From positions 171,743 through 235,742 of the forward strand of contig JAWLHY010000014.1 in assembly GCA_041690135.1 (NCBI GenBank): a stretch of DNA of 64,000 nt. Reading direction: 5' to 3'. Positions 1-64,000 of this stretch are shown one piece after another (the first letter of the stretch is position 1; every line of letters starts with the position of its first letter). The notes below the pieces were generated by a model that was not told the origin of the DNA, did not search any database, and saw only the letters and a program-made list of their open reading frames with translations. A program made the position numbers and the translations under genes. Source of the stretch: Armatimonadota bacterium. GTDB taxonomy: Bacteria > Armatimonadota > SYMT01.

Positions 1-3000
1 CTCACGGAGGGGATGACCTTCTACGCCACCGCGGGAGACGGCGTTTCGGACCGCGGTATCGTGGAAGTGGTCGATCCGGCGGCCGTGGTGGGCGCGAAGC
101 TCACGCTCACCTACCCCGCCTACATGGATAAGCCCGCCGCCACCCTGGCCGCGGACTCCGGCGGCGTGGCGGCTCCCGTGGGCACCGTGGTGCGCCTGGA
201 GTTGAAGGCGAACAAGCCTCTGGAGCAGGCGGAAGCCACCGTAATGGCGGAAAAGCCCGGTCCGTGGCAGGTGAAGGGCGACACGATCTCCGGGCAACTG
301 GTGGTCCGGAAAGACGGCCAGTACAGCCTGAAGCTCAAGGACCAGGACGGCTTCTACTCCCCCGAGATTCAGACCTTCCCGATCAAGGCGATCCAGGACC
401 AGACCCCGGAAGTCCACCTCCGCGACCCCGCCGGGGACCTCGAGGTGGTGCCGGATGCCCGGGTCCGCCTCTCGATCCTGGCGAAGGACGATTACGGCAT
501 CGCGCAGGTTCGGGTGCCCTACGAGGCCTCCCGCCGCAAGCCGGCGACTCTTCCGGCCGGTTCCGGGGGGAAGAAGGACCGGGTCCTGGAGTTGGAAAGC
601 CTCTGGGAACTGGCCGCGATGAAGTTGAAGCCGGGCGACACCGTCACCTACCGGATTGAGGCGCTCGATCACGACAACATTTCCGGCCCCCACGTCGGCC
701 GGACACCCGAATACCACCTGCGCGTCATCGATCATGCGGAAGCCGAGCGCCGGTATGCGGAGCAGCGCGCCCAGATCCTTCTGGAGTTGAACGCGCTCAT
801 CCAGGAGCAGAAGGCAGCCCGCTCGGACGTGGAGAGCCAGCGCTCCGCCGCCCGCCCCAACGCGGATAAGATCGGCAGCGCCGAGGAGCGCCAGCGCGCG
901 ACCGCCGTCACCAGCTCCGACCTCGCCCGGCGCGTGGCCGAGCTGAACCGGATGGCCGAGACCAATAACCTGGCCGACAAGCCGGACCTCGAGTCGCAGC
1001 AGCAGGCGCAGAAGAGCCTGAACAATCTGTCGCAGCAGGCGATGCCCCAGGCCGCGAACCGGATCGGCAGCGCGCAGGCCCAGGCCGAGTCCAGCCCGCA
1101 GAACGCGAAGTCCGAGCTCGGTCAGGCCTCGCAGCAGCAGCAGGAGATCCTGAAGGAGCTGAGCCGGGTCGCCGAGATGATGAAGCCGGGCAGCGAGCTG
1201 AAGCGACTCGCGGAGCGGATCGATCGGCTGGCCCGCCAGCAGCGGAACCTCCAGGCCCAGACCGACAAGCTCCTGCCGGATACGCTGGGGAAGGGCATGG
1301 AAGAGCTGACACAGCAGCAGCGCAACCAGCTCCAGCAGCTTTCCCAACAGCAGCAGAACCTGCAGAAGGCTACCGCCCAGGCGGTGCAGGATCTGGAAAA
1401 GGCGGGGCAGTCGATGCAGAGCCGCAGCCCCGAGCAAGGGGATGCCGCCCGGCAGGCCGCGCAGGACCTCCAGCAGGGGCAGGTGACCGAGCAGCAGTCG
1501 CAGGCCGCGCAGAACGCGCAGCAGAACTCGCTGGGGCAGGCGCGCAGCCAGCAGGAGAACGCGGCCCAGCAGCTCGAGAACGCGGCCCAGCAGCTCCGGG
1601 ATGCGATGAACCCGAACGACCCGCGCAACGCGCAGCGGCTCCTCCGGCAGGCGATGAACCGCCTGAACCGGATGATGCAGCAGCAGGGCGAGGCGATCAA
1701 GCAGACACAGGGCGCGATGTCGCAGCAGCAGCGCCAGGAAGTCGCGGAGCAGCAAAAGGAACTCCAGAAGCAGGCTCAGGAGTTGGCTCGCCAGTTGGAG
1801 CGGCTGCAGCGCCGCACGCCTTCCGCCGGAAAGGCCTCGCAGCAGTTGCAGCAGGCCCAGCAGAAGCTGGGGCAATCCAGCCAGTCGCTCTCGCAGCAGA
1901 GCCAGAGCCAGCAGCAGAGCCAGGCCCAGCAGCAGCAGGCGCTCCAGCAGGAGAACCAGGCCCTCCAGGCCATGCAGCGGGCCATGCAGAGCCTTCAGCA
2001 GGCGATGGCCGAGGCCCAGAAGAACGACGACCCGTTTGCCGAGCTGCGGAAGAACCTGGACCGCTTGGCCACCCGGCAGAAGGCGATCCAGCAGGCCACC
2101 CGCCGGATCGACATGGACCAGAAGCGCCAGGGTTCGCGCCCGGAAGACCAGGAAGAACTGGAGCGCCTGTCGCAGCAGCAGGCCGAAGTCGAGTCCGAGG
2201 CTGCGAAGCTGGAGCCCGAGCTTCCTGGCGACGTGTTCAAGAACTTCTCACAGCAGGCCCGCGGCGCCATGTCCCGCTCGAAGAACGCCCTCGCCGAGGC
2301 GAACCCGAAGCAGAACCCGACCCAGCAGGCCCAGCAGCGCGCGCTCACCATCCTGGATCAGCTCAAAAAGGCGCTCGATCCCAATCCGGATGATAACAGC
2401 AAAGCAGAGGGTGGCGGCGGCGGTGGCGGCGGTGGCGGTGGGGGCGGCGGCTCCGACCCCGAACTGCAGAAGCGCCTGGCCGAGATCCGCCTCCTGCGGT
2501 ACCTCCAGCAGGGGATCCGCTCGCAGACCCAGGACGTGGACGACAACCGCAGCAGCGACGAGGAGCTGACCGACGCGCAGAAGAGCCAGATCGAGGAGAC
2601 CGCTCGCCAGCAGGCCTCGGCCAAGGCTCTCGCGGAGAAGGTGGCGAAGGCGCTCGCTCGCAACCGGCAACTGGCGGATAAGGTCAACTCCGCCAGCAAG
2701 TCGATGTCCGAAGCCCAGCGCGGCCTGGACCGGATGCAGACCGGTGAGCCGGTGCAGGAGCAGGAAAGCCAGGCGATCGTCCGCCTGACCGAAGCCCTCA
2801 AGCTGGCGCAGCGGCAGCAGCAGCAGCAACAGCAGCAGCAACAGCAGCAACAGCAGCAACAACAGCAACAGCAGCAGCAGGCCAACGGTCAGCAGCAGCA
2901 GCCTTCGGGCGGTCAGCAGCAGCAGGGGAATGCTCCGGCACTGCGGTCGGTGGCGCGGCGCGCCGGCCGGCAGGACGGTCCGCTGGCCGGCATCGGCGAC

Positions 3001-3132
3001 GGCCGTGGCTTCGGCAACCTCGATCCCCGCTCGCAGGATGCCCTCCGCCAGGGCTACAAGGAAAAGGTCCCCGCGGAATACCAGGACCTCATCCAGCGCT
3101 ACTACCGGGGCCTCTCCTCACAGGGACGTTAG
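1..3132 (+). CDS. Large Gln-rich coiled-coil protein (DUF4175-like), 5'-truncated by window edge
   Basis: 1039-aa ORF open from the window start. N-terminal Ig-like segments (DQTPEV, DDYGI, GDTVTYRIEALD), long Q/A/E coiled coil, poly-G and poly-Q tracts, and a C-terminal VPAEYQDLIQRYY motif typical of these MoxR-cluster proteins. Confidence 0.75.
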   Translation, partial: LTEGMTFYATAGDGVSDRGIVEVVDPAAVVGAKLTLTYPAYMDKPAATLAADSGGVAAPVGTVVRLELKANKPLEQAEATVMAEKPGPWQVKGDTISGQLVVRKDGQYSLKLKDQDGFYSPEIQTFPIKAIQDQTPEVHLRDPAGDLEVVPDARVRLSILAKDDYGIAQVRVPYEASRRKPATLPAGSGGKKDRVLELESLWELAAMKLKPGDTVTYRIEALDHDNISGPHVGRTPEYHLRVIDHAEAERRYAEQRAQILLELNALIQEQKAARSDVESQRSAARPNADKIGSAEERQRATAVTSSDLARRVAELNRMAETNNLADKPDLESQQQAQKSLNNLSQQAMPQAANRIGSAQAQAESSPQNAKSELGQASQQQQEILKELSRVAEMMKPGSELKRLAERIDRLARQQRNLQAQTDKLLPDTLGKGMEELTQQQRNQLQQLSQQQQNLQKATAQAVQDLEKAGQSMQSRSPEQGDAARQAAQDLQQGQVTEQQSQAAQNAQQNSLGQARSQQENAAQQLENAAQQLRDAMNPNDPRNAQRLLRQAMNRLNRMMQQQGEAIKQTQGAMSQQQRQEVAEQQKELQKQAQELARQLERLQRRTPSAGKASQQLQQAQQKLGQSSQSLSQQSQSQQQSQAQQQQALQQENQALQAMQRAMQSLQQAMAEAQKNDDPFAELRKNLDRLATRQKAIQQATRRIDMDQKRQGSRPEDQEELERLSQQQAEVESEAAKLEPELPGDVFKNFSQQARGAMSRSKNALAEANPKQNPTQQAQQRALTILDQLKKALDPNPDDNSKAEGGGGGGGGGGGGGGSDPELQKRLAEIRLLRYLQQGIRSQTQDVDDNRSSDEELTDAQKSQIEETARQQASAKALAEKVAKALARNRQLADKVNSASKSMSEAQRGLDRMQTGEPVQEQESQAIVRLTEALKLAQRQQQQQQQQQQQQQQQQQQQQQQANGQQQQPSGGQQQQGNAPALRSVARRAGRQDGPLAGIGDGRGFGNLDPRSQDALRQGYKEKVPAEYQDLIQRYYRGLSSQGR
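2815..2925 (+). repeat. CAG/CAA trinucleotide repeat encoding poly-Gln
   Basis: About 22 consecutive Gln codons, followed by two QQQQ blocks. Confidence 0.95.
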
Positions 3133-3282
3133 TGGGAGTAAGTTTACTCGTATGAAAGTAGGGAAGTGTGGGGGAACCTGTCCCGCGCTTCGCTGTGCCT
3201 CGCCCTCCCTACTCCACCACTCCCACACCCCCATCCTTCACCAATCCTAAACCCCTTTAGCCACTGACTGGATAACTAGCCG

Positions 3283-4407
3283 ATGCGCCGTAAGCCGAAG
3301 GTAATGATGAACTTGATGGTCGCCGTTCTTGGCGTTCTTGGCGTCCTGGCGGTAACGATCAGCCCTCCCCAGGCCTCGGCTCAGAAAAAGAAGGCCTCCG
3401 CCCGCAAGTCCGGGACCCTCTCCGGCACCGGGTTCACCCTGCAGGAACGCAACGGCGGTCTGGAGCAGGAAGCACGGGAATACCTTGGCAACGCCAAGAC
3501 CGAAGCGGCGGTGAAGAAGGCGCTGAAGTACCTCGCCACCACGCAGAACGCGGACGGCTCCTGGGGCGGCGGGGGATACAGCTCGGACGTGGGGATCGTG
3601 GGGCTCTGCTCCCTGGCGTTCATGTCCGCCGGGCACCAGCCGGACCGCGGCCCTTATGGCCAGGTATTGCGTCGCGCGGCCGATTACATCGCCAAGCACA
3701 GCCAGCGGACGGGTCTCATCTATAACCCGCAGGCTGCCGCCGGTCCCCCCATGTACGGGCATGGTTTCGCTACCCTGGCCCTGGCCGAGCTGTACGGCAT
3801 GACCCGCCGGGTTGATCTCCGCGACAAGCTGGAGGCGGCGGTGGCGCTCATCATCCGCACGCAGAACTCGGAAGGCGGTTGGCGGTACCAGCCGCGGGTG
3901 GCCGATGCCGACATCAGCGTCGTGATCTGCCAGATCATGGCTCTCCGCGCCGCCGCGAACGCCGGGGTGCCGGTACCCCGCGACACCACCGCGCGCGCCA
4001 TCGACTACGTGAAGCGCTGCTCCAACAACTCAGACGGCGGCTTCAGCTACATGGCGGGCCAGACCGGCTCCGGCCAGGCACGGACCGGCGCGGGCGTCCT
4101 CTCGCTCATCGTGATGGGCGAGCGCGGCTCGACGGAGTGCAAGCGCGGCCTCGAGTACCTGATGAACAAGCCGCCGGGGACCCGGGACGGCCACGTGTTC
4201 TACGCCCTCTACTATTGCACCCAGGCCATGTACCAGGCCGGCGGCAAATACTGGACCTACTGGTACCCCAAGGCGGCGGACTACCTGCTCTCTACGCAGC
4301 GCTCCGATGGCTCCTGGTACGACGGCCCCGGCTATGCCTACGCCACCGCCATGGGCACCCTGGCCCTCCAGGTCCCGGCCGCCCTCCTGCCGATTTATCA
4401 GAAGTAA
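3283..4407 (+). CDS. Prenyltransferase/squalene oxidase repeat (alpha/alpha barrel) protein, secreted
   Basis: Repeated QW-type motifs QNADGSW, QNSEGGW, SDGGFSY, QRSDGSW. MYGHGFATLALAE motif. N-terminal signal-like segment. Confidence 0.85.
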   Translation: MRRKPKVMMNLMVAVLGVLGVLAVTISPPQASAQKKKASARKSGTLSGTGFTLQERNGGLEQEAREYLGNAKTEAAVKKALKYLATTQNADGSWGGGGYSSDVGIVGLCSLAFMSAGHQPDRGPYGQVLRRAADYIAKHSQRTGLIYNPQAAAGPPMYGHGFATLALAELYGMTRRVDLRDKLEAAVALIIRTQNSEGGWRYQPRVADADISVVICQIMALRAAANAGVPVPRDTTARAIDYVKRCSNNSDGGFSYMAGQTGSGQARTGAGVLSLIVMGERGSTECKRGLEYLMNKPPGTRDGHVFYALYYCTQAMYQAGGKYWTYWYPKAADYLLSTQRSDGSWYDGPGYAYATAMGTLALQVPAALLPIYQK

Positions 4408-4534
4408 AGGTTGCGGGTCTCCGGGCGGAGGTTGAAGAACCGGCTAGGTGGGGATGTCAATGAAGAGGGAAACTCGTTGTAGAGGTTCCGTGGAATAGAT
4501 CTTTAGAAGTAACTGGTCGCGTGCGTGGTACGCC

Positions 4535-4588
4535 AGCCGACGTAGGTCGGCTTCGCTGTTTGTAGGCGCGAGTTTACTCGCCCAGCCG
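4535..4588 (+). repeat. Two-hairpin ~50-bp REP-like repeat (family B)
   Basis: agccgacgtaggtcggcttcgctgtttgtaggcgcgagtttactcgcccagccg. Related copies at 29099-29152, 31918-31965 (inverted), 32055-32101 and 32305-32371. Confidence 0.75.
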
Positions 4589-4649
4589 CACTGCTCGAGT
4601 GCGGTTTACCGTTCAACCTTCATAAACCGCCGGATGGGAGCTACGCGAT

Positions 4650-5825
4650 TTGATGCCCTCGATTAGCAAGAGCTTATGGATAGGACCTCTGGCGTTGCTG
4701 GGCGCCATTGTCCTCACCAATCCCGCCCATGCAGTTCAGGCTACTGTCACCCTGGCCGACGGCCGTACGTTCGAAAAGGCGAAGCTCCTCCCCGGCGCCG
4801 CGCCGGAACAGGTCCAGTTGGAACCGGCGGGGAAGCCGGCCGTCACCGTGGGCATCCGTGACCTGCTGAGCATTGACTTCGGCCGCGTTCCGGCCCGTCC
4901 GCAATTGCCCACCCTGCAACTGGCCAACGGCGACCGCGTTTACGGCAAGCTCTCCTTTCCCGCCGCGCGCCAGGTGCAGGTGGCCGCGGGCTGGGGGGTA
5001 CTGACCGCGCCGTTGCCCTGGTGCTCCACCATCCGGATCAAGGAGACCGCCGAAGCCCCCGCCGGGGTCGCCAAGGACACGCTGGTCCTGGAGAAAGACC
5101 GCGTCCAGGGCGAGGTCCAGAGCTTCAAGGCCGGAAAGGTGACTGTTGACGTGGGCGGCACCCTGGTGCCCGTGGACCTGGCGCGCGTGCAGGCGATTGG
5201 CCTGGCCACGCGCCAGCAGCCGTCGGCGGACCGGGTCGGGCTTCGGCTGGGGCTGGACCTCGGTGGGGGAGAGCGCCTCAGCGGCCGATGGGTGAAAATG
5301 ACGCCGGACGTGCTCACGGTGCAACTCGACTGGGGGGCCAACCTCGACCTGCCGCTGGCCTCACTCTCTCGCCTGGACGTGAAGAACGGCAAGGTGATCT
5401 ACCTCTCCGACCTCACTCCCGCGGAGGCGAAGCACACGCCCTATATCGACGGCGCCTACCCGCTGCAGGTCGATCGGTCCGTCTCCGGCCGCCCGATCCG
5501 CCTGGGTGGCAAGTCGTTCCGCCGCGGCCTGGGCGTGCATAGCCACTCCGAGCTGGTTTACGGCCTGGACGGCGGCTATCAGTTCTTCACCGCCACCCTC
5601 GGTCTCGATGATGCCGTGGGTGCCCAGGGGAGCGTTGTCTACCGCGTCTACGGCGACGACAAGCTGCTCTTCGAGAGCCCCGTCATTCGCGGTGGCGACA
5701 CCCCGGCCGAGATCAAGGTACCGATCAAGGGCGTACTGCTGCTCCGCCTGGAAGTCGACTATGCCGACAACGGCGACGCCGCCGACCACGCCAACTGGGC
5801 CGAAGCCCGCCTCCTCCGGGATTGA
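4650..5825 (+). CDS. Secreted NPCBM/NEW2 domain protein
   Basis: C-terminal YLSDL...GLGVHSHSELVYGLDG...GLDD...DHANWAEARL matches the NPCBM/NEW2 carbohydrate-binding module. Signal peptide present. Confidence 0.85.
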   Translation: MMPSISKSLWIGPLALLGAIVLTNPAHAVQATVTLADGRTFEKAKLLPGAAPEQVQLEPAGKPAVTVGIRDLLSIDFGRVPARPQLPTLQLANGDRVYGKLSFPAARQVQVAAGWGVLTAPLPWCSTIRIKETAEAPAGVAKDTLVLEKDRVQGEVQSFKAGKVTVDVGGTLVPVDLARVQAIGLATRQQPSADRVGLRLGLDLGGGERLSGRWVKMTPDVLTVQLDWGANLDLPLASLSRLDVKNGKVIYLSDLTPAEAKHTPYIDGAYPLQVDRSVSGRPIRLGGKSFRRGLGVHSHSELVYGLDGGYQFFTATLGLDDAVGAQGSVVYRVYGDDKLLFESPVIRGGDTPAEIKVPIKGVLLLRLEVDYADNGDAADHANWAEARLLRD

Positions 5826-5831
5826 TCCAGA

Positions 5832-5983
5832 GGAGCGCGGACGTCCCGTCCGCCGGTGCAGCAAATAGCATCCGCGAAGCATTCGGCTGGCGGTACGGAG
5901 CGCGGACGTCCCGTCCGCCAGTGGCGCGAAAGAAGAACCGAGAGGTTGTAGCGAAGCGGTACGGAGCGGACGTCCCGTCCACC
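5832..5983 (+). repeat. Three GGAG-type REP sequences upstream of RAYT
   Basis: ggagcgcggacgtcccgtccgcc at 5832 and 5897, variant at 5963. Each is GGAG plus an imperfect palindrome. Confidence 0.85.
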
Positions 5984-5996
5984 GGGGGATCAAGCG

Positions 5997-6605
5997 CTGT
6001 CCGACCTTCATAAAGTCAAAGGCTGGCACTCGCGCGGTTATCTCCCGCATTTTGATGCAGGCAGCGTGCCGCAGTTCGTGACTTTTCGCCTGGCCGACTC
6101 GCTGCCGGCTGAGAAGCTCCTTCAATGGAGGCAAGAGCTACCGCACCTGCCGCGCGATGAGAAGGAAGTTGAATACCAACGCAGGATCGAAGAGTATCTC
6201 GACCGGGGAGAGGGGGAAGTCTGGCTAAGCGTCCTCGAAATCGCCGTGGGGGTGCAGAACGCCTTTCTGCACCCCCACGGAGAACGCTATGAGTTGCATG
6301 CCTGGGTGGTGATGCCAAACCACATGCACGCGCTTTTCACTCCCTCGGAGGGCCAAAGCCTCTCTGCCATTCTCCACTCTTGGAAATCGTTCACCTCGAA
6401 AATGGGAAACCGAATTCTCGGACGACGGGGCGACTTTTGGCAGGAAGACTACTTCGATCGCTTCACCCGGAATGCGGAAGACTTCGAACGGTTCCGGTAC
6501 TATTACTATATCGAGACGAACCCCGTGACCGCCGGTTTCTGTACTGAGCCGGAGGAATGGCCGTATTCGAGTGCGGGCCGGCGGGCAAGAACGGAGGAGT
6601 TTTGA
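5997..6605 (+). mobile_element. REP-associated tyrosine transposase (RAYT, Y1/HUH)
   Basis: GWHSRGYLPHFD (in frame upstream of the called GTG at 6066), FVTFRLADSLP, HUH motif MPNHMH, WKSFT, FWQEDYFDR, YIETNP. Flanked by inverted REPs. Confidence 0.9.
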
Positions 6606-6606
6606 G

Positions 6607-7443
6607 ATGATCGAAACGAAGTCACCGGCGGGCGGGACGCCCGCGCTCCGGGATGCGCCCGCGCTCTGGCCTACGCTCCGTCGGCGACGATGGTCGGCAC
6701 TTCTACTGGCTGCGGGATCGGCATGGGCAATGAACGGATTACAGGCGGGCGAGACGCCCGCGCTCCTTGGCGCCGCCCTCCAGGCGCCCGACGCGCAGCC
6801 GGAGCTTCCGCCCGACGCCGTCAAGATCGGGGAAGACCTCTACCGGGTCGGCAAAGTGACGGTAGACCTGAAGGCAGGGACCGCCACCACCTCCGGTAAG
6901 ATCAACATGCGCCGGGGGATCGTGGAGTATCTCGCCGTTGCTCCCGGCGGCAAGACCCACGAGAGCCTGCTGACCGTGGACGTGCGGCCCCTGCATTACC
7001 AGGTCGCGCTCATTTTATTGGGGCTCGAACCCAAGGGCGGTCTCACCGTCCAGGGCGATGAAAAGCCGCCGAAGGGCTCTCCCGTCCAGCTCTACGTGAG
7101 CTGGAAGCGAGGCGACCGGAACGTCAAGGTGCGGGCCGAGGAGCTGGTCTGGAACATCGATCGGAAGGCGCCGATGGAGCAGGGGGCCTGGATCTTCAGC
7201 GGCTCACTGGTGGACAAGCGCGGTTTCCTTGCCGATGAGGAGCTTTCCCTGGTCGCCACCTTCCGAGATCCGGCCGCCATCGTCAACAACGTCCTCCCGG
7301 CCGGTTCGGACGACACGGTCTACAAGGTCAACGAGCGGATCGTGCCTCCCATCGGCACCCCCGTCACCTTCACCGCCACCCCCCGCCCCGACGCGAAACC
7401 ACCGGCATCTCCGAAGCCGGAGCGGAGTGCATTCAACAGTTGA
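6607..7443 (+). CDS. YdjY-domain protein
   Basis: VEYLAV..GKTHESLL..ALILLGL, W-x-F-S-G-S and LVATF motifs of the YdjY family. ATG at 6607 is in frame with ORF 6571..7443. Confidence 0.7.
   Translation: MIETKSPAGGTPALRDAPALWPTLRRRRWSALLLAAGSAWAMNGLQAGETPALLGAALQAPDAQPELPPDAVKIGEDLYRVGKVTVDLKAGTATTSGKINMRRGIVEYLAVAPGGKTHESLLTVDVRPLHYQVALILLGLEPKGGLTVQGDEKPPKGSPVQLYVSWKRGDRNVKVRAEELVWNIDRKAPMEQGAWIFSGSLVDKRGFLADEELSLVATFRDPAAIVNNVLPAGSDDTVYKVNERIVPPIGTPVTFTATPRPDAKPPASPKPERSAFNS
6628..6766 (-). repeat. Two inverted GGAG-type REPs downstream of RAYT (inside next CDS)
   Basis: gcgggcgggacgcccgcgctcc (6628-6649) and gcgggcgagacgcccgcgctcc (6745-6766) are reverse-complement relatives of the upstream REPs. 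Confidence 0.85.
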
Positions 7444-8285
7444 TTCAGATGCAGCGCTTCTGGGACAACCCCGTCCTGCGCCACGCCGGGCGCCTCGGCG
7501 CGCGGGGCGCCCGTCCCTGGGTGATCTTCCTGCTCCTGGCCGGATCCGCATTGCTGGGAGCATTGCTGCAGAAGTACTGGATGGAGTTGGAGCTCTACAC
7601 GCTCCTGCGCCCGGAACGGCTGGTCCGCTGGCTGGCTCTTACTTTGCTGGCGGAAACAGTAGTGGCTCTTCCCTGGGCCGCCGTGCGGGGATCATTGTTG
7701 TGGCGCCGTCTCGCGGGGGAAGGTCACCTTGAAGAGTATCGTCGCAGCCGGCTCTCCCCCTTCTCCATCGCCCTCGGCGCGATCCTGGCGTCACTTTCGC
7801 CGGTACTGGTTTTGCTCGCCGTCTCGATGGGGGTATCCCTGATTGCAGGGATTACGGCCGGGGAGTTGACTTTCCCCTCGGTGGCGACGGTCCACGGCAT
7901 TCTCGGGGCACAGGCATTTGCCTTTGCGGTGTTAGGCTTGTGGCTGGCCGGGCGACTCCGGTATCCGGCGGCCGCGATTCCCACAGCGCTGGTCTTGCTC
8001 GCGTTCGCCGTTTGCGCGATCGCCCTCATCGATCCGTTCTTGCGTCGCCTGAACGAGCCCACCGCCTGGATCTACTGGGCGCTCCTGCCGAACCCGGTGA
8101 CGGCGGTGGGGGTCGCGTTGAACACGGACGTGCTTCGCTTTTCCTGGATTTACCAGAAGCTTCATGCCCACGAATACTTCTTCATGTATCCGCCCGTATG
8201 GCAGACCGTCGCCCTCTACCTGGGCGCCGGCGGCGTGCTGCTCCTCCGCCTGGTCCGCCGCATCGCCCGCTGGGAGTCCCCATAA
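7440..8285 (+). CDS. Integral membrane protein, ABC-2 permease-like
   Basis: About 6 TM helices. NPVL start and EGHLEEYRRSRLSP motif resemble the Planctomycete/Armatimonadete permease family. Confidence 0.6.
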   Translation: MIQMQRFWDNPVLRHAGRLGARGARPWVIFLLLAGSALLGALLQKYWMELELYTLLRPERLVRWLALTLLAETVVALPWAAVRGSLLWRRLAGEGHLEEYRRSRLSPFSIALGAILASLSPVLVLLAVSMGVSLIAGITAGELTFPSVATVHGILGAQAFAFAVLGLWLAGRLRYPAAAIPTALVLLAFAVCAIALIDPFLRRLNEPTAWIYWALLPNPVTAVGVALNTDVLRFSWIYQKLHAHEYFFMYPPVWQTVALYLGAGGVLLLRLVRRIARWESP

Positions 8286-8464
8286 CGAACGGGTATCCCC
8301 TGCGTCTTAGAAGATACCCGGAGAAGGCAGTGCCCATTCTCAACCATCCCCCCACAACCTCCACCCCCGTCGCATGCGTCCTACGGAACTAAAGGACCTG
8401 CGCGCCCCGGAGATGAAGGTTAGAGGGTGAGGCCCCGTCCTTGTGCAGAATTGAGGAGATCGTA

Positions 8465-9676
8465 ATGAACCGTCAGCCAGCGCGAGAGATGACGAACACC
8501 GAGGACCGGCAGAAGGCCAGTGTGCTTCGACCGGGTTACTGGCTGGGCGCGTCCTTGATTGGCGCTGCTCTGGTGGGCGTGTCTTTGCCGGGAACGGCGG
8601 CCCCGGCGCGGAAGGCTGCCCCGAAAGCAAGGGCGGTCGCGAAGCCGGCCCCGTCCGCCGCGGCGAAGCAGGTCAGCGCCTCGGTGCAGAAGGGCCTGGC
8701 TTACCTCCGCAAGAGCCAGCAGCCGGACGGATCCTGGCAGCGTTATCCCGGTATCACCGCTATTTGCACGCTGGGCTTCATCCGCAACGGCGTTACGGAG
8801 AAGGACCCGGCGGTCGCGAAGGCATGTGCTTACCTGGCCTCGCTGGCCAAGCCGAACGGGGCGATCTACACGGACCAGTTCGGCCCCGGTCAGGCGCTTC
8901 CGAATTACAACACGGCCCTCGCCCTCTCGGCGCTCCACGCCACGCGCAACCCGAAGTACGCCCCGGTGATCCGCAAAGCCCAGGAGTTCCTCGCGGGATC
9001 ACAGTACGACGAGGGGGAAGGGTTCAAGCCCACGGACCGCCAGTACGGCGGCATCGGTTACGGCTCGAAGCAGGATAACCCGGATGTCTCCAACCTGCAG
9101 AATGCCCTGGAGGCGCTGAAGGAGTCTGGTTACCCCAAGAACGCCGCGGTCTTCAAGAAGGCCCTTATCTTCCTGCAGCGCTGCCAGAACCGGAATGAGA
9201 GCAACGACCAGTCCTGGGCGGGGACCGACGGCGGATTCGTCTACGCCTCGAGCGGGGAGAGCAAGGCGGAGGAATATACGAAGAGCCCGCACAGCTCTTA
9301 CGGCAGCATGACGTATGCCGGGCTCAAGAGCTATCTCTATTGCAACGTCACCCGGACCGACCCGCGCGTCCAGGCGGCCTGGAGCTGGCTGCGCGCCAAC
9401 TACGACGTGGAGCAGAACCCGCGGATGGGGACCGACGGCCTGTACTACTACTACCACACGATGTCCAAGACGCTCGCCGTCCTCGAGGACAAGGTGGTAA
9501 CGGACACGAAGGGGAAGAAGCACGTGTGGGGGCCGGACCTGGCGCGCGCCATCACCGCCCGCCAGAGCCCGGACGGGTCCTGGAAAAATCAGAACCCCCG
9601 CTGGTGGGAAGACCGGCCGGAACTGGCCACCGGCTACGCCCTGATCTCCCTGGCGAACTGCCGACAGGGCCTCTGA
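8465..9676 (+). CDS. Prenyltransferase/squalene oxidase repeat protein (second paralog)
   Basis: QQPDGSW, YGGIGYG, DVSN, DGGFVY, SYGSMTYAGLKSYLY, QSPDGSW. RBS GAGGAG before ATG 8465. Confidence 0.85.
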   Translation: MNRQPAREMTNTEDRQKASVLRPGYWLGASLIGAALVGVSLPGTAAPARKAAPKARAVAKPAPSAAAKQVSASVQKGLAYLRKSQQPDGSWQRYPGITAICTLGFIRNGVTEKDPAVAKACAYLASLAKPNGAIYTDQFGPGQALPNYNTALALSALHATRNPKYAPVIRKAQEFLAGSQYDEGEGFKPTDRQYGGIGYGSKQDNPDVSNLQNALEALKESGYPKNAAVFKKALIFLQRCQNRNESNDQSWAGTDGGFVYASSGESKAEEYTKSPHSSYGSMTYAGLKSYLYCNVTRTDPRVQAAWSWLRANYDVEQNPRMGTDGLYYYYHTMSKTLAVLEDKVVTDTKGKKHVWGPDLARAITARQSPDGSWKNQNPRWWEDRPELATGYALISLANCRQGL

Positions 9677-9712
9677 CACTAACACCGTATTCCTGGAGGA
9701 TAGGAGCTTAAC

Positions 9713-10768
9713 GTGGCGAGCGTGATCGAGACAGCACCGATCGAAGAGCGGCATCGACAGGCGTTGGCGCGCCTTCGGACGGCCCACGACACCATGCGCC
9801 AGGAGTTGGCGAAGGTGATCGTCGGCCAGACGGACGTGGTCGATGAGTTGTTGATGGCGATCTTTTCCCGGGGTCACTGCCTGCTTGTGGGCGTTCCCGG
9901 CCTGGCGAAGACCCTGCTGGTGAGCACGCTCGCCCGGATCCTCTCCCTGGAGTTCAAGCGGATCCAGTTCACCCCGGACCTGATGCCGGCCGACATCACC
10001 GGCACGGAAATCATCCAGGAAGACCCCGTCTCCCGGCAGCGGGCATTCAAGTTCCTCCGCGGCCCCATCTTCGCCAACATCATCCTGGCGGACGAAATCA
10101 ACCGGACTCCCCCCAAGACGCAGGCCGCCCTGCTGGAAGCCATGCAGGAGCACCGCGTCACGGCGGGCGGGCACACCTACGCGCTGGACGAGCCGTTCTT
10201 CGTGCTCGCCACGCAGAACCCAATCGAGCAGGAAGGCACCTATCCGCTTCCGGAAGCGCAGCTCGACCGGTTCATGTTCATGATCCGCGTCGACTACCCG
10301 GCGCTGGACGAAGAACTGGAGATCATGCGCCGCACCACTTCCAGCATCCGCCAGGAAGTGAGCCCGGTGATGTCCGCGGAGGAGATCCTCTGGCTGCAGG
10401 AGTTCCTCCGGGACTTCCCCGTGCCGCCGCACGTTTTCGATTACGTGCTGTCGCTGGTCCGCGCCACCCGCACCACCCCCACCACCGGCGCGGACAAGAT
10501 CGACCCGCGCCTGCGCGACTTCGTGAAGGAATACGTCACCTGGGGCGCCGGCCCCCGTGCCGGCCAGTACCTCATCCTCGGCGCCAAGGCCCGGGCCGCC
10601 CTCGACGGTCGCAACTTCGTGGACTGCTCCGACGTGATGAAGATCGCCGCCCCGGTCCTCCGGCACCGGATCATCACCAACTATCGCGCGGAGTCCGCCG
10701 GCATCACCCCGGACGAGGTCATTCAGAAACTGATCGAGCTCACGCCGCGCCCCACGGCCGCGAAGTAG
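9713..10768 (+). CDS. moxR: MoxR family AAA+ ATPase
   Basis: Walker A GVPGLAKT, RIQFTPDLMPADITG, Walker B ILADEINR, ATQNPIEQEGTYPLPEAQLDRF. Confidence 0.95.
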   Translation: MASVIETAPIEERHRQALARLRTAHDTMRQELAKVIVGQTDVVDELLMAIFSRGHCLLVGVPGLAKTLLVSTLARILSLEFKRIQFTPDLMPADITGTEIIQEDPVSRQRAFKFLRGPIFANIILADEINRTPPKTQAALLEAMQEHRVTAGGHTYALDEPFFVLATQNPIEQEGTYPLPEAQLDRFMFMIRVDYPALDEELEIMRRTTSSIRQEVSPVMSAEEILWLQEFLRDFPVPPHVFDYVLSLVRATRTTPTTGADKIDPRLRDFVKEYVTWGAGPRAGQYLILGAKARAALDGRNFVDCSDVMKIAAPVLRHRIITNYRAESAGITPDEVIQKLIELTPRPTAAK

Positions 10769-10791
10769 GAAGGGCTCCGAAGTCGATCGCC

Positions 10792-11013
10792 ATGCACGAC
10801 GAAGTGATCATCCGGCTCAGTGTGCCGGACGAGTTGACCTCTTTCCGCTTTCCGCAAGCGCTCGACCGGCGACTGCAGACTCTGCTCGATAAGCAGGACC
10901 AGGGAGAACTGCTGACGCCAGAGGAGCGGTCGGAAGCGGAAGGGCTGGTTGATCTTGCGGAGGCACTGTCGTTGCTGAGAACTAAGGCGGAAGCAGTATC
11001 TATATGCCCCTGA
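10792..11013 (+). CDS. Small hypothetical protein, putative orphan antitoxin-like
   Basis: 73 aa with an RLQTLLDKQ...LTPEERSEAE pattern resembling small genes that usually precede HNH nucleases. No partner gene here. Confidence 0.5.
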   Translation: MHDEVIIRLSVPDELTSFRFPQALDRRLQTLLDKQDQGELLTPEERSEAEGLVDLAEALSLLRTKAEAVSICP

Positions 11014-11903
11014 CACAGCAGCAACTGAGCGATCCGAAAATCGTAGGGGCTATCGGCCGCCTGGAGTTCCTGGCGCGCGAGGTCGTCGAGGGGGTCATCT
11101 CGGGTCTGCACAAGAGCCCCTACCACGGCTTCAGCGTCGAGTTCGCGCAGCACCGGGAGTACACGCCCGGTGACGAGATCCGGTACATCGACTGGAGAGT
11201 CGCGGCCCGGTCGGACCGGCTCTATGTGAAGGAGTTCGAGGAAGAGACCAACCTCAAGGCGCACCTCCTCGTGGACACCAGCGACTCGATGCGCTACCAG
11301 GGCGCCCGCAAGCCGCACAGCAAGCTGGAGTACGCCTCGATCATGGCCTCGGCCTTCGCCTCTCTGCTCATCCAGCAGCGCGACCAGGCCGGGCTGGTGC
11401 TCTACAACGACGGGGTGGACCGGTACGTCCCCCCGCGGGCCACGGCGACCCACTACACCCAGATCCTGGAAGAGCTGGTGGCGGCCCAGTCGAAGCCCAA
11501 GACGGACGTCGCCGGCACCTTCCACAACATGGCCGAGTTGATCAAGCGCCGGGGGCTCGTGGTCGTCTTCTCCGATCTGTTCGGCGACCCGCTGGATGTG
11601 CTCGCGGGTCTGCGTCACTTCCGCTACCGCCGTCATGAAGTGGTCGTGTTCCAGATCCTCGACGAGGACGAGGTAAAGTTCCCCTTCGATGAGCTGACGA
11701 AGTTCGAGGGGTTGGAGCTGGAGCCGGAGTTGCTGGTCGATCCTCGCGGCATCCGAGACGAGTACCTGAAGGAGTTCAACAGCTTCTGCGAGCAGGTCGA
11801 GCGCGGCTGCCGCGAGATCCAGGTCGACGTCGTCCGGGTCCTGACCCACGAACCCCCCGCCGAAGTGATCGCGAGGTACCTGACCAGTAGATCCCGCCGC
11901 TAG
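11004..11903 (+). CDS. DUF58 domain protein (MoxR partner, vWA-like)
   Basis: GLHKSPYHGFSVEFAQHREYTPGDEIRYIDW, VKEFEEE, DTSDSM, VVVFSDL. Confidence 0.93.
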   Translation: MPLTQQQLSDPKIVGAIGRLEFLAREVVEGVISGLHKSPYHGFSVEFAQHREYTPGDEIRYIDWRVAARSDRLYVKEFEEETNLKAHLLVDTSDSMRYQGARKPHSKLEYASIMASAFASLLIQQRDQAGLVLYNDGVDRYVPPRATATHYTQILEELVAAQSKPKTDVAGTFHNMAELIKRRGLVVVFSDLFGDPLDVLAGLRHFRYRRHEVVVFQILDEDEVKFPFDELTKFEGLELEPELLVDPRGIRDEYLKEFNSFCEQVERGCREIQVDVVRVLTHEPPAEVIARYLTSRSRR

Positions 11904-11994
11904 CGGGGCATCCGCCGATCTCATTTTTGGGTTCCCCGATAAGATCTATGCAAACGATCCCGTAGAGAGTAGTTCGTGTTGGAAGGATTCCCTC

Positions 11995-12043
11995 TTGAAC
12001 ACGCACCGATGTAGGGCGGGATGCTCCGTCACCGCCTGGCAAT
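11995..12043 (+). repeat. GTAG-type REP, near-identical copy at 17716-17765
   Basis: ttgaacacg....gatgtagggcgggatgctccgtcaccgcctggc at both sites. Confidence 0.85.
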
Positions 12044-12080
12044 GGGCTCGTACGGGTGCTGGCGTGTGCGCCCCACACCA

Positions 12081-12204
12081 TACCCCGGTGCATACCGCGC
12101 AAATAATTTCGTATCTCAAGGCAAGCGGCCTCAAACTCGGCCTGCTGATCAACTTCAACGTACCGCTCCTCAAGGATGGCCTTTGTCGCATCGTCCTCTC
12201 TTAA
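12081..12204 (+). pseudogene. GxxExxY protein C-terminal remnant
   Basis: PVHTAQIISYLKASGLKLGLLINFNVPLLKDGLCRIVL is the canonical GxxExxY C-terminus. The N-terminal part is missing and a REP occupies that position. Confidence 0.8.
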
Positions 12205-12284
12205 CTCTTCTCTTTCTCAACTTGGCGTTCTTGGCGTCTTGGCGGTTCACTCCCCGGACGTAGCAGCAGTGAGTTAACGCACGC

Positions 12285-14435
12285 ATGGGTCTTAGCTTCC
12301 TTAACAGCGCATTCCTGGGGGCACTCTCCCTCGTCAGTATCCCGATCATCATCCACCTGCTCCAGCGGCGGCGGTATCGGGTGGTGCGCTGGGGAGCGAT
12401 GGAGTTCCTGCGCGTCAGCCAGCGGAACCGCTCGCGCCGCTTGATGATCGAGCAGCTCATCCTGCTCGCCATCCGCTGCCTCGTCATCGCGCTGGTGGTC
12501 CTTGCCGTTTGTCGCCCCGTCATGCGGCTGGGCGGGCTTCCCATTGCCGGGACCCGCGGCTCCGTGCATGCGGTGATCCTGCTGGACAACTCCTACAGCA
12601 TGGGGTACCGGCCGGGAGCGGGCACGGAGACCGTCTTCGACCGCGCGCTCAAGCGGGCCGTTGCCCTCGTGGAGACGGGATTGAAGCAGGGGGACGCCGT
12701 CAGCATCGTGCTCTGCTCCGATCCTGCGAAGGCGGTGATCCGCAAGCCCAGTCTCGACCTGAAAGCCGCCGCGGGCCTTCTGAAGCGCTCCGTTACCGTG
12801 ACCGACGCCGGCACCAACTACGGGGCCGCCGCGCGCATCGCCCTCGATATCCTTGGGGAGTCGAGCTTCACGAACCGGGAAGTCTTCCTGATTTCGGACA
12901 ACCAGACGGCGGGCTGGGAAGGCCAGAAACGCGACCCGGCCGCCTGGGAAGCCCTCGGGAAATTGGCCCGCGTGGTGGTGCTGCCCACCCGGGAGGGACC
13001 GGCTTCCAACGTGGCGGTGGAGTGGGTCCAGGCGGCGCGCGGTTTGGCCACGGCGCGCAGCAGCGCCCGCATCCAGGCGCGCGTGGTGAATTACGGTTCC
13101 AGCACGGTGCGCGGCCTTCTCGCGACCCTGGAAGTGGATGGCGAGCCTCAAGGATCGAGCCAGCGGATCGACATTGAGCCGGGCCAGGGCACCCTCATCT
13201 CCTTTAACCAGATATTCGACAAGCCGGGGGTGCGGCGCTGTGCCGTCCGTCTCGGCGCGGATCGCCTCCCCGCGGATGATGCCGGCTACCTGGCGCTCCG
13301 GGTACGGCAGAGCGTGCGCGTGTTGGTCCTGAACGGAAAACCGAACCCGAGCACGCCTCAGAACGACGGCGCCTTCTTCCTGCAATTGGCTCTTTCGCCA
13401 CCGATTATGGGTCCTGGCGCCGAGCCCACGCCGCTCGAGCCCCACATCGTCACCGGTACCGGCTTCGGCAGCACCGGTGTCCGCGACTTCGACGTGGTGA
13501 CGCTCACCGACGTCGCCTCCCTGAGTGAAGGCGACCGCCGCCTGCTGGCCGAGTTCGTCCAGAACGGCGGGGGCGCGCTCGTGTTCCTGGGGGACCGGGT
13601 CAATCCCGCCCTCTACAACCGCGACCTGTTCGAGGCCAGCCCCAGCCTGCTGCCGGCGCGCCTGGCGGGGATGGGGGCGGCGAAGTCGACGCTGGATCCG
13701 GCCACCCTGGACCATCCCGCGCTGCAGAGGTTCAAAGGCGCGCAGGACGTCGACCTCACCACCGCGGAGTTCACGCGCTACCACAAGCTGGCGCCGAAGG
13801 AAGGGGACAAGACGGTCCGCGTGATGGCCCGCTTCTCCAACGGAGATCCGGCCCTGATCGAGAAACAGTTCGGCCTGGGGCGCCTGATCCTGGTGGCTAG
13901 CACCGCCAATACGGAGTGGAACAGCCTCCCGGTGAAGCCGGTCTTCCTGCCGCTGATCCACCAACTGGTGGCGCACCTGGCCAGCGGGGCGGACGGCACC
14001 CGCAACGGCACGGTGGGCCAGCCGGTCACGCGCCCGCTGCCGATCGCGGATGCGGGACAGCCGATCACCGTCACCGATCCCGCCGGGGCGAAGACCACCC
14101 TCCGTTCCACCGTGGACGAGCGCGGCGCCCTGGTGACCCTGGAAGCCCCACGCCGCGCCGGGTTCTACCAGGTCGCCATCGCCAGCCGTTCGCAGGATGC
14201 CTTTGCCGTCAACCGGGACACGGCCGAATCGAACCTGGCGGCCGCGGACGAGAACGCGCTCAAGCGGCTGATCCCCGTCGCCCAGTGGACCTGGATCGGT
14301 CTGAATGAGGACCTTTTCGCGGCTCTCAACCAGAGCCGCATGGGCATCGAGCTCTGGCGCCACCTCCTCCTCGCCGCCCTTGCCCTGATGGTCCTGGAGA
14401 CGATGTTGGCACAACTGTTCGGACGGAGGAGTTAA
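12285..14435 (+). CDS. BatA N-terminal + vWA domain membrane protein
   Basis: FLNSAFL..IPIIIHLL..RRYRVVRWGAMEFL (BatA/double-TM), MIDAS DNSYSM, ISD, glutamine-amidotransferase-like domain, C-terminal TM ELWRHLL. Confidence 0.9.
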   Translation: MGLSFLNSAFLGALSLVSIPIIIHLLQRRRYRVVRWGAMEFLRVSQRNRSRRLMIEQLILLAIRCLVIALVVLAVCRPVMRLGGLPIAGTRGSVHAVILLDNSYSMGYRPGAGTETVFDRALKRAVALVETGLKQGDAVSIVLCSDPAKAVIRKPSLDLKAAAGLLKRSVTVTDAGTNYGAAARIALDILGESSFTNREVFLISDNQTAGWEGQKRDPAAWEALGKLARVVVLPTREGPASNVAVEWVQAARGLATARSSARIQARVVNYGSSTVRGLLATLEVDGEPQGSSQRIDIEPGQGTLISFNQIFDKPGVRRCAVRLGADRLPADDAGYLALRVRQSVRVLVLNGKPNPSTPQNDGAFFLQLALSPPIMGPGAEPTPLEPHIVTGTGFGSTGVRDFDVVTLTDVASLSEGDRRLLAEFVQNGGGALVFLGDRVNPALYNRDLFEASPSLLPARLAGMGAAKSTLDPATLDHPALQRFKGAQDVDLTTAEFTRYHKLAPKEGDKTVRVMARFSNGDPALIEKQFGLGRLILVASTANTEWNSLPVKPVFLPLIHQLVAHLASGADGTRNGTVGQPVTRPLPIADAGQPITVTDPAGAKTTLRSTVDERGALVTLEAPRRAGFYQVAIASRSQDAFAVNRDTAESNLAAADENALKRLIPVAQWTWIGLNEDLFAALNQSRMGIELWRHLLLAALALMVLETMLAQLFGRRS

Positions 14436-14456
14436 TCAAGCACGAGGTCACCGCAA

Positions 14457-14861
14457 ATGCGTCTTCGCTATTGGCTCCTCTGCTTCGCGCTCATCGCCTC
14501 CGGCTTTGCCGCGAAGGAACTATGGCTGGGGTTCCAGCGGATGCAACGGGAAGCGAAGCGGAGACAAAAGCAGGAGATGTTCGCCCAGCTACGCAGCGTC
14601 TTCAACCTTCCCAAAGAGGCGGTAGTCGTACGTGGATACGTGCATGACACCTGGTTCGTGGGTGGCCGTTGGATGGTAACCTTCAGTTTGCCTCAAACAC
14701 GGAGGCCAGAACAGTGGGTCCGCGAATTGAAAGGCCTTGCATTTCCCCGTGCGAAAGGGACTCGGAAGACACGCCTGAAACTTGAAGGCGGGGGAGATTA
14801 CTGGCGCATCGAGTACCTGCCGGCATTTGGTGAATACGCGATGGAGTTGGTGGTGGACTGA
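14457..14861 (+). CDS. Hypothetical protein with N-terminal TM/signal
   Basis: 134-aa ORF with GAGG RBS, a hydrophobic N-terminus and lower GC than its neighbours. Confidence 0.55.
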   Translation: MRLRYWLLCFALIASGFAAKELWLGFQRMQREAKRRQKQEMFAQLRSVFNLPKEAVVVRGYVHDTWFVGGRWMVTFSLPQTRRPEQWVRELKGLAFPRAKGTRKTRLKLEGGGDYWRIEYLPAFGEYAMELVVD

Positions 14862-15147
14862 AAGTACAACACGTAAGTACGTATGCTGGTGGATCATTTG
14901 CCTCGCGGGTTCGCATAGGTGGGGAAAGCGGAGCCCCACACGGCGGCACGGGTGTAAGGACAAGGCCCGGCGAGGACAGCTTGCCCGTAGGGGAGCCTCC
15001 GCCCTACATCTGTAGGTGCAACGACAGCACTCATACCGATCACCACGAGCCAAGTCCTGTCACGGCACAGAACGGCCACGGACCATCAGTATTTGGGTGG
15101 TAAGCGACCCACCGACTCCGGCGCTGCCACCGCTCGGCCTCAAAAGT

Positions 15148-15237
15148 ACCTGAACACCTGAACACCTGAACACCCGACCACCTGAACACCTGAACACCCG
15201 AACACCCGAACACCCGAACACCGAAAGCCTGAACACC
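15148..15237 (+). repeat. Tandem 8-bp repeat (ACCYGAAC) x ~11
   Basis: Directly visible. Ends about 8 nt before ATG 15246. Confidence 0.95.
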
Positions 15238-15245
15238 CCAACCCT

Positions 15246-17633
15246 ATGACCAACTGGATCTACAAGCTGTTAGGAATCGATCCGGGCCAGGATGTCCTGC
15301 GGCTCGACCGGATTTTCTTCGTCCAGCCGTGGCCGGTGGTGCTGGCAGCGGTGGCGGCGGTGGGCCTGCTGGTGTGGGTGGTCCTCTTCTACTACCGCGA
15401 CGGCACGCGTCCATCCTGGCTCTGGAAAGGCGCGATGACCGGCCTCCGGCTCGCGGCCCTGGCCACTCTCGCCTTCATGATCTGGCAGCCAATGCTGCGC
15501 AGCCAGCGGACCGACGCTACGCCCTCCATCGTGGCGGTGGTGGTGGACGAGTCCGAAAGCATGGGGATCAAGGACCGCTGGCAGAACGCGAAGCGGAAGG
15601 CGGACCTGGTCAAGGCGCTGGGCGACCCCACGCTGGCCAACCGGAGCCGGATCGAGGCTGCGGACCGCCTGCTGAACCGCGACGATGCCGCACTGCTGAA
15701 GGGCCTGCTGGAGAAGCATTCGGTGCGGGTCTACCGCTTCGGCGCGGACGTGAAGGGCACCGAGCTTCGCAAGGCCAAGGCGGGTGAGAAGCCCCAGCCC
15801 GGCTCCGAGGCCGGAGAGCCGCTGCCGCTCAAGCTGAACAAGCCGGAGGCGGAGCAGACCCGGATCGGCAGCGCGGTCGATTACGTGCTGCAGGACACGG
15901 CGGGCCAGCCGCTGGCGGGCATCGTGCTGCTCTCCGACGGCGGACACAACATGGGCGACGACCCCGCCTTCGCCGCGCGCCGTGCCTCGGAAGTCCAGGC
16001 CCCCATCTATTCGATCGGCTTCGGCGACCCTACCCCGCCCCAGGACGTGGCCGTCACCAGCCTCCTGGCGGATGAGGTGGTGCGCAAGGGCGACGAGGTT
16101 GTCGTTTCCGTCGGCCTGCGCCAGCGCGGGTACGGCAGCCGCACCGTGCCGCTGGTGCTCAAGCTGGGGAACCGGGTCCTGGAGCGGCGCAGCGTCAAGC
16201 TGGGCGCGGAGGGGCAGAAGCAGGAGCTGAACCTATCCTTCACCCCGGACGAGGCCGGCGCCCGCGCGCTGACCGTCTCCGTCGAGGGCCAGCCGGGGGA
16301 GATCACGCTCTCCAACAACCAGAAGTCGTGGCCGATCCGCATCGTCGACAAGAAGCTGAAGATCCTTTACGTGGAGGGCTACCCGCGCTGGGAGTACCGC
16401 TACCTCAAGAACGCGATCCTGCGGGATAAGACCACCCTCTTCTCCTGCATGCTCGTCGATGCGGACCCGTCCCTGGGCGGTGAGGGCAACCAGCTCATCT
16501 ACAGCTTCCCGCGCGACAAGAAGGCGCTCTTCAACTTCGACATCATCATCCTGGGCGACGTGCCGCGCGAGTTCTTCTCGCCGCTGGATATGAAGAACCT
16601 CCGCGATTTCGTGGAGGAGCGCGGCGGCAGCCTGATCACGATGGCCGGCGAATTGTTCTTGCCCTGGCAGTACCGCGGCACCGACCTGGAGGCCGTCTGG
16701 CCGATCAGCGTGCCTGCCAACCGGCGCGAGATCCTGTTCGAGCAGCCGTTCCAGTTGGAGCTTACCGAGGCCGGCGCCCGCAACCCGATGATGTTCCTGG
16801 TGCCCCAGGTGGAGCAGAACCGGAACATCTGGCACGGGCTCCCCGGCATGTACTGGTGCGGCGTGTCCGATCGGGCTAAGCCGGGCGCCACGGTGCTGGC
16901 GCAGCACCCGACGCAGATGGGCACGGACGGCAAGATTCCCCTGGTCGCCGTCCAGCAGGTGGGCGAGGGCACCTCGTTCATGACGATGGTGGACAGCACC
17001 TGGCAGTGGCGCTTCCGGGTCGGCGATAAGTACTTCTACCGGTTCTGGGGTCAGGTGGTCCGCTCGCTCACCCCGCATGAGCTGCCTGGGGCCAACCGCT
17101 TCGTGCGCCTCACTGCCGACCGTGCCACCTACTCCCTGGGCGAGAAGGTCGTCTTGCGCGCGCGCTTGCTGACACCCAACTACCACCCGGTCCGCGTGAA
17201 AGAAGTGAATGCCGAGCTGGAGCGGACCGACGGTCAGCGCTTCCCCGTGCGCCTGGAGCCGGTGCCCGGCGCCGCCGGCATCTATTCGGGCGAGTGGCAG
17301 GCCTCCCTTCCCGGTGCGTTCAAAGCCATCCTGAAGGCGCCCGGCGGCCAGCGCAGCGAGTCCGTCACCAATGTGGTGGTGGAAGAGTCGAGCCTGGAGC
17401 TGGATCAGCCCGAGCAGAACGAGGCGCTCCTCCGGCGGGTCGCCAATCTCTCCGGCGGCAAGTACCTCCTCCTGAGCGAGGCCGCCGCCCTCCCCGAGAT
17501 GATCCCCGACCGCCGCCAGGAAGTCAGTACCCGGGTGGAGCACTCCCTCTGGGACGCCCCCCTCCCCCTGGCCCTCTTCGTCTTCTGCCTGGTCGGGGAG
17601 TGGGTGCTGAGGAAACGAAAAGGATTACTCTAG
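15246..17633 (+). CDS. vWA + glutamine amidotransferase-like (DUF1355-like) membrane protein
   Basis: MIDAS DESESM, LLSDG, LYVEGYPRWEYRYL, DIIILGDV, TWQWR, RFWGQ, C-terminal EWVLRKRKGL. Confidence 0.85.
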   Translation: MTNWIYKLLGIDPGQDVLRLDRIFFVQPWPVVLAAVAAVGLLVWVVLFYYRDGTRPSWLWKGAMTGLRLAALATLAFMIWQPMLRSQRTDATPSIVAVVVDESESMGIKDRWQNAKRKADLVKALGDPTLANRSRIEAADRLLNRDDAALLKGLLEKHSVRVYRFGADVKGTELRKAKAGEKPQPGSEAGEPLPLKLNKPEAEQTRIGSAVDYVLQDTAGQPLAGIVLLSDGGHNMGDDPAFAARRASEVQAPIYSIGFGDPTPPQDVAVTSLLADEVVRKGDEVVVSVGLRQRGYGSRTVPLVLKLGNRVLERRSVKLGAEGQKQELNLSFTPDEAGARALTVSVEGQPGEITLSNNQKSWPIRIVDKKLKILYVEGYPRWEYRYLKNAILRDKTTLFSCMLVDADPSLGGEGNQLIYSFPRDKKALFNFDIIILGDVPREFFSPLDMKNLRDFVEERGGSLITMAGELFLPWQYRGTDLEAVWPISVPANRREILFEQPFQLELTEAGARNPMMFLVPQVEQNRNIWHGLPGMYWCGVSDRAKPGATVLAQHPTQMGTDGKIPLVAVQQVGEGTSFMTMVDSTWQWRFRVGDKYFYRFWGQVVRSLTPHELPGANRFVRLTADRATYSLGEKVVLRARLLTPNYHPVRVKEVNAELERTDGQRFPVRLEPVPGAAGIYSGEWQASLPGAFKAILKAPGGQRSESVTNVVVEESSLELDQPEQNEALLRRVANLSGGKYLLLSEAAALPEMIPDRRQEVSTRVEHSLWDAPLPLALFVFCLVGEWVLRKRKGLL

Positions 17634-17715
17634 GGGTGGCGCTTCTAGGGTCCGTTTGCTTCGAGCGGACTTCACGGACGTTCCACCGGCACCCCATCGG
17701 CAAATGGACTACCCT

Positions 17716-17765
17716 TTGAACACGGGGCGATGTAGGGCGGGATGCTCCGTCACCGCCTGGCCATG
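17716..17765 (+). repeat. GTAG-type REP (copy of 11995-12043)
   Basis: gatgtagggcgggatgctccgtcaccgcctggc is identical to the first copy. Confidence 0.85.
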
Positions 17766-17812
17766 TACTTGTACTTGTCGCGCCGTGTGGGACTCCCGCT
17801 TAGAGACAACTC

Positions 17813-18373
17813 ATGGCTGAACCTGCAATCACTTTCCGCCCGATGACCTTCGAAAAGGCTGCCCGCCTCGACCCGGATCAGGAGGCCGGCGACATCGTTC
17901 AGGGAAGGTGGACACCCGTGTCGAGGGACACCTGGAAGCACGCACTGATCGTAGGCAATGCCTATGCGCTCCTTCGACAGTACTGTCGTGAGAACCGGGA
18001 ATGGATCGCGGGTGTCGGTGATCCGGGAACCAAGCTCACTAGAAATCCCGATACGCTTCGCGGGCCGGACGTGGGCGTCATCCGATCCGAGCGCCTTCCC
18101 ACCGGAAAGGGCGCACAGGGCTGGCTGGATGGCGCCCCCGATCTGGCGGTGGAAGTGACGAGCGATAACCAGACCGCGTCCGAATTGGCGCGGAAGGGGC
18201 TCGAGTACCTGGCGGCGGGAGGCAAGATGGTCTGGGTAGTCGACCCGGACGCACAACTCGTGCTGGTGCTCACGGCCCCGAACCACCTGCAGATCTACGG
18301 CGTGGCCGACACGCTCGACGCCGGGGATGTGCTGCCCGGCTTCACCTGTCCGGTCTCCGAGTTTTTCGAGTAG
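17813..18373 (+). CDS. Uma2 family (PD-(D/E)xK) endonuclease
   Basis: RGPDVG, GAPDLAVEV, K..EYLAAG..VWVVDP, LPGF..PVSEFF. Confidence 0.92.
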   Translation: MAEPAITFRPMTFEKAARLDPDQEAGDIVQGRWTPVSRDTWKHALIVGNAYALLRQYCRENREWIAGVGDPGTKLTRNPDTLRGPDVGVIRSERLPTGKGAQGWLDGAPDLAVEVTSDNQTASELARKGLEYLAAGGKMVWVVDPDAQLVLVLTAPNHLQIYGVADTLDAGDVLPGFTCPVSEFFE

Positions 18374-18471
18374 TCCCCCGCTATACTGGGGATAAGCTCG
18401 TAACCTGAAACGGCGGCCGCCGTCGGGGCGTCCTACTGAGAGTGCGTCACTTCCGAAGGAGCCTTGGATTC

Positions 18472-20655
18472 ATGCCCGTACCGAAGAAACACCGGTCTCA
18501 CTCGATCCCCCGGTCCCAGCCGGGTCTCCCTGCCCCGACTTCGGAAACGGGAGGCGCCACCCGCCTCCAGGCTCCCGACATCGCCTCGCCGCGACTCCGC
18601 GCGCTCCTTGCCGCCACCCTGGCCCTGGGAATGCTTGGGGCCGCCGGTATTGGCTCCCGGCCCACGAGCGCCCAGACCCGCGCCGAATTTGTCCCCACCT
18701 TCTCCACCAACACGCGGGTCAAGCAGCAGTTGGAGCGCCTCGACCGCCTCGCGGCGCAGAAGATGTGGGATGAGTGGCTGGCCGGCTATCAGCAACTCGT
18801 GGACGACCCCCGCGACCTGGTGATCGAGCGCGACGGCGAATTCCTGGACGGCGTTCGGTTCCGGGCGCACCAGATGCTGGCGGCCCAGCCCGCCGCCGTA
18901 CGCCAGAAATACCGCACCCTATTCGATCCCACCGCGCGCAAGCTCTACGACGAAGCGGTGACGAAGAACGATGGCGCGGCGATGCGGGACGTTTACAGCC
19001 GTTATCGCTTCAGCACTTACGGCCCGCGCGCTCTCCTCTGGATCGCCAACCGGTCCCTGGACGAGGGGCGCCCGGAACTGGCGCGGGTCGCCTACAGCCG
19101 CCTTTCCCGGGAGCCGGGCGTTACGGTGCAGACTCTGCTGCGCTACGCCCTGGCGGCGGATGCGGCGGGCAAGCCGGCGGAAGCGACCGCCGTTCTCGAC
19201 CGTATTCGGAAAGAGTTCGCCGCCCAGCCGACGCGGCTGGCCGGAAAGGACCTGACGGGCGGCGCCGCCGCGGATGCCGTGGCCAAAGCGCTCCGGAAAC
19301 CCGGAGCCGGTGCGAGCTCGGTCTGGCCCTCCTTCGCTGGCGCCGGCGGAGACCGCCGGATGGCCGGGCAGGTCACCGGCGCGCAAAAGAAGCTGTGGGA
19401 GTTTGCGCAGTCCACCAAGCCCGAGGGCAACTCGGGGAACTACCGCGGGCGGGTGCTCGGGTTCAGCAGCCTCGGGAGCGGCCGTTTCCAGTTTTTGAGC
19501 TTCCCCGTGGTGGGTGGAGACCGCGTCTGGATCCAGGGTCCGCAGAATCTCACGGCTGTCAACCTGGACACCGGCGAGCCGGCCTGGGACCAGCAGGATT
19601 TCAGCATCAGCCGGGACGAGAGCGGGCTTCAGAACACCGATCCGCGCCTGGGCGGCATCTACTACCGATCGGGTCGCGCGGTCCAAACGGCTCCCACGCT
19701 GGACGGGCATGTGCTCCTGGGCCGTTTCCCGCTCAGCTCGTCGGATCGCGACACCAATCGCTGGCCGTCAGACTTCTCGATCGGCGCCTTCGATGCGCGC
19801 TCCGGTACACCGCTCTGGCAGCGGGTCGCGGGCGGGGAGCCCCGGGGCAGCTTCTATAACCTGCCTACTCTTTCGGCCAACATGGTCCTGGGCGGCGTGA
19901 CCACCTTCAAGGGCGGCATCACGGAGTACAACGCGGTCGCCCTGGACGCCGCCACCGGCGAGGAGTTGTGGTCTACCTACCTCGGCGCCGGCAGCGATCC
20001 CCTCGGCATCGTCGACGGCTCCCCGGCTGCCGTCAAAGACGGCGTCGTGTGGATCGAAAGCTCGCTTTACACGCTCAACATGCTCGACCTGATCACCGGG
20101 GAACTCCGGCAGATCTACCGCTACGATCCCGGCAAGCGGACCACCTTCCGGGGCGGGTTCGACAGCAGCCCGATGGTGCCGCACGAGCCCGTGAGCCTGA
20201 TCGCGGCGGCGCAGGGTCCGGTCGTCTTCTGCCCGCGCTGGGGAACCGACGTCGTTGCACTGGACTCCGCGACTGGCCGGCTGCTCTGGTCCTCGCCTAA
20301 GGCGCCCGGCCAGTCTTCCATGGGCTCCCTGTTCGCGGTGGACGACAAGCTCGCCTACGTTTGCGGCGACCATCTCCAGGCCCTCAACCTGGAAGACGGC
20401 GCCCGCGAGTGGCATTGGGAGCCGGAGCAAGCCTCCAGCCGCCACATGGGCTTCGCCGCCCTCGCGGGAGACCGGATCTACTTCCCCGTGGAAGGGAAGA
20501 TCCACGTCCGCGCCGCCGCCGACGGCCGCGCCCTGGAGACCCTCGACCTGGTGGACGCCCTCACCGACCAGCCCTACTTCACCTCCCTGGTCGTGCACGG
20601 CAACAAGCTCATCGTCTCCACCAAGGACAAGGTAGTCGCCTTCGGCCCGAAGTGA
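18472..20655 (+). CDS. PQQ-like beta-propeller repeat protein with N-terminal TPR-like region
   Basis: Repeats AVNLDTGEPAW, AFDARSGTPLW, ALDAATGEELW, ALDSATGRLLW. Signal peptide. RBS AAGGAG before ATG 18472. Confidence 0.85.
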   Translation: MPVPKKHRSHSIPRSQPGLPAPTSETGGATRLQAPDIASPRLRALLAATLALGMLGAAGIGSRPTSAQTRAEFVPTFSTNTRVKQQLERLDRLAAQKMWDEWLAGYQQLVDDPRDLVIERDGEFLDGVRFRAHQMLAAQPAAVRQKYRTLFDPTARKLYDEAVTKNDGAAMRDVYSRYRFSTYGPRALLWIANRSLDEGRPELARVAYSRLSREPGVTVQTLLRYALAADAAGKPAEATAVLDRIRKEFAAQPTRLAGKDLTGGAAADAVAKALRKPGAGASSVWPSFAGAGGDRRMAGQVTGAQKKLWEFAQSTKPEGNSGNYRGRVLGFSSLGSGRFQFLSFPVVGGDRVWIQGPQNLTAVNLDTGEPAWDQQDFSISRDESGLQNTDPRLGGIYYRSGRAVQTAPTLDGHVLLGRFPLSSSDRDTNRWPSDFSIGAFDARSGTPLWQRVAGGEPRGSFYNLPTLSANMVLGGVTTFKGGITEYNAVALDAATGEELWSTYLGAGSDPLGIVDGSPAAVKDGVVWIESSLYTLNMLDLITGELRQIYRYDPGKRTTFRGGFDSSPMVPHEPVSLIAAAQGPVVFCPRWGTDVVALDSATGRLLWSSPKAPGQSSMGSLFAVDDKLAYVCGDHLQALNLEDGAREWHWEPEQASSRHMGFAALAGDRIYFPVEGKIHVRAAADGRALETLDLVDALTDQPYFTSLVVHGNKLIVSTKDKVVAFGPK

Positions 20656-20730
20656 AGTTGCCGTTCCCCGCGGGTTGCCCGTAACATAGGAATCAGAACA
20701 CTCCACTGGATGCAGGAAGAGGAGAGTGCG

Positions 20731-20886
20731 ATGCAGACCCTGGAAAAGCCCCGCCCGGAAGCCGCGCAGGCTCAAAACGTTGAAGAGCGCCCGCTGGACC
20801 ATATCCCCGACAAGGTTTCCGATCTGCTGGCGCAGCTCGATGTCAAGAACCTGGCCGAAGCGAACCCCCACGTCAGCGGGGAATAA
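20731..20886 (+). CDS. Small Pup/UBact-like ubiquitin-like modifier peptide (51 aa, C-terminal SGE), not in the ORF track
   Basis: GAGGAG RBS 6 nt before the ATG. MQTLEKPRPEAAQAQNVEERPLDHIPDKVSDLLAQLDVKNLAEANPHVSGE*. Acidic, disordered N-half, DLL helix, G-E C-terminus. Lies directly upstream of a PafA-like gene. Confidence 0.8.
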   Translation: MQTLEKPRPEAAQAQNVEERPLDHIPDKVSDLLAQLDVKNLAEANPHVSGE

Positions 20887-20919
20887 TCCTGTCACCACCG
20901 GCAGCACTGCCGTGAAACC

Positions 20920-20953
20920 GAGCGGGAGGGGGACGCGCGTCCCCCTCCCGCTC
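20920..20953. promoter_or_regulatory. Perfect 34-bp palindrome between modifier and ligase genes
   Basis: gagcgggagggggacgc|gcgtccccctcccgctc, ending 11 nt upstream of ATG 20965, with no U-tract. Confidence 0.7.
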
Positions 20954-20964
20954 GTTGCAACTGT

Positions 20965-22464
20965 ATGACCGCTGAGCCAATCTGCAGCCTGGAGCTGGAG
21001 TTTTTCGTCCTCGGCCGTACCTGTCCCGAAGTCCTCCGCTTCCTCCGCGACCGGAATCCCATCGTCACCTATTCCGGCAAGGGGAGTGGGTTCTGGTTGG
21101 AACTGCCGGGGTGCGGAGTGCCGGCCTGGTTCAAGATCTCCGGGGACGGTCCCTACTGTTTCGAAGACCTCGTGTTCGAAGCGGCCCTGCCGGAGACCAA
21201 CGCCCCCACCGCGGCGTACCTGGTGCAGCACTCGCTCCTCCCTTGGTTGGCGCGGCTGGAACGGGAGATGGGGGAGAACGGCGCCCCGGTCCGCTTCATG
21301 ACGGGCCCGGACCTCCACGGGCATCGCTCCGCCTTCCAGGTGAACCTCGTCCTCGATCGAGTCGAGGATATCCGCGCCTACTATGCGGCCCTGGCGCCCC
21401 TGGTGCTCACGCTTAGCTGCGTGACGGGCCCTGGTGGGCCCGTTCCTGGTGAGGGATACGTGCTGGCGCCGCGCTTGAACACCCACTGCCGGCCCGGCCA
21501 TTACCTGGGAAGCGACGCCTCGCTCCGCCATGCGCCCGTGGCCTATCCCCGCTGGCGCGACTATGGCGCGGGGCACCGGGCCCATTTCAGCCTGGAGTAC
21601 TCCCGTCTACCGGGCGCGATGCTGCTGGTCGCGGGTGTCCTTTCGCTGGCTACCCGGGCGTATGAAATTGCCCCCAAGCAGTTCGACCTTCGCTTTCTCG
21701 ACGAGCCGATCGCGGCGGCACGGGGGCTCAACCGTCTGGGTGAGCCTCGCGTGCTGGTGGAAGCCGGCATGGAGGAGCACCGCTGGTCCGGCCTCGAGCT
21801 CCAGGAGGCCTTTCTCGAAAGGATCATCGAGCCCGTCCTTTCCGGGGTCGCCGCGGCGCCGGAGTGGACGGAGCCGTTCCTGGAGTACTGGCGCGCGGCG
21901 ATCGCGGCCCAGCGGGAGGGCAGGCCTTGCCCGGCGTCTGACTTCAGCACCAAGCACCCATACCTGGAAACCCTCGTCTCTCGGGCGGGCCTGCAGTTCG
22001 GCTCGCGGGAGTGCCAGGCCGCCTACGCCCTCTGCGCCTCTCTGCTGCACGCCCAGGTCGATCTGGATACCTTCTTCAGCCGTCCGGCGTGCACGCTGCC
22101 GCTCGATGACCGGAGAGCCTCTCTACGGCGTCACCTGGAGACGGTCCCGCCGGAACGCCTCCGGGAGATCTATCTCGGCGGCCTGCGGGAAGCCCTGCTC
22201 TTTGAGGTGGCCTGGCAACGGATCGGGCCGGGAAGCGCCGCCGATCAGTTGACGCCCGATCCGGCCGAAGCCCTTCTCCTGGGGAGCCGCCCGTATCTCG
22301 CGCCCCGCGCCGCCGCACGCGCGGAGCTCTTCCAGGCCCATCGCGAGGACCTCTGGATGGCCGCCGATTGGGACCGCATCGAAACCCTCGACAGTTTCCT
22401 CTACTGTCGCGATCCACGCGACGCACATTTCTCCGACGATCCGGCCGCGGGTCCGGTATACTGA
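20965..22464 (+). CDS. Divergent PafA/Dop-family (Pup ligase-like, GS/GCS fold) protein
   Basis: Collinear motif matches to PafA: ICSLELEF~IMGIETEF, FEAALPE~PEYATAE, DLHGHRSAFQVNL~DSAGNSYGCHENY, PLVLTLSCVTGPG~PFLVTRQLICGAG, YVLAPR~YCLSQR, HRAHF~RRLHV, LDEPIAAARGLN~LDNPIRAIREVS, SGLELQ~SALDIQ, PRAAARAE~TRARLRGE, ADW...CRDP~VDW...CKDP. Confidence 0.8.
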   Translation: MTAEPICSLELEFFVLGRTCPEVLRFLRDRNPIVTYSGKGSGFWLELPGCGVPAWFKISGDGPYCFEDLVFEAALPETNAPTAAYLVQHSLLPWLARLEREMGENGAPVRFMTGPDLHGHRSAFQVNLVLDRVEDIRAYYAALAPLVLTLSCVTGPGGPVPGEGYVLAPRLNTHCRPGHYLGSDASLRHAPVAYPRWRDYGAGHRAHFSLEYSRLPGAMLLVAGVLSLATRAYEIAPKQFDLRFLDEPIAAARGLNRLGEPRVLVEAGMEEHRWSGLELQEAFLERIIEPVLSGVAAAPEWTEPFLEYWRAAIAAQREGRPCPASDFSTKHPYLETLVSRAGLQFGSRECQAAYALCASLLHAQVDLDTFFSRPACTLPLDDRRASLRRHLETVPPERLREIYLGGLREALLFEVAWQRIGPGSAADQLTPDPAEALLLGSRPYLAPRAAARAELFQAHREDLWMAADWDRIETLDSFLYCRDPRDAHFSDDPAAGPVY

Positions 22465-22469
22465 GGTCT

Positions 22470-22760
22470 GTGAACTACCTGTTAATCGAAATCATCCACC
22501 GGGGCACGGAGGTCATCAGCCTCGTCGTGATCGCGTCGATCATCCTCTCGATGATTGCCCAGGTCACCCACGCCCGCTGGATCCACCATCCCGCCGTCCG
22601 CTTCGTCGTCGCCGCCGGTGATGCCATCTGCGCGCCTTTCCGGGAACTGATGCAGCGCCTCGGCCTGCCCACTGCGCCGCTCGATTTCTCGCCGATGGTC
22701 GCCCTGTTTGCCATTCGCATGATCAGCGGCTTTCTGATCCGCATCCTGATCGCGAGCTAA
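22470..22760 (+). CDS. yggT: YggT family membrane protein
   Basis: GTG start 5 nt after the previous stop. HPAVRFV..ICAPFR...LDFSPMVALF. Confidence 0.85.
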   Translation: MNYLLIEIIHRGTEVISLVVIASIILSMIAQVTHARWIHHPAVRFVVAAGDAICAPFRELMQRLGLPTAPLDFSPMVALFAIRMISGFLIRILIAS

Positions 22761-22825
22761 TCCGGAAACGGACCGGGCAAAAGGTCCGTTGAACCCTCGG
22801 TATGCGGTACCTGTAGGGAGCGTCT

Positions 22826-22988
22826 CGTACACCCGGCGAAGCACAGGGCCGCAGCGTTCCGCCGCCCTGGGGCTGATCTCATTCTGCCAAACCGTGGCGG
22901 TTCGGGTTCAGGACTGATTCGAGTTGGCGCAACCGCATCAACTCCGGTAACTGCGGAATGGAACGGCCCTAGCTGCGCCGGGTGTACG
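22826..22988. mobile_element. Putative MITE (~163 bp) with ~25-bp terminal inverted repeats
   Basis: cgtacacccggcgaagcacagggccg ... cggccctagctgcgccgggtgtacg. A further copy of the left end is at 32427-32451. Confidence 0.6.
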
Positions 22989-23039
22989 TCGCATTCCCTA
23001 CGGTCCGTCTCCCCTGGGCGCGTCTTGGACCTGGACCGT

Positions 23040-23160
23040 TCCTCTTTATCCTTATCCTCCCACTCTCGTTATCCTTATCCTCCCGGCTTCCCGATCCTCC
23101 CGGCTTCCCGTTCTCCCGCCCTTATCCGTTTCCCAACCCTTTTCCGTCTCCCCGCATTCA
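23040..23160 (+). repeat. Degenerate pyrimidine-rich hexamer tandem repeat (CCTTAT-like)
   Basis: Same family at 26745-26855, 30025-30110 (inverted), 30165-30210 and 41550-41625. Confidence 0.7.
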
Positions 23161-23269
23161 AAAATCGGGAAGGTAGCAGAACTTTGCGGCGCAAAGTAAG
23201 CACCAACAGAGGGAGTCGGGTCCCGCGCGTGGGACCCTTTCCTTTTCCGGCTCCGGCGGAGGGACGAAC

Positions 23270-25864
23270 ATGGAATTCCGGCCCAGGCGAACGGCCCACC
23301 GGGTTGCGGTGGGAATGGCGGTCTTACTCTCCGGCGCGTCGGTCGCGCTGGAGTTGGGCATGGGGATCTGCGCCCAGACCTTTTTCGATCCGCTTCCGAC
23401 CCCTCTCTACACCGCCGCTTATCTTTTCCTGGCCGCTATGCTGGCGCTCAACGAGTCGGTGCTGGCGCAGGCGGACCGGCGGATCGGCGAGCGCGTTTGG
23501 GAACAGCGCCAGTCGCTCCCGCTTCCACCCGAGAAGCGCACGCCCCTGGAACTGGCCCGCATCGGCACCGGAGCCGCGCTCGCCGTGGCGGCCGTGTATG
23601 CGGTCATGTTCCTCCCGATCATGCCGATCTCGGCCATCGGGGTCCTGGTATGGGGGATGGGGCTCTGTGGCTTAAGCCCCTTCATCAACCTCTCCCTGCT
23701 CCTGGCGCAGTCCCGCGCTCTGGGCCACCGCTGGCGCCTCCTGGAACTGGGCACCCCGCTCCGGCCCCAGGCTGCCGCTACCTGTGCCGCGCTCGCTGTT
23801 ATCTGCGTGCTGGTGGGGCGGCCGCTCCTCGTGGGTTATCACATCGAGCAGGCGCTGGCGAACCCCGGTCGCCGCGAGCAGGCGGTCCAGCGCCTCCGGT
23901 GGATGGCGGCCGAGTCGGAGGTGCTGCGTCTCTGCTACGAGACCCGCTCGCCTCTACTCGAAAGTGCCGGCCGCTCTCTCTGGACCGCCGGGGTCGATCG
24001 GGAGAACCTGCCGGATGTCAACGACGAGGCCCGCAAGCTTTACTACTTGCTCACCGGCAAGCCCTTTGAGACCGCGGATGCCTCGCGCCTGACCCGCACG
24101 CGGATGTGGGCCCGCTTCGACGACCCGGTGGTAAACCAGCAGGGTGGGGAACTGGTCGGGCGAGCGGTGAAGGGGCTGAGCCTGAGCTCTTCTCGCCTGG
24201 ATGGGGTGGTGGACCCGCGTACGGAAACCGCCTACAGCGAGTGGACGCTGGTGTTCCGGAACGCCACCTCCGTTCCCCAGGAAGCCCGCGCCGAGATCCT
24301 TCTACCAGAGGGAGGCGTGGTAGATAGGGTCTCCCTCTGGATCAGTGGGGAGGAGCGCCCCGCCGCCTTCGGGCCGCGCGACGTGGTCCGGCAGGCCTAC
24401 CAGGAAGTAGCCGTGGTGCAGCAGCGCGACCCGCTTCTGGTCACGGCAAAGGATGCCGGCCACGTCCTCGCCCAGTGCTTCCCGGTCCCCGCCTCCGGGG
24501 AGATGAAGATCCGCCTCGGCATGACCGCGCCGCTGGTCTGGGCCGATCCCCGGAACCCTCGTCTCACCTACGCGCTGCCGTCGTTCCAACATGTCAACTT
24601 CACGCTTCCGGCGGACGCGACGCACCAGGTCTGGCTGGAGGGGCACTGGAGGGAGCGTTACGGGCGATTGGCACGGGAGGCCGGTGCGGAGTGGCAATTG
24701 CTCACTGGACCGGCGCCCGCGGGCCAACCGGCAGACGAGCGGACCCACACGGCACGGATGAAGCTCCCGGCGGACCAACTCTTCCAGCGCCACTCGCTGG
24801 CGGTGGCGGGAGGCGCCCCTCCGGCTCCGGGAGACGCGTTGGGAAACGGTCTCGTACGCCGGACCTCTCCGTTCCCTCGCGCTACCCGGCCGGTGGACCT
24901 GCTCGTCCTGCTCAGCCCCACGCTCGACATGCGGAACGCCGTGACCCCGGCCCACCGCGAGGCGCTTCGCCGGGCGCTGGCGGAACTTCCCTCCGGCTCC
25001 CACGTCCGGTTTGTGGACGTGCGGGAAGCGGTCCTGCCGGGCAGCCGCCGGGGCACCTCCTGGCTCGACGTTTCCCAGGTGGAGGAGGCCGATCGCTGGT
25101 GGGAGTCCCGGGACTACCATGGGGGCGCCGAACCGGCCCGTGCTTTGGAATGGGCGTGGGATGAAGCCCTGGGGCGGACCCATCCCACCGCCGTGCTCTG
25201 GCTGCACGGCCCCACCCCGGAAGAATTCAAAGACGCGGAGCAGCTCGTCGCCAATTACCGCCGCCGCCCCGAAGGCCCGGTCCTGGTAGGCGTTCGCTTC
25301 CGGCCCGGTCCGGACGCCCTGATGCGGGAGCTGGCCGGAAACCCGCGGATCTTCGCCCGCGGTGACGGCGATCAGCCCGAGAGCCTGGCCGCCGCGGTCC
25401 GCCTCGCCGCCGCGGCTCTCGACACGTCGGAGGGGCTGAAAGGCTATGCGGAAGGCGTTACCACCGTGCCGCTGGGTGGACGCGAGCCGGCCCTCAACGG
25501 GACCTACGTCGTCGGTGGAGCCCGCAGTGGAGCCGTTCCCGTGGCCGGGGCCCCCGGTCGCGTGGCGCGCCTGGCCGCCAACTCGCATGTGCTGGCGCCG
25601 TGGTATGCCGGTCGGCGTGAGGGACGTGAGATCCAGGCCGCGCAGACGCTCGCCATCTCCCGGCGGCTGGTCACGCCCATGTCCGGGGCGGTGGTGCTGG
25701 AGACCCAGGAGCAGTACCGGCGGCACAACTTGAGCGATGCTGCGCCGCAGTCCACCATTCCCAGCGTGCCGGAGCCGGGCACCGTTGCCCTGCTGCTCGT
25801 GGGCACCGTGGTAGCGCTGGCCGCGGCCTATCGGGGGCGAAGGAGATCCGCAGGTGCAGGCTAA
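23270..25864 (+). CDS. Multi-TM + VIT domain protein with C-terminal PEP-CTERM sorting signal
   Basis: N-terminal TM helices. VIT motifs AYSEWTLVFRN, EARAEILLPEGGVV..VSLWISGEERPAAF, RDPLLV, QCFPVP. Also LVTPMSGAVVLE, then SVPEPGT + TM + RGRRR. Confidence 0.85.
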   Translation: MEFRPRRTAHRVAVGMAVLLSGASVALELGMGICAQTFFDPLPTPLYTAAYLFLAAMLALNESVLAQADRRIGERVWEQRQSLPLPPEKRTPLELARIGTGAALAVAAVYAVMFLPIMPISAIGVLVWGMGLCGLSPFINLSLLLAQSRALGHRWRLLELGTPLRPQAAATCAALAVICVLVGRPLLVGYHIEQALANPGRREQAVQRLRWMAAESEVLRLCYETRSPLLESAGRSLWTAGVDRENLPDVNDEARKLYYLLTGKPFETADASRLTRTRMWARFDDPVVNQQGGELVGRAVKGLSLSSSRLDGVVDPRTETAYSEWTLVFRNATSVPQEARAEILLPEGGVVDRVSLWISGEERPAAFGPRDVVRQAYQEVAVVQQRDPLLVTAKDAGHVLAQCFPVPASGEMKIRLGMTAPLVWADPRNPRLTYALPSFQHVNFTLPADATHQVWLEGHWRERYGRLAREAGAEWQLLTGPAPAGQPADERTHTARMKLPADQLFQRHSLAVAGGAPPAPGDALGNGLVRRTSPFPRATRPVDLLVLLSPTLDMRNAVTPAHREALRRALAELPSGSHVRFVDVREAVLPGSRRGTSWLDVSQVEEADRWWESRDYHGGAEPARALEWAWDEALGRTHPTAVLWLHGPTPEEFKDAEQLVANYRRRPEGPVLVGVRFRPGPDALMRELAGNPRIFARGDGDQPESLAAAVRLAAAALDTSEGLKGYAEGVTTVPLGGREPALNGTYVVGGARSGAVPVAGAPGRVARLAANSHVLAPWYAGRREGREIQAAQTLAISRRLVTPMSGAVVLETQEQYRRHNLSDAAPQSTIPSVPEPGTVALLLVGTVVALAAAYRGRRRSAGAG

Positions 25865-27359
25865 AGCCTCGGGCCTCTCCACGATGGCCGCGCCGATGCC
25901 GGCGCTCCGGGCGCGCCTCGCCGTGGTACCGCTCGCGGGCTGGGTCGCCCTCGCCCTGTGGCCGGTGTGGGCCTATCTCCACCGGGCCTACACCAGCCCC
26001 GGCGCGGATCCGTCTCCCGCGCTGGTGCTGCTCGGCGCCGTCGGTTGGGCCGCCTGGGTGGCCCGTTCGACCGCACGGGAGGAGAAGGAAGGGGCTCCCG
26101 CCCACGCGGTAGGTTCGGAGTGGGCTCGCACCCTCCTGGTGCTTGCGCTCTACGCGGCAGCCTATCCCTGGGCGCCGCCCCTGGCGCGGGCTCTGCTGGG
26201 GTTGGCCGCCCTGGGCCTCTCGCTGCGGGCCCTCCCCGGCGTGCCCGCGAGCGGAGGGTGGGGGCTGGCGGCGCTGGTCGTGCTGGCGGCCCCGGCGGTC
26301 GACACGCTCAGCTTCTTCCTGGGCGGCCCCATGCGCTCCGCCGCGGCCGAGGTGGCGGTGTGGGCCCTCGGCGCCCTGGGCAACTCCGCGCGCGCCGAGG
26401 CCGGAGACGCGGCCTTCTGGGTCAACGGCCGCCTCTTCAGCGTCGATGCGCCCTGTTCCGGCGTCAACGGGCTCTGGACCGGCCTCGTCCTCGCGGCGGC
26501 GGTGGCGACGTGGCGGCGCCTCTCCTTCTGGTCCACGGCCCTGCTGCTCTCAGCATCGGTGCTGTTGTGCGTTCCCGCCAACGGTTGGCGCGCGGCCACC
26601 CTCGTCTACCTGGAGGTGCTCGCCCCGCAGTTCGGCCCCCTCGCTGGCGACCTCAGCCACTCCCTGGTGGGCCTCCTCATCTTCGCCCTCACCACCGGCG
26701 TCCTCGTGGGGTTGTCCCGTCCCTTGTCCCCCGGAGCAAGTTGTGATCGTGATCCTAAGCCACTCTCTTCTCCATCTCCGTCATCCCACGCTCCCAATCG
26801 TAATCCAAATCCTTATCTTTATCGTTACCCTTATCGTCATCTCTATCCTTATCCACTCATACTGGCCGCTTTCGTCCCTCTCCTGCCCCGTTCCGCTCCG
26901 GCGACCCCCGCGGCCCAGGCGTTCCCTGGCTGGCCGCGAGAGTGGATGGGCCGCCCCCTGCGACCCCTCCCAGCCTCTGAGATGGACCGCCGCTGGGCCG
27001 CGCTGACTCCCGGACCGCTCACACGCTTTGCTCTGCCCGACGGCTCCGAGTTGCTGCTGCGCTGGGTGGACCGGCCCACGCGCGCCCTCCACTCGCCGGA
27101 AGATTGCTACCGTGGCCTGGGCGCCACGCTCACTCCCCGGCCACCAGTGCGGGCTGCCGCACCCGGCACTTCGGGTCCGGTCTTGTGGCGGAGGTTTCGC
27201 GTCTCCCGGCAGGGACGGAGCTGGGAAGTTCGCTCTCTGATCCGCACCGAAAGCGGCGCCACCTACTCCGACCCGGCCTGGTGGTGGTGGCGCGTGGCGG
27301 GCCCCGGGGCGCAGGATCGAGGCCCCTGGTGGGCCATCACGCTCCAGACTCCGCTATGA
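25854..27359 (+). CDS. Exosortase (XrtQ/XrtO-like) with C-terminal EpsI-like extension
   Basis: Catalytic triad motifs VDAPCSG, NGWR, SHSLVG. C-terminal domain with LHSPEDCYRGLG. Overlaps the VIT-PEP-CTERM gene. Confidence 0.85.
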   Translation: MQAKASGLSTMAAPMPALRARLAVVPLAGWVALALWPVWAYLHRAYTSPGADPSPALVLLGAVGWAAWVARSTAREEKEGAPAHAVGSEWARTLLVLALYAAAYPWAPPLARALLGLAALGLSLRALPGVPASGGWGLAALVVLAAPAVDTLSFFLGGPMRSAAAEVAVWALGALGNSARAEAGDAAFWVNGRLFSVDAPCSGVNGLWTGLVLAAAVATWRRLSFWSTALLLSASVLLCVPANGWRAATLVYLEVLAPQFGPLAGDLSHSLVGLLIFALTTGVLVGLSRPLSPGASCDRDPKPLSSPSPSSHAPNRNPNPYLYRYPYRHLYPYPLILAAFVPLLPRSAPATPAAQAFPGWPREWMGRPLRPLPASEMDRRWAALTPGPLTRFALPDGSELLLRWVDRPTRALHSPEDCYRGLGATLTPRPPVRAAAPGTSGPVLWRRFRVSRQGRSWEVRSLIRTESGATYSDPAWWWWRVAGPGAQDRGPWWAITLQTPL

Positions 27360-27470
27360 TGGAGTATTGGGCAGTCACTCCCCACGTCGCGACCCCGGTG
27401 TCTCGGCGCGAGGAAGACGCGCGCCCGAAGGTGAACAGGCCGCTGGAGAAGCGATTCGGAGGGGAACCCA

Positions 27471-29036
27471 TTGAACAGGCGCCAACTCATCTCATTCGTG
27501 CCCGCCACGCTGCTGGGGGGACTCTGCCTTCCCGCTTACGGCGCCGATGAGCACCTCTCCGACGCCCGCACCGCCCGGGCCGTGGCCCTGGAGATCCCCC
27601 GGACCACCCTGCGGCAGGCCGTTCAGGTTCTGTCCCAGGGCACGGAAGTGCCGTTGTCGGTGACCCCCGTTCTCTCCGAGTTGCCGCTCACGGGCTACGT
27701 GCCTACCCGCCCGCTGCGGGAGATCATGGGCGCGCTCGCCACGCTGTTCGACGGCGCCTGGGTGGCGCAGCCCGGCAACCCCGCAGGGTACCGGCTGGAG
27801 CCCGATCCCGTCGCAGCCAAATCCGCGCTGGCCGCCCGGGAGGCGCTGCTGAAGAAACTGCGGAAGGAGTGGGACGACACTTCCGCCGACGTGACCCGTA
27901 AGATCCAGACCGGGATGCTCACCCCGGCGGGCCGTACCCAGCAGGTCCAGGTGTTCGCTAACCTGATCTGGCACCTCACCCCACCGGCCGAGCGCGACCG
28001 GGTGATGAACGGTGCGACCGTGAGCTTCCCGATTGCTGAGGCCCAGGCTCGGCCGATCTACGAGTTGATGCTCGCCCTCTCCAGCAAAGCTGTCCAGCCA
28101 CTAAGCGGTCCCCTGATGGCGACCATCGACCTCGAGGACCGCGCCGACACGGCTTTCCCCCTGGTGCGCACCCGCGCCACGGCGCGCCGGGAGAACTCGA
28201 TTCTCTCCATCATCACCGCCAGCCTGGAGTTCCCCTCCCAGCCCGCCAAGAAAGAAGGGGAAACGACCGATAGCTTTGCGGGGGATTACGAATTCTCGAA
28301 CGGAGTGGGGGAGAACGGCCGCTTCAACGGCACCCGCGACGAGATCCTGATGCAGGTTGCCAAGACGGCCGGCACGCCGATCCTGTCGCGACACCGTGCT
28401 TACGGCGCCAGCGCCGGCATCGGAGGCGGTGGTCGCAAGCTTTCGCAGGTCGTCGAGGATCTTGCCACCGCGTCGGACGCGGTCGCTTCCAGCACTTCCC
28501 GCGGCTTCCACTTGATCCGGAGCCGCACCGAGCCCATCGATTTCCTGGGGCTCGTGCCGCGGGAGCGCCTGCAGGCGTTTGTCTCCCGCCTTCCGTCCCC
28601 GGAGAAGGCCGTGCCCCTGGAGACCCTCGTCGAACTGGCGCCGCTGACCTCGCTCCAGCTTTCCGTCCTCCACCGGAGCAACGTGGCCCTGGAGCCGGTC
28701 GGCTTCGCGCGGGAGACCTACGCGCTCATCCGGTTCTTCCACGCCCTTAAGCCGGAGCAGCGAGCGGCGCTGTTCACCAAGGAGGGGCTGGATGCCGCCG
28801 GCCTTTCCCACCTCCAGCTCCACCTGCTGCTCGACCAGCGCGACAAGCGGGGCGACTTCGATATCTACGAGCACCTCCAGGAGATCCGCGGCCTCCGCTT
28901 CCGCTTCATGCCGGAAACCGACGAGGACGGCGAGGGCCTGACCCTGCAGCTCTTCCGGGGCGACATGCTCGTCTCCACCCAAAGCCTCGACCTGCCGGTC
29001 TACGAGCCCGACCCTCAACCTACCATCGTCAAGTAG
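27471..29036 (+). CDS. Hypothetical secreted protein (possible Tat signal)
   Basis: 521-aa ORF, GGAGGGG RBS, NRRQLI N-terminus followed by a hydrophobic stretch. Confidence 0.65.
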   Translation: MNRRQLISFVPATLLGGLCLPAYGADEHLSDARTARAVALEIPRTTLRQAVQVLSQGTEVPLSVTPVLSELPLTGYVPTRPLREIMGALATLFDGAWVAQPGNPAGYRLEPDPVAAKSALAAREALLKKLRKEWDDTSADVTRKIQTGMLTPAGRTQQVQVFANLIWHLTPPAERDRVMNGATVSFPIAEAQARPIYELMLALSSKAVQPLSGPLMATIDLEDRADTAFPLVRTRATARRENSILSIITASLEFPSQPAKKEGETTDSFAGDYEFSNGVGENGRFNGTRDEILMQVAKTAGTPILSRHRAYGASAGIGGGGRKLSQVVEDLATASDAVASSTSRGFHLIRSRTEPIDFLGLVPRERLQAFVSRLPSPEKAVPLETLVELAPLTSLQLSVLHRSNVALEPVGFARETYALIRFFHALKPEQRAALFTKEGLDAAGLSHLQLHLLLDQRDKRGDFDIYEHLQEIRGLRFRFMPETDEDGEGLTLQLFRGDMLVSTQSLDLPVYEPDPQPTIVK

Positions 29037-29098
29037 GGACTTATTTGGCCCTCCCTCCGAGCTAGGCTGTATCAAGAGGTGCCGACGCCACCGTTCCT

Positions 29099-29152
29099 AG
29101 CCTGCGGAGGCAGGCTTCGCCTTGTGTAGGTGTGAGTTTACTCGCCCAGCCG
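29099..29152 (+). repeat. Two-hairpin REP-like repeat (family B)
   Basis: agcctgcggaggcaggcttcgccttgtgtaggtgtgagtttactcgcccagccg, similar to 4535-4588. Confidence 0.75.
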
Positions 29153-29155
29153 AAG

Positions 29156-29818
29156 CTACCGGGTCTTGATCGTCTCCATCAGCTTGTCCCAGCCCGGCTT
29201 GGCGGCGGCCACGCTCTTCGCCGGGCCGACGATCCGGAGGTAGTAGGGACCGTCTCCGCCCTCGCCCGTGGTCTCCACGATGGCGGCGAGCATCCGGTAA
29301 TCCGGGCGCGGCGTGAACTCCGTCGAGCGCGGGAACGGACGGTCCATGTAGGTCCCCGGAATATCCACGGCGGTGATCCGCAGCCCTTCGCGCGTGCTCT
29401 CGGTCCGCTTGGCGACCGCCTCCGTGTCGCCGCCGTCCGGCTGGCGCATCAGGCCGTACCAGCGCTTGATGTTGTCCTCCAACGTGCCGCCGCCACCCTT
29501 GCCGAAGTAGAAGACGATGAACTCCGTCTTGGCGGTGTCGCCGGTCGCCTTCGGCACCAGGTGCTGCGAGAGGCGGAACTCGTTCGTCGGCGGCTGCGGG
29601 TCCCAGTTGCCCGGCACCAAGCCCAGCAGGGTTCCGATCTCGATCTCGCGCGGCTCCACCGGCTTCGGTGCGGCGGACTTGGTCGCGGATTTCGCCGGTG
29701 CCTTCTTGGCGGGGGCCTTCTTGGCGGGGGCCTTCTTCGCCGGGGCTTTCTTCGCGGGCGCCGCATGCGCCGGGACCAGCGCAACCAACGTCAGGGGGAG
29801 GAGGGACCAGTAACGCAT
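29156..29818 (-). CDS. Secreted hypothetical protein with PAKKA repeats
   Basis: Signal peptide, APAKK x4, then the conserved-looking FYFGKGGGGTLEDNIKRW. Confidence 0.75.
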   Translation of the reverse strand: MRYWSLLPLTLVALVPAHAAPAKKAPAKKAPAKKAPAKKAPAKSATKSAAPKPVEPREIEIGTLLGLVPGNWDPQPPTNEFRLSQHLVPKATGDTAKTEFIVFYFGKGGGGTLEDNIKRWYGLMRQPDGGDTEAVAKRTESTREGLRITAVDIPGTYMDRPFPRSTEFTPRPDYRMLAAIVETTGEGGDGPYYLRIVGPAKSVAAAKPGWDKLMETIKTR

Positions 29819-30209
29819 CGCAGAAATCCTTCAGGGCGGAGTAAGGAGATCCCGCCCTCACGAATCCATTCCGGGCGGCACGCCCCAGTTCCTTCTACCC
29901 GGACGACCGTTAGCAAACGCAAGGGCCGGCCACCCTCAGGTGCACCGGCCCTTCCGCTTTCCCGCAGGCTTCTATGGAGTTACGACCAGCCAGGGTATAC
30001 CTTGCCGTGAAGAATTCCAAACAGGTAAAGAAGAAGATGATAAGGATAAAGATTAGGAAGCCGAACCGGTAAGGATAAGGAAGCAAGCAGGATAAAGATA
30101 AGGAAGCTATCGACCCCGCCCTCCTTCTCCGTACCCTCCCGCCCACACGATCTTTGGCCTTCGGTCCTCGTTATCTTTATCCTTACCTCCCGTCGTCCTT
30201 ATCCTCATC

Positions 30210-31340
30210 ATGGGACCGATCCTCATCCTGACTCAGGGTTTTGCGGGTGACCGCCTTGGCGCCCATCTCATCCCCGGCCTCCGCGCCCGCTTTCCGGACA
30301 TCGAGTTGATCGGTCTCGGCGGGCCGCGCATGGAAGAGCAGGGGGTGCGCCTCGTCGCGCGGACGGACCGCATCTCCGCCATGGGAGTTTCCGGGCTGCT
30401 GCCCCAGGTGCCGCGCATCCTCGGGACCATGCGCCAGGCCGCCGCCGCGACCCGGGACCCGCTGCCGGCCTGCGTTATCGCGGTGGACGTCTGGCAGCCG
30501 CTCCGGTTTCTTCACCGGTTCGGTCCCCATCTCCAGGCGCTGCCGCACCTTTGCTACCTGCCGCCCGGCCCCAACTTCATCGGCCAGAGCCGGGTCCACC
30601 GGGCCGCCGCGGAACGGTTTGCGTCGGTCATCACGCCGTTCCCGCATCAAGCGCGCCTCTACGGGGAAGCGGGCGCCCGCGTCCGCCTGGCCGCCCACGC
30701 GGGGCTACAGGCCTGCCTGCGAGAAACCCGGCCGCTCCCCTGGGACCAGCGGGAAAACCTGCTGGCTATCCTGCCCGGAAGCCGCGCGGCGGAGATCTCC
30801 AGCAGCCTGCCGGTGCAATACGCCGCCGCCCGCCGAGTCCAGGAGCGACATCCGGAACTGAAGCCCGTGGTCTGCTGCGCCAGCGCCGAGGTGGCCCGCC
30901 TCGTCGAGCGGCGTTACCCCGGACTGGAGCATCGTCCCAACGCCCGGGAGGTGCTGGCCCGTGCCCGCTTCGGCATCATCTGCAGCGGCACCGCCTCCCT
31001 CGAGGCCGCCGTGCTCGGCTGTCCTGGGGTGGTCACCTACAACGGCACCGCCCTTCAGCGCTGGGAGTGGCACACCTTCCACGTCTCCAAGCTCACGGAA
31101 CTCCGCGCGCGGGGTATCGCTTCGCCCTACGTTGCCCTCCCTAACATCCTTGCGGGCCGGGAACTCTACCCCGAGATCATCGACGCCCCCGCCGACCGGA
31201 TCGCCGAGGCCGCCCTGGCCGAGCTTGCCGGAGACCCCGCGGCCCGCCACGCCGCCCTGGACGAGATCACCCGCACCCTCCCCTGGGACGACGCCGGCCA
31301 GGTCATCGCCGAGGAACTGGCCGGTGCCATTACTCCATAG
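30210..31340 (+). CDS. lpxB: LpxB-like (lipid-A-disaccharide synthase family, GT-B) glycosyltransferase
   Basis: GDRLGAHL, GLGGPRM, AILPGSR..EI, SGTASLEAA, LPNILAG..LYPE. Divergent. Confidence 0.75.
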   Translation: MGPILILTQGFAGDRLGAHLIPGLRARFPDIELIGLGGPRMEEQGVRLVARTDRISAMGVSGLLPQVPRILGTMRQAAAATRDPLPACVIAVDVWQPLRFLHRFGPHLQALPHLCYLPPGPNFIGQSRVHRAAAERFASVITPFPHQARLYGEAGARVRLAAHAGLQACLRETRPLPWDQRENLLAILPGSRAAEISSSLPVQYAAARRVQERHPELKPVVCCASAEVARLVERRYPGLEHRPNAREVLARARFGIICSGTASLEAAVLGCPGVVTYNGTALQRWEWHTFHVSKLTELRARGIASPYVALPNILAGRELYPEIIDAPADRIAEAALAELAGDPAARHAALDEITRTLPWDDAGQVIAEELAGAITP

Positions 31341-31426
31341 GATGTCTTCACCACGGAGGCACCGAGACACGGAGAGCACACGGAGAGGGGCTGATAGTTC
31401 CCGGTTCACGTCTTTCGAGCGTACTC

Positions 31427-31861
31427 TCAAACCACCGGTTCTCCGGCAGTGCCCTCGCTCTCGCTCTCGCTCCGCAACGCCAGATCGAGCGCCTGGGTCA
31501 GGTCGCCCTGGTGTTCCGAAGGTGATTTCCCGGTGGTTTGCCGGATCAACACGGCCTTGGCACACGAATCGCTCAACCGGAAGACGTACCGCACGATATC
31601 CATGGCATCCAGTGGGTGGAATTCCTGCGCGGTGAGCCGGTCGAAGGCCTCCTCCGGGGTGCTGCACGTTCCCAAGGCTTCCCGATAGGACTCCAGCACC
31701 TGCCGCCGAGCCCAGGCCTCGGATTTTCCGAATGCATCGGCTACCGTGGAAATCACGGTGAACAGCAACGCCCGCTCCTGCCGCAGGCCCTGCACGATTT
31801 CCTGGAGCGTGCTTCCCTGGAGGCGCATCGTCCGGTATTTCTGTGCGTCGATCTTCATCAT
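31427..31861 (-). CDS. Hypothetical protein with internal helical duplication
   Basis: 144 aa with two similar segments, ISTVADAFGKSEAWARRQV and MDIVRYVFRLSDSCAKAVL. Confidence 0.55.
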   Translation of the reverse strand: MMKIDAQKYRTMRLQGSTLQEIVQGLRQERALLFTVISTVADAFGKSEAWARRQVLESYREALGTCSTPEEAFDRLTAQEFHPLDAMDIVRYVFRLSDSCAKAVLIRQTTGKSPSEHQGDLTQALDLALRSESESEGTAGEPVV

Positions 31862-31897
31862 TATGCTCTTACAAGCGGGCTCCAGCGGAGCAAGGAG

Positions 31898-32425
31898 CAC
31901 CCTCGGCACGGTTCTCGGGTGGGCGAGTGAACTCGCGGCTACACATGGCGAAGCCCGTACGGGCTGAGGACACACGAGTACAAGAACTTCTCCTTATGAC
32001 GGTCGCATTGATCGTGACAAGAACTCTAGGTGTACACACCCAATGTATGCGAGGAGCCGACGGAGGTCGGCTTTGCTGTGTGTAGCCGCGGCTTGAGCCG
32101 CTTGGTTATGGCAGGCACCGTTGGGATAAGGATCACCCTCGGCACGGTTCTCGGGTGGGCGAGTGACGACCCACGAGTGGGTGCTCCGGCTACAAACGGC
32201 GAAGCCCTTACGGGTTGGGAACCCGTTGGTACTCAAGCCTGCGTAGTGAATAGCCCGTTTGATCGTGGCAGTTACGTCCGTTGCGAGGGGGCGGAATGCC
32301 CGAGGAGCCGACGCAGGTTTACGCCCCGAGGGGGTGTCGGCTTCACTGTGTGTAGCCACGGCTTGAGCCGCTTGGGTACCGCAGGCGCCATTGGAGAAAC
32401 GGATGCTGGTTGTAACCGCGGCTTG
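31898..32425. repeat. BIME-like array of alternating inverted family-B repeats (~236-bp period)
   Basis: caccctcggcacggttctcgggtgggcgagtga at 31898 and 32134. gtgtgtagccRcggcttgagccgcttgg at ~32077 and ~32347. Confidence 0.75.
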
Positions 32426-32507
32426 AGTACACCCGGCGGAGCATAGGGCCGCTGGGGCAACCCGCCCGCCCTCTGGACTATGGGTCACTGCCAACCACCC
32501 GCGTCCC

Positions 32508-32984
32508 GTGCGCATTCTGGAAGTAAAACCGCACTCATGGCCGGGTACTGTACCGGTACCGCCGATGCGACTGGGCGAGCGAAGTGCCGGAGGAACCCTC
32601 ATCCGCAACAACACGCACTTGCGCTTAACTCTCGCAATCGCGGCGGTATGCATCGCTGTCATCGCCCTCGCCTGCCTTGGGTTGGGAGCCTGGCAGCGGA
32701 ACTCCTGGCGCGCCCACGAGCAGATCCAGCACATCCCACCCGGGACCACCGCGCCGGAGGTCATCCGTCGCGCCGGACGCCCTCCGGCCCAGATCCTCAC
32801 CACGGCACGGGGCCTGCGCCAGACCGCCGGAGCCTGGGGCTGCACCGCGGTCCCTTCCTGGGATGCCGGGGTCCGGCGTGCCTTTATGTACACGCACTTC
32901 GACCATCCCGACCTCTACTTCCTGTACTTCGACGCCGACGACCGACTTCTCCGTATCGTCTCTTGTCGTCGTCGCGGCCGTTAA
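32508..32984 (+). CDS. Hypothetical membrane-anchored protein (SmpA/BamE-like pattern)
   Basis: TM segment, then IPPGTTAPEVIRRAGRP...YFLYFDADDRL. Start uncertain. Confidence 0.45.
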   Translation: MRILEVKPHSWPGTVPVPPMRLGERSAGGTLIRNNTHLRLTLAIAAVCIAVIALACLGLGAWQRNSWRAHEQIQHIPPGTTAPEVIRRAGRPPAQILTTARGLRQTAGAWGCTAVPSWDAGVRRAFMYTHFDHPDLYFLYFDADDRLLRIVSCRRRGR

Positions 32985-33477
32985 CCCATCACCACTGGCG
33001 TACCCAGGGGATGGGGCTCACTGCATGGTTGGGCGACGGGTGCTAAACCATGGCGGTGGGTCACCGCATTCGCGACTTCCACAATCATAACGGGTGCGTT
33101 CCGTGACCAAGGATGTGGACGAGATGCACCTCGTGTGCGTACCGTAACCAACGGCCATCGCCCAAGAGGCACCCGCCTCTGCTACCTTCCCTATCCAGTT
33201 CGACCACATATGAGCCCTCATTCCTTGCTCTTACTCCGTGGTATTCTCCGTGTTCTTCGTTGCCCACGCGGTGTTCGAAGCGTGGTCGCGTTACCGTAGC
33301 CTCTTCCTCCCAATCTCCTCGAAATCTGTGAAATCTGTGGCTCCCCTCCTTACCGTTATCGATCGGGGGTTAACCGGGGAGGCGGTTGGAACCTGAACAG
33401 CGAAAGAAGAGTCGCAACCCGGGGGGACTCACGATTGCCGGCCCTCCCTGCCCGTTTCCACACCGGAGATTCCAACC

Positions 33478-36400
33478 TTGTCGACCTCGCAGTATTCCCT
33501 CGTCGCCGCCGCCCTGATCCTGACCGGTGTGGTCTCCGTCGCCGGGGCTGGTAAACCCCACACGCTGCCGCCTTCCTCGGCGGCCGAGGGCGCCTACCTC
33601 CAGCTTCCGCTCACCTTCGAGCGCGGTGAGAACTCCGGAAGGGAGGCCAACAGGGCCGCGCCCTTCGTTACCCGCGGCGCGGGGTATGCCGTCTACCTCC
33701 AGCCTACGGAAGCCCAGCTCCTCACGGCTCCTGCCGCTTCCTCCACCACGGTTCCGCACGCTCGCCCCTCCTCCGCCGGCCGTATCTCCCTGCGGTTTGC
33801 CGGGGCCAACCCGGAGGCCCGGCTGGAGCCGCGCGATCCCGTCTCCGGCGAGAGTCATTACCTGCGAGGGCGGGATCCCCGGCGCTGGCGGACCCATGTG
33901 AAGCAGTACGCGCGCGTGGAGGCCGAGGACGTCTACCCGGGCATCGACCTGGTCTACTACGGACGCCAGGGCCGGCTGGAGTACGACTTTGTGGTGGCTC
34001 CCGGCGCCGACCCGCACGCCATTCGCCTGGAGTTTTCCGGCGCCCGCGCAGCCACACTCGACCCCTCTGGCAACCTCATCCTCAATACCCCCGGCGGCGA
34101 GATTCGCCAGCAGAAGCCCTTCGTTTACCAGGATCTCGACGGTCGCCGCATCGAAATCCCCGCCCACTACGTCCTCGCCGACCAGGCGGGTCCCGAACTT
34201 TCCACTTTCAACCTTCGACCTTCAACCCGTAACCCGGAACCTTCAACCCGTAACCCGCAACCTTCAACCTTCAACCTTCAACCTTTAACTTCTGTCCGCT
34301 TGGCCCTGGCGGACTACGACCGCACGCGCCCGCTGGTGATCGATCCGGTCCTGGCCTTCTCCACCTATCTGGGCGGCAGCGGGAGCGATGGCGCCTTCAG
34401 CGTGGCCGTGGATGAGACCGGCAGTGCCTACGTGACCGGCTCCACTCTCTCCCTCGACTTCCCCACCGCAGCACCGCTCCAGGACGAGTTGGGGGGAGAC
34501 GGCGTGCGGGTGGACACCTTCGTGGCCAAGCTCCTCCCCAGCGGCAGCGGTCTCGTTTATTCCACCTACCTGGGCGGCAACGGCAACGACTTCCCCCACG
34601 GAATCGCGGTGGACGCGCAGGGGCAGGTTTGCGTGGCGGGGGAGACTGACTCCACCGATTTTCCCACCCACAATCCGTACCAGGAGGACCTGGCGGGGGA
34701 GGGGGATACCTTCATTTCCCGCCTCCAGGCGGACGGCGCCGGTTTTCTCTTCTCCACGTACCTCGGCGGTCGCGGCTCCGATCTGAACAGCGGAGTCGCC
34801 CTGGATGGGGAAGGGGCGGTCTACGTCACCGGCGCCACCGGCTCCAACAACTTTCCCGTGGCCAACGCCTACCAGCCCCAGCATGCGGGCGGCCAGTACG
34901 ACGCCTATGTAGCCAAGTTCGATCCTACGGGGGCCACCCTGGCCTACTCCACCTACCTGGGTGGGACCAAACAGGACTTCCCCGGCGCTTTCAACAGCAT
35001 CGCCGTCGATGCCGAGGGCGGCGCGTGCGTCGTCGGAACCACCTTCTCCACGAATTTCCCGCTCACGGCCAACGCTCCCGACGCCGTCTTCGGTACGGAC
35101 CTGACGACTACCGAGATCTTCGTCAGCCGGCTCGCGCCGGGGGGTGAGGCACTGACCTTCTCCACGTATCTCGGCGGCAGCGGCAGCGAGACCGGGCGCG
35201 CCATCACCGTCGCTAGCTTCGGCGAGGTGGCGGTCACCGGTTACACGCGCTCCGCCGACTACCCCACCGTCAACGCTCTCCGGGCCAGCCACGGCGGCGG
35301 CACGCAAGATGCCGTCGTCACGAAACTCAACCCGGCGCACGGGGGCGTCGTCTTCTCCACCTACCTCGGCGGCGCATCCAACGACCTGGGAGAGGGAATC
35401 GCGGCGGACGGCGGCGGGAACGTCTACGTCACCGGCGAAACCTTCTCCACGGACTTCCCCGTCGCCGCGCCGCTGCAGCCGAACCTCGGCTCTTTCGAGG
35501 CGTTCGTCAGCAAGATCAGCAGCACCGGTGCGAGCCTCGTCTACTCCACCTACCTGGGTGGCGCCTCGCAGGATACCGGCATCGGCATCGCGGTGGGTGC
35601 CTCCGGCACCGCCACGGTCGTAGGCCGCACCCTCTCCGCCAACTTCCCGCTGTCCCGCGCCCTGCAGCCCGATTATGAAGGCAGCGGGGATGCCTTCATC
35701 GCCCGGATTGTGGAGGGCGTGGCGCCCCCGGCGGTGCCCAGCGACCTGCAGGCCCTCGCGCCCTGCGGCACGCAGGTGACCCTGGTCTGGACCGACAACA
35801 GCGACAATGAAGACGCCTTCGAGATCGAACGCAAAACATTGAGCGTGGGCGGCAACCCCGTCTTTCTCCCGGTGGGCGCCGTGGAAGCGGATGTGCGCCT
35901 CTTCGAGGACCGCGGCCTGACCCCCAGTACCACCTACGTCTACCGGGTCCGCGCCACCAACCGCGACGGCGCTTCCCCTTATTCCAACGAGATCCAGGTC
36001 ACCACCCACGAGCACGAGCCGCCCAACCCGCCGCAGGACGTCGCCGTGGAGGCCCTCTCCCACAACTCGCTGCAGGTGAGCTGGACCGACGCGAGCGCCG
36101 GGGAGACCGGCTTCAAGATCGAGCGCTCCGGAGAGACCGGCGGCTTCACGCTCATCCACACCACCGCGGGAGACGTTACCACCTTCTCCGACACCGGCCT
36201 GAACGCGGCCACCATCTACCGGTACCGGGTTCGCTCCACGAACGGCGGGTGCGACTCCGTCTACTCCACCGTGGCGACCGGGCAGACCCGGGATAGCCCT
36301 CCGGTCGCGCCCTCCGGCCTGACCGCTCGCGGCGTCTCCGACACGCGGATCGAACTGAGCTGGACCGACAACAGCGACAACGAAACCGGCTTCAAGATCG

Positions 36401-36891
36401 AGCGGCGCCGCGGCAGCAACGACCCGTTCACGCTCCTGGAGACGGTGGAGGCGGACGCCACGACCTTCGCGGATACCAACCTCCAGCACAGCACCACCTA
36501 CACCTACCGCGTCCGGGCCACCAGCGACAGTGGCGACTCCGCGCACGCGGAGGCGAACGGGACCACCCTGGCGCTCGCCCGCGGCAAGATCAAGGTGGCC
36601 CGCGCGGTCAACTTCGGCAAGGTGGCCCTCGGCACGCAGAAGGCCAAGGACCTCGTGATCTCCAACATCAGCCGCAACGAGGTGCTGCGGATTACGGTCT
36701 TCCCCGTGGTCGAGCCGTTTGGGACCATCAGCGGAGGCGGCGAAACCATCCTCATCATCGGCGGTCGTCAGCGAGTAGCCCTGCGCTTCAAGCCCACCAA
36801 GAAAGGACGCTTCAAGGCCAACCTGGTCATCAGCAGCAGCGATCCCGCCCGCCCCAGCGTCACCGTCAAATTGAGTGGAATCGGGAAGTAG
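33478..36891 (+). CDS. SBBP beta-propeller repeat surface protein with 3 FnIII domains and C-terminal ASH/choice-of-anchor D Ig domain
   Basis: VYPGIDLVYYG..LEYDF, LVIDP, repeated YSTYLGG/YVTG.T.S.DFP, WTDNSDNE x2-3, and a C-terminal SSDP..P.V.V.LSG.G. Confidence 0.9.
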   Translation: MSTSQYSLVAAALILTGVVSVAGAGKPHTLPPSSAAEGAYLQLPLTFERGENSGREANRAAPFVTRGAGYAVYLQPTEAQLLTAPAASSTTVPHARPSSAGRISLRFAGANPEARLEPRDPVSGESHYLRGRDPRRWRTHVKQYARVEAEDVYPGIDLVYYGRQGRLEYDFVVAPGADPHAIRLEFSGARAATLDPSGNLILNTPGGEIRQQKPFVYQDLDGRRIEIPAHYVLADQAGPELSTFNLRPSTRNPEPSTRNPQPSTFNLQPLTSVRLALADYDRTRPLVIDPVLAFSTYLGGSGSDGAFSVAVDETGSAYVTGSTLSLDFPTAAPLQDELGGDGVRVDTFVAKLLPSGSGLVYSTYLGGNGNDFPHGIAVDAQGQVCVAGETDSTDFPTHNPYQEDLAGEGDTFISRLQADGAGFLFSTYLGGRGSDLNSGVALDGEGAVYVTGATGSNNFPVANAYQPQHAGGQYDAYVAKFDPTGATLAYSTYLGGTKQDFPGAFNSIAVDAEGGACVVGTTFSTNFPLTANAPDAVFGTDLTTTEIFVSRLAPGGEALTFSTYLGGSGSETGRAITVASFGEVAVTGYTRSADYPTVNALRASHGGGTQDAVVTKLNPAHGGVVFSTYLGGASNDLGEGIAADGGGNVYVTGETFSTDFPVAAPLQPNLGSFEAFVSKISSTGASLVYSTYLGGASQDTGIGIAVGASGTATVVGRTLSANFPLSRALQPDYEGSGDAFIARIVEGVAPPAVPSDLQALAPCGTQVTLVWTDNSDNEDAFEIERKTLSVGGNPVFLPVGAVEADVRLFEDRGLTPSTTYVYRVRATNRDGASPYSNEIQVTTHEHEPPNPPQDVAVEALSHNSLQVSWTDASAGETGFKIERSGETGGFTLIHTTAGDVTTFSDTGLNAATIYRYRVRSTNGGCDSVYSTVATGQTRDSPPVAPSGLTARGVSDTRIELSWTDNSDNETGFKIERRRGSNDPFTLLETVEADATTFADTNLQHSTTYTYRVRATSDSGDSAHAEANGTTLALARGKIKVARAVNFGKVALGTQKAKDLVISNISRNEVLRITVFPVVEPFGTISGGGETILIIGGRQRVALRFKPTKKGRFKANLVISSSDPARPSVTVKLSGIGK
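34196..34290 (+). repeat. Tandem heptamer (TTCAACC-like) inserted in frame in SBBP gene
   Basis: About 13 units encoding STFNLRPSTRNPEPSTRNPQPSTFNLQP. Confidence 0.9.
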
Positions 36892-37082
36892 ACAGTTGAG
36901 ACGGCGCCCGGCGCTGCAGTGGCGAGCCGCCTCTTGTGCGGGGAGTCGGTGAAGGCCGACTTCGTGCTGTTTCAGCTCGCGGTTTCAACCGCCGAGTGTA
37001 AAGCTGATAGGAACCCTGCCCTTCGCGGTCGCGTAACTTGCTCCAGAGGAACCCATCGATCTTCCACAGAAGGGGAGCCCCC

Positions 37083-38786
37083 ATGCCGTACGTCCACTCC
37101 ACCCTCCGCCGCTCCGTATTGATCCTGACACTCGCCCTACTCGCCGGCTTCCAGGCGCGCGGGGCCGTAGGCCAGGCGAAGATGGCGGAGCCGGTGGAGG
37201 CGGTGCTCCTCTTCGACGGCAAACTCCCCGACCAGGTAACGCTCGATGCCGAGGTCCGCAAGGCGGTCGAACCACATACCGGCAAGGTCACTCTCCGGAC
37301 CATGCATGCCGGCCGGGCGGAGACCGTTCCCTTCCTGCGGCTTCACGACCTCACCCGCAAGAACGCTCCGCTGCTCCTCATCATGAGCAGCAGCAACCCG
37401 AAGGCCCGCATCGTCAAGCGCTATCCTCTGGTGGCCGGGGGCGAGCTCAAGAAGAATCTGCGGACCCTACTCGCCGCTCTGCAGCTCCCCGCACCCAAGC
37501 CCGATCCGGTGCCGCCCGGTACCGTGGTGGCATTTGCGACCGACGGTGGCGAAGACGAGAAGAAGCACCTGGTGTCCTCTCCGGGTGTCCAGAAGATCCG
37601 AGAAGGGGTGCGCACCGTCGACCGGGGTAGTGCTCTCATTTACCGTTTCCCACTTCCGGATGGCCTGATTTCGGCCGATCTGCGTGCGGAACTTGGCGGT
37701 AACTACCTGGTGGAATGGGCGAGCGATCCGGTCGGGCCGTGGACTGTCTTGATGGATAGCTACCGCTACTTTGGCGTGGCGGCCGAGCGCCTCAAGGAGC
37801 GGACCACCCCCGTCGCCAGCGTCTCCTACGCCCTCACCGCCGCCGCCGATGCCCTCTACCTCCGCATCCGTCCCAGTGGCCGCGGCCAGGAGCGCCTGGA
37901 GTTGGCCCGGCTGGAGCTGACGGCGTTGCCGGTGGGTGGTCTCAGCGGGGAAGAGGCCTGGCTCACCCAGGCGGCGAAGCTTCGCAAGGAAGCGGGCGGC
38001 GTGCCGGAAACGGAGAACACGGCGCTGTTCGCCGGCACTCTGCGCGGGCGGACGGTCCTCACCGCCGAGCGCTCACCGTACCTCATGAGCGGGGATGTCT
38101 TTGTGCCCGCCGCCTCGGTCCTGGTAATCGAGCCCGGCGTAACGATCCGCGCCGCCGGCCGGGTCGTGATCCGGGTCCAGGGCGACCTCGTGGCCCGGGG
38201 CACGGCGGAGAAGCCAATTGTGTTCACTGCCGCGCAGCCCCGCCAGCCGGACGACTGGAAGGGCCTCGTTTTCCTGCCGACGCCCGCGCGGGCCAGCGGC
38301 GCGAAAAGCGAGCTTCAGTACTGCCGGATCTCGCATGCCGCCAACGTGGACCTCGGCCGCTTTGGCGGGGAGATCTCCCACTCCGTTTTCGAGGACGGCT
38401 ACACCGGCCTCACCCTCCGGGACGGCGGGACCGGCAAGATCCACCACAACCGTTTCCTCCGCTGCCTGCGCGGGATGGTCCTCGACCGGGCGGCCGGTGA
38501 TGTCTCCCGCAATGAATGGCAGGAATGCGTGGTAGGGCTCTTCGTCTCCGGCGTCGACCCGCAGGCCCGCCTCACCCTGGAGCACAACGCCATAGTGAAG
38601 AGCCGCGTGGCCGCCGTCAACTACCTCAAGCTGCCCCGAGGCGCCACTCCCGCGCTTGCGCTGGCGAACAACCACTGGAGCGGCACACCGGACGAGCGCC
38701 TCATCGGTGGCGGGGCCGCCGCCGCCGAAGTCCGCCTCGACCCGCGCCTCGAAGCCGCCCCCGCCGACGCAGGCCCCGGCTGGTGA
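37083..38786 (+). CDS. Secreted protein with C-terminal right-handed parallel beta-helix
   Basis: SPYLMSGDV..LVIEPGV..GDLVARGTAEKPIVFT..WKG and NNHW motifs. RBS AGGGGAG. Confidence 0.75.
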   Translation: MPYVHSTLRRSVLILTLALLAGFQARGAVGQAKMAEPVEAVLLFDGKLPDQVTLDAEVRKAVEPHTGKVTLRTMHAGRAETVPFLRLHDLTRKNAPLLLIMSSSNPKARIVKRYPLVAGGELKKNLRTLLAALQLPAPKPDPVPPGTVVAFATDGGEDEKKHLVSSPGVQKIREGVRTVDRGSALIYRFPLPDGLISADLRAELGGNYLVEWASDPVGPWTVLMDSYRYFGVAAERLKERTTPVASVSYALTAAADALYLRIRPSGRGQERLELARLELTALPVGGLSGEEAWLTQAAKLRKEAGGVPETENTALFAGTLRGRTVLTAERSPYLMSGDVFVPAASVLVIEPGVTIRAAGRVVIRVQGDLVARGTAEKPIVFTAAQPRQPDDWKGLVFLPTPARASGAKSELQYCRISHAANVDLGRFGGEISHSVFEDGYTGLTLRDGGTGKIHHNRFLRCLRGMVLDRAAGDVSRNEWQECVVGLFVSGVDPQARLTLEHNAIVKSRVAAVNYLKLPRGATPALALANNHWSGTPDERLIGGGAAAAEVRLDPRLEAAPADAGPGW

Positions 38787-38802
38787 GGACTTGATCTGAG
38801 AC

Positions 38803-39447
38803 ATGGATGAGGACCTTGACGGGATGTCGCGGGAGCAGTTAGCCGCGGAAGTCACGAAACTGCGGGACGGCATTCGCCGCCATCGCGACAGCACGGGCCA
38901 CGAATTGTGCTGGCACCACCCGGCGCTCTGGTCGCTGCTCCCCGAGCGGTCGGACCCGCTTCCCCGGGTGCCGGATTGGCCGCAGTTCCTGCGTGGCTGC
39001 ATCCACTATCGCCAATCGCTCGACGAGCAGGCACCTGACGCGCTGCGTACGCACGCGGCATTTGATACATCGAAAGTCACCGAAGCCGAAGTGGTCGACT
39101 TCCTGAAGGCGTTCGAAACCGCTTCCGGCACGCGGTCCTTCGCCAACGTGAAGGACATGATCCACCCCAATGCTCTCTTCCGGTTCAACGACGGTGACTA
39201 CCGGGGGTTTGAAGCCGTCCGGGCCGCCTTCGAGCGCACCTGGGCCTACGACGTGGAAGACGAACGCTACACCCTCTCCAATATCGAGGTCATGAACGTC
39301 GACACCCACTCCGCAACGGCGACCTTCACCTTCACCTGGTCCGGCCACGGCCCTGACGGTCCATTCAACATCGTGGGTCGCGGCACCACTCTCCTGGTTC
39401 ACCACCAGGGCCGCCTCAAAATCCTGGTGGAGCACCTCAGTCGCTAA
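38803..39447 (+). CDS. Fusion: conserved small domain (CWHHP) + SnoaL/NTF2-like (DUF4440) domain
   Basis: N-terminal GHELCWHHPALW...FLRGC. C-terminal GRGT...KILVEHLS, an NTF2-like ending. Confidence 0.7.
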   Translation: MDEDLDGMSREQLAAEVTKLRDGIRRHRDSTGHELCWHHPALWSLLPERSDPLPRVPDWPQFLRGCIHYRQSLDEQAPDALRTHAAFDTSKVTEAEVVDFLKAFETASGTRSFANVKDMIHPNALFRFNDGDYRGFEAVRAAFERTWAYDVEDERYTLSNIEVMNVDTHSATATFTFTWSGHGPDGPFNIVGRGTTLLVHHQGRLKILVEHLSR

Positions 39448-39643
39448 ACAAGCACCAGCGGAAACCCGGGCTGATCTGGGGCATACTGTCGTCATCCACC
39501 CAGGGCCCCCTGGTCAGGGTACCAGTCTTTCCACGGGTGGCGGTAGCACGCCCGGACAGCGGGTTGGCCTGGTCTGCCGGCGAGCCCCTCGCGGCTTTCG
39601 TGCCGAACGTGGTATGCTGAGTGAAATCGGAACGAGGGTCCCC

Positions 39644-39883
39644 ATGCAAGAGAAGATTTGGGAAGATTTCAACAGTCTGCCTGCTGCAGCACAACAGCAG
39701 GTCGCCGACTTCGTGGCTTTTCTTCGCCAACGTTACCGCCAACCAGCAGCGATTAGGCGCTCTCCAACTCATTGGGAAGAGGAACCCTTCGTCGGGATGT
39801 GGGAGAGTCGCGACGACTTGGAGGACAGCACAGAATGGGTGCGCCGGGTGCGTGAGCAACAGTGGACAGATTCGCGTGGCTAA
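39644..39883 (+). CDS. Antitoxin (DUF2281-like)
   Basis: LPAAAQQQVADFVAFL, PFVGMW..R.D..DS.EWVR..R..W. Directly upstream of a PIN toxin. Confidence 0.8.
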   Translation: MQEKIWEDFNSLPAAAQQQVADFVAFLRQRYRQPAAIRRSPTHWEEEPFVGMWESRDDLEDSTEWVRRVREQQWTDSRG

Positions 39884-39886
39884 TCG

Positions 39887-40267
39887 ATGCTTATCGTGGA
39901 CACCGACATTTTGATTGACGTGGCGCGCGGCGACACACAGGCCGTGGCGCGGCTCAAACAGGAAGAGCAACACGCAACACTTGCGGTGAGCACGATCACC
40001 TTTCTTGAACTCCTCGTGGGCTGCCGCAATAAACGGGAACAGCAACAAACCGAGAAGTTCATTCGCCGGTTTCAGTTGGTACCCCTAGATCCCGCCATAT
40101 CAGATAAGGCCGGTGAACTCCTACGGTAATATCGGCTCAGTCACGGTCTTCTCATCCCCGATGCACTGATTGCGGCGTCAGCGCTCGTCACTGGTGTACC
40201 ACTGCTTATCAAAAATCAGCGCGACTATCGATTCATCACTGGACTGACGCTCCCGCCCTATCCGTAA
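39887..40267 (+). pseudogene. vapC: VapC (PIN domain) toxin with in-frame TAA at 40127-40129
   Basis: IVDTDILID, ITFLELLVG. After the stop the frame continues YRLSHGLLIPDALIAASAL...KNQRDYRFI. Confidence 0.88.
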
Positions 40268-40299
40268 CTTCGCGTGACATACCCGTGCGCTATGTTCTA

Positions 40300-40716
40300 A
40301 TGAAACCGAGAGTCACGGTCCTCACCCTCGGCGTCGACGACCTCGAACGCTCCCTGCGCTTCTACCGCGACGGCCTGGGCCTACCCACAAAAGGCATCAT
40401 CGGGGAAGAGTTCGAATACGGCGCCGTCGTCTTCTTCGAACTCCAGGGCGGCCTCCGCCTTGCCCTCTGGCCGCGCAAGAGCATCGCCCACGATACGGGC
40501 CTACCCGTGGGACCGCCCAGCGCCACGGAACTGACCCTGGGCCACAACGTCTCCTCGCGGGAAGAGGTGGATGCGGTGATGCGGCAGGCGGAGAGTGCCG
40601 GGGCCGTCATCGTCAAACCGGCGCACGACACGTTCTGGGGAGGCTACGCCGGCTACTTCCAAGACCCGGACGGCCACCTCTGGGAAGCCGCCTGGAACCC
40701 ACAGTGGGAAGAATAG
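40300..40716 (+). CDS. VOC/glyoxalase family protein
   Basis: LTLGVDDLERSLRFYRDGLG, FWGGYAGYFQDPDGHLWE. Confidence 0.92.
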   Translation: MKPRVTVLTLGVDDLERSLRFYRDGLGLPTKGIIGEEFEYGAVVFFELQGGLRLALWPRKSIAHDTGLPVGPPSATELTLGHNVSSREEVDAVMRQAESAGAVIVKPAHDTFWGGYAGYFQDPDGHLWEAAWNPQWEE

Positions 40717-40904
40717 TCGACAACCCCGCAGCGCCAGTTCCCGCTCCCCACGTTGGTAGTACACCCCGTTATGTGGGGCGGGGGTCCCACTCGCCACGGT
40801 AGCCGATTCACGGAACAAAATGGCGCGGGCGTCTCGGTGTCGCCGTCCCCCACCAGGATCACGCCTCCGCACCTGGAATGCATCACGGTAGGCCGCAATG
40901 GTGG

Positions 40905-41140
40905 CGGTAGGGTCGGCTCGCTGCCGCCGACCAGGACTATGCCTCCGCACCCGTACTGCACCACGCGCCGCCGCCTCGAATCCCAACCGAATCCGGCACG
41001 CTGGCTTCGATCCCGTCGTGCACCACACGTTACTGTGCCGTCCGCCTCCCGCTGGCGCCGCACGGTGGGCTGACGGGTGCGAAACCACGCTCTGGGGAAG
41101 GGACGGCGACCATTCCCCTACCTCTGCCACGCCGACTTCA
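40905..41140. repeat. REP doublet (GTAG REPs in inverted orientation), homologous to 58370-58800
   Basis: gtagggtcggc..gccgacc and ggggaagggac..cattcccctac, plus conserved flanks shared with the 58.4-58.8 kb region. Confidence 0.65.
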
Positions 41141-41974
41141 CGGTTAACCGACAGGTGCAGCAACAAGTGCGGCCCCGGACGCGGGCTACCCGCCACTACC
41201 TACTCGGATTCCGTATCGCCATCCGAGTTCTACCCGGCCCCAGACGAGTCCCTCCGTGCCGCCCCGTCCCATCCGTGTCCTCCGTGTCAATGACGCGCGA
41301 TCACGAAGTAAACACCCCACTGGATGGAAGGCGAAGCCCAAAACGGCGAACCGAACCTGAGATATAACCTCGTTCGGTTCAGGAACCGCCGCTTGCGGAA
41401 ATCGGAACACGGCGGAAGTTTGCACTTTCCCCTAGCCGGGCAGCGGGTACCCCGAAGGGGCGTGGGTGGCGGGGTCACTGGGCCGAGAACGCGGAAACAC
41501 GCACCCATAAACGGACAAGAGCCCAGGAGACGGTGAGAACCTCCAGGTCTTAATCGTAATCCTCATCCTAATCCGCGAAGGTAAGGTTGGCTCTCTTTAT
41601 CCTTATCTTTGTCCTCATCCTAATCGGGCGCAGCCCCAGCGAAGCAATGAGCCCGGCTAATGGGTGGGATTAAAACTCAGAATTTTTGATATGGAAGGCC
41701 CCGCGATAGAATTGGCGTGAGGTTCGGCCACGACGGCCGGCCTCCCTGGGACAGACCCCACCGGAAACCCTCACCGCAGCACTCATCAGCGCCCGGTCGA
41801 GACCCCCGGAACAACGGGTGAGCGCTGCTCCAGCTTGAACGGACAATGGCCGCGCGTTGCCCATGCGGGTGAAGGAAGCTTCCAGCCGAGGCTTCTGTGT
41901 TGCCCGCTCCCGATCACGAAGTAACTTCGGGCCGAAGGGCTTTGCCGCGCCGGGAAGAGCGGACTCAGACATCG

Positions 41975-43834
41975 ATGGCTAAATTGCGGTTCCATCACTA
42001 CGCCTGGGGAGTGTTGGCTTACAACCTGCTCGTGGTTCTCGGCGGCGCCTTTGTACGGGCGAGCATGTCGGGCGACGGCTGCGGTAACCACTGGCCCAAC
42101 TGCAACGGGCAGATGCTGCCCGACTTCGGTTCCGCCAAGACGGCGATCGAATTTTCGCACCGGCTCTCCAGCGGCCTCTTGCTGCCCTTAACCATCGGCC
42201 TGCTGGTCTGGGCGTTCCGCGCCTTCCCCAAGGGGCACCTGGTACGCGCCGCCGCTGTAGGCGTCTTTGTCTTCACCATCGCGGAAGCCCTGGTGGGCGC
42301 CGGACTGGTGCTCTACAAGCTGGTGGCGCACGACCGGTCCGTCTCGCGGGCCATCGTCATGCCCGCACACCTGGTTCTCACCTTCCTGCTGCTCATGTGT
42401 GCCGCCCTCACCGCCTGGTGGGGGAGCGGAGCTACGCGTCCGCAGTGGCGTAACCAGGGAGCGATGGGTTGGGCATTGCTGCTCGGGTTGGTGTCCACCC
42501 TGGCCCTCGGAATCAGCGGTGCCATCACCGCCCTCGGCGATACCCTCTTCCCGGCCGGAAGCCTGATCGAAGGGCTGCGGCAGGACTTCGATCCTGGCGC
42601 GCACTTCCTGCTGGGGCTGCGGATCTACCACCCCCTCATCGCCCTCACGGCGGGCCTCTACCTCCTGCTGGTGCTCGCTCTCACGATGCACCTGCGTCCC
42701 TCCCCGGACGTCCGGCGCTTCTCCCGCTACGCCATCGCCGTGTTCCTGGCGCAGATGGGCTTTGGGGTGCTGAACCTGGCCTTCCTGGCTCCCATCTGGA
42801 TGCAGCTCATTCACCTGCTGCTGGCGGATCTCTTCTGGATCTCGCTGGTCCTCATGTCCGCCTCGGCCCTCGCGGAAGGCGTGCCGCATGTGGAGCTATC
42901 CACCCTCGGCCCCGTCCCCGATCCCGCCACGGCTGGTGCGCCGGGATGGAAAGATTACGTCGCGCTCACCAAGCCCCGCGTCATCAGCCTGCTGCTGTTC
43001 ACCACCATCGCGGCGATGTTCATTGCGGCCGGCTTCGAGGACAAGCCCGCTCCGGGCTTCTTCCTCTGCCTGGCGACCGGGCTCGGCCTCTACATGTCCG
43101 CCGGAGCCGCCAACGCCATCAACATGGTGCTGGAGCGCGACCTCGACCTGGCGATGCACCGGACCGCCACCCGGCCCACGGTCACCGACAAGATTCCGCC
43201 CCGCGCCGCGCTGGAGTTCGCGCTGGCGCTGATGGTCGGCTCCTTCCTGTTGCTCTGGGGCGCGGCGAACCTGTTGACCGCCATGCTGGCACTGGCGGGG
43301 CTCGCGTTCTACGTGATCATTTACACGCTGCTGCTCAAGCGCCGCACCTGGGCCAATATCGTCATCGGCGGTGCTGCCGGGGCCTTCCCCCCGCTGGTCG
43401 GTTGGGCGGCGGTAACGAACGACCTCAGCCCCATGGCCTGGTGTCTGTTCGGCATTATCTTCCTCTGGACTCCCGTCCACTTCTGGGCCCTCGCCCTGAT
43501 GATCAAGGACGAATACGCCCGTGCGGGGGTGCCGATGCTCCCGGTTGTGCGCGGCGAACGGGCCACCGTTTCGCAGATCGCGGGCTACGCCATTCTCACC
43601 GTCGCGATCTCGGTCTTGCCGATGGCGCTTCCCGGCGGCGCCGGTCAGTCATCCGCCGTCGGCTGGTTCTACCTGGGCGCCGCAATCCTGCTCAACGTCG
43701 TGCTGCTGCAGCGCAGCTTTAGCCTCTATCAGAAGCCGGACCGCCCGCACGCGCTCTCGCTTTTCAAGTACTCCATGCTTTACCTGGCCCTGCTCTTCCT
43801 CGCGATGGCCATGGATCGGGGATTCTCGGCCTGA
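41975..43834 (+). CDS. ctaB: Fused heme A synthase (CtaA/COX15) - heme O synthase (CtaB/CyoE)
   Basis: N-terminal [19 protein letters not shown] and conserved His. C-terminal [45 protein letters not shown]. Confidence 0.92.
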
Positions 43835-44156
43835 TGCTTGTACCCGATCCATGGCACTCGCTGGGCTCCGCCGCGTGGCCCCTTTCGTCCTCCATGGAGG
43901 GAGGAGGGGGATACCTCGCAGAACTGAAGGCGTGGTCTTCCGCCTACCGGGCAACCACCCGTGCGACCGACATGCCTTGGGGGGCGACCCGCACCGCAGT
44001 TCGGGGTGCCGTCCCAGGGACCGTTTGCTTTTTTGATATCGCCGTGGCGATTTCTGCTTCGAAATCGATGCCCACGGAATCTGGGCGTGGAGAAGGACCG
44101 GGGGAGCTCGCCTCTCCGACTTCCGCCCTCGGTGCTTCGACAGTAAGGACATATTG

Positions 44157-44813
44157 ATGGCGCAGCTCTTCCATCCGAGCACCAACGTCCTGGCGAAACT
44201 GAGTATTGTTGGCGTTGCCGCCGTTGTGCCCTTGCTCGGCGTGGCCGTCTACTTCTTCAACATGAACTACGGGGCCGAAGTCAGGGTCCCGAAGGAGCAG
44301 CCCGTCGAGTTCAGCCACCGGCACCACGTTGGCGACGACGGCATCGACTGCCGCTACTGCCACACCTCGGTGGACAAGTCGAACAATGCGGGCATGCCTT
44401 CCACCTACACCTGTATGACCTGCCACTCGCAGCTCTGGAGCGATAGCCCCGAGCTGGAGCCCGTCCGGGAGAGCTTCCGCACCGGCACCCCCATCCAGTG
44501 GGACCGGGTCCACGACCTGCCCGACTTCGCCTACTTCAACCACAGCATCCATGTGAAGAAGGGGGTTGGCTGTGTCTCCTGCCACGGGCGGGTCGATGAG
44601 ATGCCGCTCATCTGGAAGGAGAAGGACCTGACGATGAAGTGGTGTCTCGACTGCCACCGCAAGCCGGAGGATTTCGTGCGCCCGCGGGAGCGGGTCTTCG
44701 ATATCGCCTGGACGCCGGAAGAGGACCAGAAGAAGATGGGTGAGCGCCTGGTCAAGGAATACCACGTCCTGAACAGCTTCCAACTCACCAACTGCTCCAC
44801 GTGCCACCACTAG
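44157..44813 (+). CDS. actA: Alternative complex III subunit A, pentaheme cytochrome c
   Basis: Five CxxCH motifs, EQPVEFSH, LPDFAYFNHSIH. Confidence 0.93.
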   Translation: MAQLFHPSTNVLAKLSIVGVAAVVPLLGVAVYFFNMNYGAEVRVPKEQPVEFSHRHHVGDDGIDCRYCHTSVDKSNNAGMPSTYTCMTCHSQLWSDSPELEPVRESFRTGTPIQWDRVHDLPDFAYFNHSIHVKKGVGCVSCHGRVDEMPLIWKEKDLTMKWCLDCHRKPEDFVRPRERVFDIAWTPEEDQKKMGERLVKEYHVLNSFQLTNCSTCHH

Positions 44814-44830
44814 GGGAGAGAGTCTCCACG

Positions 44831-47800
44831 ATGCAAGATCAGACGAAAACCGGCGGACAAGCCGGTCGCGGCGGCGCCTCCCACCCCGCCGTTGAGAGCG
44901 CGCCCACGGCCTTCGTGTCGTTGGATGAGATCGCGCCTTCGCCGAAGCTGGACCTTGAGCGGATCCGCCAGCGCCTGGAAGGCACCCGCGGTCGCGAGTT
45001 CTGGCGCAGCCTGGAAGAGGTGGCCGATACGCCGGAGTTTCGCCGCTATATCGAGCGCGAGTTTCCGCACGCCGCCCCGCGCGACATGCAGCCGCTTAGC
45101 CGCCGCAATTTCCTGCAGTTGATGGGCGCCACCCTGGCGCTGGCCGGGATCAGCGGCTGCGCCTACCAGCCGCCGGAAAAGATTGTTCCGTACATCGAGC
45201 AGCCGGAGTCCGTCGTCCCCGGTAAGCCGAACTACTACGCCACCGCTTTCGACCGCGGCGGCTATGCGATCGGTATCCTGGGTGAGACGCATGTCGGCCG
45301 CCCCACCAAGTTGGAAGGCAACCCGGCCCATCCGGCCAGCCTGGGCGCCACGGACATCTTCACGCAGGCATCCCTGCTGATGCTCTACGATCCCGAGCGC
45401 TCCCGCTCCGCCCGCTACCTCGGGTCGGACCAGACCTGGGAGCAGTTCCAGGCGGCGATCCTGGAGCCGATCCGCGCGGCCCGAGCACGCCGGGGCGCCG
45501 GTGTCTGGCTTCTGATGAGCCCGTCGACGTCTCCCACGCTTGGCGCCCAGCTGCAGCGGTTCCGGCAGCGGTTCCCGGGTGCGCGAGTCCTCGTCCACGA
45601 CGCGGTCTCGCGAGAGAACGTCTACGCCGGCACCCGGATGGCCTTTGGCCAGGAGCTTCAGCCCGTCTACGATTTCGCGCAGGCCCAGCGCATCCTCAGC
45701 CTCGATGCCGATTTCCTGACGAACGAGGTGGCCAACGTCCGTTACGCGCACGACTTCATGCGCGGCCGCCGCGTCCGTGATGGACAGACCGAGATGAACC
45801 GGCTGTACATGGTGGAAGGCACCATGTCGCTCACCGGGGCCAACGCCGATCATCGCCTGGGGGTCGCGCCCAGCCAGGTCGAAGCCGTCGCCCGGGCGAT
45901 CGCGGCGGCCCTGGGGGTCGGCGGCGCCAATCCGGGCGTGCTGCCGGACGGCGTCGCGCAGGAGTGGATCACTGCGGTCGCCAACGATCTTCGGGAGCAT
46001 GGCGGTCGCAGCCTGGTGCTTGCCGGACCGGAGCAGTCGGCCGCTGTGCACGCCCTCGCGCATGCCATCAACGGCGCGGTCGGGGCGGTGGGGCGAACCG
46101 TCACCTACGTAGAGCCCGTGGAGCTGCGCTTCGGCGACAGCAACAACTCCCTCCGGCAGCTCACCGACGCGATCAGCGCCAACCAGGTCGACGCTCTCAT
46201 TATCGTCGGCGCCAACCCGGCCTACACGGCGCCCGCCGACGTTCCCTTCGCCGAGGCGCTGAAGAGCCTCAGCAGCGGTGCCGGCAAGGTCACCGTCCAC
46301 ATGGGGCTCTACGAGGATGAAACCGCGGCGCTCTGCCAGTGGCACCTCCCGCAGTCGCATTATCTGGAAGCCTGGAGCGATGCCCGCGCCTTCGACGGCA
46401 CCGCCAGCATCGTGCAGCCGCTCATTCAGCCACTCTACGCTACGCATTCGGTGCATGAGCTGGTCGCCACTCTGTTGGAAGACGACATCCTGACGGGCCT
46501 CGAGATCGTGCGCGACTACTGGCGCCGGCGCTCGCCGGGGACTAACTTCGACGATCTCTGGTACCAGGCGCTGACCCGCGGCATCGTCCCCAATACGAAG
46601 GCTCCGGCCCGCACCGTGTCCGCCGGCGCGCTCGCGCTGCCTGCTTCGGAAGCCCAGCCGCCGACGGCGCAGGCTGCCGAGATCGCTTTCCGGCCCGACC
46701 CCACCATTTGGGACGGCCAGTGGGCCAACAGCGGCTGGCTGCAGGAACTGCCGAAGCACATCTCCACCCTCACCTGGGACAACGCGGTGATGATGAGCCC
46801 GGAGATGGCCCAGCAACTCGGCCTCACCAAAGAGGACATGGTCGATCTCCGCCTCGGTGACCGCACCCTCCAGGCCGCCGTCTGGACGGTGCCGGGTCAT
46901 CCGAAGAATTCGGTCACCCTCACCCTTGGCTACGGACGCGAGCGGGCGGGCAGGCTCGGCAACGGCTTTGGCTTCAATGCTTACCGGCTCCGCGGCACCG
47001 ACGCCCTCTGGAACGCGTCCGGTCTGCAAATCGTGAAGACCGGACGCCGGTATCCGCTGGCGGGCACGCAGCATCACTTCACCCTCGCTGCCGAGCGCGG
47101 CCTGATCAAGTACGGCACCCTCTCGCAGTTGCTGGAAGATCCGAAGCATCCGCCGTTCCTGCACCAGGAGCATCACGGTGCACCGGAAGATGCCGCCCAG
47201 GACACCGGTAACGATCCGCACGTCGGTACCGAACGTCCCGGTCCGGGACCGGAGCATCCGGATGTCCCGAACACGCTCTACCCGCAGATGTGGCCCTCCG
47301 ACCGGCAGAATCCGCAGGACGCCGGTCCGGGTACCTACACGGCCCAGGGCTACAACAGTCAGCCGATCCCGGCCTGGGGCATGGTAATCGACCTGAATGC
47401 CTGTATCGGGTGTCACGCGTGTACCATTGCCTGCCAGGCGGAGAACAACATCGCCACGGTCGGCAAGGACCAGGTGCTGATGAACCGCGAGATGCACTGG
47501 ATTCGCATCGACCAGTACCACACCGGCACCGTCGAGGATCCGGAGCGCGTGTTCGAGCCGGTGCCCTGCATGCACTGTGAAAAGGCACCCTGCGAGCCGG
47601 TCTGCCCGGTCGAGGCAACCTCGCACAGTGCCGAGGGCATCAACGAGATGACCTACAACCGGTGCATCGGCACCCGTTACTGCTCGAACAACTGCCCCTA
47701 CAAGGTGCGGCGGTTCAACTTCCTGCAGTTCTCGGACCAGCACACACCGAGCATCCAGTTGATGCGCAACCCCGATGTCACGACCCGCTCGCGCGGCGTG

Positions 47801-48214
47801 ATGGAGAAGTGTACCTACTGCATCCAGCGCATCAACCTCGCGCGCATCGAAGCGGAGAAGGAAGAGCGGCGCATCGAGGACGGCGACGTCATCACGGCAT
47901 GCGCGCAGGTCTGTCCCACCGAAGCCATCATTTTCGGGAACATCAACGACGACTACAGCAACCAGGGTCGTGGAAGTCGTGTCCGGCAGTTGAAGGCGGG
48001 CCCGTTCAATTACGGTCTCTTGACGGAGCTGAACACGATGCCGCGCACCACCTACCTGGCCAAACTGCGGAACCCCAACCCGGTGATCGAGCCGGCCGCC
48101 GCCCACGGGGCCGGCGGGCACGGAGCGGCCGGACACGACGCCGGCGGCCACGGGACCGAGAGCCAGGGAGCCGCGGGCGCTCATGGAGCGGCGGGGAATG
48201 AGGAAGGGCACTAA
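44831..48214 (+). CDS. actB: Alternative complex III subunit B (molybdopterin-oxidoreductase-like + Fe-S)
   Basis: FWRSLEE, Tat motif SRRNFL, GRPTKLEGNP.HP, CIGCHAC, CMHCEKAPC, CIGTRYCSNNCPY, KCTYC. Confidence 0.93.
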   Translation: MQDQTKTGGQAGRGGASHPAVESAPTAFVSLDEIAPSPKLDLERIRQRLEGTRGREFWRSLEEVADTPEFRRYIEREFPHAAPRDMQPLSRRNFLQLMGATLALAGISGCAYQPPEKIVPYIEQPESVVPGKPNYYATAFDRGGYAIGILGETHVGRPTKLEGNPAHPASLGATDIFTQASLLMLYDPERSRSARYLGSDQTWEQFQAAILEPIRAARARRGAGVWLLMSPSTSPTLGAQLQRFRQRFPGARVLVHDAVSRENVYAGTRMAFGQELQPVYDFAQAQRILSLDADFLTNEVANVRYAHDFMRGRRVRDGQTEMNRLYMVEGTMSLTGANADHRLGVAPSQVEAVARAIAAALGVGGANPGVLPDGVAQEWITAVANDLREHGGRSLVLAGPEQSAAVHALAHAINGAVGAVGRTVTYVEPVELRFGDSNNSLRQLTDAISANQVDALIIVGANPAYTAPADVPFAEALKSLSSGAGKVTVHMGLYEDETAALCQWHLPQSHYLEAWSDARAFDGTASIVQPLIQPLYATHSVHELVATLLEDDILTGLEIVRDYWRRRSPGTNFDDLWYQALTRGIVPNTKAPARTVSAGALALPASEAQPPTAQAAEIAFRPDPTIWDGQWANSGWLQELPKHISTLTWDNAVMMSPEMAQQLGLTKEDMVDLRLGDRTLQAAVWTVPGHPKNSVTLTLGYGRERAGRLGNGFGFNAYRLRGTDALWNASGLQIVKTGRRYPLAGTQHHFTLAAERGLIKYGTLSQLLEDPKHPPFLHQEHHGAPEDAAQDTGNDPHVGTERPGPGPEHPDVPNTLYPQMWPSDRQNPQDAGPGTYTAQGYNSQPIPAWGMVIDLNACIGCHACTIACQAENNIATVGKDQVLMNREMHWIRIDQYHTGTVEDPERVFEPVPCMHCEKAPCEPVCPVEATSHSAEGINEMTYNRCIGTRYCSNNCPYKVRRFNFLQFSDQHTPSIQLMRNPDVTTRSRGVMEKCTYCIQRINLARIEAEKEERRIEDGDVITACAQVCPTEAIIFGNINDDYSNQGRGSRVRQLKAGPFNYGLLTELNTMPRTTYLAKLRNPNPVIEPAAAHGAGGHGAAGHDAGGHGTESQGAAGAHGAAGNEEGH

Positions 48215-48216
48215 GA

Positions 48217-49629
<1,413 letters not shown>

Positions 49630-49635
49630 TTTACG

Positions 49636-50223
49636 ATGGACTCAGGTGTCTCTGCGGTACATCACACATCCACGGGCGAACTGGAGCGCACGCTGCTCTT
49701 CGGCCTCAGCGCCGAGTTCGACGACGCGCATGCCGTCATCTCGGCGGCCGAGAAGACGCATGCGGCGGGCTACACGAAGATGGATGCCTATGCACCCTTC
49801 CCGGTGGAAGGGTTATCGGAAGCCCTCGGCCATCGTGACAAGTACATCCCGCAAATGATGCTGGTGGGCGGCTTCATCGGCGCCCTTGCCGGTTTCGGAC
49901 TGCAGTATTGGGCCACGGTGCTGGAGTATCCGCTCAACATCGGCGGCCGGCCGCTTTTCGCCTGGCCGTCCTGGATACCGATCACCTTCGAGCTGACGGT
50001 CCTCTTCGCCGCCTTGACCGGCATCTTCGGGATGTTCGTCCTCAACGGGCTGCCCCAGCCGTACCACCCGATGTTCGATGCGCCCCATTTCGACCGCGCG
50101 AGCAGTGACCGCTTCTTCCTGGTGATTGAAGCGACGGATCCGAAGTTCGATCGGGAGGAAACCCGGCGTTTCCTGGAGTCGCTCGGCGCGCTCAACGTGG
50201 CCGAGGTCGAGCTGAAGAAATAG
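49636..50223 (+). CDS. actD: Alternative complex III subunit D (DUF3341)
   Basis: DAYAPFPVEGL, YPLNIGGRP, PITFELTVLFAA. Confidence 0.92.
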   Translation: MDSGVSAVHHTSTGELERTLLFGLSAEFDDAHAVISAAEKTHAAGYTKMDAYAPFPVEGLSEALGHRDKYIPQMMLVGGFIGALAGFGLQYWATVLEYPLNIGGRPLFAWPSWIPITFELTVLFAALTGIFGMFVLNGLPQPYHPMFDAPHFDRASSDRFFLVIEATDPKFDREETRRFLESLGALNVAEVELKK

Positions 50224-50234
50224 ACGAGGCCAGA

Positions 50235-51056
50235 GTGCGGAACCTACGAGTAACAACCGAAACCGCAATGCATGCGCGAAGTCGAGCCCGGCGGGCCTCC
50301 GGCCTTGGATGGCTGCTGCTGACCCTCGTCGTCGCTCCCGGATGCACCCGGGATGGGCGCTTCCAGGCGGTCAGCATGTGGAACGAGTCGCGCCTGAAGC
50401 CCTACGAAGGCAGTCCCATGCCGGGCGAAATCTCCGTCGTGCGCGTACCGCCTCCCGGCGCCATCGCGCAGGGTGAGCCGAACCCCGCCTCTCCCATGGT
50501 CACGGGCCGGCAGGGGAACCAGTTGGTGACGAGTTCCCCGGTTCCGGTGAATGCCCAAACGCTGGCGCGCGGCCAGGAGCGGTACAACATTTACTGTGCT
50601 CCTTGCCACAGCCGCACCGGTAACGGTGAGGGCATGATCGTGCAGCGCGGCTTTCCGCCGCCGCCCGACTATGCCCTGGTCCGGCTCAAGCGAGCGCCGT
50701 TGGGCCACTTCTACGACGTGATCACGAACGGCTACGGCGTAATGTACAGCTACGCGCATTCGGTGCCCGTGGCGGACCGTTGGGCCATTGCCAACTACAT
50801 CCGCGTGCTCCAGTCCCGGCGCCCGGACGTGACACAGGACGTTGGCCAGGCCGCCCGAGAACGGGCCCGGCAGCGTGGCATCCAGGACCCCAGCCGCCCG
50901 CTGCGGACACCCGAGCCGGGAGCGGCCGAACACGGCGCTCCCTCGCAGCACACGCCCGAGTCCCCGGCGGTTCCCGCGCCCACCCTGCCCCAGGGTGGCG
51001 GTACGGAGATCGAGGACCCGATCGCCCCCGGCGGTCCCAGTCCGGGAGCCGGCTGA
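50235..51056 (+). CDS. actE: Alternative complex III subunit E, monoheme cytochrome c lipoprotein
   Basis: Lipobox-like APGC, RGQERYNIYCAPCH, ITNGYGVM, DRWAIANYIR. Confidence 0.9.
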   Translation: MRNLRVTTETAMHARSRARRASGLGWLLLTLVVAPGCTRDGRFQAVSMWNESRLKPYEGSPMPGEISVVRVPPPGAIAQGEPNPASPMVTGRQGNQLVTSSPVPVNAQTLARGQERYNIYCAPCHSRTGNGEGMIVQRGFPPPPDYALVRLKRAPLGHFYDVITNGYGVMYSYAHSVPVADRWAIANYIRVLQSRRPDVTQDVGQAARERARQRGIQDPSRPLRTPEPGAAEHGAPSQHTPESPAVPAPTLPQGGGTEIEDPIAPGGPSPGAG

Positions 51057-51134
51057 TGTACTGGGTCCGTTCCGCGCGCCGGGTTCCCCACGCGCCCTAC
51101 GATTTACGCAACACGATGAACGAGAAGGCGACCC

Positions 51135-52385
51135 GTGGATAACAACGCACTTCGCCAAACAACGACACAAGTGATGGGACCGCAAATCCAGCGTTTCCAG
51201 GGACTGGCTCTCATCGCCATGGCGGTGGGCGCCGTCCTCGGAATCGTCGGATTCGTGATGGGAGGTGCCGACGGCCTCTTCCCGTCCTACCTGTTCGCCT
51301 ACTTCTTCTGGACCGGCATCACGCTTGGCTCGCTCGGCCTTTTGATGCTGCACCACACCGTCGGCGGTGGCTGGGGCTACATCATCCGGCGCTTCCTGGA
51401 GACGGCGGCCTCCCCGACGATGCTCGGCCTGATGGCGGTCCTCTTCCTGCCGATGTTCGCCTCCTTTGCGATGGAGACCCTCTGGGCCAATCCCAAGGGA
51501 TGGTTCGGCCCGCAGGCGGACGCGAACCATCACGTGCAGACGAAGGCGGCTTATTTGAACCTGCCGTTCTTCGCCGCGCGCACCGTGGCTTACTTCATCA
51601 TCTGGGGCGTCTTCGCCAGTGCGCTCACGAAGCTGGGCGCCACCCAGTATGAGCGCTCCGATCGAGAGATATCCAACCGGCTCAACTACTGGGGCGGCTG
51701 GGGCATCCTGTTTCTGGTGCTCACGGTCACCTTCATGTCCGTAGACTGGGTGATGTCGCTCACCGCCACCTGGATGTCCTCCATCTTCGGCTTGCTGGCG
51801 GTCGCGTCAATGGCCCTCTCGACCCTGGCGCTGTATCTCTTCCTGCTGCCGAAGCTGGCCCCTAACCAGCCGGTGGTGGAGGGCGTTCCTTCCGGCTATT
51901 TCCGCGACCTGGGCAACCTGACGCTGGCGACGGTGCTGCTCTGGGCTTATATGTCCTTCTCGCAGTACCTCATCACGTTTTCCGGCAATACTCAGGAAGA
52001 GGTGATCTGGTACGTCGATCGCAAGATAGGCGGTTGGGGGGTGATCTCCCTCTCCCTGGTACCACTGCACTTCGCCCTGCCCTTCCTGGTACTGCTCATC
52101 GGCGACAAGGTGAAGCGCAGCCCGCAGCGGCTGGCCACGATTGCCGGGTGGATCATCTTCATGCGGTTCGTCGATCTCTGGTGGATCGTGGTGCCGACGT
52201 TCCGCCCTACCCTGAGTTTCAGCCTGGCTGACCTCGGCGCGCCGCTGTTCATCGGCGGCATCTGGATGTGGGTCTGGCTCCAACAGTTGAAGGACAAGCC
52301 CATCGTGGCGCTCCACGACCCGCGCTTGCAGGAGGCGCTTGCGCATCCTGCCGCTCCCGGACACGAGGTGGCTGCACATGGCTAG
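51135..52385 (+). CDS. actF: Alternative complex III subunit F (membrane)
   Basis: Multi-TM. DWVMSL..W.SSIFG, DLGNL..W.Y..FSQY. Confidence 0.88.
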   Translation: MDNNALRQTTTQVMGPQIQRFQGLALIAMAVGAVLGIVGFVMGGADGLFPSYLFAYFFWTGITLGSLGLLMLHHTVGGGWGYIIRRFLETAASPTMLGLMAVLFLPMFASFAMETLWANPKGWFGPQADANHHVQTKAAYLNLPFFAARTVAYFIIWGVFASALTKLGATQYERSDREISNRLNYWGGWGILFLVLTVTFMSVDWVMSLTATWMSSIFGLLAVASMALSTLALYLFLLPKLAPNQPVVEGVPSGYFRDLGNLTLATVLLWAYMSFSQYLITFSGNTQEEVIWYVDRKIGGWGVISLSLVPLHFALPFLVLLIGDKVKRSPQRLATIAGWIIFMRFVDLWWIVVPTFRPTLSFSLADLGAPLFIGGIWMWVWLQQLKDKPIVALHDPRLQEALAHPAAPGHEVAAHG

Positions 52386-53016
52386 ACGCAGTGGAAACAG
52401 GGGCGGCCATCAGCCCGCCCAGCATCAGGAACCTCGCCGCACCGATGCCGGCTACGTCGATCCGCACCTGCAGGACGACGATCATGCGGAGCCTCCGGTA
52501 CGCACCACTCCACAGGGGACCCAGTTCTATGGCGTGGAGCACGGTCACGAAGACCGCGACGTCAACGTTCCGGTGCTGGTCCGCTGGTTCTTCTACGTGG
52601 CCGCGCTCTCCATCGGCGCCAGTGTCGTCCTCATCTTTGGGATGCAGTTGTTGATGGCGCGCGAGCGGGCCACGATGGCGCCGCCTTCGGCTCTCCGGCA
52701 GATCCAGGTAGACCCGCCCATGCCGCGCCTCATCCCCAATCCCACGGATGAGCGGGGCCGGGAAGGCCTGCCGCATGTCGGACCTATCGAGTACCACGTC
52801 GCCTTCAAGCAGGCAGAGAACGAACAACTGCAGGCTCTCGGGCTGTACGACACCGAGTCCAATTTGATGGTGCTTCCGGAGAATGCCGCGCAAGCCGTTC
52901 AAAACTTGAATGGCGGTGCGGTGTCTCCGACCGGCGCGGCGGCCGGGGATCAGATCGAGTGGATTATGCCGTCCGATGCAAGCGGCGGCCTGGGCAACGA
53001 AGATAGGCTGCGATGA
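52378..53016 (+). CDS. ActG-like single-TM subunit
   Basis: HEDRDV + TM + PPMPRL. Lies between actF and SCO. Confidence 0.6.
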   Translation: MARRSGNRGGHQPAQHQEPRRTDAGYVDPHLQDDDHAEPPVRTTPQGTQFYGVEHGHEDRDVNVPVLVRWFFYVAALSIGASVVLIFGMQLLMARERATMAPPSALRQIQVDPPMPRLIPNPTDERGREGLPHVGPIEYHVAFKQAENEQLQALGLYDTESNLMVLPENAAQAVQNLNGGAVSPTGAAAGDQIEWIMPSDASGGLGNEDRLR

Positions 53017-53921
53017 TGTTCTGGTCGCTGCGATCTCTGGCTATCGGCATGCGGTCCGCCCGTAAGGCGCACCCGGCTACCTGGGCGGCGGCCGGATTCC
53101 TGGCGCTGGCCGTCCTGGTGGGTGGCACCGCGCCGTCCGCGGCCCAGAGCTATCGTGCGCCTGGCCCTCCGGGAGCCGCAGCGGATCCGATCGACGAACA
53201 ACTGAAAAAGGTCCGGCTTCAGCAGAAACTGAATAACATCGTTCCATCGGACATCGCGTTCCGGGATGAGCACGGCAACGCCGTCACGGTCGGCAGCTAT
53301 CTTGGGAGGAAGCCCGTAGCGCTCGTCCTGATCCAGTTTCAGTGCACCATGCTCTGCACGCAGCAGCTCAACGTGATGCTCCAGAGCATGCGCGACCTGA
53401 AGTTCACGCCGGGCAAGGAATTCGACCTGGTGATTGTCTCCATCGATCCCCGGGAAGGTCCCAAGCTCGCCACGGAGCAGAAGCTGAACTATCTGGAACA
53501 GTACGGCCGACCCGAAGCCGAAGCCGGCTGGCACTGGCTCACCGGTTCCAAAGAGAACATTGACCGGCTCGCCGATGCGGTGGGATACCACTACGTCTAC
53601 GACCCGCGCTCGGACCAGTATGCCCACCCGGACGGCATTATCCTGCTGACGCCGGAGGGCAAGGTGGCGCGCTACTTCTTCCGGCTGGAATATCCACCGC
53701 AGGGCTTGCGGTTGGGACTCGTGGAAGCTTCCCAGGGCAAAATCGGCAGCCCGGTGGATATCATCGCCCTGCTCTGCTATCACTACAATCCGGTGACCGG
53801 AAAGTACGCCCTCGCGGTGATGAAGATCTTGCGCCTGATGGCCATCGCGACCGTGATGGGAATGGCCGTGGGTGTACTGATCATGAAGCGGCGGGACCAT
53901 TTGAGCCGGCGCCAGGCCTAG
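53013..53921 (+). CDS. SCO family copper chaperone
   Basis: CTMLC motif, VSIDP, WHWLTG, YAHP, C-terminal TM. Confidence 0.9.
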   Translation: MMFWSLRSLAIGMRSARKAHPATWAAAGFLALAVLVGGTAPSAAQSYRAPGPPGAAADPIDEQLKKVRLQQKLNNIVPSDIAFRDEHGNAVTVGSYLGRKPVALVLIQFQCTMLCTQQLNVMLQSMRDLKFTPGKEFDLVIVSIDPREGPKLATEQKLNYLEQYGRPEAEAGWHWLTGSKENIDRLADAVGYHYVYDPRSDQYAHPDGIILLTPEGKVARYFFRLEYPPQGLRLGLVEASQGKIGSPVDIIALLCYHYNPVTGKYALAVMKILRLMAIATVMGMAVGVLIMKRRDHLSRRQA

Positions 53922-53964
53922 CCGCCGGCGCCACTGGCTGAACAGGTAAGAGGAGAGAATCGCC

Positions 53965-55131
53965 GTGGGCGATGCAAAAACAACGGGGGCACAGGCCTCG
54001 ACCATAGCGCCGGAGATGGACTTGTTGTATCTGGCCATCACCGGGGTGGCGGTCTTCTTCACGATCGGCATCTTCATCGCCGTGGCCTTCCTGGCGGTGA
54101 AATACCGACGGGGTGCGAAGGTCGACCGCTCGCGGCCTCCCCAGTACAATCACCTGGTAGAGTTCATGTGGACCGTGATCCCGCTCGGCATCGCCATGGG
54201 GATCTTCGTGTGGTCAGCCAGCCTCTACTTCCGCGCTGTCCGCATCCCCCCCGGCGCGATGGATATCCACGTCGTCGGCAAGCAGTGGATGTGGAAGATG
54301 CAGCATCCGAATGGTCGCTGGGAGAACAACGAACTGCACATCCCGGTGGGGCGCCCGATCCAGTTGACGATGACCTCGGAAGACGTGATCCACAGCTTCT
54401 ATGTGCCGGCCTTCCGCTTGAAGCAGGACGTGGTTCCCGGGCAGTTCACCAAGATGTGGTTCACGCCAACGCAGCCGGGAACTTACCATCTCTACTGCGC
54501 GGAGTTCTGCGGCACCTTGCACAGCCAGATGGTGGGAACGGTCTACGTGATGGATCCCGCCGATTACGAGCGGTGGCTGGCTGAGGGACCCGGCCAGGAA
54601 ACGGTCGCGGCCGCCGGCGCGCGACTCTTCCGGAAGCACGGGTGTAGTGGGTGCCACGCTCCGAACTCCGCGGTCCGCGCGCCGCTGCTGGAAGGCAAGT
54701 TCGGCAGGCCGGTGGCTATCCAGCGTCCCCGGGCGGGGGTGCCGCTGGAGCAGGTCCAGGCGGAAACAATCGTGATGGACCAGCGCTACATCCATGACTC
54801 GATCGTGCTGCCGGAACAGGAAGTGGCGGCGGGTTTCCGGCCGATCATGCCGTCTTACAAGAACCGCATCTCGGAAGAGGAGATCTTCCAGATCGTGCAT
54901 TACATCAAGTCCCTGGGCGCCGCAAGCCAGCCGCAGACCGGCGGCACGCGCCAGGACAACACGAATCGCCTTACCCGCGAGGACTACGAGGCCCGCACCG
55001 GCTTTGTGCCTTCGAATATGGATCGGATTACCGGCGGTGGACGCACTGGAAACGCGGCGAACGGCGCGGGCCGGACGAGTGGCGGAGCGAACGGAAACGC
55101 TGGTGGCAGTACTGAAAGGATGACGCGATGA
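53965..55131 (+). CDS. ctaC: Cytochrome c oxidase subunit II with fused cytochrome c (caa3)
   Basis: DVIHSF, CuA motif [13 protein letters not shown]-terminal CSGCH...MP. Confidence 0.95.
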
Positions 55132-56894
55132 GCGACGCGACCATCGCACAATCAGGCGGGGTGGCGCCGGTAACGCAAGATGGGAAGTTGGCGATCCCGC
55201 GGGAACACTACCTGAATGTCGAGTACGGCTGGAAGTCCTGGCTTTTCACGCTGGACCACAAGCGGATCGCCATTTTGTATCTCGTGTCGATCACGATCAT
55301 GTTCGCGGCCGGCGGGCTGGCGGCATTCATGGTGCGCCTGCACCTGATGCAGCCGGAAGGCATGCTGTTCCGGGCACAGACCTACAACAAGATGTTCTCG
55401 GCGCACGGGATCATCATGGTGTTCTTCTTCCTGATCCCGTCGATCCCGGCGGTCTTCGGCAACTTCCTGGTGCCGATGATGATCGGCGCGAGGGACCTCG
55501 CCTTTCCCAAGCTCAACCTGCTGAGCTGGTATCTGTACGTGATCGGCGCGGCTCTCGGCATCGCCGCGCTCACCCTGGGCGGGGTCGACACGGGCTGGAC
55601 CTTCTACGCCCCCTTGAGCACCCAGTACTCGTATGGGCAGGTGTCGCTCACGATCGCCGGAGCCTTCATCGCTGGCTTCTCTTCGATCTTGACGGGTCTC
55701 AACTTCATCGTGACGATCCACAAGATGCGGGCGCCGGGCCTGACCTGGTTCCGCTTGCCGCTCTTCATCTGGAGCCACTACGCGACCAGTCTTATCCAGA
55801 TTCTGGGCACGCCGGTCCTGGCGATCACGCTGCTGGCGCTGGCAGTCGAGCGCGGGTTCCACGTTGGGATCTTCGACCCGAAGCTGGGCGGCGACCCGGT
55901 GTTGATGCAGCACCTCTTCTGGTTCTACTCGCACCCGGCCGTCTACATCATGATCTTGCCCAGCTTCGCCGTGGTGAGCGAGATCATCGCCTGCTTCTCA
56001 CGAAAGCCGATCTTCGGGTACAAGTTCGTGGCGGCGGCCAGCCTCGCCATTGCGGTCATTGGCTTCCTGGTGTGGGGACACCACATGTTCACCACTACCC
56101 AGTCGCCCTACGCCGGCATGGTCTTCTCCCTGTTGAGCTTCCTGGTGGCTATCCCCTCGGCCATCAAGGTGTTCAACTGGACGGCCACCCTGTACAAAGG
56201 CTCGATCCGCCTCACCACCCCGATGCTTTATGCGCTCGGGTTCATCGGCCTCTTCACGATCGGCGGTTTGACGGGGCTCCACCTGGCCGCGCTCGCGGTT
56301 GACCTGCACGTCCACGATACCTACTTCGTCGTCGCGCACTTCCACTACATCATGGTGGGTGGCGCATTGATGGGGTACATGGGAGCGATGCACTTCTGGT
56401 GGCCGAAGATGACCGGCCGGATGTATCCCGAGAACTGGGGACGTACAGCGGCCATCGTGCTGTTCGTTGGGTTCAACCTGACCTTCTTCCCGCAGTTCAT
56501 CATGGGCTACCAGGGGATGCCGCGGCGATATGCCACTTATGCCGAGGAGTACCAGCTCTGGCACATCCTCTCCACGGCGGGTTCCACGGTGATGGGATTT
56601 GGGTTTCTGTTCCCCTTCACCTACCTCCTCTGGTCGCTGAAGGCGGGGCCTATCGCCGGGCCCAATCCGTTCCGCGCTACCGGGCTCGAATGGCAGACGC
56701 AATCGCCGCCTACCACGTTCAACTTCGAACGGACGCCGATCGTCACGCACGGACCCTACCTGTATTCGCCGGAAGCGGATGAGATCCTCGACGCGGAGGC
56801 GGATCTACGTAGAGCAGAACTAGAATTAGAGTTGACGCGGTCTGAGATAGCCGCGCACAACCGTCCCGAAGGAGAGGCCACCAGTGGTGTCTGA
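55128..56894 (+). CDS. ctaD: Cytochrome c oxidase subunit I, A2 type
   Basis: [14 protein letters not shown] (YS, A2), [22 protein letters not shown]. Confidence 0.96.
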
Positions 56895-57618
56895 CGCACA
56901 CGCGCACGGCGCGGGCCATCACGGTCACGGGCTGGTGCAGCACCAGTTCGATGACATGCCGCAGCAGCGGGAGAGCTTCACGCTTGGGATGTGGCTCTTC
57001 CTCGCTACGGAAATCATGATGTTCGGCGGCCTCTTCTTCGCCTACAGCTTCTACCGCTGGAAGCTGCCCGGCGCATTCAACGAAGGGGCGAGCCACCTCG
57101 TCCAGCTCTGGGGTACCGGCAACACCTTCGTGCTACTCTTCAGTAGTCTCACGATGGCGATGGCGGTCCACGCCGCGGCGATCAAGAACAAGCAGAAGTT
57201 GGTGATGTGGCTCGGCATCACGTTCGTTCTGGGCCTGGTCTTCCTCGGCGTTAAGGCGATCGAGTGGGGCACGGATTACCAGGAGGGGCTCATCCCCGGC
57301 GTCCGCTGGAACTACTATGACCACCACCACGAGGCCGCGCAGCACCTGGCGGAGCAGAACATCGGCGTCCACGACGTAATGATGTTCTTCGTGGTCTACT
57401 TCTGCATGACCGGCCTGCACGCGATCCACATGATCATCGGCCTGGGCCTGGTGGCGTACTTCATGTTCCTCGGGGGCAAGGGGCACTTCACGAACGGGAA
57501 CGACCAGCCGGTGGAGATCCTCGGTCTCTACTGGCACCTGGTCGACATCATCTGGATCTTCCTGTTCCCGCTGCTGTATCTGATCCCCGGATTGAATCTG
57601 TTCAAGGGAGGTCACTGA
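56884..57618 (+). CDS. ctaE: Cytochrome c oxidase subunit III
   Basis: [34 protein letters not shown]. Confidence 0.93.
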
Positions 57619-57974
57619 TGGCGAACGCGCACGTGGGGCACGGCGCGCACGACCACGCGCCCGGCGAGCATGATGCCGGACATCACATCATCGAGCCGCC
57701 GACGTACTACAAAGTCTTCGGCATCTTGATGATCTTGCTGATCGTCACGCTGGCCGCGGCGGCGATCGATCTGGGACCGCTGAACCTGCCGATCGCGATG
57801 CTCATCGCCATCGTGAAGGCAGGCGTGGTGATGGCCTACTTCATGCACTTGAAGTTCAACAGCGCCCTCGTTCGCCTCTTCGCATTCGCCGGGGTGGCGT
57901 GGTTGATGATCCTGTTCCACCTGACCCTCAACGATTACGTCTCGCGCCCCTGGCTGCAGACGCCGGGTCAGTAG
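57618..57974 (+). CDS. ctaF: Cytochrome c oxidase subunit IV
   Basis: IAIVKA..V..YFMHLK, 3 TM. Confidence 0.9.
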   Translation: MANAHVGHGAHDHAPGEHDAGHHIIEPPTYYKVFGILMILLIVTLAAAAIDLGPLNLPIAMLIAIVKAGVVMAYFMHLKFNSALVRLFAFAGVAWLMILFHLTLNDYVSRPWLQTPGQ

Positions 57975-57987
57975 ACCGTAAGGTAGC

Positions 57988-58094
57988 ATCAGGGCTCGAT
58001 CGCTCGGATCGAGCCCTGATTGAAGAGAAGAATGGAAGAAAGGGGGAAGGGGAGCGGCCTCGCGCCGAGAACTCCCCTTCCCCCTTCTTCCATT
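57988..58094. terminator. Two strong hairpins after the respiratory operon
   Basis: atcagggctcgatc..gatcgagccctgat (57988-58020) and aatggaagaaagggggaaggggag..ctccccttcccccttcttccatt (58031-58094). No clear U-tract. Confidence 0.55.
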
Positions 58095-58369
58095 AACAAC
58101 AGGAAGTCGGGGGAAGCAACTGCGCAGATTTGAACCGGTAGCGTGCCGCCGCAACCCCGGCGCATGCGTCGGGTACCCACGTAGTGGGTGTTGGAAGGGG
58201 TTTCACGCTGTAGTATCCGCGCGTGCCGGGTACCCGCGTCCGGGAGTGGGCGGGGGCCTTCAGTTATCGGTACCGGCTCATGGTACTTGACGGAGTCCCG
58301 CTGCGAGGCGGGCCTTCGCGACTTTGCCACCGCTACCTGCTCCGGTGCGCCGGTGGGAACCCATGCCGG

Positions 58370-58800
58370 AGGCGCATCACGGTTGGCTGACGGGTTCAAC
58401 GCCACGAACTGGGGAAGGGACAGCGAACATTCCCCTACCTCCACCGTGCCGACTGCAAGATGGGTCAGCCGGTACGGTTACAGGTACGGACCTGCCGCGT
58501 AGTCGCCATCATCTTTACACGAACCCGGCTTGTGCGTGCGTAGGGTCGGCCCGCTGTCGCCGACCGGGATCATGCCACCCCACCCGTATTGCACCACGAG
58601 TCGCCGTCGGGATAACGTGCCGGACGCGGCGCGTGGATTCCGCACCCGTCCGGCATCAGGAACCGCTGTCGTGGCCTTGTGTTCGCGCGGGCGCCGGGGA
58701 TTCGCCCTTGCCACGCAACGCCGCACCCGCCGACAGCAGGTGCCGGAGACGCATCATGGTTGGCTGACGGGCTCAACGCCACGATTTGGGGATGGGCCGG
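58370..58800. repeat. REP cluster homologous to 40905-41140
   Basis: gcatcaYggttggctgacgggYtcaacgccacga occurs twice. Also gtagggtcggc..gccgacc and cattcccctac. Confidence 0.65.
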
Positions 58801-58899
58801 CCCTCACTTCGCCGGCTGTACGACCACTCCCCTACCTTGTGCCTTACCGCCGGGTGAACGGGCGCAATCGTAAGGCGTGATCGCCGCCCGCTCTCCGAG

Positions 58900-59091
58900 C
58901 TACGCCGCCGCGGCGGTTGTGCGCACTTCCTCCTGGACCTGCGCCTGGGGCGTCTGGACGCGTACCCACTGCCCGCGCAGCAGGATTCCATCGTAAATCG
59001 GGGAGCTCTTACCGGTCGGATGGCTGCAGCGGGACACCGGTCGTTGACATAGCGAACAGCACTTTTCTACCCTGAGCGTGGTACGGAACAT
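58900..59091 (-). CDS. Small Cys/His-containing hypothetical protein (63 aa)
   Basis: Strong RBS AGAGGAG before the ATG. CCSLC...CSH. Confidence 0.5.
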   Translation of the reverse strand: MFRTTLRVEKCCSLCQRPVSRCSHPTGKSSPIYDGILLRGQWVRVQTPQAQVQEEVRTTAAAA

Positions 59092-59581
59092 CAGCTACTC
59101 TCCTCTTGCCGATCTCCAGAATACCCATCAGCCGGAAAGGGGAAACGCTGCTTGCAGTGCTCCCTTCAACATGAGGGTACCCCGCCCAGGTTAACGCGCT
59201 GTTAAGTTCGGGTTACATTTCAGCGCGAGCGGTCGTGAGCTGTGGTGCGCGGTGAGGCCAAAGGGGGCGGCGAATACGCGGACCGGTGAGCCGTCGTGAG
59301 CCGCGCCGGGCGGTCGCGTGTGGGCAAAATGTGGACATCCGCTTAGCTGGGCTCGGCCGCCCGGGGCTTGCGCGCGAGACGGTCCAGCACCTGGTCGGCC
59401 TCGCCGCCCGACCGGGGCTGGACATAGGAATAGGCGGCGGCGGTAACCAGCGGTGAGGAGTGGCGGAGCCACTCGGAGACCGTGGGGAGGGGACTCCTTC
59501 CGCGAGCCCCCGTACGTGACTCCAACCGGCCCCCCTCCTTTGCGTTCCCGGATAGCGGTTCTTCTTCGGTTGAAGGTGGTG

Positions 59582-60229
59582 TTACGACCGGCGCCGCTTC
59601 AGGATGCCGACCACTGCGAGTGCGGGTAAGAACAGCGCCAGGGCCCCGGGTTCGGGTACGGCGGGAGTATCGCCAGAGGTTTTGAGGCCATACGCAAGTG
59701 CGTCAAAGCCTACGACAGGCCCTCCAGAGGGATTGAATACGACCTGGTTGAAGGTTCCGCTTTCAAAGACAATACCGATGAAGGCCGGGGTGTTCGCCGC
59801 CAGGTTCACTGTCGTATTAGCAGCTCCGCTTACGGTTACCGAGCTGCTCACATTTGCGGCAAGATCAACCCCAAATGCGTTGATAGGACTCGCGAAGTCG
59901 AAAACCAAGTAGGATTCGTTGTTGTCGTCAAAGCCGATGGCGCCAGTCCCGTGAGTCGGTACTCCGCCGACCAGGCCGGGGTAATTGCGCAACTGAGCAA
60001 TTATCGGTGCCGTACCTTCCCCCCCAGCCTCTGTCACCGTTACCGGGCCAAACGTTACAGATGCTGCGTCTGCGAAATTGTTCTCAAAACTCTCGAAGTT
60101 CAGAGCCCCGCCCACCGCCGCGTTGAAGGCGGCACGGTCAGTATAAATAGTCTGCGCCGCCGCCGGTCTCGCGCCGCCCAACAGCCCGATAGCCAGGGCT
60201 ACGCCTAGCAGCATACCCCATTTCCGCAT
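59582..60229 (-). CDS. PEP-CTERM sorting domain protein
   Basis: Signal peptide, YTDRAAF, and C-terminal AVPEPG + TM + KRRRS. Confidence 0.92.
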   Translation of the reverse strand: MRKWGMLLGVALAIGLLGGARPAAAQTIYTDRAAFNAAVGGALNFESFENNFADAASVTFGPVTVTEAGGEGTAPIIAQLRNYPGLVGGVPTHGTGAIGFDDNNESYLVFDFASPINAFGVDLAANVSSSVTVSGAANTTVNLAANTPAFIGIVFESGTFNQVVFNPSGGPVVGFDALAYGLKTSGDTPAVPEPGALALFLPALAVVGILKRRRS

Positions 60230-60382
60230 TTGCGTTCCTTTCCACGCAGGTTAAGTAAGCGCACAGCGAATCTTTCACCGCACTGCCCCACACTTCCTTT
60301 CGGTGTCCTAGAAAATAAATGCGTCGGGATATCCGCTGTGTAAGCTGGCAGAGCGGGCAAGCCGTAGCGGGTAAAATAGGCC

Positions 60383-60610
60383 CTACTTCCGGTCCACCCG
60401 CAACGTCTTCGTCTTCCCGTCCCACAGCACCCGCGCGCCCAACGCTTCCGCCACCGGCCGCAGCAGGATCGTCACGCCGTCCGGGGTGAGCTGGCCTGCG
60501 TCGGGCAGTTCCACGCCGTCTACCCCGTCATTGCTGGAGGTCTCCTGGCTCATGGCATCGTCCCTCGACAGCACCCGCTTGGCGCGCTCGTAATACTCCA
60601 CCCGGTCCGC
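60383..60610 (-). pseudogene. Remnant: GH19-like C-terminal helix + copper amine oxidase N-terminal (stalk) domain
   Basis: *ADRVEYYERAKRVL...LLRPVAEALGARVLWDGKTKT. No upstream coding part. Confidence 0.55.
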
Positions 60611-60693
60611 CTAACTGGGCGTGGGAGTGGAGTGGGTCGAGTTAACGGCCTACTAACGGCACATGACCTTTCAAAGCCTCGGGCAAGTGGGTT

Positions 60694-61776
60694 TCAGCAA
60701 TCCACCGCGTACCGGCGCAGCTTCACCGGGTCCCCTTCCACGCCCAGGCCCGGCTTGTCCGGAACGGCGATCCGCCCGCGGACGATCGGGAGCGGCTCCG
60801 TGCAGATATCGTCTTCCAGGCCAAAGTAGGTGCTGTCGTTCGCCAGGGTGTACGCGGCGCAGGCGGCGGCCACGTGGACCATGGCGGCCGTTTTGGGCCC
60901 CATATCGTGCCCGCAGTGCATCACTGCCGGCACGCCCGCCGCCTCGCAGACGTGGCCGATCTTGACGCACGGCAGGATGCCGCCGGCCTGCGGCGTATCC
61001 GGCAAGATCACCGCGGCGGCGTCCGCCTTGAGGATCTCCCACACGCTGGCCGGATCGGTGACGCTCTCGTTCAAGGCGATCGGAGTGCGTGTCTGCGCGC
61101 GAAGCCACGTCGCGTCGCTCAGCGGCTCAGCGGGGATCGGTTGTTCCAGGTACTCGAGTTGGTACTCCTCCAACCGCTTCGCCAATTCGGCCGCCTGCTG
61201 GGGCGTGTAGGCCCGGTTCGGGTCGATCCGCAGTTTCAACTTCATCCCCACGGCATCCCGCACGCCGCGGACCATCTCCAGGTCTTCCTGCATATCGGAG
61301 CCGGCCTTGGTCTTGAGCGTGGTATAGCCCTGCTCCACGTAGTAGGCGGCGATCTCTCCCGCCTTCTCATAGGGCTGGATCCCCATGCAGGCGGCCAGCT
61401 CCACCTCCGGGCGCAGGATCCCGCCCAGGAGCACCGCCACGGGCACCCCCGCCGCCTTGCCCGCGATGTCCCACAGCGCCATCTCCACGCCGGACTTCAG
61501 GCGCGTCTCGAAGGGGCAGTCGCGGTGATAGGCTTCCAGGTTCAGCGGGTCCCGGCCTACCAGCCAGTCCGCGGCGATGGCCTCCATCCGGCGCGCGCTC
61601 AGGCCGGGAAGGAAGTTGACGTTGTTCTCGCCCCAGCCGACGAGCCCCTCATCCGTTTCCACCCGGACGATGGCGCTGCAGCTGGTGGAACTGGTACGGA
61701 TGTGGGATCGGTACGGCGCGATGGGCCAGATCTGCGGAACCTCGACGACGGTAACCTGGACAGAGCGTATTTTCAT
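60694..61776 (-). CDS. Mandelate racemase/muconate lactonizing enzyme family protein
   Basis: VETDEGLVGWGE, MALWDIAGK, KTK, RIDPN, LEQP, PIALNES, PDKPGLGV. Confidence 0.92.
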   Translation of the reverse strand: MKIRSVQVTVVEVPQIWPIAPYRSHIRTSSTSCSAIVRVETDEGLVGWGENNVNFLPGLSARRMEAIAADWLVGRDPLNLEAYHRDCPFETRLKSGVEMALWDIAGKAAGVPVAVLLGGILRPEVELAACMGIQPYEKAGEIAAYYVEQGYTTLKTKAGSDMQEDLEMVRGVRDAVGMKLKLRIDPNRAYTPQQAAELAKRLEEYQLEYLEQPIPAEPLSDATWLRAQTRTPIALNESVTDPASVWEILKADAAAVILPDTPQAGGILPCVKIGHVCEAAGVPAVMHCGHDMGPKTAAMVHVAAACAAYTLANDSTYFGLEDDICTEPLPIVRGRIAVPDKPGLGVEGDPVKLRRYAVDC

Positions 61777-61842
61777 GGTAGGAAAAAGGGCCGCAGAATG
61801 CGGCCCTCCAGAATGATGGAAACGATTAGTTGACCGCAGCGA

Positions 61843-63318
61843 TTAGGCGGCGATCTCCTTCACCACGTGCCCGTGAACGTCCGTAAGACGGAAGTCGCGA
61901 CCCGCGTAGCGATAGGTCAGGCGCTCGTGGTCGAGCCCCAGAAGCCACAGGATGGTGGCGTGGAAGTCGTGGATGTGGACCTTATCCACCGCGGCGTAGT
62001 AACCGTAGTCGTCCGTGGCGCCGTAGTGGAAACCCCCCTTCACGCCGCCGCCCGCGAGCCACATCGTGAAGCCTTCCGGGTTGTGGTCCCGGCCGTCCTT
62101 CCCCTGCGCCGTGGGCGTCCGGCCGAATTCTCCACCCCAGATCACCAGCGTGTCGTCGAGAAGGCCTCGCTGCTTCAGGTCGGTCAACAGTCCCGCGATC
62201 GGCTTATCGACCTCCACGGAGTTCTCCTCGTGGCCCTTCTTCAGGTTGCTGTGCTGGTCCCACTGCACGTCGGCATCGCTGTGGGTTACCTGGACGAAAC
62301 GGACGCCGGTCTCCAGGAAGCGGCGGGCCAGGAGGCACTGCCGTCCGAACGGCGCCGTAACCGGGTCATCCATCCCGTAGAGTTTCAGCGTGGCGCCGGA
62401 CTCCTTGGAGATGTCCTCCACGAGGGGCATCGCCGTCTGCATCCGGAACGCCAGCTCGAAGGAGTTGATGCGCCCCTCGAGCGCCTGGAGCGGCCCGGTC
62501 TGGGCGAGGTGTTCCTGGTTCATTTCCCGTAGCGCGTCGAGCTGCAGCCGCTGTACGTCCCGCGTGAGCCGGTTGTTGGTGATGTACTTCACCTTCGCCT
62601 GTTCGATAGGGATGCCGGCGTGCCCGATCGGTGTGCCCTGGAAGTCGGCCGGGAGGAAGGCCGACCCCCAGTTGTTGACCCCGCCGTGAGCGAGGGTGGG
62701 GCAGATGGTAACGAAGCCGGGCAGGCTCTGGTTCTCCGTCCCGAGGCCGTAGGTGATCCACGAGCCCATGCTCGGCCGGACGAAGTTATCGCTGCCGGTG
62801 TGCAGCTTCAACAGGGCGCCGCCGTGCGCCGCGTTGGTGCCGTGCAGCGAGTGAATGAAGCAGATGTCGTCCACGTGCTGGGCCACGTGCGGAAACAGTT
62901 CGCTGACCCATGAGCCGCTCTGACCGTACTGCTTGAACTTCCACGGAGACTTGAGCAACGCCCCGGTCGGCGCGAACTGCACCCGCGGCTTGTCGAACGG
63001 CAGCGGCTTACCGTCGTCGCGATCCAGCAGCGGTTTCGGATCGAACGTATCGACGTGGGACGGTCCGCCCTTCATGAACAGGAAGATGACCCGCTTCGCG
63101 CGAGGCGTGAAGTGCGGCATCTTCGGGGCGAGAGGGCCAGGGGCGCTGGGCATTGGGCTCTGAGCTTTGGCCGCCGCAGCCGCCTCCTCACCCAACAGCG
63201 ATGCCAGCGCCAGGTATCCGAAACCCGCCGCGGATGTCTGCAGCATCTCGCGACGAGTCTTAGGCCGCAGAATGTGCGAAGGCTTCTTACGGCAATCGGG
63301 GCAATCGTGATCCGACAT
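61843..63318 (-). CDS. DUF1501 domain protein (Tat-exported)
   Basis: TRREML, AKRVIFLFMKGGPSHVDTFDPKP, GEFGRTP, GRDH, HDFHATIL. Confidence 0.93.
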   Translation of the reverse strand: MSDHDCPDCRKKPSHILRPKTRREMLQTSAAGFGYLALASLLGEEAAAAAKAQSPMPSAPGPLAPKMPHFTPRAKRVIFLFMKGGPSHVDTFDPKPLLDRDDGKPLPFDKPRVQFAPTGALLKSPWKFKQYGQSGSWVSELFPHVAQHVDDICFIHSLHGTNAAHGGALLKLHTGSDNFVRPSMGSWITYGLGTENQSLPGFVTICPTLAHGGVNNWGSAFLPADFQGTPIGHAGIPIEQAKVKYITNNRLTRDVQRLQLDALREMNQEHLAQTGPLQALEGRINSFELAFRMQTAMPLVEDISKESGATLKLYGMDDPVTAPFGRQCLLARRFLETGVRFVQVTHSDADVQWDQHSNLKKGHEENSVEVDKPIAGLLTDLKQRGLLDDTLVIWGGEFGRTPTAQGKDGRDHNPEGFTMWLAGGGVKGGFHYGATDDYGYYAAVDKVHIHDFHATILWLLGLDHERLTYRYAGRDFRLTDVHGHVVKEIAA

Positions 63319-63333
63319 GGCTAACTGCTACTC

Positions 63334-64000
63334 CTACCTGACAAAAAGAAACTCGTTGCTCGCCAGAACCACATGACACAGGGACACCCACGCCTGTCCC
63401 CGTGCGTTGTCGCTCTTGCCGGCTCCTGTGTGAGCGGCCTCTAGCTTGTGGATCAACTCCAATCCCCGGCTAACCTCGGCAGGCGAGGCGGGGCGGGAGA
63501 GCGCATGCTGGTAGAGCGCCCGGACACGTCCCGAGTCATCCAGATCCGCACGTGCCAGCAGCTTCTCCGCCAACTGCTGGCCGGAGTTCATCACCAGGTC
63601 GCTGTTGAGCATGAAGAGGGCTTGCGGGGCCACCGTGGTCGTGGGGCGGTTCCCTTCCGGAATCTGCGCGTCGCCGAAGTCGAAGAGCTGGAACACGTCG
63701 TACAGGTTGTTCCGCACGATCGGCAGGTACAGGGACCGGCGGGTGCTGTCGTACTTCGTGCTGTCCTTCGAGGTGTGGTCGAAGAAGTACTGGCGGTTCT
63801 TCAACTGCACCAGCGTGCCGCCCAGGGTGCGGTCCAGCGTACCACTGACGGCCAGCAGGGAGTCCCGGATCTCCTCCGCCTGCAGGCGCCGCACCGGCCC
63901 GCGCCAGTAGTATTCGTTCTCCGGGTCTACCGCCGCGGCCGCCGCATCGTGCCGCGAGCTCATCAGGTAGGTGTTGGAGAGCATCAGCAACTTGTGCAGC
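63334..64000 (-). CDS. DUF1553 (PSD1) domain protein, 5'-truncated by window edge
   Basis: RRLQAEEIRDSLLAVSG, RRSLY, APQALFMLN, SNEFLF. Upstream of DUF1501. Confidence 0.9.
   Translation of the reverse strand, partial: LHKLLMLSNTYLMSSRHDAAAAAVDPENEYYWRGPVRRLQAEEIRDSLLAVSGTLDRTLGGTLVQLKNRQYFFDHTSKDSTKYDSTRRSLYLPIVRNNLYDVFQLFDFGDAQIPEGNRPTTTVAPQALFMLNSDLVMNSGQQLAEKLLARADLDDSGRVRALYQHALSRPASPAEVSRGLELIHKLEAAHTGAGKSDNARGQAWVSLCHVVLASNEFLFVR

Follow-up and report, generated by a model that had tools for sequence, protein, structure and literature searches.

To our knowledge, pupylation is known from a single enzyme family and a single kind of tag (Pup/UBact), and is almost always tied to the proteasome. 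Pup/ligase pairs unlinked to the proteasome have already been described in Rhodopirellula and Plesiocystis (Iyer, Burroughs and Aravind, 2008; PMC2588565); as far as the excerpted text of that work goes, ordinary PafA profiles find the ligases of these pairs, which carry four TM segments inserted after core strand 4, and a membrane-protein gene is linked to them. The pair of genes analysed here shares with those of Rhodopirellula and Plesiocystis, as given in that excerpt, a Pup-like gene beside a single PafA-family ligase, the lack of adjacent proteasome genes and a host outside Actinobacteria, but its ligase family has no TM insert, is missed by PafA models and has no third gene common to its loci.

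A short gene with a Gly-Glu end upstream of the predicted ligase gene

The pair was found in a stretch of 64 kb, referred to here as the window. A reading made from the sequence alone had pointed to a 51-aa ORF with a GAGGAG ribosome-binding site (RBS) and an HVSGE end, placed upstream of a 499-aa ORF, and a direct read of the DNA confirmed this arrangement. The features of the locus are as follows.

20719..20724, + strand: RBS GAGGAG, read from the sequence, 6 nt 5' of the peptide ATG
20731..20886, + strand: 51-aa Pup-like peptide gene, from the ORF listing and a direct read; acidic N-half, C-terminal tail PHVSGE
20919..20954, + strand: hairpin between the peptide and ligase genes; perfect 16-bp G+C-rich stem, 4-nt loop, no T-run 3'
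20965..22464, + strand: predicted ligase gene, 499 aa; deep, rare clade of the PafA/Dop (Pup ligase/depupylase) superfamily

The peptide product, MQTLEK...DLLAQLDVKNLAEANPHVSGE, has 51 aa with HVSGE as its last residues, and its DLLAQLD..LAEAN part is predicted to be helical. An alternative in-frame ATG at 20710 would give a 58-aa product; the peptide of a relative, P0014, is on record with 51 aa. The GC content per codon position of the ORF (0.77/0.33/0.75) is the coding pattern typical of the source genome. P0014 is 96% identical to the window's peptide (2 changes in 51 residues) and the ligase P0002 is 83% identical to the window's ligase, each being on record from a 7243-base contig. At the rate of the ligase, about 8.7 changes would be expected in the peptide in this comparison. 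As only 2 are observed, and as a second, unrelated-looking peptide likewise ends in Gly-Glu (see below), the 51-aa peptide is more than a product of chance. In both lineages where DNA or peptide could be read, the short upstream ORF is conserved as a gene with a Gly-Glu end.

In length and ending (51 aa, SGE), the peptide fits a range of 50-90 residues with C-terminal G[EQ]; the excerpted text of Iyer et al. gives 50-90 aa for Pup (PMC2588565), and the peptides of the window and of a related locus, L025, have 50-51 aa and a C-terminal Gly-Glu. The earlier statement that the peptide fits neither Pup nor UBact held, both family models giving no match to it at E<=1 (Pfam, NCBIfam), whereas the source genome's own UBact, taken as a positive control, scored 79.5 bits with the UBact model. 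Genome-wide at E<=10, this model matched the canonical UBact (78.6 bits) and one sequence by chance, not the window ORF. The genome's own UBact ends in ...QRSGE, so that both peptides end in S-G-E, but the window peptide has no Arg preceding it. BLASTP found no alignment between the two, and therefore the 34% likeness given by MAFFT is not evidence for homology. The sole Pfam match of the peptide at E<=1, to NepR (E 0.052), is far under the cut-off and was discarded as chance, and a PADLOC scan of peptide and ligase returned nothing usable.

The 499-aa protein is a very distant homologue of PafA and Dop

No match to the 499-aa protein was obtained at E<=1 with Pfam and NCBIfam, including PF03136, TIGR03686 and TIGR03688. 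Among four other family members scanned against Pfam, P0004, P0008 and P0009 had no match and P0010 reached 10.4 bits against a cut-off of 25; genome-wide at E<=10, PF03136 matched only two canonical genes and not the 499-aa protein. A phmmer search of PDB sequences with the ligase gave one match only, rejected as chance. A profile of 11 relatives, when compared to the PDB, found Dop (9cku_G, E 7.6e-7) and PafA (4bjr_A, E 3.2e-5), and in hhalign an end-to-end alignment of the family with 14 canonical PafA/Dop members from the phylum spanned 450 columns at about 18% identity, with a probability of 99.6% and E 3.3e-23.

The AF2 model of the protein (pLDDT 87, pTM 0.90; residues 63-66 poorly modelled) has a short soluble helix at 136-149. 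The best nine PDB matches of this model in Foldseek were all Dop or PafA (E 5.2e-13 to 1.1e-8, TM about 0.64, TMq 0.53-0.65), with Dop at ranks 1-6, followed by YbdK and glutamine synthetases (YbdK 1tt4 4.9e-5 and 1r8g 1.4e-4, TM 0.40-0.42). As modelled and aligned, the protein has the PafA/Dop fold, a glutamine-synthetase-like cradle with helical and C-terminal parts, over its full length and including the C-terminal domain. GCS2/YbdK and glutamine synthetase share the beta-sheet cradle and presumably the Mg-ATP acyl-phosphate chemistry, but are much weaker fold matches and have neither a peptide partner nor the C-terminal domain of PafA/Dop. The profile, hhalign and fold matches make the 499-aa protein a true, very distant PafA/Dop homologue. 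The order of motifs that the sequence-only reading had traced along PafA/Dop was borne out by profile comparison, and not by the PF03136 model proposed for checking it.

In a tree left unrooted because the genome has no GCS2 gene usable as outgroup, the eight full-length members of the family formed one side of a branch with support of 100, outside both the PafA and the Dop groups; about 2.25 changes/site separate them from 18 canonical proteins, and internal branches are about 1.4 changes/site. The family is small, with 11 representatives in 1.84 billion proteins, every one a singleton cluster. In profile searches covering 401 of the phylum's genomes and all eight of the class, it turned up only in the window's own genome (1/8 of the class), the other 20 matches being canonical PafA/Dop. 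ESM Atlas matches scored 0.88, below the 0.9 line of the tool, and are leads only. The window's ligase is poor in Lys (4 K in 499 residues, 0.8%, vs. a window median of 3.1%), which is not a trait of the family, as low-GC members have about 5% K.

Active-site residues

Active-site positions were mapped through the PDB profile alignment and hhalign onto a list of Dop residues (PMC8599861), with the following result.

E10: 8 E and 1 D in 9 members; first Glu of GhExE (Dop Glu8), aligned to GIETE
E12: 9/9 members; second Glu of GhExE (Dop Glu10), aligned to GIETE
E72 and E77: 10/10 each; E72 corresponds to Dop Glu99
Q125: 9 Q and 1 H in 10; counterpart of Dop His155, core strand 4
R170: 10/10; loop arginine
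R205: 11/11; strand-5 arginine
H207: 11/11; counterpart of Dop His241, R-x-H
R196: 6 R, 3 H and 1 K; aligned to Dop R227

By this alignment, the mappable active-site residues are conserved across the family, which shares with PafA/Dop the GhExE of strand 1, the paired E72/E77, the Q-x-N of strand 4, two arginines and the R-x-H on a later strand (motifs as given in the excerpt of PMC2588565). For PafA, Iyer et al. list [HQ]x[NH] there, and Q125-V-N of the window's protein fits this motif; the third position is N in six, S in three and T in one of the 10 members, so the strict motif is kept in just 6/10, the window's protein included. The differences from PafA/Dop are a QVN in place of HEN, the Glu adjoining His155 being replaced by Val or Phe in the family, an H-x3-E in place of H-x4-D and an extra segment at about residues 370-403. 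No conserved counterpart of Dop Tyr92 was present in the family columns. The catalytic Asp of core strand 2 (Dop D94; D64 in C. glutamicum PafA, 4BJR) was paired by hhalign, at low posterior, with the non-conserved F66. D61 is invariant (9/9), lies in a K-x-x-G-D-G motif and shows in K57-x-S59-x-D61 the i, i+2, i+4 spacing of R-x-Y-x-D; in our own reading, from strand periodicity only and with an AF2 model that is poor at residues 63-66, it is a candidate for the alternative catalytic Asp.

The leading part taken by Dop in these comparisons bears on what the enzyme does. It might be a Dop-like hydrolase, or a peptide-binding regulator that does not ligate, taking this peptide, or else UBact, off the conjugates that the canonical PafA-like enzyme, encoded at a distance of 38 kb, produces, or the peptide might merely regulate the enzyme. 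Dop came ahead of PafA both in sequence (7.6e-7 vs. 3.2e-5) and in fold (ranks 1-6), the canonical ligase of the genome could supply the conjugates, and the residues that discriminate ligase from hydrolase were not mappable. However, the gaps in score between Dop and PafA are small, the family falls outside both groups in the tree, and the long insert of Dop that precedes the NGARLY strand, which we ourselves identify as the Dop-loop, has no counterpart in the family (hhalign gaps). The peptide is also unlike UBact by HMM and BLASTP, and a pair with its own peptide recurs in a distant low-GC lineage. A private peptide whose terminal Glu is already encoded calls for a ligase, and just one enzyme is present in the module. 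We regard this interpretation as improbable.

Modelled complex of the peptide and the ligase

When the peptide and the ligase were modelled together, ipSAE values of 0.76, 0.65 and 0.76 were reached in three runs, compared to 0.00 for the best of three controls, with a contact agreement of at least 72% and a partner pLDDT of at least 59. In the calibration of the tool, 58 of 80 solved complexes attained the mark, and so did 2 of 110 mismatched pairs; as PafA-Pup and Dop-Pup complexes have already been solved, the pass may partly reflect learnt likeness. In the predicted interface, residues 25-47 of the peptide touch ligase residues 14-16, 69-70, 108-120, 332-337, 361-369 and 408-429. The modelled peptide groove and the neighbouring short gene with a Gly-Glu-ended product are both points of likeness to PafA/Dop. 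A complex with the C-terminal Glu in the cradle had been anticipated; the binding itself passed the controls (0.76 vs. 0.00), but the last four residues, VSGE, were not confidently placed. Peptides that vary in the N-half and are conserved in the C-half are a trait in common with Pup/UBact. For these the shape on the enzyme is two helices and then an extended tail of 6-7 residues reaching into the active site, and the binding predicted here, with helices before a tail of some six residues, would be a further likeness.

A second lineage with the same layout

Searches for related loci with the family alignment returned one metagenome locus and none in genomes, and those with P0009 alone returned none. 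This locus, L025, lies in low-GC metagenome DNA and encodes a ligase homologue of 38% identity in the same layout as in the window: an RBS, a 50-aa peptide ending in GDGE, a hairpin and the ligase, with the peptide 68 nt 5' of the ligase and a hairpin of 14 bp likewise in the spacer. Its ligase gene carries a frame break. Three of the four L025-type peptides on record (48-50 aa) end in GDGE, and their C-halves are conserved and their N-halves variable; in the fourth, P0017, encoded on a contig of 629 bases, the reading frame continues past the stop and no Gly-Glu end results. Peptides of this type (..EAEGDGE) resemble neither Pup nor UBact nor the window peptide. An adjacent short gene with a G[EQ] end was seen in two lineages, that of the window (with P0014) and that of L025, and the expectation that homologues would have such an upstream ORF held in both lineages that could be read, with the exception of the read-through in P0017.

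The rarity of the family (11 singleton representatives, one of eight genomes of the class), together with the frame break of L025 and the peptide variant with stop read-through, could indicate that the small ORF or its pairing with the ligase is fortuitous, or that the module is an inactive relic. Against this, the peptide is more strongly conserved than the ligase, and in DNA of markedly different base composition the order of peptide, hairpin and ligase is seen again, with a peptide of like length and a Gly-Glu end. The catalytic columns are kept over internal branches of about 1.4 changes/site, so the family is not a decaying copy; the codon-position GC is of coding type and the complex model passes its controls. 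A fortuitous or relic pair thus seems very improbable.

The intergenic hairpin and transcription

The fold of 20884-20970 had an energy of -48.2 kcal/mol (z -6.45), and none of 200 shuffled sequences was equally stable. The hairpin sequence is present only once in the 9.1-Mb genome; it is absent from the terminator-scan listing because that scan requires a T-run. It is probably a transcript-end or attenuating element that would set the peptide:ligase ratio. A promoter scan of the locus did not find a sigma-70-type site, and in 20400-21200 the only Rfam matches, to the hairpin, were below threshold and put down to chance.

Contigs from three sequencing runs, X1 and X2 (of unstated kind) and X3 (a metatranscriptome), span only 20685-20946, 20715-20888 and 20721-20921, respectively, with 0-3 differences from the window, of which one is listed (A>G at 20859, synonymous). 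This cover hints, weakly at most, at a short transcript of the peptide gene that stops at the hairpin, and the absence of ligase cover in these runs carries no weight. A fourth run, X4, gave scattered pieces only, and the shares were small in all runs.

Genomic context and a canonical UBact-proteasome locus

PF03136, PF00227 and TIGR03689 had no match inside the window, all genome matches being outside it, which agrees with the earlier remark that Dop, ARC and 20S genes are absent from these 64 kb; unlike in Pup/UBact systems, the window gene does not adjoin proteasome, ARC or Dop genes. A search of the genome for a separate UBact/proteasome locus, advised at the time, did find one on the same contig (C14:153314-163984), encoding UBact, two proteasome subunits, an ARC-like ATPase and two PF03136 proteins. 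It lies 28-39 kb upstream of the pair (C14:192473-194206), just outside the window, the nearest gene being the ARC-like one at 28.5 kb. Thus, 'stand-alone' describes the local context of the pair and not the contig, which has a full UBact-proteasome locus. The arrangement suggests that the pair is a second, rare protein-tagging pair beside a standard UBact-proteasome system. The base composition profile showed no island signature.

The window pair has a gene for a beta-propeller/TPR protein upstream and one for a YGGT protein downstream, and L025 has a divergent HTH gene upstream. No third gene is common to these two loci, whose DNA was read, which fits the two-gene module proposed earlier.

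The lack of a shared third gene also bears on the acceptor. The terminal Glu might be ligated to a small amine or other non-protein acceptor (an amino acid, a polyamine or a lipid head group), with the peptide serving as carrier or scaffold, as LysW does, or maturing into a modified peptide. The C-terminus of LysW is Gly-Glu, and its last Glu is the point of ligation. In fold, YbdK and glutamine synthetase come next after Dop and PafA, and amides of small molecules are what the rest of the superfamily produces (glutamine synthetase, GCS2/YbdK and further carboxylate-amine ligases; excerpt of PMC2588565). However, a biosynthetic or tailoring gene common to both loci is absent, the closest relatives by sequence and fold are two protein-modifier enzymes, the C-terminal domain and peptide groove included, and the peptide has no carrier-protein family match at E<=1. 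In contrast to the LysW-type carrier system, the partner enzyme has a glutamine-synthetase fold and not an ATP-grasp one, and genes of the lysine/arginine pathway are not adjacent. A small or non-protein acceptor is considered unlikely, if somewhat less so than a Dop-like hydrolase.

Proposed function and significance

The reading that we favour, by a modest degree, is a two-gene Pup-like conjugation module made up of a 51-aa modifier and a 499-aa ligase. The C-terminal half of the peptide would bind the ligase groove as helices and its tail would carry the terminal Glu toward the active site. The enzyme, a putative third deep branch of the PafA/Dop carboxylate-amine ligase superfamily, would use ATP to form an acyl-phosphate, and would then hand the activated peptide on to an amine, for which the epsilon-amino groups of target-protein lysines are the likeliest candidates. 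A deamidase step would be unneeded, as the last residue is encoded as Glu, and the hairpin would probably yield more peptide than ligase transcript. A broader proposal, which we put forward more tentatively and hold to be possible but not the likeliest, is that of an ancient third PafA/Dop branch with clade-private Gly-Glu peptides, devoted to self-contained tagging that does not feed the proteasome and that is here parallel and orthogonal to UBact; the acceptor might then be other than protein.

By sequence comparison, the 499-aa family and its peptide are uncatalogued relatives of the known Pup/PafA-type systems, and they expose a gap in annotation, as current family models recognise neither gene. 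If the broader proposal is true, two chemically alike but mutually blind protein tags would exist in one cell. The pair would also offer a way to examine tagging in bacteria that does not lead to degradation. In proximity labelling, where PafA/Pup is already employed (PUP-IT), a ligase/tag pair that does not cross-react with it would give a second, orthogonal channel. A deep sister clade in which the catalytic core is retained and unrelated Gly-Glu peptides serve as partners would mean that the design of a ligase plus a disordered tag is older and more diverse than the Pup-proteasome system. Such a clade would also provide an outgroup for the question of PafA/Dop divergence, for which Hecht et al., in the excerpted text of their work, had no good one (PMC7947786).

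The two-gene locus and its neighbours

The locus consists of a short peptide gene followed by the gene of the predicted ligase:

20719-20724 (+), ribosome-binding site GAGGAG, 6 nt 5' of the peptide ATG (sequence reading)
20731-20886 (+), peptide ORF, 51 aa, ending in HVSGE (ORF reading)
20919-20954, perfect 16-bp G+C stem in the 78-nt spacer between both genes
20965-22464 (+), ligase ORF, 499 aa

The codon-position GC of the peptide ORF (0.77/0.33/0.75) follows the coding pattern of the host genome, with 65-70% G+C. The spacer stem folds at -48.2 kcal/mol (z -6.45; none of 200 shuffles was equally stable), is not followed by a T-run and has a single site in the whole 9.1-Mb genome.

The gene at 18442-20655 (+) encodes a 737-aa protein in which weak TPR matches precede a PQQ/BamB-like beta-propeller; it stops 75 nt 5' of the co-oriented peptide gene and is absent from L025, the low-G+C metagenome locus described below. 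On the 3' side of the ligase gene lies an ORF for a YGGT-family membrane protein (22368-22760, +). With the TTG start as listed, this ORF shares 97 nt with the 3' end of the ligase gene; translation therefore probably begins at a more downstream codon. The next gene (23270-25864, +) encodes a VIT-domain protein of 864 aa that has a PEP-CTERM tail and partially matches the XrtN-system VIT family (95 bits vs. a cut-off of 250); its last 11 nt overlap the beginning of an exosortase gene (25854-27359, +; 501 aa, best partial match XrtQ, extra C-terminal region of ~210 aa). These two proteins probably form a dedicated sorting pair whose subtype is undescribed.

The ligase is a remote homologue of PafA and Dop

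No Pfam or NCBIfam model matched the ligase at E<=1, and its relatives are rare. A word search of 5.8 billion clusters revealed just two other related proteins, and an exhaustive phmmer search of 1.84 billion proteins gave 11 representatives including the ligase itself (10 at E<=1e-10); all ten family clusters looked up were singletons from metagenomes. The profile of the 11 aligned family sequences (alignment A1) matched, among solved proteins, Mycobacterium smegmatis Dop (9cku_G, E 7.6e-7) and Corynebacterium glutamicum PafA (4bjr_A, E 3.2e-5); across 401 genomes of the phylum it detected the family in the window's genome only, and 20 others yielded canonical PafA/Dop genes. When compared by hhalign with 14 canonical PafA/Dop proteins cut from phylum loci, the family aligned over 450 columns, from the first strand through the C-terminal domain (99.6% probability, E 3.3e-23, 18% identity). 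An AlphaFold2 model of the ligase built on A1 (mean pLDDT 87, pTM 0.90) had Dop or PafA as its best nine Foldseek matches in the PDB (E 5.2e-13 to 1.1e-8, TM ~0.64), with YbdK and glutamine synthetases next at far weaker scores. Therefore, the ligase is a true PafA/Dop homologue beyond the reach of family models: the sequence-only reading was right to call it PafA-like, although the Pfam model PF03136 itself does not recognize it.

A FastTree phylogeny was built from 26 rows: the family contributed 8 full-length members, and the window's genome and phylum loci contributed 18 PF03136-type proteins; the family fragments P0005, P0006, P0011 and P0012, the partial P0013, and canonical locus ORFs with X or failing two motif filters were excluded. 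As the genome has no GCS2 gene usable as outgroup, the tree is unrooted. In it, a branch with support 100 separates the family from all canonical proteins at a distance of ~2.25 changes per site, and the family lies outside the PafA-like, Dop-like and third PF03136-type groups, its finer placement being unsafe because of long branches. The third group (L004, L005, L006 and L010, from genomes G318, G082, G170 and G073) shows a CHESY motif, a long acidic insert and C-terminal extensions, and its genes lie directly 3' of another PafA/Dop-like gene. The best non-family scores to the family profile belong to this group (E ~1e-14 for L004-L006, 5.5e-7 for L010).

Active-site residues

The Dop paper PMC8599861 gives Glu8, Glu10, Tyr92, Glu99, His155 and His241 as Mg ligands of Dop, with D94 as catalytic residue and R227 as conserved, and Iyer et al. 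(PMC2588565) describe the PafA motifs as GhExE, [HQ]x[NH] in strand 4, [QH]x4D in strand 6 and two arginines. These were mapped onto the family via structure-profile and hhalign alignments, and the columns were counted among members.

Family counterparts of PafA/Dop active-site residues (ligase numbering)
E10: E in 8 and D in 1 of 9 members; first Glu of GhExE
E12: E in 9/9; second Glu of GhExE
E72: E in 10/10; counterpart of Dop Glu99
E77: E in 10/10; paired Glu
Q125: Q in 9 and H in 1 of 10; Dop His155, Q permitted by the PafA motif
N127: N in 6, S in 3, T in 1; third position of [HQ]x[NH]
R170: R in 10/10; loop arginine
R196: R in 6, H in 3, K in 1; Dop R227
R205: R in 11/11; strand-5 arginine
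H207: H in 11/11; Dop His241
E211: 10/11; H-x3-E replaces H-x4-D

The mapped columns hold no conserved counterpart of Dop Tyr92, and the position aligned by hhalign to the catalytic Asp is variable in the family, with low posterior. Given the same spacing along the strand, the invariant D61 (K57-x-S59-x-D61) may be the equivalent of the Asp in R-x-Y-x-D; the AlphaFold2 model is weakest directly after it, at residues 63-66. The retention of the active-site columns across internal branches of ~1.4 changes per site argues for a working enzyme. Dop is among the closest structural matches, and the long insert of Dop-like proteins before the R-x-Y-x-D strand is absent from the family (gaps in the hhalign alignment); that the ligase acts as a Dop-like hydrolase or a non-ligating regulator is considered unlikely.

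The ligase has 4 Lys in 499 residues (0.8%, vs. a window median of 3.1%), of which K39, K57 and K330 are conserved in the family. This scarcity could reflect avoidance of self-tagging, but it does not extend across the family, since low-GC members contain ~5% Lys.

The peptide and its relatives

As had been proposed, the peptide fits neither canonical tag: the models of Pup and UBact both missed it, and BLASTP gave no alignment with the genome's own UBact. A word search with it found one protein, P0014 (51 aa, two substitutions), on record from a 7243-base contig, as is P0002, an 83%-identical ligase. Had it evolved at the ligase rate, the peptide would be expected to differ at ~8.7 of its 51 residues instead of the 2 observed; it is thus more tightly constrained than the ligase.

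The sole other locus retrieved, L025 (a 4491-base contig with a 38%-identical ligase homologue), has the same layout as the window:

5' of the peptide ORF, strong ribosome-binding site AAAGGAGG
1539-1691, peptide ORF, 50 aa, ending in EAEGDGE
between peptide ORF and ligase ATG, 68-nt spacer with a 14-bp hairpin
1760, ligase ATG

The upstream Gly-Glu ORF anticipated for homologues is thereby found at this locus. The two peptides are alike in length, in acidity and in their terminal Gly-Glu, without a confident alignment. Three relatives of the L025 peptide are on record, two of them ending in GDGE, and this type is conserved in its C-half and variable in its N-half. In the relative P0017 (629-base contig) the stop after ..GDGE reads as Gln and the ORF continues into the spacer (..GDGEQGLTEEGVMVF), a readthrough that leaves the C-terminus other than Gly-Glu; possible explanations are an error in sequencing, decay of this copy, or a Gly-Glu-Gln-... 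form in need of processing. The L025 ligase homologue is split in two frames (1760-2833 and 2900-4099), the related P0006 being unbroken across the same region, and its second piece carries ~290 extra C-terminal residues that matched nothing in Pfam or PADLOC; the split may reflect an assembly error, a pseudogene or a real fusion. Set beside this split copy, the constrained peptide and the shared layout leave a relic or a chance pairing as a very improbable account of the window's genes.

Modelling of the complex

The ligase (with A1) and the peptide were modelled with ESMFold2 in three runs and three controls, giving ipSAE values of 0.76, 0.65 and 0.76, compared to 0.00 for the best control; on calibration, 58 of 80 solved complexes attained the mark, as did 2 of 110 mismatched pairs. 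Contact agreement between runs is 72% or higher, and partner pLDDT is 59 or higher. Peptide residues 25-47 face the ligase cradle (residues 14-16, 69-70 and 108-120) and helices 332-337, 361-369 and 408-429, the helix contacts including the family-conserved stretch G-L-R-x-A-L-L-F-E. The model supports binding of the peptide to the ligase; of the expected pose, the interface clearly beat the controls, whereas the last four peptide residues could not be placed with confidence. Part of this result may be learnt likeness, given that structures of Pup-PafA and Pup-Dop complexes have been solved.

Genomic setting and proposed role

As had been claimed, Dop, ARC and 20S genes are all missing from the window, but "stand-alone" applies to these 64 kb and not to the genome, since a complete canonical UBact system (C14:153314-163984 in whole-contig coordinates; loci L001, L002 and L027) lies 28-39 kb upstream of the new pair (C14:192473-194206) on the same contig, entirely before the window:

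C14:153314-154690, PafA-like protein
C14:156249-156818, one of two proteasome subunits (Pfam model)
C14:156934-157089, UBact, 64-aa ORF ending in QRSGE (NF033388, 79.5 bits)
C14:157268-158632, Dop-like protein
C14:162518-163984, ARC-like ATPase

This locus also holds an unnamed 185-aa gene. The new pair is sporadic (1/8 genomes of the class), and its base-composition profile gives no sign of recent import. In three public runs, one a rhizosphere metatranscriptome, contigs cover the peptide gene only (20685-20946, 20715-20888 and 20721-20921; 0-3 differences, one listed difference synonymous), and two of the three end at or within the hairpin. These are a weak hint of expression, as the shares are small, transcript ends cannot be read from contigs and RNA libraries may contain DNA.

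Iyer et al. (2008; PMC2588565) state that every PafA gene adjoins a Pup gene ending in G[EQ], and report proteasome-unlinked Pup/ligase pairs in Rhodopirellula and Plesiocystis. The ligases of these pairs carry a four-helix membrane insert, according to the same paper, whereas the window's ligase family lacks it, is far more distant and is invisible to family HMMs. No description of this family was found in the main text of the full-text literature searched on Pup, UBact, PafA and amidoligases; members may still figure in a published alignment.

On balance, we lean towards a Pup-like conjugation pair acting by the PafA mechanism. The peptide would dock in the ligase groove, ATP would phosphorylate the gamma-carboxylate of its terminal Glu, and the activated peptide would be handed to an amine, for which a protein lysine is the likeliest candidate; joining to a small or non-protein amine seems a lesser prospect. 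With the canonical UBact system on the same contig, the new pair is an extra system beside UBact and not its replacement.
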